Shown here: piece after piece, positions 1-14,750 of the stretch | Layout of the letters: every line of letters begins with the position of its first letter | Position numbering within the stretch: position 1 is the first letter of the stretch | DNA from: Escherichia coli | Lineage (GTDB): Bacteria > Pseudomonadota > Gammaproteobacteria > Enterobacterales > Enterobacteriaceae | Strand: one strand, 5' to 3' | Assembly (NCBI RefSeq): GCF_003334315.1 | Contig: NZ_QOWR01000077.1 | Length of the DNA: 14,750 bases | Made by a program: the position numbers and the translations under genes | Notes under the pieces: generated by a model | Databases searched by the model: none | Told to the model about the DNA's origin: nothing | Seen by the model: the letters and a program-made list of their open reading frames with translations, nothing else

Positions 1-375
1 GACGAACAGTGGGGCTACGTCGGTGCTAAATCACGTCAGCGCTGGCTGTTTTACGCGTATGACAGGATACGGAGGACAGTTGTGGCGCACGTTTTCGGTG
101 AACGCACTATGGCGACGCTGGGGCGTCTTATGAGCCTGCTGTCACCCTTTGACGTGGTGATATGGATGACGGATGGCTGGCCGCTGTATGAATCCCGCCT
201 GAAGGGAAAGCTGCACGTAATCAGCAAGCGATATACGCAGCGAATTGAGCGGCATAACCTGAATCTGAGGCAGCACCTGGCACGGCTGGGACGGAAGTCG
301 CTGTCGTTCTCAAAATCGGTGGAGCTGCATGACAAAGTCATCGGGCATTATCTGAACATAAAACACTATCAATAA
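1..375 (+). CDS. insB: IS1 transposase InsB, C-terminal part (5' end outside window; normally made as an InsA-InsB fusion by -1 frameshift)
   Basis: Frame 1 from nt 1 reads [67 protein letters not shown]...HYLNIKHYQ*, with the stop at 373-375. The ORF track entry 82..375 is the same frame starting at an internal GTG. Confidence 0.9.
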
Positions 376-390
376 GTTGGAGTCATTACC
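1..390 (+). mobile_element. IS1: IS1 insertion sequence, 3' portion only (right terminus at 390; the rest of the element lies upstream of the window)
   Basis: Sequence ends ...AAACACTATCAATAAGTTGGAGTCATTACC at 361-390, which matches the IS1 right terminal inverted repeat as I recall it. The whole stretch translates in frame as the C-terminal part of InsB. The last ~286 bp are identical to the reverse complement of the IS1 copy at 14298-14583. Confidence 0.93.
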
Positions 391-442
391 TTAAAGCGAT
401 TGTAAGCTAATGTATGTAATAAATGAGATAATTTACAGTAAG

Positions 443-478
443 CTAAAAATCAGCCAGGCGATAATGACCTGGCTGATA
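443..478 (-). terminator. Rho-independent terminator directly downstream of the yeaH stop
   Basis: Perfect 10-bp stem ATCAGCCAGG (449-458) / CCTGGCTGAT (468-477) with a 9-nt loop. On the minus-strand RNA it is followed by UUUU (plus-strand A-run 445-448). It starts 4 nt after the yeaH stop codon (482-484). Confidence 0.7.
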
Positions 479-481
479 GTT

Positions 482-1777
<1,296 letters not shown>

Positions 1778-1877
1778 CTACATTTGCCAACTGTATGCTA
1801 CGCCTGTGTTGCCGCTTCTCAGGCCCACGGTTCGCTGTCGTTGTAGGCCCAGTAACATGTGTACCGGGCCAGGGTTG

Positions 1878-3812
1878 TTAAGACGATTTACGTACGCGCA
1901 AATACCATTCGCACAGTAAACGCACCTGTTTACGGGTGTAGCCTTTTTCCATCATACGGTCGACAAAGTCGTCGTGTTTCTTCTGCTCGTCGGTTGACGT
2001 TTTGGCGTTAAACGAGATAACCGGCAACAGCTCCTCGGTATTGGAGAACATTTTCTTCTCGATGACCGTGCGCAGTTTTTCATAGCTGGTCCAGTTCGGA
2101 TTGCGTCCGCTGTTATTCGCTCTGGCGCGCAGTACGAAGTTAACAATCTCGTTGCGGAAATCTTTTGGATTACTGATCCCCGCCGGTTTCTCGATTTTCT
2201 CCAGCTCGGCGTTAAGAGACTCGCGGTCAAACAGCTGCCCGGTATCCGGATCGCGATACTCCTGATCCTGAATCCAGAAATCCGCGTAGGTAACATAACG
2301 GTCGAAAATGTTTTGCCCATATTCGGAATAGGATTCAAGGTAGGCCGTCTGGATCTCTTTGCCGATAAACTCGGCATATTTCGGGATCAGATAACCTTTC
2401 AGGAACTCCAGATAGCGTTCTGCCTGCTCTTGTGGGAACTGCTCGCGCTCAATCTGCTGTTCCAGGACGTAGAACAGATGGACCGGGTTTGCTGCCACTT
2501 CTACATGAGCGAAGTTGAACACGCGGGAGAGGATCTTAAACGCAAAACGCGTCGACAGACCGTTCATCCCTTCATCGACACCGGCGTAGTCACGATATTC
2601 CTGATACGACTTGGCTTTGGGATCGGTGTCTTTCAGACTTTCGCCATCATAAACCCGCATCTTTGAATAAATGCTGGAGTTTTCTGGCTCTTTCAGGCGC
2701 GAAAGAATGGAAAAACGTGACAGTGTTTCGAGCGTGCCAGGGGCGCATGGGGCGTGAGTCAATTCACTGTGATTAAGCAATTTCTCGTAGATTTTGATCT
2801 CTTCGGAAATGCGCAAGCAATACGGCACCTTCACGATGTAAACACGATCGAGGAAGGCTTCGTTGTTTTTGTTATTACGGAAAGTGACCCATTCGGACTC
2901 GTTCGAGTGTGCGAGAATAATCCCGTTGAACGGCAGGGCGGAGATACCTTCCGTCCCGTTGTAGTTACCTTCCTGAGTGGCGGTTAACAAGGGATGCAGC
3001 ACTTTAATCGGTGCTTTAAACATCTCAACGAATTCCATGATCCCCTGATTGGCGCGGCACAGCGCACCGGAATAGCCGTAGGCGTCCGGGTCATTCTGCG
3101 CGTAGTGTTCGAGTTTACGAATATCGACTTTCCCAACCAGCGCGGAGATGTCCTGGTTGTTCTCATCGCCGGGTTCCGTTTTGGCGATAGCAATTTGTTG
3201 CAGAATTGACGGCCAGACCTTCACTACCCGGAACTTAGTGATATCGCCACCAAATTCATGCAGGCGTTTTGCCGCCCACGGCGACATGATGGTGCCGAGA
3301 TAACGGCGAGGAATGCCATACTCTTTTTCCAGAATCTGCGCATCTTCCTGCGGATTGAAAAGACAGAACGGATGATCGTTGACCGGGCTACGCTCACCGT
3401 TCGCGCTCAATACATAAATCGGTACGAGCTGCATTAATGATTTCAGTCGCTCAGCAAGCGATGATTTACCCCCACCCACAGGCCCCAGCAGATACAGGAT
3501 TTGTTTCTTCTCTTCCAGCCCCTGAGCCGCGTGTTTCAGATAAGAGACAATCTGTTCAATCGCGTCTTCCATGCCGTAAAACTCTTCAAACGCCGGATAA
3601 CGTGCAATGACCCGGTTAGAAAAGAGTCGAGAAAGTCTGGGTTCCTGGGCTGTATCGACCATGACAGGCTCACCGATAGCCATCAATAGCCGCTCAGCCG
3701 CGTTGGCATAAGCACTGCGATCTTGCCGACAAGTGGTAAGAAACTCCTGCAGTGTGAACTCTTCGTCCTTGGCAGCTTCATATCGCTGGCGATAGTGATC
3801 GAATATATTCAT
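1878..3812 (-). CDS. yeaG: YeaG, PrkA-family serine protein kinase with an AAA-type ATPase fold
   Basis: 644-aa ORF beginning MNIFDHYRQRYEAAKDEEFTLQEFL, with a Walker A motif GPVGGGKSS. Length and sequence match my recollection of E. coli YeaG. An AAGGA SD sits ~8 nt upstream of the ATG. Confidence 0.95.
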   Translation of the reverse strand: MNIFDHYRQRYEAAKDEEFTLQEFLTTCRQDRSAYANAAERLLMAIGEPVMVDTAQEPRLSRLFSNRVIARYPAFEEFYGMEDAIEQIVSYLKHAAQGLEEKKQILYLLGPVGGGKSSLAERLKSLMQLVPIYVLSANGERSPVNDHPFCLFNPQEDAQILEKEYGIPRRYLGTIMSPWAAKRLHEFGGDITKFRVVKVWPSILQQIAIAKTEPGDENNQDISALVGKVDIRKLEHYAQNDPDAYGYSGALCRANQGIMEFVEMFKAPIKVLHPLLTATQEGNYNGTEGISALPFNGIILAHSNESEWVTFRNNKNNEAFLDRVYIVKVPYCLRISEEIKIYEKLLNHSELTHAPCAPGTLETLSRFSILSRLKEPENSSIYSKMRVYDGESLKDTDPKAKSYQEYRDYAGVDEGMNGLSTRFAFKILSRVFNFAHVEVAANPVHLFYVLEQQIEREQFPQEQAERYLEFLKGYLIPKYAEFIGKEIQTAYLESYSEYGQNIFDRYVTYADFWIQDQEYRDPDTGQLFDRESLNAELEKIEKPAGISNPKDFRNEIVNFVLRARANNSGRNPNWTSYEKLRTVIEKKMFSNTEELLPVISFNAKTSTDEQKKHDDFVDRMMEKGYTRKQVRLLCEWYLRVRKSS

Positions 3813-3915
3813 GGTATGCCGTCCTTTCGTTTTTTAGCACAGGTTAAGAGCCGTTCATATGAATAGTAGAGGCTCCCGGAAGAGGTAAACTGAACGACGT
3901 CTCTTGCTAAAACAC

Positions 3916-3931
3916 AGCAACTCTCATGCCA
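3916..3931 (-). promoter_or_regulatory. Candidate sigma54 (RpoN) -24/-12 promoter for yeaG-yeaH
   Basis: Minus strand reads 5'-TGGCATGAGAGTTGCT-3' (reverse complement of 3916-3931), matching the TGGCAC-N5-TTGCW consensus with the GG and GC dinucleotides correctly spaced. The predicted start is near plus-coordinate 3905, about 90 nt upstream of the yeaG ATG. Confidence 0.55.
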
Positions 3932-4247
3932 TTTTATCGACGATGAGAACAACGTGCCCGGTGATACACCTTCAAAATTAAGCGTAGATGGCAAATGGAA
4001 AACTTGCCTGCACGGCTTTCTTAATTTCAATGGCATATCAACAACTCATCCATAAATTTTGCATAATTAATGTAAAGACCAGGCTCGCCAGTAACGCTAA
4101 ATTCATTTGGCTGTAAGCGCGGTGTCATCCGCGTCAGGAAAATTAAACAGTTACTTTAAAAAATGAAAACGTAAAAAGGTTGGGTTTCGATGTATTGACG
4201 GGTAAACTTTGTCGCCCGCTAAACATTTGTTTAAGGAATGATTAATT

Positions 4248-4994
4248 GTGACCAAACTCAAACTTCTGGCACTTGGAGTGCTTATCGCAACGTCTGCAGG
4301 CGTAGCGCACGCTGAAGGTAAATTTTCCCTGGGCGCAGGCGTAGGTGTCGTTGAACACCCATATAAAGATTACGATACCGATGTTTACCCAGTACCGGTA
4401 ATCAACTATGAAGGCGATAACTTCTGGTTCCGTGGCTTAGGTGGTGGTTACTACCTGTGGAATGACGCAACGGATAAACTTTCAATTACCGCTTACTGGT
4501 CGCCGCTTTACTTCAAAGCGAAAGACAGTGGCGATCACCAAATGCGTCACCTGGATGACCGTAAGAGCACCATGATGGCTGGTCTGTCTTATGCTCACTT
4601 TACCCAGTACGGTTACCTGCGTACCACCCTGGCTGGCGATACCCTGGATAACAGCAACGGCATCGTCTGGGATATGGCCTGGTTGTATCGTTACACCAAC
4701 GGTGGCCTGACCGTGACTCCGGGTATTGGTGTGCAGTGGAACAGCGAAAACCAGAACGAATACTATTATGGCGTATCGCGCAAAGAGTCCGCTCGCAGCG
4801 GTCTGCGTGGCTATAACCCGAACGACAGCTGGAGCCCTTACCTGGAGCTGAGCGCCAGCTACAACTTCCTCGGCGACTGGAGTGTTTACGGTACCGCACG
4901 CTACACCCGTCTGTCTGATGAAGTTACTGACAGCCCGATGGTGGATAAATCCTGGACTGGCCTGATTTCTACCGGGATCACCTACAAATTCTGA
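4248..4994 (+). CDS. mipA: MipA, MltA-interacting outer-membrane scaffold protein (OmpV/MipA family)
   Basis: 248-aa ORF starting at GTG 4248 (MTKLKLLALGVLIATSAGVAHA-EGK, a typical signal peptide). Length and sequence match MipA as I recall it. AAGGA SD at 4234-4238. Confidence 0.93.
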   Translation: MTKLKLLALGVLIATSAGVAHAEGKFSLGAGVGVVEHPYKDYDTDVYPVPVINYEGDNFWFRGLGGGYYLWNDATDKLSITAYWSPLYFKAKDSGDHQMRHLDDRKSTMMAGLSYAHFTQYGYLRTTLAGDTLDNSNGIVWDMAWLYRYTNGGLTVTPGIGVQWNSENQNEYYYGVSRKESARSGLRGYNPNDSWSPYLELSASYNFLGDWSVYGTARYTRLSDEVTDSPMVDKSWTGLISTGITYKF

Positions 4995-5023
4995 TAATGC
5001 ATCTTTCCAGGGCATTTTGTGCA

Positions 5024-5051
5024 TAAAAACAGGGCGTCACGCCCTGTTTTG
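5024..5051 (+). terminator. Rho-independent terminator downstream of mipA
   Basis: Stem CAGGGCG (5030-5036) / CGCCCTG (5040-5046) with loop TCA, followed by TTTT (5047-5050). An A-run precedes the stem, so it looks bidirectional. Confidence 0.7.
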
Positions 5052-5083
5052 CATTACGGTGGTGCAATACCTGGGAGGAAACA

Positions 5084-5938
5084 ATGCAACAAAAAATGAT
5101 TCAATTTAGTGGCGATGTCTCACTGCCAGCCATAGGGCAGGGAACATGGTATATGGGCGAAGATGCCAGTAAGTGTAAAACAGAAGTTGCTGCACTACGC
5201 GCGGGCATTGAGCTCGGTTTAACCCTCATTGATACCGCCGAAATGTATGCCGATGGTGGTGCCGAAAAGGTGGTTGGGGAAGCATTAACCGGTCTGCGTG
5301 ATAACGTCTTTCTCGTCTCTAAAGTCTATCCGTGGAATGCTGGCGGGCAAAAAGCGATAAATGCATGCGAAGCCAGTTTACGCCGTCTCAATACTGATTA
5401 TCTCGATCTCTACTTATTACACTGGTCTGGCAGTTTCGCTTTTGAAGAGACTGTCGCAGCGATGGAAAAATTGATCGCCCAGGGAAAAATCCGCCGCTGG
5501 GGCGTTTCGAACCTTGATTATGCTGATATGCAGGAACTCTGGCAGCTGCCGGGGGGAAATCAGTGTGCCACTAATCAGGTGCTTTACCATCTCGGTTCAC
5601 GAGGGATTGAGTACGATCTACTCCCCTGGTGCCAGCAACAGCAGATGCCGGTGATGGCTTACAGTCCGTTAGCCCAGGCCGGGCGGTTGCGCAATGGACT
5701 GTTAAAAAACGCGGTAGTCAACGAAATTGCACATGCTCACAATATCAGCGCGGCGCAAGTATTGTTGGCGTGGGTAATCAGCCATCAGGGTGTGATGGCG
5801 ATTCCAAAAGCGGCCACGATTGCCCATGTCCAACAGAATGCGGCTGTGCTTGAGGTCGAACTTTCGTCAGCGGAATTAGCCATGCTGGACAAAGCGTATC
5901 CGGCACCAAAAGGAAAAACTGCGCTGGATATGGTGTGA
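5084..5938 (+). CDS. yeaE: YeaE, aldo-keto reductase (NADPH-dependent methylglyoxal reductase family)
   Basis: 284-aa ORF, the length I recall for YeaE. Strong SD GGGAGGA 6-12 nt upstream of the ATG. Confidence 0.93.
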   Translation: MQQKMIQFSGDVSLPAIGQGTWYMGEDASKCKTEVAALRAGIELGLTLIDTAEMYADGGAEKVVGEALTGLRDNVFLVSKVYPWNAGGQKAINACEASLRRLNTDYLDLYLLHWSGSFAFEETVAAMEKLIAQGKIRRWGVSNLDYADMQELWQLPGGNQCATNQVLYHLGSRGIEYDLLPWCQQQQMPVMAYSPLAQAGRLRNGLLKNAVVNEIAHAHNISAAQVLLAWVISHQGVMAIPKAATIAHVQQNAAVLEVELSSAELAMLDKAYPAPKGKTALDMV

Positions 5939-5947
5939 TGTTGATAC

Positions 5948-5972
5948 GTGCCGGATGCATCGCACCCGGCAC
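5948..5972. terminator. Hairpin in the convergent yeaE / yeaD 3' intergenic region (weak terminator candidate)
   Basis: GTGCCGG (5948-5954) pairs with CCGGCAC (5966-5972) around an 11-nt loop. There is no clear U-tract on either strand, so this is a structural call only. Confidence 0.3.
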
Positions 5973-5988
5973 ACAACATTGACGCAAA

Positions 5989-6873
5989 TTAACGTTTGGC
6001 AACGCGAATGGATTGCGCCAGATGTGCAGGTTTTTCTTTGGTCACTTTTTGCATTTCTGAGGCGTAAGCTGTTTCTACACAAACAAAGGTCTTGTAGCCA
6101 TCGTCCGGCATGTCGCCCATGCTAACTGAAAGCGCCGGTCCCGGGTTCCAGCCTACAACGTTCAGATGATGCTGGTGGCCTACGGCGATAATACGATTCA
6201 GCGCTTCATCATTAATCACGCTGCAATCTTGCGGATTCAGATACACGCGATCGGTACGGTCAGGGAAGGTCTGAATACCGTCGGTCAGTACATCTTCTTT
6301 CGCGTCATTTACTTTATCAATGAAGCGATCGCCCAGCCCACTGACGCTTACCTTAGCGATATCACCCACGTTAAAGTAGGTATGCAGGGCAGAGGTGGTT
6401 TCAAATTCGCCGTGTGCTTCAAGATCGATTTCACAGGTTTTACCCACGCGGAAATGCGCTAACAGAGTAAAGTCGTGCGGCCAGAATTTTTTCGTCTCTT
6501 CGCTTTGTGTCAATTCAAAAGTCAGCGCTACGCCATTAGCATCTTCACGATGTGATTTCAGCGTCCACGGCAGGTTGCGGGCAAAACCGTGCGCAGGCAG
6601 GCCTTGTTGTGCCGCCGGACCAAACCACGGCCAGCAAACCGGTACGCCACCGCGAATAGCGATGCCATTTTTGAACGGTGTGTTGTTGCTCAACCACAGA
6701 ACTTCTTCTTCACCCGCAGGTTTCCACGAGAGAAGGTGTGCGCCCTGTAATGCAAAAGAGGCTTTTACCTGGGGATGATCGACCACAATGAGGTCCAGTT
6801 CATCCAGTTTACGACGGGAGAGGACAGGGGAGATTTGTTCGATGACCGGAAGGGCAAAAATTTTCTTAATCAT
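5989..6873 (-). CDS. yeaD: YeaD, putative D-hexose-6-phosphate mutarotase (glucose-6-phosphate 1-epimerase family)
   Basis: ORF track gives 301 aa from ATG 6894. I place the start at the internal ATG 6873 (MIKKIFALPV..., 294 aa), which matches YeaD as I recall it and has an AAAGGA SD 7 nt upstream. Confidence 0.88.
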   Translation of the reverse strand: MIKKIFALPVIEQISPVLSRRKLDELDLIVVDHPQVKASFALQGAHLLSWKPAGEEEVLWLSNNTPFKNGIAIRGGVPVCWPWFGPAAQQGLPAHGFARNLPWTLKSHREDANGVALTFELTQSEETKKFWPHDFTLLAHFRVGKTCEIDLEAHGEFETTSALHTYFNVGDIAKVSVSGLGDRFIDKVNDAKEDVLTDGIQTFPDRTDRVYLNPQDCSVINDEALNRIIAVGHQHHLNVVGWNPGPALSVSMGDMPDDGYKTFVCVETAYASEMQKVTKEKPAHLAQSIRVAKR

Positions 6874-6904
6874 GACGCAGTCCTTTAACTTCATTTTATC
6901 AGGT

Positions 6905-6935
6905 AAAAAAAAGAGCGACCGAAGTCGCTCTTTTT
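6905..6935 (-). terminator. Rho-independent terminator of gapA, looks bidirectional
   Basis: Minus-strand RNA reads AAAAAGAGCGAC-UUCG-GUCGCUCUUUUUUUU: an 8-bp GC-rich stem with a UUCG tetraloop and a long U-tract, 22 nt after the gapA stop. The plus strand carries the mirror A-run/T-run. Confidence 0.8.
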
Positions 6936-6956
6936 AGATCACAGTGTCATCTCAAC

Positions 6957-7964
<1,008 letters not shown>

Positions 7965-8159
7965 CTATTTGTTAGTGAATAAAAGGTTGCCTGTAAAATT
8001 ACAAAAACCTTACGCAGCGTCAAGCGGAATCGTGTCAATCATTGCGACAAATCAATCCTGTGCCTAAGCATTACGCGACTGACTCGCCTCACTCTTCCTT
8101 TGGGCTTGAAACCACATGGGGTCGGCGCCCCGAATTTTAAAGGGCAATTACGATAAAAA

Positions 8160-8175
8160 TGTGATTTTCATCACG
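8160..8175. promoter_or_regulatory. CRP-like binding site in the gapA / msrB divergent intergenic region
   Basis: TGTGA-TTTTCA-TCACG at 8160-8175 matches the CRP core consensus TGTGA-N6-TCACA at 9 of 10 positions. It lies ~215 bp upstream of the gapA ATG and ~120 bp upstream of the msrB ATG. Confidence 0.4.
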
Positions 8176-8242
8176 ATTTAGGTGCAGCCATTTCGTCGAG
8201 ATCAAGTTTAGGACAAAATTTTGCCAGTTGGTGTTAATGTTT

Positions 8243-8251
8243 TGTTAGAAT
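8243..8251 (+). promoter_or_regulatory. Candidate extended -10 promoter element for msrB
   Basis: TGTTAGAAT at 8243-8251 (TGn + TAGAAT, 5 of 6 to TATAAT), ~43 nt upstream of the msrB ATG. A TTGCCA -35-like hexamer at 8221-8226 is 19 bp away, which is a suboptimal spacer. Confidence 0.35.
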
Positions 8252-8293
8252 CAGTCACGTAATGTGAGCACGATTAAAGTGAGATGTGAGCAA

Positions 8294-8707
8294 ATGGCTA
8301 ATAAACCTTCGGCAGAAGAACTGAAAAAAAATTTGTCCGAGATGCAGTTTTACGTGACGCAGAATCATGGGACAGAACCGCCATTTACGGGTCGTTTACT
8401 GCATAACAAGCGTGACGGCGTATATCACTGTTTGATCTGCGATGCCCCGCTGTTTCATTCCGAAACCAAGTATGATTCCGGCTGTGGCTGGCCCAGTTTC
8501 TACGAACCGGTGAGTGAAGAATCCATTCGTTATATCAAAGACTTGTCACATGGAATGCAGCGCATAGAAATTCGTTGCGGTAACTGTGATGCCCATCTGG
8601 GGCATGTCTTCCCTGACGGGCCGCAGCCAACGGGCGAACGTTATTGTGTTAACTCTGCCTCTTTACGCTTTACCGATGGCGAAAACGGCGAAGAAATCAA
8701 CGGTTGA
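8294..8707 (+). CDS. msrB: Peptide methionine-(R)-sulfoxide reductase MsrB
   Basis: ORF track gives 147 aa from 8264. I place the start at ATG 8294 ([33 protein letters not shown]..., 137 aa). It carries the two CxxC zinc motifs (CLIC, CGNC) and the catalytic Cys context RYCVNSASL. Confidence 0.95.
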
Positions 8708-8748
8708 AAAAACGATTCAGCAACTTATTCCACAGGAGCGGAAAAATT

Positions 8749-9021
8749 ATGAATCTTGATGACATTATCAACAGCATGACGCCTGAGGTATACCAGCGTT
8801 TGTCGACCGCCGTTGAACTGGGGAAATGGCCCGATGGCGTTGCGTTGACCGAGGAACAAAAAGAGAACTGCCTGCAACTGGTGATGCTGTGGCAAGCCCG
8901 CCATAATACCGAAGCACAGCATATGACAATTGACACAAATGGTCAGATGGTCATGAAGAGCAAACAGCAGTTAAAAGAAGATTTTGGTATCTCAGCAAAG
9001 CCTATTGCCATGTTTAAGTAA
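8749..9021 (+). CDS. yeaC: YeaC, DUF1315 family small protein
   Basis: ORF track gives 105 aa from 8704. I place the start at ATG 8749 (MNLDDIINSMTPEVYQRL..., 90 aa) with SD CAGGAG at 8733-8738. It lies 41 bp downstream of msrB on the same strand. Confidence 0.9.
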   Translation: MNLDDIINSMTPEVYQRLSTAVELGKWPDGVALTEEQKENCLQLVMLWQARHNTEAQHMTIDTNGQMVMKSKQQLKEDFGISAKPIAMFK

Positions 9022-9027
9022 GTGGTT

Positions 9028-9060
9028 TATCCCCTTTTTGCCGCGGTTATAAAGGGGATA
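9028..9060. other. Perfect 10-bp hairpin directly after the yeaC stop, with no U-tract
   Basis: TATCCCCTTT (9028-9037) pairs with AAAGGGGATA (9051-9060) around a 13-nt loop that contains the palindrome CCGCGG. Neither strand has a following T-run. Confidence 0.45.
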
Positions 9061-9255
9061 GCCAACAATGACCCCACGACTCATCTCAATTATCTCGCCA
9101 TGACCTGGCTAAGTCCCAGTCCGATCTCTTGCCGTCGCGTTCACGCCTGAATGACTTCTCCTGAACTTAAGTCTCAGACCTATTTGGCCGGTAATCCCTC
9201 TCGAATTTGCTCTTTTTGCGTTCCGCCTTCCACCAACCTGTAACAGACCCAGCCA

Positions 9256-9315
9256 TTTTCTGCGTAATTGTGATCTAAGTTGTAAAACGCAGATCATTAT
9301 CTGTGTTTTGCAGAT
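9256..9315. promoter_or_regulatory. Cluster of overlapping dyad symmetries (TCTGYR / YRCAGA half-sites) upstream of ydjL; candidate operator or activator site
   Basis: Half-sites TCTGCG (9260-9265, plus), CGCAGA (9288-9293), TCTGTG (9301-9306) and TGCAGA (9309-9314). They include the 26-bp near-palindrome AAAACGCAGAT-CATT-ATCTGTGTTTT (9284-9309) with 10 of 11 arm matches. The cluster sits just upstream of a TTGACC hexamer at 9322-9327. Confidence 0.3.
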
Positions 9316-9321
9316 TTAATG

Positions 9322-9350
9322 TTGACCTCAAAAATCATGTGGGTAAGTAT
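9322..9350 (+). promoter_or_regulatory. Candidate sigma70 promoter for the ydjL operon (good -35, weak -10)
   Basis: TTGACC at 9322-9327, a 17-bp spacer, then AAGTAT at 9345-9350 (3 of 6 to TATAAT). The ydjL ATG is at 9391 with SD AGAGGA at 9377-9382. The weak -10 would fit an activator-dependent promoter. Confidence 0.25.
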
Positions 9351-9390
9351 GATGGCCATCTAAGCAAAACAAAACACAGAGGATGACGCA

Positions 9391-14750: not shown

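Follow-up and report, generated by a model that had tools for sequence, protein, structure and literature searches.

The two IS1 copies at the ends of the window, a 14,750-bp stretch of Escherichia coli contig NZ_QOWR01000077.1 (assembly GCF_003334315.1), are very probably two different pre-existing isoforms that inserted independently. The left copy would be a widespread mosaic isoform, and the right copy is of the majority A/B type. The left copy is a recombinant (mosaic) IS1: a block of donor-clade states is flanked by recipient-clade states, and an exact donor tract exists.

IS1 is 768 bp long and carries insA and insB, which are joined by a -1 frameshift at an A6C site to produce the InsAB' transposase. 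Both copies are cut by the edges of the window. The left copy lies on the plus strand at 1..390 and corresponds in an ungapped alignment to IS1 nt 379..768, such that IS1 nt equals window position + 378. Without gaps, it is 97.2% identical to K-12 IS1A over nt 379..768. The 3' part of its insB reads open to a TAA stop at 373..375, and its 23-bp right inverted repeat (IRR) occupies 368..390. The right copy lies on the minus strand at 14298..14750, corresponding to IS1 nt 316..768, with its IRR at 14298..14320. Both repeats are identical to the IRR of K-12 IS1A, and the portions of insB visible in the window are open in the two copies; their left inverted repeats, insA and the A6C site fall beyond the window. 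The copies are inverted with respect to one another, with their right ends facing inwards, and bracket 13.9 kb of chromosome that includes gapA. Such an inverted IS1 pair around the gapA segment is a composite-transposon-like or invertible arrangement.

We compared 1..390 with the reverse complement of 14298..14687 and found exactly 10 mismatches in the ungapped alignment, at window positions 15, 24, 33, 36, 67, 69, 74, 78, 84 and 93. A first-pass annotation of this DNA had given the same number and had placed all of the differences in the first ~104 bp, followed by ~286 bp of identity towards the terminus. The clustering and the identity are both confirmed, with adjusted limits: the last difference is at 93, and no mismatch occurs over 94..390, a stretch of 297 bp. 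Identity ends precisely at the IS1 terminus, where 391 and 14297 differ. The chance that 10 differences span 79 bp or fewer out of 390 is P = 2.9e-6, and the chance that all 10 sit in the first 93 of 390 is P = 4e-7. Thus, the differences are not spread evenly along the copies, which the annotation had named as grounds against a mosaic; all 10 lie in 15..93 (P ~3e-6). Read in the insB frame, eight of them leave the protein unchanged and the other two are conservative (L66I and K68R; DRIRRT in the left copy versus DRLRKT in the right), and our codon comparison agrees with the earlier reading on this point. Position 67 determines I or L and position 74 R or K, while the change at 69 is silent, in the third position of the codon that also contains 67. 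The annotation further described two distinct functional isoforms. They are indeed distinct; as to function, the portions of insB that can be seen in the window are intact in both.

The IS1 elements of E. coli K-12 fall into four sequence types, IS1A/E, IS1B/C, IS1D and IS1F (Umeda and Ohtsubo 1991, via PMC12428005), of which IS1D appears intermediate between the A and B types (PMC12428005). We retrieved the six K-12 elements (IS1A-F) and aligned them without gaps to both window copies. The mismatch counts of the K-12 types against IS1A were 9, 9 and 73, in agreement with the published values (PMC12428005), and IS1F, the fourth type, is ~9.5% divergent. Neither window copy is identical to any of the K-12 types. 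Over IS1 nt 316-768 the right copy has one mismatch to IS1B, one to IS1D and three to IS1A. It matched 7605 of the 9484 matching E. coli records at 99% identity or above, with 100% matches among those listed. The right copy is the majority A/B-type IS1 sequence.

Compared with IS1A-F, the left copy has an A/B-type backbone except at IS1 nt 393..471. Its terminal segment (94..390, plus strand, 297 bp) is A/B-type, with no difference from either the right copy or K-12 IS1A/IS1E. Seven of the 10 variant bases of the left copy have the K-12 IS1F state. K-12 IS1F has ~30 further differences from the A/B type at nt 487-768, and the left copy is A/B-type at all of these. We considered whether constraint could be the cause of the 297-bp identity and rejected it, because F-type elements vary within that stretch. 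The segment tolerates variation, the IS1F-like clade and the A/B type having 25 differing sites there, and the F-clade elements that differ at these 25 sites include ones with intact ORFs.

The IS1F-clade patch in the left copy has a visible extent of 15..93 (IS1 nt 393..471, plus strand), which holds all 10 differences. From the diagnostic sites, the maximal tract on the same strand is IS1 373..486 (window <1..108), giving a patch length of 79-114 bp. The left breakpoint falls within IS1 373-392, at or barely beyond the window edge. The right breakpoint interval is 94..108 on the plus strand (IS1 nt 472..486), between the last F-type site at 471 and the first A/B diagnostic site at 487. This location of the breakpoint at IS1 472..486 comes from the alignment to catalogued IS1 isoforms that the first-pass annotation had proposed as a check. 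That annotation had placed a conversion tract across the terminal region. The boundaries show otherwise, since the terminal 297 bp are universal A/B-type sequence and the foreign part is the patch of 79-114 bp.

All 10 patch bases match the states of F-clade copies (pL73-2, p720632 and the IS1X2-like copy of ECCHD184), and IS1 nt 393-471 is identical, in an F-type context, in pL73-2, p720632, ECCHD184 and pSGB23. The pL73-2 IS1 is F-clade throughout, has intact ORFs and contains all 10 of the left-copy bases, including 456A and 471T. The window left copy shows 10 F-type sites and then 25 A/B-type diagnostic sites downstream, and in full-length copies with an identical left haplotype 35 B-type sites precede the patch. 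In the W5-6chr copy, 11 of 71 informative sites match pL73-2 rather than IS1B. Ten of these 11 form a contiguous run (P ~2e-11), and the eleventh, at 704, is an IS1B-private base. The earlier claim of a recombination mosaic, as opposed to random decay, is therefore upheld, since all 10 bases belong to a pre-existing divergent IS1 clade. A 40-nt core of the patch gave 0 matches in species-representative genomes.

K-12 IS1F was examined as a direct donor and rejected, since it is without 456A and 471T and its insB contains an internal stop. The actual donor differs from it in being a related, intact F-clade element with 456A and 471T, as found on pL73-2. The internal stop in the K-12 IS1F insB reads VVV*MTDGW, and the insB of the F-clade relative on pL73-2 is intact. 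K-12 IS1F has thus decayed within a clade in which other, apparently functional members persist.

We then looked at how often the left sequence recurs. The left 390 bp matched 289 E. coli records at 99% identity or above, and the best 30 of the 289 were all at 100%. The patch alone (window 1-108) matched 877 E. coli records at the same threshold, compared with 289 for the whole 390 bp, and therefore also occurs in other contexts. At 100% identity, the 390-bp haplotype is found in E. coli chromosomes and in plasmids of E. coli, E. albertii and Salmonella, including at least 19 plasmids. We inspected five full-length copies, from W5-6, S171-1, 2018-11-3CC, the AR_0085 plasmid and an E. albertii plasmid. 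All five are A/B-type over nt 1-372, on three different 5' backgrounds, and the inspected copies keep insA, insB and the A6C frameshift site intact. The haplotype occupies at least five contexts: an HNH/integrase island, shiA-yeeJ, aroD-ydiQ, a plasmid arsR-like gene and the window's own yeaH-cdgI site. Some of the database copies represent one vertically inherited insertion or one plasmid module, so the number of independent insertions is well below the record count.

Local conversion requires a haplotype and junction private to the locus, and this is not the case given the 289 E. coli records at 99% or above. The same junction in multiple contexts instead marks an inherited circulating isoform. 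In this respect the first-pass annotation, which treated the mosaic as a local event, is not supported: the haplotype and its junction recur in many unrelated chromosomes and plasmids. The annotation had also stated that a junction common to all copies of one isoform would speak against it, and such a common junction is what we observe in full-length copies at several sites. The 5' part of the left copy, 378 bp that lie outside the window, is probably A/B-type as well, as in the identical copies elsewhere. Its multiple insertion contexts suggest that the left-copy isoform is transposition-competent; counting against this, a 2025 study reported very poor transposition of non-consensus K-12 IS1 types (PMC12428005).

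Further A/B-F mosaics were found in the databases. The p720632 copy switches from B-type (1-372) to F-type (396-768), and the ECCHD184 copy, which PGAP assigns to the IS1X2 family, from A-type (1-265) to F-type (293-768); other mosaics have F-type tracts that end at 452, 456, 462 or 508. We also searched with a synthetic reciprocal query in which A/B-type 379-486 was joined to F-type 487-768. It gave matches of 99% or above in 142 records, and the two that we retrieved were both reciprocal-type mosaics. In the reciprocal-type mosaics 720632chr and ECONIH4, the switch lies in or adjoins 472-486. From these comparisons, the IS1 elements of Enterobacteriaceae are a recombining population derived from two deep clades. 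Strain 720632 holds at least three IS1 classes, namely the standard A/B type, a B-F mosaic (p720632_86) and a chromosomal reciprocal-type A/B-F-A mosaic, and is a good natural system for the study of IS1-IS1 recombination.

One plasmid insertion of IS1, by an arsR-like gene (WP_001175593.1), exists in several states. It is carried by plasmids of E. coli AR_0085, E. albertii, E. coli LA058 and Salmonella Saintpaul. The insertion keeps the same flanks, identical over 222 bp upstream and at least 307 bp downstream, and the rare 136C is common to its copies. No target-site duplication was evident at the junctions inspected. The F-type tract covers 262-508 in pSGB23, 262-456 in pLAO31 and only 396-471 in the AR_0085 and E. 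albertii plasmids, this last state being the haplotype of the window left copy. One insertion with three tract extents points to in-situ, non-reciprocal gene conversion, in which other IS1 copies overwrote parts of a resident one, and the short patch may be what is left of a longer F-type tract. The arsR-linked insertion is a clean natural example of in-situ IS conversion.

We propose that an F-like clade donated the internal patch of 79-114 bp to an A/B backbone by past homologous recombination. The route would most likely have been gene conversion between co-resident IS1 copies, presumably of the RecA type, and the patch may have been reduced by stepwise erosion from a longer F-type tract. 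The mosaic, with intact insA, insB and A6C site, would then have been disseminated by transposition and by plasmids. Gene conversion among IS1 copies, the mechanism put forward in the earlier annotation, is thus retained as the best account of how the isoforms originally arose, and set aside as an exchange between these two copies.

Two reciprocal crossovers offer another route to the same isoform, one that we regard as possible but rather unlikely. A p720632-like intermediate would have crossed with an A/B copy within nt 472-486, yielding the left-copy class and a reciprocal class (A/B at 1-471, F from 487). The intermediate and both predicted products exist, the left breakpoint interval of p720632 is that of the left copy, and 720632chr and ECONIH4 are of the reciprocal type, switching in or next to 472-486. 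However, the arsR-linked tracts are nested or overlapping (262-508, 262-456 and 396-471) at a fixed site, which fits non-reciprocal conversion better. Crossovers and conversion are inseparable by sequence alone, and both are recombination.

It is a good deal more doubtful that the F-type segment at ~IS1 nt 396-452 (InsB I66/R68) has been positively selected on A/B backbones, or that nt 452-522 is a recombination hot spot. Every sampled mosaic keeps F-type nt 396-452, and both reciprocal configurations of the 472-486 junction are found, in a sample that is biased to query-like copies. If the selection reading were true, the patch might tune transposase activity or regulation and would not be a neutral remnant of conversion.

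A local event at this locus is very unlikely. Here, two isoforms would have inserted and conversion or recombination between the inverted copies would have homogenised the terminal 297 bp in place. Inverted repeats only 13.9 kb apart are a favourable substrate, the terminal 297 bp are identical, and resident IS1 copies do undergo in-situ conversion. Against this, the left haplotype and its junction recur at 100% identity in many unrelated chromosomes of E. coli and in plasmids of E. albertii and Salmonella, the haplotype is found at other insertion sites, and the shared 297 bp are universal A/B-type sequence. A local event need not be invoked. An assembly artefact, in which the left copy would be a chimera built from reads of different IS1 elements, is highly improbable: short-read assemblers often collapse high-copy repeats such as IS1, but the 100% identical chimera is present in dozens of complete genomes and plasmids that were assembled independently. 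Independent point mutations in one copy, through decay or a mutational hot spot, have a negligible probability, as all 10 bases are the states of an existing divergent clade, their clustering has P ~3e-6, and eight of the 10 are synonymous with the reading frame intact.

The chromosomal segment between the copies (391..14297) provides context and does not belong to the mosaic. It contains yeaH, yeaG, mipA, yeaE, yeaD, gapA, msrB, yeaC, ydjL, ydjK, ydjJ, ydjI and a truncated ydjH, and is collinear with E. coli ET670, with four mismatches in 13,907 bp. The left IS1 (junction 390/391) occupies the yeaH-cdgI intergenic region, 91 bp past the yeaH stop and 55 bp before the start codon of cdgI (yeaI). 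At junction 14297/14298, the 948-nt ydjH is disrupted by the right IS1 after its nt 503. The truncated ydjH forms a 181-aa ORF (13774..14319) that reads into the IS1 end, and a search with this YdjH-IS1 ORF gave no exact-protein match. The two insertions were found together in no complete E. coli genome of the collection, and Rfam gave no RNA family within the window.

Other independent IS1 insertions are present in the yea-ydj region of the IS1-rich E. coli strains 2018-06-4CC, MB30, ET670 and 162.2: in cdgI, at the 3' end of ydjI, two in ydjJ, and one of opposite orientation in ydjH. In MB30, two copies of ISKpn26 are found there as well. The yea-ydj region seems to be a place where IS elements insert repeatedly or are tolerated.

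Mosaic IS1 homologues in enteric bacteria were reportedly described by Lawrence, Ochman and Hartl in 1992 (Genetics 131:9, PMID 1317318) and attributed to multiple recombination and horizontal transfer. Their elements likewise consist of IS1 segments from divergent lineages joined by recombination; that work covered a few PCR-derived elements across species, whereas here the patch, its breakpoints and its database frequency are defined. Elements of the IS1X2 type (ISfinder/PGAP naming) are active in E. coli deletions (PMC10569738). The ECCHD184 copy of this type carries the identical patch and is itself an A-type/F-type mosaic, but the IS1X2 type keeps an F-type 3' half, whereas the window left copy is A/B-type from nt 487 onwards. 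Gene conversion between dispersed E. coli repeats has been documented for rrn operons and prophages in ER2796 (PMC4444293). The diagnostic logic is the same, with clustered SNPs in a repeat and a perfect donor elsewhere; the ER2796 events are dated within a known laboratory pedigree, whereas the event described here is ancient relative to the spread of the isoform.

The phenomenon is already known, IS1 mosaicism having been described since 1992, and the left copy is a common circulating variant, so that the finding has little importance beyond annotation. It indicates that the IS1 copies of one genome can belong to different circulating recombinant isoforms. Differences between copies therefore call for a population comparison before they are taken as local decay or local conversion. 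The patch, with its 10 diagnostic bases in 79 bp, is usable as a marker of IS1 lineage when tracing IS1-mediated rearrangements.

Follow-up and report, generated by a model that had tools for sequence, protein, structure and literature searches.

Which signals switch on the kinase operon yeaG-yeaH, and from where on the DNA does NtrC act on its promoter? We addressed both questions in a stretch of 14,750 nt of Escherichia coli DNA, called the window here. On its minus strand lie yeaG (1878..3812), which encodes a PrkA-type kinase of 644 aa (protein kinase YeaG in the annotation of matching E. coli genomes), and yeaH (482..1765; 427 aa), the second gene of the operon. A spacer of 435 nt separates yeaG from the divergent mipA (4248..4994, plus strand), which is followed on the same strand by yeaE (5084-5938) and then, in this order, by yeaD, gapA, msrB, yeaC, and ydjL to ydjH. 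The segment 3700-4300, annotated yeaG / mipA, is 100% identical to K-12 strains and was found in all 5426 complete E. coli genomes.

A preliminary description of this DNA had proposed a sigma-54 -24/-12 element with correct GG/GC spacing upstream of yeaG, and this element is confirmed. It reads ATGGCATGAGAGTTGCT (yeaGp) and occupies 3916..3932 of the minus strand, with the GG at 3930-3929 and the GC at 3918-3917. Its minus-strand context is ...AAAATGGCATGAGAGTTGCTGTG..., and the yeaG-strand reading of the spacer is ...GATAAAATGGCATGAGAGTTGCTGTGTTTTAGC... The 16-mer TGGCATGAGAGTTGCT covers 3916-3931 (3916-3932 once the flanking A is counted) and differs from the consensus TGGCACGNNNNTTGCW, which has the form TGGCACG-N4-TTGCW, by one mismatch (C to T). 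No other sequence in the window matches this consensus with one mismatch or fewer. The transcription start is predicted at 3905 on the minus strand because a spacing of 12 nt after the GC is assumed. With this start, the spacing is canonical (GG at -25/-24, GC at -13/-12) and the leader is 93 nt long, counted to the yeaG ATG at 3812. As the 3' end of the motif is 103 nt from the ATG, the earlier estimate of about 90 nt was fair. The predicted start agrees with the entry "Distance 93" of a published sigma-54 site described below and with a published 5'UTR boundary at -93. A published 5'-end mapping for yeaGp was not found in the literature, and the EcoCyc status of the promoter is "predicted".

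The element was scored with a sigma-54 matrix trained on 41 intergenic E. coli sites verified by ChIP-seq (Bonocora 2015, Table 1), with the yeaG site excluded. It reaches 15.9 bits, which is about the median of the verified sites (16.0; range 8.9-21.4) and the top score on both strands of the window. A score of at least 15.9 bits is reached somewhere in 11% of random 14.75-kb sequences of the same composition. Hence, the sequence alone is suggestive, not decisive, and the weight comes from position and conservation. The site lies on the yeaG strand within the spacer, which makes up about 1.5% of the search space, and its orientation and position (same strand, intergenic, 93-nt leader) fit a promoter that drives yeaG.

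Conservation was followed within and beyond the species. Of the 5426 E. coli genomes, 5425 contain the 51-nt surround of the element, and in 4351 it is exact. For the wider comparison, we scanned 80 loci that encode relatives of YeaG over the 500 nt before the start codon. In 13 named genera, a motif of 14-17.7 bits, with the sequence TGGCAYNNNGGGTTGCT in nearly all cases, was found 78-138 nt before the yeaG ATG, namely in Escherichia, Citrobacter, Pseudescherichia, Pluralibacter, Superficieibacter, Enterobacter, Kosakonia, Erwinia, Serratia, Rahnella, Pantoea, Dickeya, and Tatumella. The distance to the ATG is 226 nt in Brenneria, and two Yersinia loci carry a 13-14-bit motif about 500 nt upstream of yeaG. 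Among Enterobacterales loci with a divergent mipA, 26 of 28 have the motif at a threshold of at least 12 bits (scores found, 12.9-17.7). The 500-nt scan gave no motif in Edwardsiella, a Pseudocitrobacter MAG, an insect-symbiont Pantoea, and two other loci, nor in any Vibrio, Photobacterium, Shewanella, Aeromonas, Alteromonas, Pseudoalteromonas, or Rheinheimera locus scanned; YeaG is still 82-89% identical in these loci from outside the Enterobacterales. The full -24/-12 consensus is kept across the Enterobacterales, among genera whose flanking non-coding DNA no longer aligns.

The promoter, its occupancy by sigma-54, and its link to NtrC are all already known and are no discovery of ours; that the promoter had been catalogued was missed in the preliminary description. 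The same 17-mer is the sigma-54 ChIP-seq site OS18 (FAT 6; motif centre 1,864,820, plus strand, b1783 yeaG, distance 93), which carries the flag "P" for EcoCyc predicted (Bonocora 2015). In Salmonella LT2, the same 16-mer at STM1285 was bound by sigma-54 in ChIP-chip with a signal of 4.1 (Samuels 2013). Compared with K-12 yeaGp as given by EcoCyc, OS18, and the STM1285 site, the window shows the same sequence, strand, position, and gene context, and no difference. The earlier claim that yeaGH is induced under nitrogen starvation in an NtrC-dependent manner is supported by published induction and NtrC target data. The yeaG mRNA is induced at nitrogen run-out and was termed NtrC and sigma-54 activated (Figueira 2015), an NtrC ChIP-seq peak for yeaGH lies at 1,864,821-1,864,901 (Brown 2014), and nitrogen-starved cells show ChIP-seq signals of both NtrC and RNA polymerase at the yeaG promoter. 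Two adjacent yeaGH promoters, dependent on sigma-54 and sigma-38, have been described (Switzer 2018; McQuail 2024). Published work has already securely established yeaGp as a functional sigma-54 promoter that depends on NtrC and lies downstream of a sigma-S promoter.

Three observations speak against the assignment. The constitutive activator DctD250 raised yeaGH only 2.5-fold in a Salmonella microarray, a Salmonella yeaG reporter was no lower in a delta-rpoN strain (both Samuels 2013), and the yeaG site was not recovered in gSELEX with the sigma-54 holoenzyme in vitro. The reporter result can be explained because the fragment contains other promoters, and a tandem layout with a sigma-S promoter masks rpoN dependence. 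Taken together, the motif upstream of yeaG is very probably yeaGp, the NtrC-dependent sigma-54 promoter of the yeaG-yeaH operon.

The preliminary description also missed that a strong sigma-S promoter precedes yeaGp and that the two form a tandem, with yeaGp in the downstream place. We aligned 24 Enterobacterales yeaG upstream regions and found conserved islands amid otherwise unalignable DNA, which comprise a sigma-S box, the sigma-54 box, and blocks in the leader. Sigma-S promoters are characterized by an extended -10 element with a C at -13 and a downstream TAA (approximately TCTAYRCTTAA) and by a weak -35 element. The sequence CTACGCTTAA at 3978..3987 of the minus strand looks like a sigma-S (sigma-38) extended -10 by its resemblance to this consensus, with an expected start near 3974, and it lies within the island ...GCAAGTTTTGCAAATGCCATCTACGCTTAA. 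Slightly extended, CATCTACGCTTAA at 3990-3978 fits the features of a sigma-S extended -10 and is conserved across the Enterobacterales; in the alignment, the -10 box can be followed from Escherichia to Dickeya, Serratia, and Erwinia. It was found via conservation, and a generic sigma-70 scan returned no minus-strand promoter in the yeaG-mipA spacer. The assignment of CTACGCTTAA as a putative sigma-S -10 fits the strong rpoS dependence of Salmonella yeaG, whose expression falls about 220-fold in a delta-rpoS strain.

The sigma-54 element is located 50-100 nt downstream of the conserved sigma-S -10 box, and this order is common to the Enterobacterales alignment. As the sigma-S start is upstream of the sigma-54 element, sigma-S transcripts should cross the sigma-54 promoter. 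Similar combinations are known from glmY, glmZ, and rpoH, which have sigma-54 and extra sigma-70-type promoters (Samuels 2013). Like yeaGH, they combine two promoter classes per operon, and in both cases sigma-54 dependence is masked in reporter assays. In contrast to these tandems, the partner promoter of yeaGH is strongly sigma-S-dependent (about 220-fold in Salmonella), and the order of sigma-S before sigma-54 is conserved. The arrangement is shared across the Enterobacterales and is absent from other gamma-proteobacteria despite a YeaG identity above 82%, which suggests that nitrogen control of this kinase operon dates to the Enterobacterales.

Where, then, does NtrC bind? The preliminary description had noted the lack of a convincing NtrC dyad upstream, and our scans agree: there is none in 3950-4250. 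A core-pattern search for an NtrC dyad in the yeaG-mipA spacer gave nothing, and the NtrC consensus TGCACCAnnnTGGTGCA, with up to 3 mismatches allowed, has a single match in the whole window, which is outside this spacer. For a quantitative comparison, we located the dyads of eleven other NtrC-dependent sigma-54 promoters of MG1655 and constructed a symmetric NtrC matrix. Over the 320 nt upstream of the sigma-54 motif, these eleven promoters have best scores of 4.9-20.0 bits; seven of them reach 14-20 bits, and four held-out promoters reach 10.5, 10.1, 8.2, and 4.9 bits. The corresponding region of yeaG scores 0.2 bits, the lowest of the 12 NtrC-dependent promoters, and 98% of the shuffles of the spacer between the sigma-54 motif and mipA do better. 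Among the orthologous loci, too, none has an NtrC box that reaches 10.5 bits in the 600 nt upstream. Activator sites usually lie 70-250 bp upstream, where yeaGp has none; this placement is typical rather than absolute, since enhancers act at a distance. The comparison with glnAp2 illustrates the point. Both promoters have a -24/-12 element, depend on NtrC, and are arranged in tandem with an upstream promoter for another sigma factor. In glnAp2, however, two strong NtrC dyads (19.3 and 18.6 bits) are located 89 and 121 nt upstream of its sigma-54 motif, whereas yeaGp has no dyad within 320 nt and is separated from its best candidates by about 1.15 kb and an entire gene.

The earlier statement that the enhancer is unassigned thus holds for the proximal region, but a concrete candidate exists at 4998-5066, beyond the range considered there. 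It is a cluster of NtrC-like boxes 3' of mipA, so that mipA lies between the sigma-54 promoter and the boxes. Box 3, TGCATTACGGTGGTGCA (5050..5066), has 2 mismatches to TGCACCAnnnTGGTGCA and scores 13.2 bits, more than any other NtrC-like site of the window. Its end is 17 nt from the yeaE ATG, and its centre lies upstream of the sigma-54 start by about 1153 bp. Box 2, TGCATAAAAACAGGGCG (5020..5036), is weak (8.7 bits) and lies 30 nt from box 3, measured from centre to centre. Box 1, TGCATCTTTCCAGGGCA (4998..5014), is weak in E. coli (7.8 bits) and strong in other genera, for example in Serratia (TGCACAATATTTGTGCA, 16.3 bits). Embedded between the candidate boxes is the intrinsic terminator of mipA, a hairpin CAGGGCG-TCA-CGCCCTG plus TTTT (5030..5050, plus strand), and the right half of box 2 is at the same time the left arm of the terminator stem.

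NtrC enhancers comprise two or more 17-bp dyads of the type TGCACCAnnnTGGTGCA, set apart by whole helical turns. E. coli has one good and two weak boxes with centres 30 and 22 nt apart, and other genera have 2-3 boxes of 11-16 bits in the same arrangement. The 30+22-nt phasing is also found in Enterobacter, Serratia, and Dickeya. Enterobacter has three boxes, Serratia grimesii has three with 11.6, 12.7, and 16.3 bits, and Dickeya has boxes of 14.6 and 11.9 bits; the same layout occurs in Pluralibacter, Rahnella, Brenneria, Erwinia psidii, Tatumella, and Pantoea. In most loci, the boxes are 1070-1200 nt upstream of the sigma-54 motif, and in Citrobacter FP75 and P. stewartii the distance is about 1280-1330 nt. 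The 28 loci together have 44 boxes of at least 10 bits, and 34 of these are located within 140 nt after the mipA stop, a segment that accounts for 8% of the scanned positions (p = 2e-28, without correction for shared ancestry). Such a box follows mipA in 19 of the 26 loci with the sigma-54 motif. Both loci that have no sigma-54 motif also have no boxes, a coincidence seen in two loci only (p = 0.095).

The box region is bound by NtrC in vitro and has been assigned to yeaE before. An NtrC gSELEX peak at 1,863,654, together with a yeaE gel-shift probe, was attributed to this gene (Shimada 2021); in the window, the peak corresponds to about position 5090, some 30 nt from box 3. According to a 2023 study in NAR Genomics and Bioinformatics, which combined ChIP-exo and RNA-seq, yeaE belongs to the direct NtrC regulon, for which both a binding site at most 300 bp upstream and differential expression were required, and is the only gene down-regulated by NtrC. 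By inference from this regulon definition, NtrC is present in vivo near the yeaE start. Repression fits the geometry because box 3 ends so close to the yeaE ATG. Two published reports disagree on the direction in which yeaE responds to NtrC, and a separate NtrC peak at yeaE is not reported in the ChIP-seq data of Brown 2014. The boxes are equally kept in six loci without yeaE, in which a convergent yeaD adjoins mipA; Serratia grimesii is an example of a species that lacks yeaE. Hence, they must have another role as well. We looked for a sigma-54 promoter of yeaE or of another gene near the boxes, and this idea was dropped: motifs of 10 bits or more are not found there repeatedly across the loci, and the two sporadic matches overlap the boxes. 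The only conserved sigma-54 promoter in reach of the boxes is yeaGp.

We tentatively favour, with slightly less than even confidence, a model in which yeaGp has no proximal NtrC sites and may instead be served by the two or three boxes 3' of mipA, about 1.15 kb upstream, through DNA looping; the comparative support for this model is good. Its wider form is a shade more doubtful. Here, a remote NtrC enhancer 1.1-1.3 kb upstream, beyond mipA and interleaved with its terminator, would be conserved from Escherichia to Serratia, Dickeya, and Erwinia, and the same boxes would repress yeaE where this gene is present. That NtrC sites act from afar is known from the classic moved-enhancer experiment, going by its citation in the relA paper. 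The relA promoter, which is also targeted by NtrC, is a further parallel, since NtrC binds far from this gene, at 649-838 bp upstream of the RelA start codon (Brown 2014). In contrast to yeaGp, binding at relA was demonstrated by gel shift and tied to the promoter, whereas the link of yeaG to the distant boxes is only inferred.

The NtrC peak at yeaG could appear to place the enhancer at the promoter itself. We therefore calibrated the ChIP-seq coordinates of Brown 2014 on the 12 promoters common to the Brown and Bonocora tables. At these promoters, the centre of the NtrC peak is -11 to +48 nt from the centre of the sigma-54 motif; for astC, the peak is still on the sigma-54 motif, although the dyads are 214-234 nt upstream. 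As all 12 peaks sit on the sigma-54 motif, the Brown peak at yeaG marks the promoter and not the location of the enhancer, and these coordinates were rejected for placing it.

The main rival to the remote enhancer accepts yeaGp as real but dispenses with a dedicated enhancer: once accumulated, NtrC would act from solution or through weak contacts, and the boxes would only repress yeaE. We regard this as rather unlikely, although several findings agree with it. Proximal boxes are missing at yeaGp, and the DNA-binding-deficient DctD250 gives some activation from solution in Salmonella (Samuels 2013). The boxes end immediately before yeaE, the one gene found to be down-regulated by NtrC in the ChIP-exo and RNA-seq study, and in Citrobacter FP75 they travel with yeaE and stay beside it rather than beside mipA, which fits a yeaE-specific role. 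The missing NtrC peak at yeaE in Brown 2014 counts both for this explanation and against the remote enhancer. Further points against the latter are the 7 of 26 motif-bearing loci in which no box of the region reaches 10 bits, the joint absence of motif and boxes in two loci only, and the conflicting direction of the yeaE response. On the other side stand the six loci that keep the boxes without yeaE.

A different explanation concerns the sigma-54 site itself. It could be mainly non-productive or modulatory, with the bound holoenzyme forming a roadblock or occluder for sigma-S transcripts, and induction under nitrogen starvation would then run via ppGpp and sigma-S, with relA as the NtrC-dependent step. 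The location of the site downstream of the sigma-S start, the Salmonella reporter that is equal or higher in delta-rpoN, and the strongly sigma-S-dependent expression are compatible with this. Moreover, repression by promoter-bound sigma-54 holoenzyme has been proposed at some promoters (Shimada et al.), and many sigma-54 sites are not known to be productive (Bonocora 2015). However, DctD250 raised yeaGH 2.5-fold in an rpoN-dependent comparison, NtrC gives a ChIP signal on yeaGp as it does at bona fide NtrC promoters, the full consensus is kept across the Enterobacterales, and the authors of four studies treat yeaGp as activated by NtrC and sigma-54. A roadblock is therefore improbable. That the motif is a functionless chance match is hardly conceivable: the random rate of 11% given above would allow it, but sigma-54 occupies the site in vivo in two species and the motif has been retained between genera in which the surrounding non-coding DNA is unalignable, so that ChIP data and conservation refute this view.

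With the remote enhancer as the preferred model, regulation of the operon may be pictured as follows. As shown by others, sigma-54 RNA polymerase binds the GG/GC element as a closed complex, and phosphorylated NtrC drives open-complex formation at nitrogen run-out. Transcription would start about 12 nt after the GC, at 3905 in the window, and yield a 93-nt leader containing the pairing site of the sRNA SdsR. The upstream sigma-S promoter (-10 at 3987-3978) probably fires about 70 nt further upstream and would read through yeaGp. In this way, yeaGH could answer general stress and stationary phase via sigma-S and nitrogen starvation via sigma-54 and NtrC. The mipA-distal boxes, where yeaE is present, sit on the start region of this gene and would repress it. 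If these boxes are indeed the enhancer, they would represent one of the few natural cases of a bacterial enhancer that acts across a gene over kilobase distances, and one NtrC cluster would both repress locally (yeaE) and activate at long range (yeaGp). This could help to reconcile the reports of NtrC at the yeaG promoter (ChIP-seq) with those at yeaE (gSELEX and the ChIP-exo-defined regulon).

The alignment of the 24 regions points to further conserved elements of the control region. The block GATGAGTTGTTGATATGCCATTGAAATT (GATGAGTTRTTGATATGYCATTGAAA in the alignment) at 4023..4050 of the minus strand is situated at about -50 to -75 relative to the putative sigma-S start, or at about -120 to -145 relative to that of sigma-54. 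It was rejected as an NtrC site because GCAC/GTGC half-sites are missing; its opposite strand carries an IHF-like core with 1 mismatch. Between the sigma-S -10 and the sigma-54 -24, a palindrome, GGTGTATCACC (3960..3970, minus strand), is conserved in Enterobacteriaceae. A structured RNA in the yeaG leader was considered and rejected, since the window has no Rfam match anywhere and the leader folds no better than its shuffles (z = -0.05). The leader contains the conserved blocks CTTCCGGGAGCC, ACCTGTGCT, and AAAACGAAAGGACGG. Of these, ACCTGTGCT is the SdsR pairing block: the 5'UTR sequence CCTGTGCTAA at 3834..3843 of the minus strand, -31 to -22 from the AUG, is the published pairing site of this sRNA, and the pairing positions were reported together with a reporter validation in the same paper that gives the 5'UTR boundary at -93.

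The non-coding region upstream of yeaG is most strongly conserved in the block GATGAGTTRTTGATATGYCATTGAAA (4023-4050, minus strand). On the opposite strand, the block differs from an IHF core at one position. In Serratia and Rahnella, it takes the form of a 6-4-6 palindrome, AGTCAT-TGAT-ATGACT. Upstream of the block, GATGAC/ATGAA repeats (GATGACA...ATGAAT...; 4080-4160, minus strand) recur at a spacing of ~11-20 nt and are partially conserved in Enterobacteriaceae. These motifs may be direct-repeat sites for a regulator. Closer to yeaG, Escherichia, Citrobacter, and their relatives share the conserved palindrome GGTGTATCACC (3960-3970, minus strand), which is flanked by the sigma-S -10 box on one side and the sigma-54 -24 element on the other. 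The yeaG upstream control region of the loci from Vibrionales, Alteromonadales, and Aeromonadales (L032-L080) has no recognisable likeness to the enterobacterial one; the amino acid identity of YeaG itself is unusually high, at 82-89% between E. coli and Alteromonas/Shewanella.

Two further sigma-54-like motifs are found on the plus strand. TTGGCATAAGCACTGCG (3703-3719) scores 13.2 bits and lies within yeaG in antisense orientation; this string was not found in the text of the study from which the sites for our matrix were taken (Bonocora 2015). CTGGCACTTGGAGTGCT (4266-4282) scores 9.3 bits and lies among the first codons of mipA in sense orientation. In two Yersinia loci (L023 and L028), which are without the proximal sigma-54 motif of yeaG, a sigma-54-like motif of 13-14 bits is present at locus positions 999-1016. 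It is oriented toward yeaG, ~500 nt upstream of the gene, within the region encoding the MipA signal peptide on the opposite strand.

In the mipA-yeaE spacer, the cluster of NtrC-type dyads (4998-5066) and the mipA terminator are interleaved; the last base of the cluster lies 17 nt 5' of the yeaE ATG. The cluster is kept across Enterobacterales, including loci without yeaE. In Citrobacter sp. FP75 (L003), the NtrC boxes still adjoin the yeaE start and are set apart from mipA by an insertion of ~200 nt (locus positions 100-320) that carries its own terminator. C. youngae (L004) carries a different insert, and no NtrC boxes were found inside its fetched range. Published data on the direction of the NtrC effect on yeaE are in conflict, as expression was raised 3.1-fold by NtrC in one study (Shimada 2021) and lowered in a ChIP-exo and RNA-seq study from 2023.

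Two inverted copies of IS1 (1-390 and 14298-14687) flank the chromosomal segment; their ORFs match the transposase family of IS1, and the arms are 390 nt each and 97% complementary. On the right, ydjH appears to be truncated by the IS1 copy, as its ORF in the window comprises 181 aa and the K-12 gene is presumably longer. The left copy ends ~90 nt past yeaH. Some genomes match 391-14750 only; hence, the left IS1 insertion is strain-specific.

Follow-up and report, generated by a model that had tools for sequence, protein, structure and literature searches.

The GTG initiation codon of mipA in Escherichia coli and its conservation in related Enterobacteriaceae

Introduction

The mipA gene of Escherichia coli is read from a GTG codon, and an ATG lies a short distance ahead of it. 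The locus thus raises the question of which codon initiates MipA translation and whether the start is correctly placed in the current annotation. About one in seven genes of E. coli reportedly starts with GTG. The locus was analysed within a stretch of 14,750 nucleotides of E. coli DNA, hereafter called the window, by considering the reading frame, the pairing with the 16S rRNA, the predicted signal peptide, the curated annotations, and the orthologues in other genera.

Reading frame and start codon of mipA

The ORF reading of the window revealed a frame of 248 codons, in which the GTG at 4248–4250 is the first ATG, GTG or TTG. The 248-amino-acid product has the N-terminus MTKLKLLALGVLIATSAGVAHAEGK, and the sequence around the start is tttgtttAAGGAATGATTAATTGTGACCAAACTC. 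The features of the locus are as follows.

4248..4994, plus strand: mipA coding sequence, 248 codons plus TGA, encoding the MltA-interacting / scaffolding outer-membrane protein
4248..4250, plus strand: GTG initiation codon of mipA, the first start in the ORF, annotated in RefSeq and invariant in 8 genera
4239..4241, plus strand: TGA stop in the mipA frame, 9 nt ahead of the GTG, bounding that frame on its 5' side
4238..4240, plus strand: out-of-frame ATG in the spacer between the Shine-Dalgarno (SD) element and the start, opening a 25-codon ORF that overlaps the mipA start
4232..4237, plus strand: SD element UAAGGA, 10 nt before the GTG, -6.1 kcal/mol against the anti-SD
4248..4313, plus strand: predicted 22-codon Sec signal peptide MTKLKLLALGVLIATSAGVAHA, with an n-region of charge +2, a hydrophobic core and A-x-A before E23

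When the mipA frame was read from further upstream, it gave ...F K E * L I V T K L K, with just the codons TTA and ATT between the TGA and the GTG. Since the in-frame TGA is followed only by these two codons, there is no canonical mipA start upstream of GTG 4248 in E. coli. The original prediction had placed the mipA start at GTG 4248 as the sole start giving the N-terminus MTKLKLLALG, and the ORF boundary, the upstream TGA and the annotation described below all agree with it. It had also regarded the nearby ATG 4238 as out of frame, which could be confirmed by translation: this ATG, 10 nt upstream of the GTG and in another frame, opens a separate ORF of 25 codons with the product MINCDQTQTSGTWSAYRNVCRRSAR*.

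Shine-Dalgarno element and initiation of translation

SD pairing was scored for every ATG, GTG and TTG in 4205–4300 as the best duplex between the region -20 to -3 of the codon and the 16S 3' end ACCUCCUUA. GTG 4248 received its -6.1 kcal/mol via UAAGGA, and the complementarity falls within the interval 5–13 nt upstream of the codon. Among the remaining candidate starts, those that open at least 4 codons ranged from -3.8 to +1.5 kcal/mol. TTG 4246 was the only other site at -6.1 kcal/mol, and a stop codon directly follows it. An SD of AAGGA at a distance of 9 nt had originally been proposed. The motif AAGGA is indeed present, but it occupies 4233–4237, one base to the left of the proposed 4234, and its actual spacing to the GTG is 10 nt (4238–4247); a spacing of 9 nt fits only the motif AGGAA at 4234–4238.

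On this basis, the 30S subunit would pair with UAAGGA at 4232–4237, which would place GUG 4248 in the P site. There the codon would be read as Met by the initiator fMet-tRNA, as expected from general knowledge of decoding. The resulting precursor of 248 residues would be exported by the Sec pathway and lose its 22-residue signal peptide, and the remaining MipA/OmpV-family protein of 226 residues would then insert as a barrel into the outer membrane. A GUG start has a lower initiation efficiency than AUG, and the mipA GUG is presumably less efficient at initiation than an AUG would be. Folding of the leader (4176–4290, with an arbitrary 5' end) gave -23.4 kcal/mol and a z-score of 0.07 against shuffled sequences, which indicates no structure beyond chance, and no Rfam match was obtained at gathering thresholds in the whole window.

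MipA protein and signal peptide

The product matched the Pfam family MipA (PF06629) with E = 1.7e-54 over residues 28–248, covering model positions 1–221 of 221, and because of this match the mipA ORF is not a chance ORF. The n-region MTKLK carries its charge of +2 with two lysines among the first five residues. Residues 6–19 have a mean Kyte-Doolittle value of 2.23, and alanines occupy positions -3 and -1, so that AHA precedes E23. A sequence-feature check revealed that this signal-peptide pattern is kept in the homologues. Judged from the pattern, cleavage is predicted after A22, and E23 would be the start of the mature protein, whose predicted N-terminus is EGKFSLG. Binding to MltA and PBP1B, the source of the gene name, is assumed from identity with the K-12 protein.

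The only other in-frame ATG, GTG or TTG near the 5' end of the ORF is GTG 4278 (codon 11), and translation from it would yield a product of 238 residues. This start appears exceedingly improbable. The codon is without an SD (-1.5 kcal/mol in the anti-SD scan), and the signal peptide of its product, MLIATSAGVAHA, would be left with half of the hydrophobic core and without the charged n-region. The ten codons that precede it are conserved as protein, as MTKLKLLALG and variants. A non-start codon stands in its place in Kluyvera (GTC), Leclercia (ATT) and Kosakonia (GTA), and no annotation uses it. GTG 4248 can be considered, with near certainty, the ordinary start of the mipA (b1782) translation initiation region, including the SD pairing and the signal peptide.

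Curated annotation and variation within E. coli

The start was compared with the curated annotation of NC_000913.3 and of seven other RefSeq E. coli records, comprising another MG1655 record, O157:H7 and five other strains; mipA starts at GTG 4248 in all of them. In NC_000913.3 the gene (b1782, NP_416296.1, 'MltA-interacting protein') is annotated at complement(1865726..1866472). Its CDS starts 29 nt into a match beginning at position 4219 of the window, so that the annotated gene corresponds to 4248..4994, and the first 30 nt of the CDS match the window. The mipA gene of E. coli K-12 MG1655, formerly yeaF, has the same CDS coordinates, the same GTG, a product of 248 aa, and the neighbours yeaG and yeaE, and no difference could be found at the locus. 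The start had been presented as a minor annotation point, which is a fair description given that GTG 4248 already stands in the current annotation.

The mipA region at 4050–5060 (1011 nt) was found in all 5426 complete E. coli genomes (5426/5426), many at 100% identity, and it is 100% identical to an MG1655 record. A 60-nt query covering 4219–4278 was 100% identical in 5416/5426 of these genomes, and six genomes taken across the identity range of 98.2–100% were identical from -30 to +52 around the mipA start. E. coli WGI31CT, one of the 10 deviating genomes among the 5426, carries G4276T, which changes Gly10 to Val in the signal peptide. This is its sole difference in the 60 nt, and its mipA is still annotated from the GTG.

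An insertion was observed at this locus in E. coli U90 (NZ_CP068035.1), where an IS10-type element lies between yeaG and mipA at the equivalent of 4217/4218 of the window. The element, annotated as 'IS4-like element ISVsa5 family transposase', occupies about 1100–2500 of the retrieved locus. The terminal repeat of the element reaches to 30 nt before the mipA GTG, so that the IS takes the place of the native upstream region and mipA of U90 would depend on read-out from it.

Compared with ordinary GTG-initiated genes of E. coli, mipA is alike in having a canonical alternative start and an SD at normal spacing. There is no difference in kind; the retention of GTG across 8 genera is mildly notable. 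A full-text literature search yielded no paper in which mipA occurs alongside retapamulin or translation initiation sites. A mipA entry was likewise absent from the searched N-terminomics and riboproteogenomics supplements, and the search yielded no E. coli start-site profiling record. Standard N-terminal proteomics would detect the mature protein, from which the signal peptide is predicted to be removed, and could therefore not settle the mipA start.

Orthologues in other genera

A protein search yielded 402 relatives at E <= 1e-20. Among the 120 that were listed, 106 are 248 aa long and have N-termini of the MTKLK-, MNRIK- or MNKIK-type. All JGI-only homologues among these 120 listed matches (15/15) have a literal V as the first residue; since JGI writes the first residue literally, this implies a GTG start.

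Seven syntenic orthologues were compared at the nucleotide level, from Salmonella, Citrobacter koseri, Kluyvera, [Enterobacter] lignolyticus, Pseudocitrobacter, Leclercia and Kosakonia. A divergent yeaG was present upstream of mipA in 7/7 of the loci, as in the window and in K-12, and GTG occupies the same alignment column as in E. coli in every one (7/7). A purine-rich element (AAGGAAT / AAAGGGA / AGGAAAG) occurs at the same place before the GTG in 8/8 genera. An in-frame ATG further upstream in orthologues, which the original prediction had itself named as evidence that would speak against it, was sought in these seven genera and was absent from all of them. In C. koseri, Kluyvera, Pseudocitrobacter and Leclercia (4/7), the frame upstream of the GTG was free of start codons of any kind as far as the next stop. 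The strict exclusion of upstream starts is limited to E. coli and these four genera; the Salmonella sequence retrieved has an in-frame TTG at -21 which is not excluded by a stop.

The in-frame ATT at 4245–4247, which lies between the TGA and the GTG, could be considered as an initiator of the rare AUU kind known from infC and pcnB, which would lengthen the product by one residue. ATT is found at this position in 7/8 syntenic orthologues; however, it is ACT in Kosakonia and AAC in a Scandinavium copy. AUU is generally known as a very poor initiator, a canonical GUG follows directly at a better spacing, and no annotation or paper uses the ATT as a start. Initiation here has hardly any probability.

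The spacer ATG at 4238 might instead be used besides GTG 4248, either as a competing decoy or as the start of a 25-residue peptide overlapping the mipA start. An ATG in this frame, at -10 or -7, is found in 6/8 genera, and the proteins of one homologue cluster (P0095, 34 members) are called from that ATG, with the N-terminus MDCDQTQTSGTW. However, ATG 4238 directly adjoins UAAGGA, with a spacing of 0 nt, and lacks a separate SD (+1.5 kcal/mol). The ATG is absent in Pseudocitrobacter and Kosakonia, and the P0095 sequence continues in the MipA frame after its N-terminus, which suggests a gene call with a frameshift. The ATG frame overlaps mipA, which constrains it, and so its persistence carries no information. 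Use of this ATG is therefore quite unlikely, and its presence in 6/8 genera is probably incidental. The P0095 proteins, of 250 aa, point to a frameshift in the signal peptide, which may be a real pseudogenisation or an assembly error.

The invariance of GTG 4248 was assessed against the overall divergence of mipA. The seven orthologues share 70–82% nucleotide identity with E. coli mipA, and among the codons for invariant degenerate amino acids only 13/113 (12%) are identical in all 8 genera. Synonymous sites are thus largely saturated, and too little divergence does not by itself account for the invariant GTG, although start codons generally change slowly. It is conceivable, though rather improbable, that the GTG is kept by selection as a weak start, which would hold MipA low and let it be switched off easily by RNAs pairing over the start, after the manner of InvS in Salmonella, and to which the spacer ATG might add a decoy.

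The leader contains blocks that are invariant in 8/8 genera within variable surroundings, namely TAnACTT at 4203–4209, CGC at 4217–4219 and TTG at 4227–4229. These could be promoter elements or contact sites for Hfq or sRNAs. A sigma-70 scan revealed one weak site at 4038–4067, and the conserved blocks were not flagged by it. Two promoter assignments were considered and rejected. TAnACTT at 4203–4209 as a -10 box, and TGTGTAAAAT in Salmonella as an extended -10, both misfit the published Salmonella transcription start at -73 (PMC12721325), as mapped on the retrieved Salmonella locus; that start lies farther upstream than the conserved blocks.

Additional copies of MipA-family genes were observed outside the yeaG neighbourhood. 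Some Salmonella enterica have a second MipA/OmpV copy (P0062; GCA_007276555.1, 1501–2247 of the retrieved locus). It resembles mipA in its length of 248 aa, its 74% identity and the same start position after an AAGGA-type SD; it differs in its ATG start, in lacking the yeaG neighbourhood, and in its signal peptide, MYKISTLTALLL. Scandinavium manionii also has an additional copy outside this neighbourhood, at 1501–2250 of the retrieved locus, with a GTG start.

Regulation at the GUG start in Salmonella

A 'GUG start codon' has been named for the mipA (ompV) gene of Salmonella Typhimurium (PMC12721325). In the same study, an sfGFP fusion covering -73..+30, from the transcription start to codon 10, and made in the GUG frame, gave high fluorescence (PMC12721325). 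The sRNA InvS was reported to pair with and protect the region around the GUG and to block mipA expression, and the pairing was validated by compensatory mutations in the AC directly after the GUG (PMC12721325). The fusion and the InvS footprint are experimental support for translation in the GUG frame in a close orthologue of E. coli mipA.

The Salmonella Typhimurium gene shares with the E. coli gene the GUG, an AAGGAAT SD at the same distance, and the first codons GUG ACC AAA CU. The spacer differs in that the ATG lies at -7 (-10 in E. coli) and the in-frame stop at -9 is lacking. The InvS site is conserved in E. coli, whereas InvS itself is Salmonella-specific and absent from other Enterobacteriaceae (PMC12721325), which rules out InvS regulation in this form for E. 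coli. A literature search for sRNAs that target mipA in E. coli yielded a single match, a computational motif list in which mipA is among the OmrA-complementary mRNAs.

Surroundings of mipA in the window

Positions 391–14297 of the window (13.9 kb) are 99.2% identical to MG1655. The two ends of the window, 1–390 and 14298–14750, consist of mutually inverted IS1 sequences, whose common terminal repeat ggtaatgactccaacttattgatag faces inward; MG1655 is without IS1 at these sites. The window therefore comes from another E. coli or Shigella-type strain. The IS1-bracketed block has the order cdgI'-yeaH-yeaG-mipA-yeaE-yeaD-gapA-msrB-yeaC-ydjLKJI-ydjH', and the IS1 copies interrupt cdgI and ydjH. Neither IS1 junction was found as one contiguous match among the complete E. 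coli genomes, a collection without Shigella, and the exact junction pattern had no match among the species-representative genomes. The arrangement was also not found in the plasmid collection, as searched with one 420-kb mipA-bearing record left out. The mipA matches in that collection were this 420-kb record and three chromosome-sized records of 4.8–4.9 Mb; the three 4.8–4.9 Mb 'plasmid' records are probably mislabelled chromosomes. Shigella-type genomes are IS1-rich, and the IS1-flanked arrangement could reflect either such a genome or a composite element of IS1.

Between mipA and yeaE, at 5026–5050, a G+C-rich inverted repeat followed by four T was observed: aaaacagggcgtcacgccctgttttgc. It was recovered as a reverse-complement self-match, but its T run is too short for the rule of the terminator scan. 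From its letters, it looks like a terminator-type hairpin.

Conclusions

The GTG start of mipA is real, correct and already known. The current annotation of the start is correctly placed, and no change is needed. The stop at -9, the sole SD and the conserved signal peptide make the gene a worked example of a non-ATG start that sequence logic alone can fix. If the GTG were indeed selected as a weak start, E. coli would have a regulator of its own at the mipA start. All Enterobacteriaceae genera examined have kept the mipA GTG, and a regulatory sRNA lands on it in Salmonella.

Follow-up and report, generated by a model that had tools for sequence, protein, structure and literature searches.

gapA and yeaD of Escherichia coli are likely to form a two-gene operon with a fixed, leaky terminator between the genes

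The genes gapA and yeaD of E. coli are likely to form a two-gene operon that is divided by a fixed leaky terminator, so that gapA is represented by an abundant monocistronic mRNA and a small read-through fraction carries yeaD. The evidence comes from a window, i.e. the whole stretch of 14.75 kb of E. coli DNA that was analysed and to which all positions refer unless stated otherwise, together with published maps of transcript ends and a comparison of the locus among Enterobacteriaceae. In the proposed mechanism, transcription would begin at the gapA promoters upstream of position 7952, and most polymerases would release their RNA within the U8 tract of the gapA terminator, which would generate the abundant monocistronic gapA mRNA. 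A small fraction of the polymerases would pass the terminator and transcribe yeaD, which would then be translated from its own conserved Shine-Dalgarno sequence. The terminator would act as a fixed step-down, by which promoters and regulation could be common to a glycolytic gene of very high expression and to an accessory enzyme of low abundance, hexose-6-phosphate mutarotase. GapA exceeds YeaD by about two orders of magnitude in proteomes, and this would fit a read-through of a few percent.

The region of about 2.2 kb around gapA-yeaD showed 100% identity to many E. coli chromosomes and was found in 5,426 of 5,426 complete genomes; gapA, yeaD and yeaE are the genes annotated in the matched chromosomes. 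Both gapA and yeaD are encoded on the minus strand and are separated by an intergenic region of 83 nt, the parts of which are compiled in Table 1. With respect to the yeaD start, tblastn matches begin at residue 1 in all loci. An earlier note on this DNA had located the terminator at 6905-6935, between the gapA stop and the yeaD ribosome-binding site, and these coordinates are correct. The distance of 26 nt that it gave from the terminator to yeaD has to be revised to 31 nt, the number of positions that separate the last U (6905) from the first base of the ATG (6873); the distance from the U-tract to the Shine-Dalgarno sequence is about 19 nt.

Table 1 Features of the gapA-yeaD locus, with positions in the window and, for the comparison, loci with altered spacers.
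Feature	Position	Strand	Details
gapA CDS	7952-6957	minus	331 aa, stop TAA at 6959-6957; RefSeq: glyceraldehyde-3-phosphate dehydrogenase
5' ends in mid-gapA assigned to a 'yeaD' unit	7486, 7480, 7463, 7448, 7352, 7340	minus	K-12 1861261, 1861267, 1861284, 1861299, 1861395, 1861407; Cho 2014 (PMC3923258) supplementary file 7, Kim 2012 (PMC3415461) supplementary file 2
Intergenic region		minus	GTTGAGATGACACTGTGATCT-AAAAAGAGCGAC-TTCG-GTCGCTCTTTTTTTT-ACCTGATAAAATGAAGTTAAAGGACTGCGTC-ATG
First 10 nt of the gapA 3'UTR	6956-6947	minus	GTTGAGATGA; near-invariant across genera
Intrinsic terminator of gapA	6935-6905	minus	AAAAAGAGCGAC-UUCG-GUCGCUCUUUUUUUU; fold, covariation, Term-seq
Terminator, A5	6935-6931	minus	
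Terminator, 5' arm	6930-6924	minus	GAGCGAC
Terminator, loop	6923-6920	minus	UUCG
Terminator, 3' arm	6919-6913	minus	GUCGCUC
Terminator, U8	6912-6905	minus	
Extended -10-like sequence	6901-6893	minus	TGaTAAAAT, right after the U-tract; putative weak promoter of yeaD, no 5' end mapped near it (Kim 2012, Cho 2014)
yeaD Shine-Dalgarno sequence	6885-6881	minus	AAGGA, 7 nt before the ATG
yeaD CDS	6873-5989	minus	294 aa, D-hexose-6-phosphate mutarotase; ATG at 6873-6871
Loci with the spacer insertion			L015 (2180-2500), L007, L014, L021, L023, L032, L033, L047; some with an extra internal insert
Loci with different spacer inserts			L042, L048, L054

The sequence behind gapA has the make-up of an intrinsic terminator, i.e. 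a GC-rich stem-loop that is followed at once by a U-tract. Its stem comprises a 7-bp core with five G:C pairs, which is extended to 12 bp by five A:U pairs, and carries a C(UUCG)G tetraloop. The full hairpin has a fold energy of -16.5 kcal/mol and the GC core one of -11.2 kcal/mol, and the fold of the gapA-yeaD intergenic region reached z = -2.7 compared to dinucleotide shuffles. A strict scan of both strands of the 14.75-kb window for hairpins with a T-tract (perfect stem with a minimum length of 6 bp and no fewer than 4 G/C, loop of 3-8, six or more T among the 8 letters that follow) returned just the gapA terminator and a site at 5046-5022, compared to a mean of 0.1 sites in shuffled windows; no other terminator-like site in the window is as strong as that of gapA. 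The earlier note had described the gapA terminator as strong, and the fold energy, the strict scan and the 3' ends found in its U-tract in vivo (see below) indicate that it is real. A promoter and terminator scan with a default program did not report the gapA hairpin. We regard this as a false negative, since the fold, the strict scan and Term-seq agree on the hairpin; it probably arose because the stem extension pairs the A-tract with five U's and thus uses up the T-tract.

The same hairpin (6905-6941) is nearly symmetric on the plus strand because of the A-tract, with T5 after the hairpin, and could also halt antisense transcription from the yeaE side before it reaches gapA; the genes flanking the terminator are co-directional. 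A second, small hairpin at 6956-6936, which is present in the single-sequence fold, was rejected, since it was unsupported by the alignment in RNAalifold. In Rfam, no family reached the gathering score anywhere in the window. The sub-threshold matches to STnc50, sraA and a plastid 3'UTR (E 0.1-0.5; about 25 bits compared to a gathering score of about 55) overlap the hairpin, and we dismissed them as terminator-driven chance matches.

Published Term-seq data place RNA 3' ends within the U-tract. Adams 2021 (PMC7815308, supplementary file 1) lists 3' ends at K-12 positions 1863815 ("primary, gapA") and 1863817, corresponding to window positions 6908 and 6906, and the printed 61-mers, against which the conversion of K-12 to window coordinates was checked, identify them as the fifth and the seventh U of the tract. 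The gapA 3' ends are listed in two of the three condition sheets (PMC7815308), which, judged by file order, are probably those for LB at OD 0.4 and M63 glucose. Neither gapA nor yeaD occurs in the Rho-termination table of the same study (PMC7815308, supplementary file 2), an absence that is weak evidence on Rho-independence. Apart from the terminator, Term-seq yielded 'orphan' 3' ends on the minus strand in the gapA 5' UTR at window positions 7981, 8014 and 8016 (K-12 1862742, 1862709 and 1862707; PMC7815308). They are located some 30-65 nt ahead of the gapA start codon and may represent premature termination or processing products.

Gene order and terminator are conserved together. A scan for YeaD with one genome per species gave 80 loci, all comparisons being confined to Enterobacteriaceae. 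In each of the 78 loci with enough upstream flank, gapA immediately precedes yeaD in the same orientation, and a hairpin is found 20-24 nt past the gapA stop in 78 of 78 loci with enough flank, which is what would be expected of an operon with a leaky terminator. The hairpin core GCGAC/GTCGC is invariant across the loci, and the base of the stem occurs as GAGCGAC/GTCGCTC, as GGGCGAC/GTCGCCC (with G·U intermediates) or as GGCGAC/GTCGCC. In an alignment of 47 sequences, 94.6% of the stem cells were paired, compared to 43-74% in slid-partner controls. Two stem pairs covary (GC:30/AU:15 and AU:23/GC:20/GU:4) and thus show compensatory change in the stem, although one of them may reflect a paired 1-bp deletion and not a substitution. 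RNAalifold predicted the terminator hairpin and no other structure on the alignment. Between U-tract and yeaD ATG, the 68 short-spacer loci have 18-43 nt (median 25.5), with just 18-22 nt in several genera, and the sequence of this spacer is not conserved; an AGGA-like ribosome site begins 11-13 nt before the yeaD ATG in 79 of 79 sequences.

Some loci deviate from this compact layout. The spacer between terminator and yeaD contains an insertion of 125-250 nt in Salmonella arizonae, several Citrobacter and Klebsiella oxytoca, with the gapA terminator intact upstream; the insertion resembles an ERIC/IRU repeat. Within E. coli, the intergenic match is split at the U-tract in about 10 of the 5,426 genomes. 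The single split genome that was inspected, NZ_AP027563.1 (L081:2559-3301), carries an IS200C element (tnpA) between the gapA terminator and yeaD, and strains of this kind offer a natural experiment on the dependence of yeaD on read-through from gapA.

Published expression data are in line with a common transcription unit. 'gapA-yeaD' has been tabulated as one operon together with the regulators of gapA, a listing that may be a database inference and not an experiment, and in RNA-seq both genes were down in response to fluoride (PMC10100675). Under anaerobic conditions, published RNA-seq data of Shigella show log2 changes of +1.83 for gapA and +2.45 for yeaD, and detection of the YeaD protein in the O157:H7 proteome demonstrates that yeaD is expressed. 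The design as such is common, as 264 operon-internal terminators with partial read-through have been mapped in E. coli (Conway 2014). Full-text literature searches returned no dedicated study that measured read-through at the gapA terminator or dealt with the yeaD promoter or the gapA 3' UTR, and they brought up neither direct evidence of a bicistronic gapA-yeaD RNA nor a value for the read-through fraction. The earlier note had proposed that yeaD relies on partial read-through from gapA, which is supported by the 3' ends in the U-tract, the lack of a mapped 5' end in the spacer in Kim 2012 and Cho 2014, the operon listing, the co-regulation, the gene order in 78 of 78 loci and the lack of a conserved promoter motif in the spacer. 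We infer that read-through transcripts exist, that most yeaD mRNA comes from them and that they make up a small fraction.

One observation that the earlier note had named as contradicting its proposal was a yeaD start mapped downstream of the terminator. We looked for such a 5' end between terminator and yeaD and found none in the tables of Kim 2012 (PMC3415461) or Cho 2014 (PMC3923258); both originate from one laboratory, and low-abundance starts could escape both. The supplements of SMRT-Cappable-seq, Cappable-seq and ROSE hold no entry for the gapA-yeaD locus. As far as these two tables from one laboratory go, yeaD lacks an independent start behind the terminator, as would be expected if it is served by a leaky operon.

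The claim of the earlier note that there is no room for a yeaD promoter went too far, given that a promoter may share sequence with a terminator and that the extended -10-like sequence TGaTAAAAT directly follows the U-tract (Table 1). On the sense strand of gapA and the intergenic region, just one other TG-extended -10-like site was found, TGgTATCCT (7027-7022) in the gapA 3' coding region. We rejected this site as a promoter, since there is no nearby 5' end in Kim 2012 or Cho 2014 and since its -11 A, a synonymous third position with 69% identity, varies. By means of TGaTAAAAT, yeaD could be transcribed from a weak sigma-70 promoter of its own, located in part within the terminator end, with the T-tract serving as AT-rich upstream DNA and with a start near 6886, so that the leader would measure 12-13 nt and open with the Shine-Dalgarno sequence. 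The motif matches five of six positions in addition to the TG extension and is nearly fixed in E. coli (5405 of 5426 genomes show at least 99% identity over the 100-nt region), and the analogous mipA-yeaE junction, where a low-count 5' end (3 reads) lies just past the terminator, indicates that such a layout is possible. We nevertheless consider a promoter of this kind improbable. Its -35 region is poor (2/6), and the motif is present without a mapped start, no 5' end near 6886 being listed in Kim 2012 (PMC3415461) or Cho 2014 (PMC3923258). Outside E. coli the motif is not maintained: it is missing from 66 of the 68 short-spacer loci, the two loci that carry it being E. coli, and the critical -11 A (second position) is G in other Escherichia, giving TGATGAAAT. 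The genera with 18-22 nt between U-tract and ATG likewise argue against it. TGaTAAAAT probably represents a lineage-specific single-base change with a minor effect.

All 5' ends that the two tables assign to yeaD are located inside gapA, upstream of the terminator, in addition to the starts of gapA itself at K-12 v2 positions 1860550, 1860621 and 1860641/2 (PMC3415461, PMC3923258). Promoters within gapA (5' ends between 7486 and 7340, the strongest at 7448) could give rise to yeaD-specific transcripts that account for most of the yeaD mRNA. Cho 2014 lists six such ends for a 'yeaD' unit, and the strongest one (K-12 1861299) is represented by 994 reads in Cho 2014 (PMC3923258) and, at the same position, by 583 reads in Kim 2012 (PMC3415461). 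These ends are, however, not preceded by good -10 and -35 elements (about 6/12 by eye; a sigma-70 motif scan remained empty), and they exceed the main gapA start in reads although the yeaD message is minor. Such counts would fit stable decay fragments of gapA that end at the terminator, and the gapA-internal 5' ends appear to belong for the most part to stable fragments of this very abundant mRNA. It is thus very unlikely that gapA-internal promoters supply most yeaD mRNA, and even if they did, their transcripts would still have to cross the terminator, which changes the promoter and leaves the mechanism as it is. For the same reason, a promoter in the gapA 3' coding region, which the earlier note had offered as an alternative to read-through, is not a true alternative, because any start upstream of 6935 must pass the terminator; moreover, the yeaD-assigned ends are found in mid-gapA and lack good motifs. 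Within gapA, genomic SELEX also revealed a weak peak of the sigma-28 holoenzyme (intensity 4.2) at about window position 7715 (K-12 1861032, coordinate version assumed; PMC5493296).

The gapA 3'UTR starts with a conserved 10-mer, GTTGAGATGA, which shows 93% mean identity among 71 distinct Enterobacteriaceae sequences and is as conserved as the third codon positions of gapA (89%). It contains an in-frame ATG, which together with a second in-frame stop (TGA, 6941-6939, minus strand) forms an ATG-N6-stop arrangement; a second in-frame stop at codon +6 was present in 46 of 56 distinct sequences (TGA 28, TAA 16, TAG 2). A conserved structure that would account for GTTGAGATGA was not found with RNAalifold, and the literature search brought up no report of a 3'UTR-derived small RNA from gapA. 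There is a slim chance that GTTGAGATGA with its ATG-N6-stop serves as a re-initiation mini-ORF, as a protein or sRNA site that tunes read-through, or as the seed of an sRNA of about 50 nt derived from the 3'UTR.

Least probable of all is that read-through is regulated and not fixed, with ribosomes at the first or second stop of gapA, or a factor on GTTGAGATGA, altering the hairpin and the yeaD:gapA ratio shifting with conditions: the conservation of the 10-mer and of the second stop, the listing of the gapA 3' end in just two of the three Term-seq condition sheets and the slightly stronger rise of yeaD than of gapA in anaerobic Shigella would fit, but these differences in expression are slight and were taken from separate experiments, 26 nt separate the gapA stop from the GC stem, which would put the stem out of ribosome reach judging from the footprint size, and we found neither an alternative or antiterminator fold (RNAalifold) nor a sensor domain or any other match (Rfam) of the kind that marks a regulated attenuator or riboswitch.

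An operon with a fixed leaky terminator has precedents at this locus and elsewhere. EcoCyc/RegulonDB-type resources list a gapA-yeaD operon at the same locus and without sequence difference, and its 3' end is already contained in the Term-seq catalogue of Adams 2021. The sdhCDAB-sucABCD genes, which belong to the class described by Conway 2014, are likewise co-directional and separated by an intrinsic terminator that lowers downstream transcription without abolishing it. They differ in that a secondary promoter has been documented for them and that the use of their terminator depends on conditions. The rplKAJL-rpoBC attenuator and the internal terminator of rpsU-dnaG-rpoD are classical cases in which genes downstream of a highly expressed gene are set to a lower level; for these, termination efficiencies have been measured and modulation is known, whereas we infer the fraction for gapA-yeaD. 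The window itself contains a second example of the design on the plus strand, mipA-terminator-yeaE (5022-5084), in which a hairpin with a T-tract follows mipA and the next gene is co-directional. Here, the Term-seq 3' end is located at about 5056 and the yeaE ATG follows 28 nt further on, at 5084 (PMC7815308). In contrast to gapA-yeaD, where no 5' end is listed past the terminator, a 5' end with 3 reads maps just past the mipA terminator, at about 5070 (PMC3415461).

At its other end, yeaD converges with yeaE. Published yeaE 3' ends at K-12 positions 1864735 and 1864740, i.e. at about window positions 5988 and 5983, extend as far as the yeaD stop codon or into it, and the yeaE and yeaD transcripts therefore overlap in antisense orientation. 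Between the two convergent gene ends lies a REP-like palindrome, GTGCCGG...CCGGCAC (5948-5972), and the stretch 5948-5988 differs from K-12 at a few bases, which shows that the window does not derive from K-12.

The gapA-yeaD locus and its design have already been catalogued and represent an ordinary operon arrangement, and the significance of the terminator goes little beyond annotation. As an example, gapA-yeaD is a clean and deeply conserved case of how an abundant and a minor enzyme share promoters at very different levels. Edits of the gapA promoter or terminator, or IS200-type insertions as seen in some strains, should be expected to alter yeaD expression.

Follow-up and report, generated by a model that had tools for sequence, protein, structure and literature searches.

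The window, by which we mean the whole 14,750-nucleotide stretch of Escherichia coli DNA that was analysed, carries genes in the order yeaH–yeaG / mipA–yeaE / yeaD–gapA / msrB–yeaC–ydjL and onward. A reading made from the letters alone (the sequence-only reading) had placed a CRP-like palindrome between the divergently transcribed gapA and msrB genes. The gene coordinates bear this placement out, putting the palindrome inside a spacer that measures 341 bp in E. coli. The spacer and both gene starts could be matched in all 5,426 complete E. coli genomes (5426/5426), with the flanking genes annotated as gapA and msrB. The following features define the locus:

6957–7952, minus strand: gapA coding sequence, with the A of its ATG at 7952
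8157–8178, no strand assigned: 22-bp cAMP–CRP binding site with its core at 8160–8175 and its centre at 8167.5, identified from sequence, RegulonDB and SELEX identity, a weight matrix and conservation
8294–9021, plus strand: msrB (8294–8707, ATG at 8294) and yeaC (8749–9021), one unit transcribed away from the CRP site

Positions 8160–8175 read TGTGATTTTCATCACG in the window, that is, TGTGA-TTTTCA-TCACG. The TGTGA-N6-TCACG core therefore agrees with the CRP core at 9 of 10 positions, exactly as first described. Extended to the full operator length, the 22-mer at 8157–8178 (AAATGTGATTTTCATCACGATT) agrees with the CRP consensus of that length at 17 of its 22 positions and has the two-fold symmetric, 22-bp architecture around a TGTGA-N6-TCACA core that defines a cAMP–CRP site.

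The bare core, with at most one mismatch allowed, is not significantly enriched over chance in the 14.75 kb (2 matches against 0.60 expected, with at least 2 in 28 of 200 shuffles). Because counting the bare core gave this non-significant result, we adopted a symmetric weight matrix built from 61 unique curated RegulonDB CRP 16-mers, taken from the supplement of Shimada 2011 (PMC3105977) with the gapA entry excluded. By this measure, 8160–8175 is the best 16-mer of the window. Its score of 13.85 bits would rank 8th among the 61 curated CRP sites, for which the median is 10.44 bits, and it was attained in 8 of 300 shuffled windows, with 0.027 matches expected per window.

The second-best matrix match, TGTGACCAAACTCAAA at 4247–4262 (12.34 bits), overlaps the GTG at 4248 that is annotated as the mipA start codon. 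Shimada 2011 gives this motif for a CRP SELEX-chip peak in the spacer mipA<>yeaGH, with no known target; yeaG was 13.1-fold lower in a Δcya strain and 22.2-fold lower in a ΔrpoS strain (Franchini 2015, PMC4512719). Outside E. coli, a 16-mer identical to that at 8160–8175 sits under a Vibrio cholerae CRP ChIP–seq peak near VC2677, an unrelated locus (motif P = 5.7e-07).

The catalogued gapA CRP site and promoter P3

We compared the palindrome with curated CRP sites and found it already listed. The RegulonDB compilation reproduced in Shimada 2011 (supplementary file 5) contains the entry ‘gapA activator -41.5’ with the sequence gctgcacctaAATCGTGATGAAAATCACATTTttatcgtaat, which is the exact reverse complement of window positions 8147–8188; its core, AATCGTGATGAAAATCACATTT, is the exact reverse complement of the 16-mer at 8160–8175. 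The site was also bound by purified cAMP–CRP. Genomic SELEX-chip gave a peak in ‘msrB< >gapA’ at 1.86058 Mb whose motif, CGTGATGAAAATCACA, is the same 16-mer, the accompanying SELEX cloning table lists one clone from the msrB/gapA spacer, and gapA is listed in the main text as one of the known CRP targets that the method recovered (Shimada 2011). PhyloScan, which draws on cross-species evidence, placed gapA/yeaA within its top 20 genome-wide CRP predictions. For occupancy in vivo we found no record of CRP at this site, and the text and two supplements of a Crp ChIP-exo paper name neither gapA nor msrB.

Four gapA promoters were described by Charpentier & Branlant 1994, and we take their sequences and offsets as they are reproduced in Table 1 of Olvera 2009 (PMC2759082). 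Mapping these sequences onto the window placed the starts as follows, with the P3 sequence falling at 8126–8164:

7988, minus strand: gapA P1 start, the major promoter, reported not to be Crp-regulated; CRP centre at −179.5
8105, minus strand: gapA P2 start, reported to be a sigma-32 promoter; CRP centre at −62.5
8126–8139, minus strand: gapA P3 core, with its start at 8126 and the −10 element TAAAAT at 8134–8139 (plus-strand coordinates), that is, −13 to −8
8197, minus strand: gapA P4 start; CRP centre at +29.5, downstream of the start

Olvera 2009 cites Charpentier & Branlant 1994, and the sigma-32 assignment of P2 is taken from the title of that paper. In the same table, which cites the 1994 work, P3 (at −174) is marked as Crp-regulated; the accompanying text states that P1 escapes Crp regulation. 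The centre of the palindrome, 8167.5, lies 41.5 bp upstream of the mapped P3 start at 8126, which is a class II position, and P3 has no separate −35 element, the CRP site overlapping the place where one would be. The RegulonDB gapAp3 site (activator, −41.5) and the palindrome thus coincide in sequence (as reverse complements), in spacer and in their register relative to P3. Given this identity and register, both the original observation and its assignment of gapA to cAMP–CRP control are right, yet they were already known, and the site is almost certainly the catalogued cAMP–CRP operator of the upstream gapA promoter P3.

Transcription from P3 is reported to depend on CRP, as cited in Olvera 2009 from the earlier work and as curated under ‘activator’, and from the −41.5 position we infer a class II contact mechanism. 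A cAMP-loaded CRP dimer would bind the 22-bp palindrome centred at 8167.5, and because this centre lies 41.5 bp upstream of the P3 start, CRP would stand in for the −35 element. It would then recruit RNA polymerase in class II fashion, with the polymerase using the TAAAAT −10 at 8134–8139. In this respect P3 resembles the class II promoters of mglB, galP and glpT (curated at −41.5 or −42.5), in which the CRP centre likewise overlaps the −35 region; like them, it combines a good −10 (TAAAAT) with a −35 that is not recognisable. P3 differs from class II promoters in general in being weak and auxiliary to P1, a strong constitutive promoter downstream of it; its net effect on the gene is small and is overridden by Cra.

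The physiological weight of this input is probably limited. On glucose, P1 was the sole start recovered by 5′ RACE (Olvera 2009), from which a small physiological weight of P3 follows. P3 is a minor promoter and lies about 138 bp upstream of P1, which is dominant and independent of CRP; since P1 carries most gapA transcription, the cAMP-dependent contribution of CRP through P3 would be modest. In glucose-limited chemostats, gapA mRNA was 3.5-fold lower in a Δcya strain, a value that is unstarred (0.1<p<=0.2) and not specific to one promoter (Franchini 2015). Cra, bound farther downstream, could override the CRP input. Kim 2018 describes gapA as a gene that CRP activates and Cra represses; Cra binds downstream of the promoter and, on acetate, prevails over CRP. 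McCloskey 2018 concurs. Cra repression is reported to dominate over the effect of CRP on gapA on poor carbon sources. The epd–pgk–fbaA promoter, which has a CRP site at −70.5, serves the same pathway and is regulated alike, with CRP activating and Cra repressing and dominating, but its site is placed as in class I promoters and is not flanked by divergent genes.

Relative to K-12, the gapAp3 region of the window strain has no difference at the CRP site. A single base differs in the P2 region, at 8110, where the window strain has GTGGTTTCAAG and the K-12 P2 sequence quoted by Olvera 2009 has GTGGTCTCAAG.

Conservation of the site among Enterobacteriaceae

To follow the site beyond E. coli, we scanned one genome per species for MsrB, which yielded 80 loci, and the gapA–msrB spacer could be delimited in 74 of them. 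Together with the window, these gave 75 aligned spacers. The 74 species represent about 19 named genera, including Escherichia, Citrobacter, Salmonella, Klebsiella, Raoultella, Enterobacter, Kosakonia, Kluyvera, Leclercia and Pluralibacter; they are phylogenetically related, and the independent events are therefore fewer than any count below suggests. In all of them gapA and msrB remain divergent, with spacers of 334–352 bp. In 73 of the 74 species, the best CRP core of the spacer is centred 214.5–216.5 bp from the gapA ATG, and the one exception (L057) has CGTGG-N6-TCACA at the homologous position. Across all 74, the homologous core departs from the consensus at 0, 1 or 2 positions in 40, 23 and 11 species, respectively. 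The centre of the site behaves differently: 56 distinct central hexamers occur among the 74 species, and in the 75 spacers the information content per column is 1.76 and 1.80 bits in the two half-sites but falls to 0.38 in the six bases between them. The half-sites are thus under purifying selection around a free central spacer. The −10 of P3 (ATTTTA on the plus strand) is kept in 71 of 75 spacers, and all 75 place this element at one fixed distance from the CRP centre. Among the E. coli genomes, 5272/5426 have an identical 61-bp segment surrounding the site. This conservation across genera, taken with the literature, settles the site as real.

The strength of the core varies by lineage. Many Citrobacter species, in the loci of the Citrobacter freundii group (L009–L024), have the symmetric but weaker core CGTGA-N6-TCACG (2 mismatches); most other genera have the perfect TGTGA-N6-TCACA, and Escherichia is intermediate. 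One locus (L001, CALMKU010000237.1) lies on a 1.3-kb metagenome-assembled contig labelled ‘uncultured Tolumonas sp.’. Its MsrB is 99% identical to that of E. coli, its spacer matches that of the window in length and in the CRP 16-mer, and the contig probably comes from E. coli and was misbinned.

The palindrome could in principle serve FNR or another regulator of the CRP/FNR family, since GTGAT-N4-ATCAC agrees with the FNR consensus TTGAT-N4-ATCAA at 8 of 10 positions and an FNR ChIP peak assigned to msrB falls in the gapA/msrB spacer. However, that peak (1,860,717) corresponds to about window position 8030, roughly 137 bp away, and lies beside an FNR-like motif of its own at 8042–8055. Matches to the FNR pattern at this stringency are also at chance level (14 in the window against 9.9 expected). 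Moreover, the core conserved between species, TGTGA/TCACA, has G and not T at the base by which CRP sites are told from FNR sites, and it was CRP that selected this DNA in vitro. We consider an FNR-type site very improbable and reject it on the distance of the peak and the chance-level pattern count.

Even less probable, in our view, is that the palindrome has no protein-binding role, being either a product of chance or a small hairpin or terminator within the P4 leader of gapA. The bare-core count in the window would allow a chance origin, and the minus strand can form a 5-bp hairpin followed by TTTTT (−5.2 kcal/mol). Against both stand the invariant distance to the P3 −10 and the SELEX and curated evidence for CRP. 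The terminator scan raised no flag at the site. The half-site letters themselves are conserved, no compensatory changes appear in the stem and the centre is variable; the outer positions occur as T/A, T/G, C/G, C/A and A/A across species. Conserved half-sites with a free centre are the signature of a dimeric protein site and not of a hairpin, and we reject the hairpin and terminator on this pattern and on the weakness of the stem.

The 105 bp directly upstream of the gapA ATG (7953–8057), comprising the leader and the P1 promoter to about −70, are almost invariant in the 75 spacers, with a mean majority frequency of 0.99 and one length variant. The FNR-like motif at 8042–8055, TTGCGACAAATCAA, lies inside this block at −60.5 from the P1 start and about 18 bp from the FNR ChIP peak at 1,860,717. 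Myers 2013 assigns that peak to msrB with the remark ‘TSS not in peak region’; it may concern gapA P1 rather than msrB.

The msrB–yeaC side of the CRP site

The sequence-only reading had proposed that the site couples gapA and/or msrB–yeaC to cAMP–CRP. The gapA half of that proposal holds, through P3, whereas the msrB–yeaC half is supported in part, by geometry, conserved spacing, a published prediction and a Δcya array. The geometry depends on where msrB transcription starts. Bos 2013 (PMC3650055) numbers the msrB leader from G1 and names residues G6/U7/G8, C11, A12 and G32/C33/A34. All of these match the window, and they fit only a start at the G at 8259, which gives a leader of 35 nt and the following promoter:

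8243–8259, plus strand: msrB promoter, with the extended −10 TGTTAGAAT at 8243–8251 and the start G at 8259; CRP centre at −91.5

A generic sigma-70 and terminator scan of the spacer returned nothing relevant, and it missed both this promoter and P3, neither of which has a canonical −35.

Seen from msrB, the CRP centre at −91.5 is in one of the class I registers (about −61.5, −72.5, −82.5 or −92.5), and the RegulonDB list in Shimada 2011 contains curated CRP sites at −90.5, −91.5 and −92.5. The extended −10 is kept in 74 of 75 spacers; 71 of the 75 place it equally far from the CRP centre, and the remaining 4 add 1 bp. The 28-bp linker at 8176–8203 is itself poorly conserved in sequence (majority frequency 0.70), yet it changes length in 5% of species, compared with 41% and 47% for two comparably variable stretches nearby, 8058–8112 and the msrB leader. 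We considered spacing conservation as a way to tell gapA from msrB as the target of the site and discarded it: both spacings are conserved, and they therefore do not discriminate between the two genes.

The closest parallel is the divergent glpTQ/glpABC region, where RegulonDB curates shared CRP sites at −41.5/−90.5 and −40.5/−91.5, much like the −41.5 (gapA P3) and −91.5 (msrB) found here. The glp region differs in having tandem CRP sites with both directions experimentally assigned, whereas the gapA–msrB spacer has one strong site and its msrB direction is predicted.

One microarray, with weak statistics, leans the same way. In the Δcya strain, yeaA (= msrB, b1778) was 5.9-fold and yeaC (b1777) 3.8-fold lower (Franchini 2015, S1 Table); both values stand in the cAMP column only and are unstarred (0.1<p<=0.2), and the same study flags yeaA and yeaC as having a RegulonDB CRP site. 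The partner gene of gapA also appears among the ‘predicted targets transcribed opposite a known target’ of Shimada 2011. In the expression literature we found this one Δcya microarray, and no further data set, for cAMP dependence of msrB or yeaC; the text of Pal 2022 names neither gene. A paper on the CyaR and RprA targetomes mentions msrB only as a RyhB example and draws no link between CRP and a small RNA.

These data make it plausible that the same CRP dimer acts directly in both directions, also serving as a class I activator of msrB–yeaC from −91.5 through the α C-terminal domain of RNA polymerase. Such an arrangement would extend, and not replace, the explanation of the site through gapA P3. 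On the other side of the balance, the Δcya mutation is pleiotropic, the constraint on linker length may just as well be due to gapA P4, a promoter that overlaps the linker, and the compared species are related to one another. Activation by a single CRP dimer at about −92 is usually weak. The 2011 reproduction of RegulonDB gives gapA as the sole target of the site, and our literature search turned up no reporter, footprint, mutational or binding-dependent test of CRP on msrB. Overall, direct CRP control of msrB–yeaC is plausible but unproven. Our tentative estimate is that one conserved dimer, acting throughout the Enterobacteriaceae in class II fashion at gapA P3 and in class I fashion (−91.5) at msrB–yeaC, has somewhat less than an even chance of being correct.

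The cAMP dependence of msrB–yeaC could instead be indirect, a reading that we also hold possible at a little below even odds. CRP bound at +29.5 of the opposing P4 might relieve msrB from interference by that overlapping promoter, or the effect might pass through regulators that are altered in the Δcya strain (RyhB and iron, ArcA, FNR or RpoS-linked effects). The documented regulators of msrB are RyhB (Bos 2013), ArcA and FNR, and metal-transport genes change in the Δcya strain. In addition, the gapA P4 promoter elements (8204–8235) and the −35/UP region of msrB overlap back to back. By contrast, msrB and yeaC are listed in the cAMP column and are absent from the RpoS column, the CRP site is conserved, of high quality and on the correct helical face, and our search of the literature recovered no data on P4 activity.

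For gapA the picture is unchanged, because RegulonDB already records the site together with its position and sign; the P3 site is known. If msrB–yeaC does prove to be a direct CRP target, an oxidative-repair gene would be added to the cAMP hunger response, placing methionine-sulfoxide repair under direct cAMP control beside its RyhB, ArcA and FNR inputs. The locus would then be a further natural case in which a single CRP dimer acts on two divergent promoters, on one from a class II and on the other from a class I position, an incremental gain for a very large and well-studied regulon. With the spacing fixed on both sides of the site in about 19 named genera, the msrB question is well defined.

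Two other elements lie on the msrB side of the spacer. A conserved block, AAGTTTAGgaCAAAA (8204–8218), could serve either gapA P4 or the msrB promoter. In the msrB leader, at +5 to +20, a weak CRP-like 16-mer (TGTGAGCACGATTAAA, 8263–8278) scores 9.54 bits, below the curated median, in a poorly conserved stretch that overlaps RyhB pairing site I.

Follow-up and report, generated by a model that had tools for sequence, protein, structure and literature searches.

The hypothesis that Rho-dependent transcripts carry protective stem-loops at their 3' ends reportedly goes back to Peters et al. 2012. When PNPase and RNase II meet a stable duplex, they stall on its 3' side, from a few to some ten nucleotides away. 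Other kinds of 3'-terminal structure are canonical intrinsic terminators, in which a U-rich run (roughly 5 U or more in 8) comes directly after a GC-rich hairpin, and REP elements acting as mRNA 3' stabilisers; small RNAs of the DapZ and MicL type derive from 3' UTRs and have ORF-internal promoters. The closest class to the hairpin described here, as set out by Dar and Sorek 2018 (NAR), comprises stable stem-loops without U-rich sequence that have a rut site immediately downstream. According to the same article, Rho terminates diffusely downstream of the stem-loop, and PNPase and RNase II then trim the transcript back to the protective structure.

The hairpin under study lies downstream of yeaC in a 14.75-kb stretch of DNA (the window), which is from E. 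coli and which, across positions 8700-9450, matches strain CP53 at 100% identity and K-12 at 98%. By open reading frames and the RefSeq annotation, the gene order is gapA (-), msrB (+, 8264-8707), yeaC (+, 8749-9021, with its TAA stop at 9019-9021), ydjL (+, 9391-10467) and ydjK, and the yeaC-ydjL spacer (9022-9390) measures 369 nt. msrB and yeaC appear to form one operon, and the co-repression of both genes by RyhB described in the literature is consistent with this. MG1655 coordinates (minus strand) were converted as window position = 1870723 - MG1655 coordinate, and the conversion was verified against printed sequence. In strain CP53 an IS5 upstream of, and outside, the window (comparison locus L005, 291-2980) splits dgcJ into two annotated pseudogene fragments. 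The stem-loop, the lack of a U-tract, the precise 3' end at the foot of the stem and a rut-like tract with bicyclomycin (BCM)-sensitive read-through together lead us to regard the hairpin, with good though not full confidence, as the protective 3'-terminal stem-loop of a Rho-terminated msrB-yeaC mRNA. Coordinates of the features are given in Table 1.

Table 1. Features of the yeaC-ydjL region, in window positions.
Feature	Position	Strand	Basis and remarks
msrB-yeaC transcript body	8264..9021	+	ORFs, RefSeq annotation; 3' end set by hairpin
Possible -10 CATAAT	8902-8907	+	7 nt upstream of 8914
Start of ydjL 'entire 5' UTR' clone	8914	+	Primer JW10231; Adams et al. 2021 (PMC7815308)
Extended RNA stem-loop	9023..9064	+	RNA fold, K-12 fold, Escherichia alignment
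Perfect 10-bp inverted repeat, 13-nt loop	9028..9060	+	Direct sequence check, hairpin search
Loop, hypervariable	9038..9050	+	Alignment; CCGCGG in window strain only
C-rich, G-poor tract, putative rut	9061..9260	+	Base composition; untranslated
Dominant yeaC 3' end, K-12	9068..9069	+	MG1655 1861655/1861654(-); two published 3'-end maps
Invariant TGTGATC	9269-9275	+	Cross-genus alignment of ydjL upstream block
Imperfect palindrome TTGTAAAACGCAGAT-CATT-ATCTGTGTTTTGCAG	9280-9313	+	Conserved block; flagged terminator-like by scan
-35 TTGACC; -10 TAAGTA	9322-9327; 9344-9349	+	Conserved ydjL upstream block
Rho-termination peak	9535	+	MG1655 1861188(-), inside ydjL; DirectRNA-seq +/- bicyclomycin; coarse (800-nt windows)

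The stem begins at the seventh nucleotide past the yeaC stop. Its arms, TATCCCCTTT (9028-9037) and AAAGGGGATA (9051-9060), pair without a mismatch around the 13-nt loop TTGCCGCGGTTAT, which holds CCGCGG at 9041-9046. The perfect 10-bp stem and the CCGCGG-containing loop that an earlier, sequence-only reading of this DNA had placed 7 nt past the stop are therefore present as described, although as properties of this allele: K-12 has C at 9028, CCTCGG in the loop and G at 9051 (four differences within 33 nt), and its stem is made of eight Watson-Crick pairs and one G.U. In the extended fold, an outer helix (9023-9027 with 9060-9064) is added to the core helix (9029-9037 with 9051-9059), and the U at 9028 is either bulged or paired with 9060 in an alternative register. 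A 45-nt RNA of the + strand folded at -19.1 kcal/mol (z = -3.8), compared with -9.9 +/- 2.4 kcal/mol for dinucleotide shuffles, of which 1 in 200 matched the native energy; the - strand fold was weaker (-14.9 kcal/mol, z = -2.6). For the K-12 allele we obtained -22.2 kcal/mol, and the same fold is printed with the same energy, and with a maximal U-tract of 1, in Supplementary Data 3 of a TRS/RNAtag-seq study (PMC10687069).

The sequence after the stem is GCCAACAATG on the + strand and AACCACTT on the - strand. The 8-10 nt past the stem contain one U on + and two on -, which together with the published U-tract value bears out the earlier statement that neither strand has a U-tract, and a consensus terminator scan did not call the hairpin. 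The window holds four distinct perfect hairpins (stem of at least 10 bp, loop of 3-15 nt) where dinucleotide shuffles predict 0.2, and the one after yeaC is the only one of the four that lacks a T-run. The other three, at 449-477, 5026-5050 and 6908-6935, all have flanking T/A runs. The first lies 3' of yeaH on the - strand and carries TTTTT; the other two are bordered on either side by A-runs and T-runs and resemble bidirectional terminators, and the hairpin at 6908-6935 is the gapA terminator present in Term-seq. These three look to be of the canonical intrinsic kind, which the yeaC hairpin resembles in its energy and in its location past a stop codon. It differs from that kind in having no U-tract on either strand, so that no GC-rich hairpin followed by a U run is found here, and in the Rho sensitivity of downstream transcription.

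Two published maps place a dominant 3' end immediately past the hairpin. Supplementary file 1 of Adams et al. 2021 (PMC7815308), which reports Term-seq, gives 1861655(-) as a 'primary' yeaC 3' end in three table entries, with mean reads of 51,796 and 96,402 in two of them, and the TRS study (PMC10687069) independently assigns a 'Primary' yeaC terminus to 1861654/5(-). Judged by the printed flank, the end corresponds to window position 9068, the last A of CCAACAA^TGACC. From the GC core stem to this position there are 8 nt, and from the extended stem 4 nt. The Term-seq tables showed no second 3' end in the yeaC-ydjL spacer (18613xx-18618xx), and yeaC is absent from the TERMITe supplements. The experimental 3'-end and Rho data were all obtained with K-12, and its hairpin allele departs from that of the window at four positions. 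The sequence-only reading had proposed mapping of 3' ends as its check, with coverage running unchanged through the hairpin as the contrary outcome; in both datasets the dominant yeaC end lies at the hairpin.

Transcription is lost between yeaC and ydjL in a Rho-sensitive manner. The Rho-termination region tabulated for this interval in Supplementary file 2 of Adams et al. 2021 (PMC7815308) peaks at 1861188(-), with a Rho score of 20.7 (p = 1.8e-24); reads numbered 224 upstream and 7 downstream without BCM, and 147 and 95 with BCM. The downstream signal thus amounts to about 65% of the upstream signal when Rho is inhibited vs 3% without inhibitor. The score is derived from 800-nt windows and its peak lies about 470 nt past the hairpin, so it is not proof that Rho stops the polymerases behind the 9068 end. 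In the same study, a fusion of the ydjL 5' UTR and ORF to lacZ, transcribed from a constitutive promoter, increased more than 2-fold in a rhoR66S strain. The forward primer of this fusion, JW10231, corresponds to window 8914-8934 inside yeaC, which places both the hairpin and all of the spacer within the cloned fragment. Adams et al. 2021 (PMC7815308) interpret the Rho signal differently, as transcription ending early in a ydjL leader and thereby regulating ydjL.

Base composition points to where Rho could load. The tract at 9061-9260 has 34.5% C and 16.5% G (C/G 2.1-2.2; GC skew -0.21 to -0.39), and its C/G ratio ranks first among the 2910 windows of 200 nt on both strands of the 14.75 kb. 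The spacer between yeaC and ydjL also has an excess of C over G (1.3-3.2), with no retention of the sequence itself, in six further strains or species (K-12, E. whittamii, Escherichia sp. E1V33, Citrobacter amalonaticus, Intestinirhabdus alba and an uncultured enterobacterium). On compositional grounds, we take 9061-9260 to be a candidate rut site.

The sharp 3' end just past a stable GC-cored hairpin, with an energy (-19 to -22 kcal/mol) such as true terminators have, could also be explained by a non-canonical intrinsic terminator that lacks a U-tract and is possibly assisted by NusA or NusG, with the polymerase itself releasing the RNA a few nucleotides past the hairpin. We consider this unlikely. 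Only a single U occurs in the 8-10 nt past the stem and the consensus scan was silent. An efficient intrinsic terminator would prevent the passage of about 65% of transcription downstream that is seen with Rho inhibited, as opposed to 3% without inhibition. In addition, 8 nt separate the strong core stem from the 3' end, and hairpin-driven release is expected nearer the stem than this. The proposal of the sequence-only reading that the hairpin might be an RNA 3'-end stabiliser or processing site rather than an intrinsic terminator is supported by the published 3'-end maps and by the read-through in the presence of BCM.

In the protective stem-loop reading, which we prefer, ribosomes would be released at the yeaC stop codon and RNA polymerase, meeting no U-tract, would then read through the hairpin. 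Rho would load on the exposed C-rich, G-poor RNA of 9061-9260 and terminate transcription diffusely downstream, in the spacer or early in ydjL. The heterogeneous tails would be trimmed by the 3'-to-5' exonucleases PNPase and RNase II back to the stable stem, leaving the sharp end at 9068/9069. That this end arises by trimming and not by termination at that nucleotide, and that these are the exonucleases concerned, is suggested by the anatomy of the site, and the overhang of 4-8 nt at the yeaC 3' end fits the distance at which PNPase and RNase II stall. With this layout, the spacer would also serve as a Rho-dependent insulator that keeps transcription arriving from upstream out of the separately promoted ydj operon.

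Compared feature by feature with the class of Dar and Sorek 2018, the yeaC hairpin shows no anatomical difference. It is a stable stem-loop situated just before a precise and dominant steady-state 3' end with no U-rich tail, and rut-like C-rich, G-poor sequence (C/G 2.19) follows directly. Read-through increases when Rho is inhibited by BCM, as measured in 800-nt windows that link it only indirectly to the exact 9068 end. The role of the exonucleases at yeaC would be as in the rest of the class.

The final end might alternatively be made by an endonuclease such as RNase E, cutting a longer msrB-yeaC-(ydjL) RNA at CAACAA|UGACC, with the hairpin stabilising the upstream product. The 3' end does lie in single-stranded RNA beside the stem, a processing site was among the proposals of the sequence-only reading, and Term-seq is blind to the difference between processing and termination. 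However, the Term-seq tables contain neither a matching downstream product nor other ends in the spacer, and the near absence of downstream coverage without BCM (7 vs 224 reads) fits termination and not cleaved read-through RNA. RNase E sites are expected in an A/U-rich context, whereas the sequence around this end is A/C-rich. We therefore hold endonucleolytic cleavage to be improbable; it departs from the protective stem-loop reading only in the nuclease that makes the final end.

Comparison among strains and species bears on whether the conserved entity is RNA or DNA. In an alignment of 12 Escherichia sequences (eight E. coli alleles, E. albertii, E. whittamii and two other Escherichia species), the arms TCCCCT and AAGGGGAT were invariant and the loop varied freely, with CCGCGG, CCTCGG, CCTCAG, AGCGCG, AGGTGA, AGGTAA and CGATAA among the variants across strains and species. 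Paired alignment cells amounted to 93.5%, against 43-66% in controls with slid partners. Two variable core pairs changed from A-U to G.U (in three and four distinct sequences), which fits RNA of the + strand only because the other strand would have C.A, and two pairs of the outer helix were altered on both sides. Half of the pairs are invariant, one of the aligned sequences itself supplied the structure, and the observed scores were reached by 9-10 of 500 shuffles, so that the comparative support for a + strand RNA structure is modest.

The palindromic CCGCGG in the loop of the window strain, and the position of the hairpin about 15-20 nt from the point at which ydj-containing and ydj-less Escherichia genomes diverge, could be taken as signs of a DNA-level element, either a palindrome to which a protein binds or a scar left by recombination or insertion at the edge of the ydj cluster. 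We give this the least credence of all the explanations. The stem substitutions are G.U in + strand RNA and would be mismatches in DNA or in the other strand, the hairpin is single-copy, the opposite end of the ydj cluster holds no partner for it, and Escherichia sp. MOD1-EC7003 has an intact hairpin but no ydj cluster. We also found no direct or inverted repeats joining the two ends of the cluster and none at its right junction, and in the loci examined the hairpin pattern occurred only after yeaC. A protein-binding palindrome, which the sequence-only reading had offered as one possibility, was rejected since CCGCGG varies within E. coli itself, being CCTCGG in K-12, and the loops of other species are unrelated to it.

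A search with the 49-nt element (blastn, word size 11) across 5426 E. coli genomes returned exactly one site per genome in 4334. A REP element or other dispersed repeat was rejected on this basis, as the element occurs at one place in each of the 4334 genomes and nowhere else. The hairpin resembles REP elements in being an extragenic hairpin past a stop codon that would block 3'-to-5' exonucleases, but it is single-copy and has an A/T-flanked CCCC/GGGG core that is unlike the REP consensus. Plasmid-labelled records made up 2 of the 5426 yeaC-region matches and one match to the hairpin itself, and may be mislabelled replicons.

Beyond the genus, a hairpin was present after yeaC in nearly all species. 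Across 79 Enterobacteriaceae species, the first 60 nt past the yeaC stop had a median minimum free energy of -22.6 kcal/mol vs -12.3 kcal/mol inside yeaC, and reached -15 kcal/mol or lower in 73 of them; a T-rich tail followed in 7 of the 79. The sequences are unrelated beyond the genus and yet almost always form a stable hairpin, which suggests that the hairpin is kept by turnover and not by descent. Some of the post-yeaC hairpins in other genera (comparison loci L012-L085) are REP-like GC-rich palindromes, for example GCCGGATGGCGGC...GCCTTATCCGGCCTAC in Kosakonia cowanii. Many Enterobacteriaceae genomes have one or more extra genes, about 1.3-2.1 kb in all, between yeaC and pncA or ydjL.

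The ydjL-ydjE cluster (about 9.4 kb) is polymorphic in E. coli, being present in 4331-4334 of 5426 complete genomes and missing in about 20%. It extends from window position 9079 to the end of the window and on to 22440 in the comparison locus from CP53 (L005). Relative to Escherichia sp. MOD1-EC7003, its left edge falls at 9078/9079, about 10 nt past the mapped mRNA 3' end. In about 1092 E. coli genomes that lack the cluster, yeaC is followed by a spacer of about 160 bp and then by a convergent pncA. Several other genera likewise carry the cluster between these two genes, and from this distribution loss of ydj seems more likely than gain. In ydj-less E. coli (comparison loci L001, 4323-4482; L003, 4323-4490; and L010), the post-yeaC hairpin is degenerate, with the first 64 nt folding at -9 to -12 kcal/mol and homology still recognisable (GTTATTAAGGG). 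The next strong hairpin in these strains, GGCCTACA...TGTAGGCC, is beside pncA, and the yeaC 3' UTR is probably longer there.

The spacer itself was described in the sequence-only reading as long for the region and without a convincing ORF, and this description holds: its only ORFs, of 42, 62 and 30 aa, lie in sequence that is unconserved between Escherichia species. Its length is accounted for by the hairpin, the C-rich, rut-like tract and a conserved block before ydjL that is presumed to hold a promoter and operator. This block of about 125 bp (roughly 9265-9390) is conserved across Escherichia, Citrobacter, Intestinirhabdus and the uncultured enterobacterium, and contains TGTGATCT, an imperfect palindrome with 15-bp arms and the -35 and -10 elements listed in Table 1. 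It probably represents the ydj promoter together with an operator, for which YdjF (DeoR family) and/or CRP are candidate regulators. The middle of the spacer is unconserved between Escherichia species and has indels, and spacer comparison revealed no conserved ORF or RNA between the hairpin and the ydjL block. The sole promoter-like match in the spacer (- strand, 9325-9296) was within chance expectation. An Rfam scan of 8000-9700 at E <= 10 gave its best matches to models of snoRNAs and lncRNAs from eukaryotes or archaea, at E = 3.8-8.6 and well short of the gathering score, and no model match overlapped 9023-9064. The further suggestion of a separate small transcript in the spacer found no support, given Rfam matches at chance level, an unconserved mid-spacer and the single Term-seq end.

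A transcript might nonetheless start within yeaC. The 'entire 5' UTR' of ydjL was cloned by Adams et al. 2021 (PMC7815308) from position 8914, which implies a transcription start inside yeaC at about that position, and a possible -10 hexamer lies upstream of it; our promoter scan made no call at 8902-8914. If this start is real, the hairpin would be in a 477-nt ydjL leader as well as in the yeaC 3' UTR. The same start, the -10-like CATAAT and the abundance of the 3' end could also be read as an independent RNA of about 155 nt, running from about 8914 to the hairpin and acting as a regulatory RNA of the 3'-UTR type. Such an RNA would resemble the DapZ/MicL type in its ORF-internal start and in sharing a stable mRNA 3' end, but it differs in lacking a U-rich tail of the Hfq type and a RIL-seq signature: what was found at the yeaC 3' end is neither a U-tailed terminator nor a hub of the Hfq interactome. 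In a RIL-seq-based classifier yeaC is represented solely by a 'yeaC CDS' node that has one partner and is given an sRNA probability of 0.00045, there was no Rfam match, northern evidence was not found in the literature searched, and the full-length mRNA explains the same 3' end. We think this independent RNA very unlikely. There is a small chance that the region has a more active role, either with the hairpin and the C-rich tract together acting as a conditional Rho gate on leakage from msrB-yeaC or a promoter at about 8914 into the ydj operon, or as the source of a regulatory RNA of about 155 nt that is independent of Hfq (for example, bound by ProQ). In the gate reading, the msrB-yeaC promoters are oxidative-stress and iron-regulated and ydj is a sugar-acid operon.

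Most likely, then, the yeaC hairpin is an ordinary and already mapped case of a stem-loop that stops exonucleases after Rho has terminated transcription downstream. Its 3' end and fold are in two public supplementary tables, the Rho-sensitive region has been tabulated and the class has been known since 2018; we found no individual discussion of the yeaC hairpin in the literature searched. The analysis supplies a mechanistic label for a feature that was mapped but unannotated, which matters little beyond annotation. With a protective hairpin that lacks a U-tract and, downstream of it, rut-like sequence that would shield the ydj operon, the site makes a clean textbook example of the Dar and Sorek class. 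The natural allelic variation, with its G.U pairs and free loop, and the loss of the hairpin in ydj-less lineages may offer a small natural experiment on the turnover of 3' protective structures. More generally, where an E. coli hairpin without a U-tract lies past a stop codon, the first reading should be a Rho-dependent 3' end.

Follow-up and report, generated by a model that had tools for sequence, protein, structure and literature searches.

An array of phased 17-bp dyads at the ydjL promoter of Escherichia coli, probably bound by the DeoR-family regulator YdjF

The stretch of DNA analysed here (the window; 14,750 nucleotides of an Escherichia coli contig, NZ_QOWR01000077.1) carries the genes yeaH, yeaG, mipA, yeaE, yeaD, gapA, msrB, yeaC, ydjL, ydjK, ydjJ, ydjI and ydjH in this order. 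According to the annotation of the identical locus in E. coli strain CP53, ydjL (9391–10467, plus strand) encodes a zinc-binding dehydrogenase and is the first gene of ydjLKJIHG. It is separated from yeaC by a spacer of 369 bp that is 100% identical to that of CP53. A preliminary description of the spacer, made from the window alone, mentioned a DeoR-family regulator encoded near the cluster; this gene exists, as ydjF, which directly follows ydjG and lies beyond the window, about 6.5 kb downstream. The region is carried by about 80% of complete E. coli genomes (4331/5426), and K-12 differs from the window at two places within the motif block considered below (TGATCTGAG for TGATCTAAG and TTTTACAGAT for TTTTGCAGAT).

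Four half-sites of the pattern TCTGYR/YRCAGA lie in the spacer, namely TCTGCG (9259–9264), CGCAGA (9288–9293), TCTGTG (9300–9305) and TGCAGA (9309–9314), exactly as first described, and the 26-mer at 9284–9309 (AAAACGCAGATCATTATCTGTGTTTT) is a near-palindrome. The pattern occurs 35 times in the 14,750 bp, and its sole cluster of four within 56 bp starts at 9259. First-order Markov simulations produced such a cluster in 0.5% of cases for the whole window and in 0.01% for the intergenic region, frequencies that are optimistic since the pattern was set after inspection of the sequence. A fifth copy, CACAGA at 9375, falls within the ribosome-binding region of ydjL. The half-sites are followed by the proximal ydjL promoter on the plus strand, which consists of a −35 hexamer TTGACC (9322–9327; 5/6 matches), a 17-bp spacer and a −10 hexamer AAGTAT (9345–9350; 3/6), in agreement with the good −35 and poor −10 claimed initially. 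A generic promoter scan misses this pair because it needs 4/6 matches per hexamer. From the hexamers, the proximal start is predicted near 9357–9358. We consider it probable that the half-sites take part in controlling the ydjLKJIHG operon for sugar-acid catabolism.

Fifty-eight loci with YdjL relatives were fetched, and the 150 nt upstream of ydjL were aligned for 25 Enterobacterales, comprising Escherichia, Citrobacter, Klebsiella, Raoultella, Yokenella, Intestinirhabdus, Budvicia, Symbiopectobacterium, Enterobacillus and Serratia species and one metagenome-assembled genome. The alignment reveals a conserved block with a sharp onset at about 9265 (TATTTGTGATCT) that continues to the start codon, and nothing is alignable further upstream, where the neighbouring gene itself varies (yeaC in E. 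coli versus a divergent ChiD-like chitinase in Klebsiella and Citrobacter). Within the block, conservation reaches 0.97 for TTGTGATCT, 0.86–0.99 for two dyads, 0.96 for the −35 hexamer, of which TTGAC is invariant in the 25 species, and 0.92 for the −10 hexamer (AA.TAT, including the key positions A2 and T6); both hexamers hold their position throughout. The lowest value of the block, 0.66, belongs to the central 4 nt of the 26-bp palindrome (9295–9298). The upstream arm of the 26-mer is absent in Serratia and Enterobacillus, and the downstream dyad there is perfect. The distal half-site at 9259–9264 lies outside the block, with a mean majority frequency of 0.42 compared with 0.86–0.99 for the other elements. 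Among the Enterobacterales aligned, Escherichia alone retains this half-site.

The conserved unit is a 17-bp dyad with the consensus ATCTGTG-N3-CACAGAT. The register proposed at first, a 26-bp palindrome with flanking inverted repeats, is wrong: the 26-bp palindrome is the junction of two dyads, formed by the right half of one (O2) and the left half of the next (O1). In terms of the four half-sites, CGCAGA forms the right half of O2, O1 is made up of TCTGTG and TGCAGA, and a weak dyad confined to Escherichia (O3) has TCTGCG as its left half. The 26-bp palindrome was rejected as the binding unit on two observations, namely that three outgroup genera (Serratia, Enterobacillus and Symbiopectobacterium) lack its O2 arm, and that the N3-spaced 17-mer is found by itself at ydjF, within ydjL and in Firmicutes.

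The same dyad is recovered from other phyla independently of E. coli. The ydjL-K-J-I-H-G-F block is syntenic in Enterobacterales, Lachnospiraceae, Eubacteriaceae, Ruminococcus, Anaerococcus, Megamonas and Atopobiaceae, and in the non-enterobacterial clusters the YdjL proteins share 77–85% and the YdjF homologues 43–56% identity with their counterparts. K-mer enrichment in the Firmicute upstream regions returned A-rich words only, and Gibbs sampling was used instead; applied to 14 non-enterobacterial ydjL upstream regions without any E. coli input, it returned the 17-bp dyad ATCTkTG-N3-CAmAGAa. A position weight matrix (PWM) built from these foreign sites, scanned over 14,734 window positions, places 9299–9315 first and 9698–9714 second; over the extended CP53 locus its top match is a site upstream of ydjF, and no motif is found upstream of ydjE. 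The ranking is unchanged after dropping the training sites that overlap −35 hexamers. In the reverse test, 7 of 16 foreign loci have the best or second-best match of an enterobacterial PWM upstream of ydjL (the best one in L024, L025, L029, L036, L037, L039 and L040). Phasing is also found among the foreign sites, with three at spacings of 20 and 21 bp in Atopobiaceae (L037), two 20 bp apart in a Eubacteriaceae genome (L024) and two 21 bp apart in Megamonas (L040).

The strong site O1 (9299–9315, ATCTGTG-TTT-TGCAGAT; binding sites are given without strand) is the top match of the window, with 15.5 and 16.6 bits from PWMs trained solely on Firmicute and Actinobacterial sites. Its right half in K-12 reads TTT-TACAGAT, and in Serratia and Enterobacillus the site is the perfect palindrome AAATCTGTGTTTCACAGATTT. 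Three further dyads are weak, and their ranks come from the PWM of non-enterobacterial sites only, over the 14,734 window positions. O2 (9278–9294, AGTTGTA-AAA-CGCAGAT) scores 7.4 bits and ranks 11; it is found at −104 to −107 in 23 of the 25 Enterobacterales and ranks 3–20 in 22 of those. O3 (9258–9274, TTCTGCG-TAA-TTGTGAT) scores 5.1 bits and ranks 21, and its left half is conserved in only three Escherichia species among the 25 Enterobacterales aligned. O0 (9319–9335, ATGTTGA-CCT-CAAAAAT), which lies over the −35 hexamer and part of the spacer, scores 5.8 bits and ranks 17. Its right end reads CAAAGAT in Klebsiella and C. amalonaticus, where the site scores 8–10.5 bits, and it reaches 14.2 bits in Budvicia. 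The spacer bases 9329–9335, which lie within O0, are conserved at 0.81, and sigma-70 has no requirement for conserved spacer bases such as these. O0 is nevertheless the least certain site, because the TTGA of a −35 hexamer looks like a half-site; it could be a by-product of this similarity.

The centres of the four promoter dyads lie at 9266, 9286, 9307 and 9327. Their spacings of 20, 21 and 20 bp therefore place all dyads on one face of the helix, and four phased sites of at least 5 bits at 20–22 bp spacing occurred in 0 of 3000 simulations. We propose that the dyads extend from about −100 to about −23 relative to the start of a weak sigma-70 promoter, TTGACC-17-AAGTAT. Consistent with the multi-site operator suggested earlier for the ydjL operon promoter, these phased and conserved 17-bp dyads support such an arrangement, in a register other than the one first drawn.

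A second strong site, Oi (9698–9714, TTCTGTG-TTG-TACAGAA), lies inside ydjL and is the second-best match of the window (15.4 bits); all 25 enterobacterial loci, which measure up to 17 kb, have O1 and Oi at ranks 1–4. The codons of Oi (TTCTGTGTTGTACAGAA) specify F-L-C-C-T-E, and their third positions are nearly frozen in the 25 Enterobacterales, where neighbouring Gln, Gly, Val, Asn and Leu codons vary freely. This six-codon window has a third-position entropy of 0.19, the lowest of 353 in ydjL (mean 1.03). Codon bias is an unlikely reason for the frozen positions, since two of the codons concerned, ACA and TGT, are not known to be favoured in E. coli. By comparison, ydjL of Firmicutes encodes the identical peptide with different codons and without Oi. 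The distance between the centres of Oi and O1 is 399 bp, or 38.0 turns at 10.5 bp per turn, a geometry that by itself would be compatible with a DNA loop.

As for the protein that recognises the dyads, YdjF is the most likely candidate on the basis of co-occurrence, being the sole transcription factor common to motif-bearing clusters across phyla. The gene is syntenic in 35 of the 40 loci with ydjL; of the other five, four end at a contig edge before the ydjF position and one (L028) holds only ydjK-ydjL-ydjI. YdjF has full-length matches to the GlpR, AgaR, SrlR, FucR and DeoR models, the best NCBIfam ones being GlpR and AgaR, but all lie below the equivalog cut-offs, and it is not regarded as a GlpR orthologue because it falls below every curated cut-off. 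Its helix-turn-helix is more conserved than its effector domain, and Anaerococcus, which has the most diverged YdjF helix-turn-helix (33%), is also without a convincing motif. In addition, the strongly conserved ydjG-ydjF spacer holds ATCTGTGATTCAGACAT (ATCTGTGATTCAAACAG in E. coli), a dyad that ends 6 bp before a TTGAAA −35 hexamer, a gap equal to that between O1 and TTGACC at ydjL. This arrangement suggests that YdjF may autoregulate its own gene through the upstream dyad. Published lists place YdjF with the E. coli K-12 transcription factors that are still uncharacterised (PMC4797297, PMC6055005), and our search of the searchable literature for a YdjF operator, binding, ChIP or SELEX result found none.

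The array is interleaved with a candidate CRP site (9266–9287; core TGTGA-TCTAAG-TTGTA, 9269–9284), the best match to the CRP consensus in the spacer (7/10 in the core, 13/22 overall). Its left half with flank is perfect (TTTGTGATCT) and its right half, TTGTA, is poor. TGTGA/TCACA occurs just once in the 369-bp spacer, as the TGTGA at 9269, and TGTGA.C is invariant in the 25 species, always 53 nt before the −35 hexamer. With a start at 9357–9359, the centre of the candidate (9276.5) would fall at −80.5 to −82.5, near −82.5 of the class I reference positions −61.5, −71.5, −82.5 and −92.5, and the invariant TGTGATCT half-site (9269) at about −81 is likely to be a CRP site. Consistent with this assignment, one study reports binding of CRP to a ydjL promoter fragment by EMSA and crp-dependent ydjLKJIHG expression in crp-null RNA-seq, entered as 'ydjLKJIHG - Crp activation' (PMC8085971). 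O2 overlaps the candidate by 7 bp, and YdjF and CRP should therefore compete, as predicted from these positions. The activator-dependent promoter suggested by the preliminary description is thus plausible through CRP, given the results of that study and the conserved weak −10 hexamer, but the dyads are unlikely to be the activator sites.

Taken together, a YdjF repressor array with CRP co-activation is the explanation that we regard as reasonably probable. Without inducer, YdjF oligomers would fill the array cooperatively, possibly looping to Oi, and the filled array would cover the −35 hexamer and the CRP site, so that the operon stays off. Release of YdjF would come from an intermediate of the pathway, probably a phosphorylated sugar acid that the YdjH kinase produces, whereupon CRP–cAMP could activate the weak ydjL promoter. 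Phosphorylated heptulosonate and octulosonate sugar acids are reported to have been put forward as YdjH products by the Raushel laboratory. In this model we infer YdjF as the binder, repression instead of activation, looping and the class of the inducer. In E. coli, the weak O0 is the only site over a core promoter element, and the strong O1 lies 6 bp upstream of the −35 hexamer. By comparison, the third site of Atopobiaceae (L037) covers the −35 hexamer, and the two sites of Megamonas (L040) lie on −10/+1 and +21 of a promoter with 11/12 matches. A repressor is favoured because of these orthologous sites over −35 and −10/+1/+21, together with the intragenic site of Enterobacterales. The placement of O1 upstream of the −35 hexamer (about −58 to −42) at a fixed gap of 6 bp also fits an activator.

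YdjF might act as an inducer-dependent activator like FucR, recruiting RNA polymerase to the weak −10 hexamer from O1 (centre about −50), a reading that we hold to be unlikely. It would account for the exact 6-bp gap between dyad and −35 hexamer at both PydjL and PydjF (7 bp in Lachnospiraceae and Clostridiaceae), for the conservation of the −10 as a weak hexamer and for the silence of the ydjL promoter without a signal, and the FucR activator model is among the family matches of YdjF. Yet an activator cannot work from the orthologous sites over −35 (L037) or over −10/+1 and +21 (L040), a constrained intragenic site at +350 would serve it no obvious purpose, and CRP already explains the dependence on an activator. 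DeoR-family members are, moreover, mostly repressors. The behaviour of the ydjL promoter fragment, inactive in culture and active in the mouse gut (PMC6561318), fits the repressor and activator models alike. It is very unlikely that the dyads are recognised by some other regulator (Fur, a LacI/GalR-type protein or a CytR-like partner of CRP) or arose by chance as palindromes in an AT-rich promoter region. The sequence GATCATTATC at 9292–9301 does look like half a Fur box and TGTGATCT may belong to CRP alone, but the Fur-like centre (9295–9298) is the least conserved part of the block (0.66), the motif travels together with ydjF into phyla without CRP and CytR, and chance palindromes are excluded by the conservation and the simulations. 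A complete 19-bp Fur box (GATAATGATAATCATTATC-like) was likewise rejected, its best match being 13/19 with central bases that are the least conserved of the block.

A different level of control is raised by the ydjL '5′ UTR + ORF' fusion of Adams et al., which starts at window position 8914, inside yeaC (PMC7815308). The gene-specific part of primer JW10231 matches 8914–8934 exactly, and the resulting '5′ UTR' (8914–9390, plus strand) starts after a CATAAT at 8902–8907, extends 477 nt upstream of ydjL and contains the whole operator array; no other ydjL start is used in the literature. The preliminary description held that a mapped start placing the motif inside the transcript would refute its reading. 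Formally, this leader does put the array inside a transcript in LB; the operator is not refuted, because the proximal −35/−10 pair is conserved across genera and even phyla. In Lachnospiraceae, the proximal promoter keeps a similar operator spacing.

Within such a leader, the array could act as RNA, either by folding into a hairpin (9276–9318) or by pairing with the ydjL ribosome-binding site, so that translation is blocked and Rho termination allowed. We judge this reading to be very unlikely as the explanation of the array. The hairpin has a folding energy of −18.3 kcal/mol (z = −4.5), and a terminator scan flags 9280–9313. In the minimum-energy fold of 8914–9430, 9300–9310 pairs with 9370–9380 and 9260–9265 with 9386–9393 at probabilities of 0.8–0.99, which joins the left half of O1 to the Shine-Dalgarno region of ydjL and TCTGCGT to an ACGCA beside the start codon. 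Furthermore, Rho-dependent termination was found on the ydjL leader/ORF by Adams et al., with a Rho region at K-12 position 1861188 (PMC7815308), which corresponds to window position 9535. Against these observations, covariation beyond that of shuffles is seen neither for the hairpin nor for the pairing that involves the ribosome-binding site, and the hairpin has 4 G-C pairs of 15 and, with the tail ATTTAATGTT, no U tract. In addition, Serratia, Enterobacillus and Symbiopectobacterium lack the O2 arm, while O1 turns into a perfect DNA palindrome there, and the dyad is found singly at ydjF, within ydjL and in other phyla. An Rfam scan of 8950–9500 at E ≤ 1 gave no match. An intrinsic terminator or attenuator was rejected on the same stem composition (4/15 G-C pairs), lack of a U tract and covariation no better than that of shuffles. 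A role of the RNA could be a minor one, possibly additional to the DNA role, and in E. coli only.

A broader reading combines both levels in a self-contained cassette that moved between phyla with the enzymes, composed of the YdjF repressor, the phased array, an in-phase intragenic looping operator and an autoregulated ydjF promoter, in which the E. coli half-sites may double as anti-Shine-Dalgarno sequences; as a joint proposition this is quite unlikely. If it were true, read-in from yeaC, or from ydjG into ydjF, would be translationally silenced and terminated by Rho, and only transcripts from YdjF-controlled promoters would be translated.

Our comparison with known systems returns to the YdjF repressor array with CRP co-activation, whose closest analogue is glpFK, controlled by GlpR and CRP. 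The glpFK operon is strongly dependent on CRP–cAMP, and its repressor, the DeoR-family protein GlpR, binds four operators that lie next to one another (PMC2753651). The two systems share operator units of about 20 bp in helical phase. Operators inside structural genes are reportedly also present in the glp operons, from work of the Larson laboratory. The glp operator consensus is built around TTCG/CGAA, unlike the ydj operator ATCTGTG-N3-CACAGAT; the ydj array differs further in combining one strong with three weak predicted sites, and in that YdjF is not a GlpR orthologue. The pair O1/Oi resembles the deo (DeoR O1, O2 and OE, with looping) and lac (O1/O2) systems, in which a palindromic primary operator is accompanied by a distant auxiliary one; lac O2 lies about 400 bp downstream of O1, inside lacZ. 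In contrast to deo and lac, looping in ydj is predicted, and the auxiliary site Oi is read from sequence constraint instead of function. FucR, the DeoR-family activator of the fuc regulon, belongs to the same family as YdjF, and its promoter is likewise silent without the sugar signal, but the orthologous ydj sites over −35, −10 and +1 are ill-suited to an obligate activator. Several features of DeoR/GlpR-type systems are found at this locus, with a regulator of the family in the cluster, multiple dyads in helical phase at the promoter and, in Oi, a distant auxiliary operator recognised by its score and synonymous constraint.

The design is thus ordinary for a sugar operon and leaves the general view of how such operons work unchanged; what is new is most likely a predicted DNA target for the uncharacterised repressor YdjF. 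With this target, YdjF and the inducer of the gut-responsive ydj cluster become directly testable, since a defined 17-bp operator permits a direct in-vitro screen for inducers by ligand-dependent release of purified YdjF. The conservation across phyla also provides a test set for the recognition rules of the DeoR family. In a memory-circuit screen, two promoters responded most consistently to the healthy mouse gut, and that of ydjL was one of them (PMC6561318); the defined operator would allow rational redesign of a ydjL gut biosensor.

Transcription from yeaC into ydjL would yield a long leader that contains the whole operator array. A CATAAT –10 element (8902–8907) lies inside yeaC ahead of position 8914, where the ydjL leader construct of Adams et al. 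(PMC7815308) starts. The Rho-termination region reported in the same study, at K-12 coordinate 1861188, maps to position 9535 of the window, that is, 144 nt inside ydjL. On the basis of this leader start and the mapped Rho region, Rho appears to stop read-through from yeaC into ydjL.

The fold predicted for the long leader pairs the distal half-site (9260–9265) with the ydjL start-codon region (9386–9393), and the left half of the predicted operator dyad O1 (9300–9310) with the ydjL Shine-Dalgarno region (9370–9380), both with pairing probabilities of 0.8–0.99. If these pairings form, translation of ydjL read-through transcripts would be silenced. Covariation in the 25 aligned Enterobacterales species gives no support to either pairing.

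A similar arrangement is seen outside the window in the ydjG–ydjF spacer, where complementary arms occupy positions 15727–15738 and 15831–15842 of the fetched locus L001. The 5' arm, CACCTCTGTTTC, directly follows the ydjG stop codon and is complementary to GAAACAGAGGTG, which covers the Shine-Dalgarno sequence of the regulator gene ydjF and reads GATACAGGGGTG in E. coli; almost all Enterobacterales keep both arms. Because that 5' arm is located upstream of the putative ydjF promoter, it would be present solely in RNA that reads through from the operon. The arm pair is a possible translational insulator that parallels the one predicted at ydjL.

Within the operator array, two GATC (Dam) sites (9272–9275 and 9293–9296) fall in the part formed by the CRP candidate and O2, and are retained in most Enterobacteriaceae as TGTGATCT and CAGATCA. 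Because the CRP consensus itself includes GATC, these sites may be incidental. The top match to the CRP consensus in the entire window is AAATGTGATTTTCATCACGATT (8157–8178; 9/10 in the core and 17/22 overall), located in the gapA–msrB spacer.

YdjL of Enterobacterales shares 77–85% identity with its relatives from gut Firmicutes and Actinobacteria (loci L023–L046: Firmicutes, Atopobiaceae and Megamonas), and the gene order ydjL-K-J-I-H-G-F is identical in these groups. Together, these similarities suggest that gut bacteria have recently exchanged the whole cluster by horizontal transfer. Among 5426 complete E. coli genomes, 1095 lack any match to the ydjL promoter and 5' region, and the cluster is therefore accessory in this species; in one genome, NZ_AP027818.1, the match is limited to the initial 113 nt of the query.

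Klebsiella and Citrobacter, in which a ChiD-like chitinase gene and a YajD-like HNH gene separate yeaC from ydjL, have no counterpart to the first 230 bp of the yeaC–ydjL spacer (9022–9248). Within this stretch, a perfect 10-bp inverted repeat (9028–9037 with 9051–9060), at which a T tract is absent, is found immediately 3' of yeaC, and a 16-nt direct repeat occurs at 9110 and 9168.
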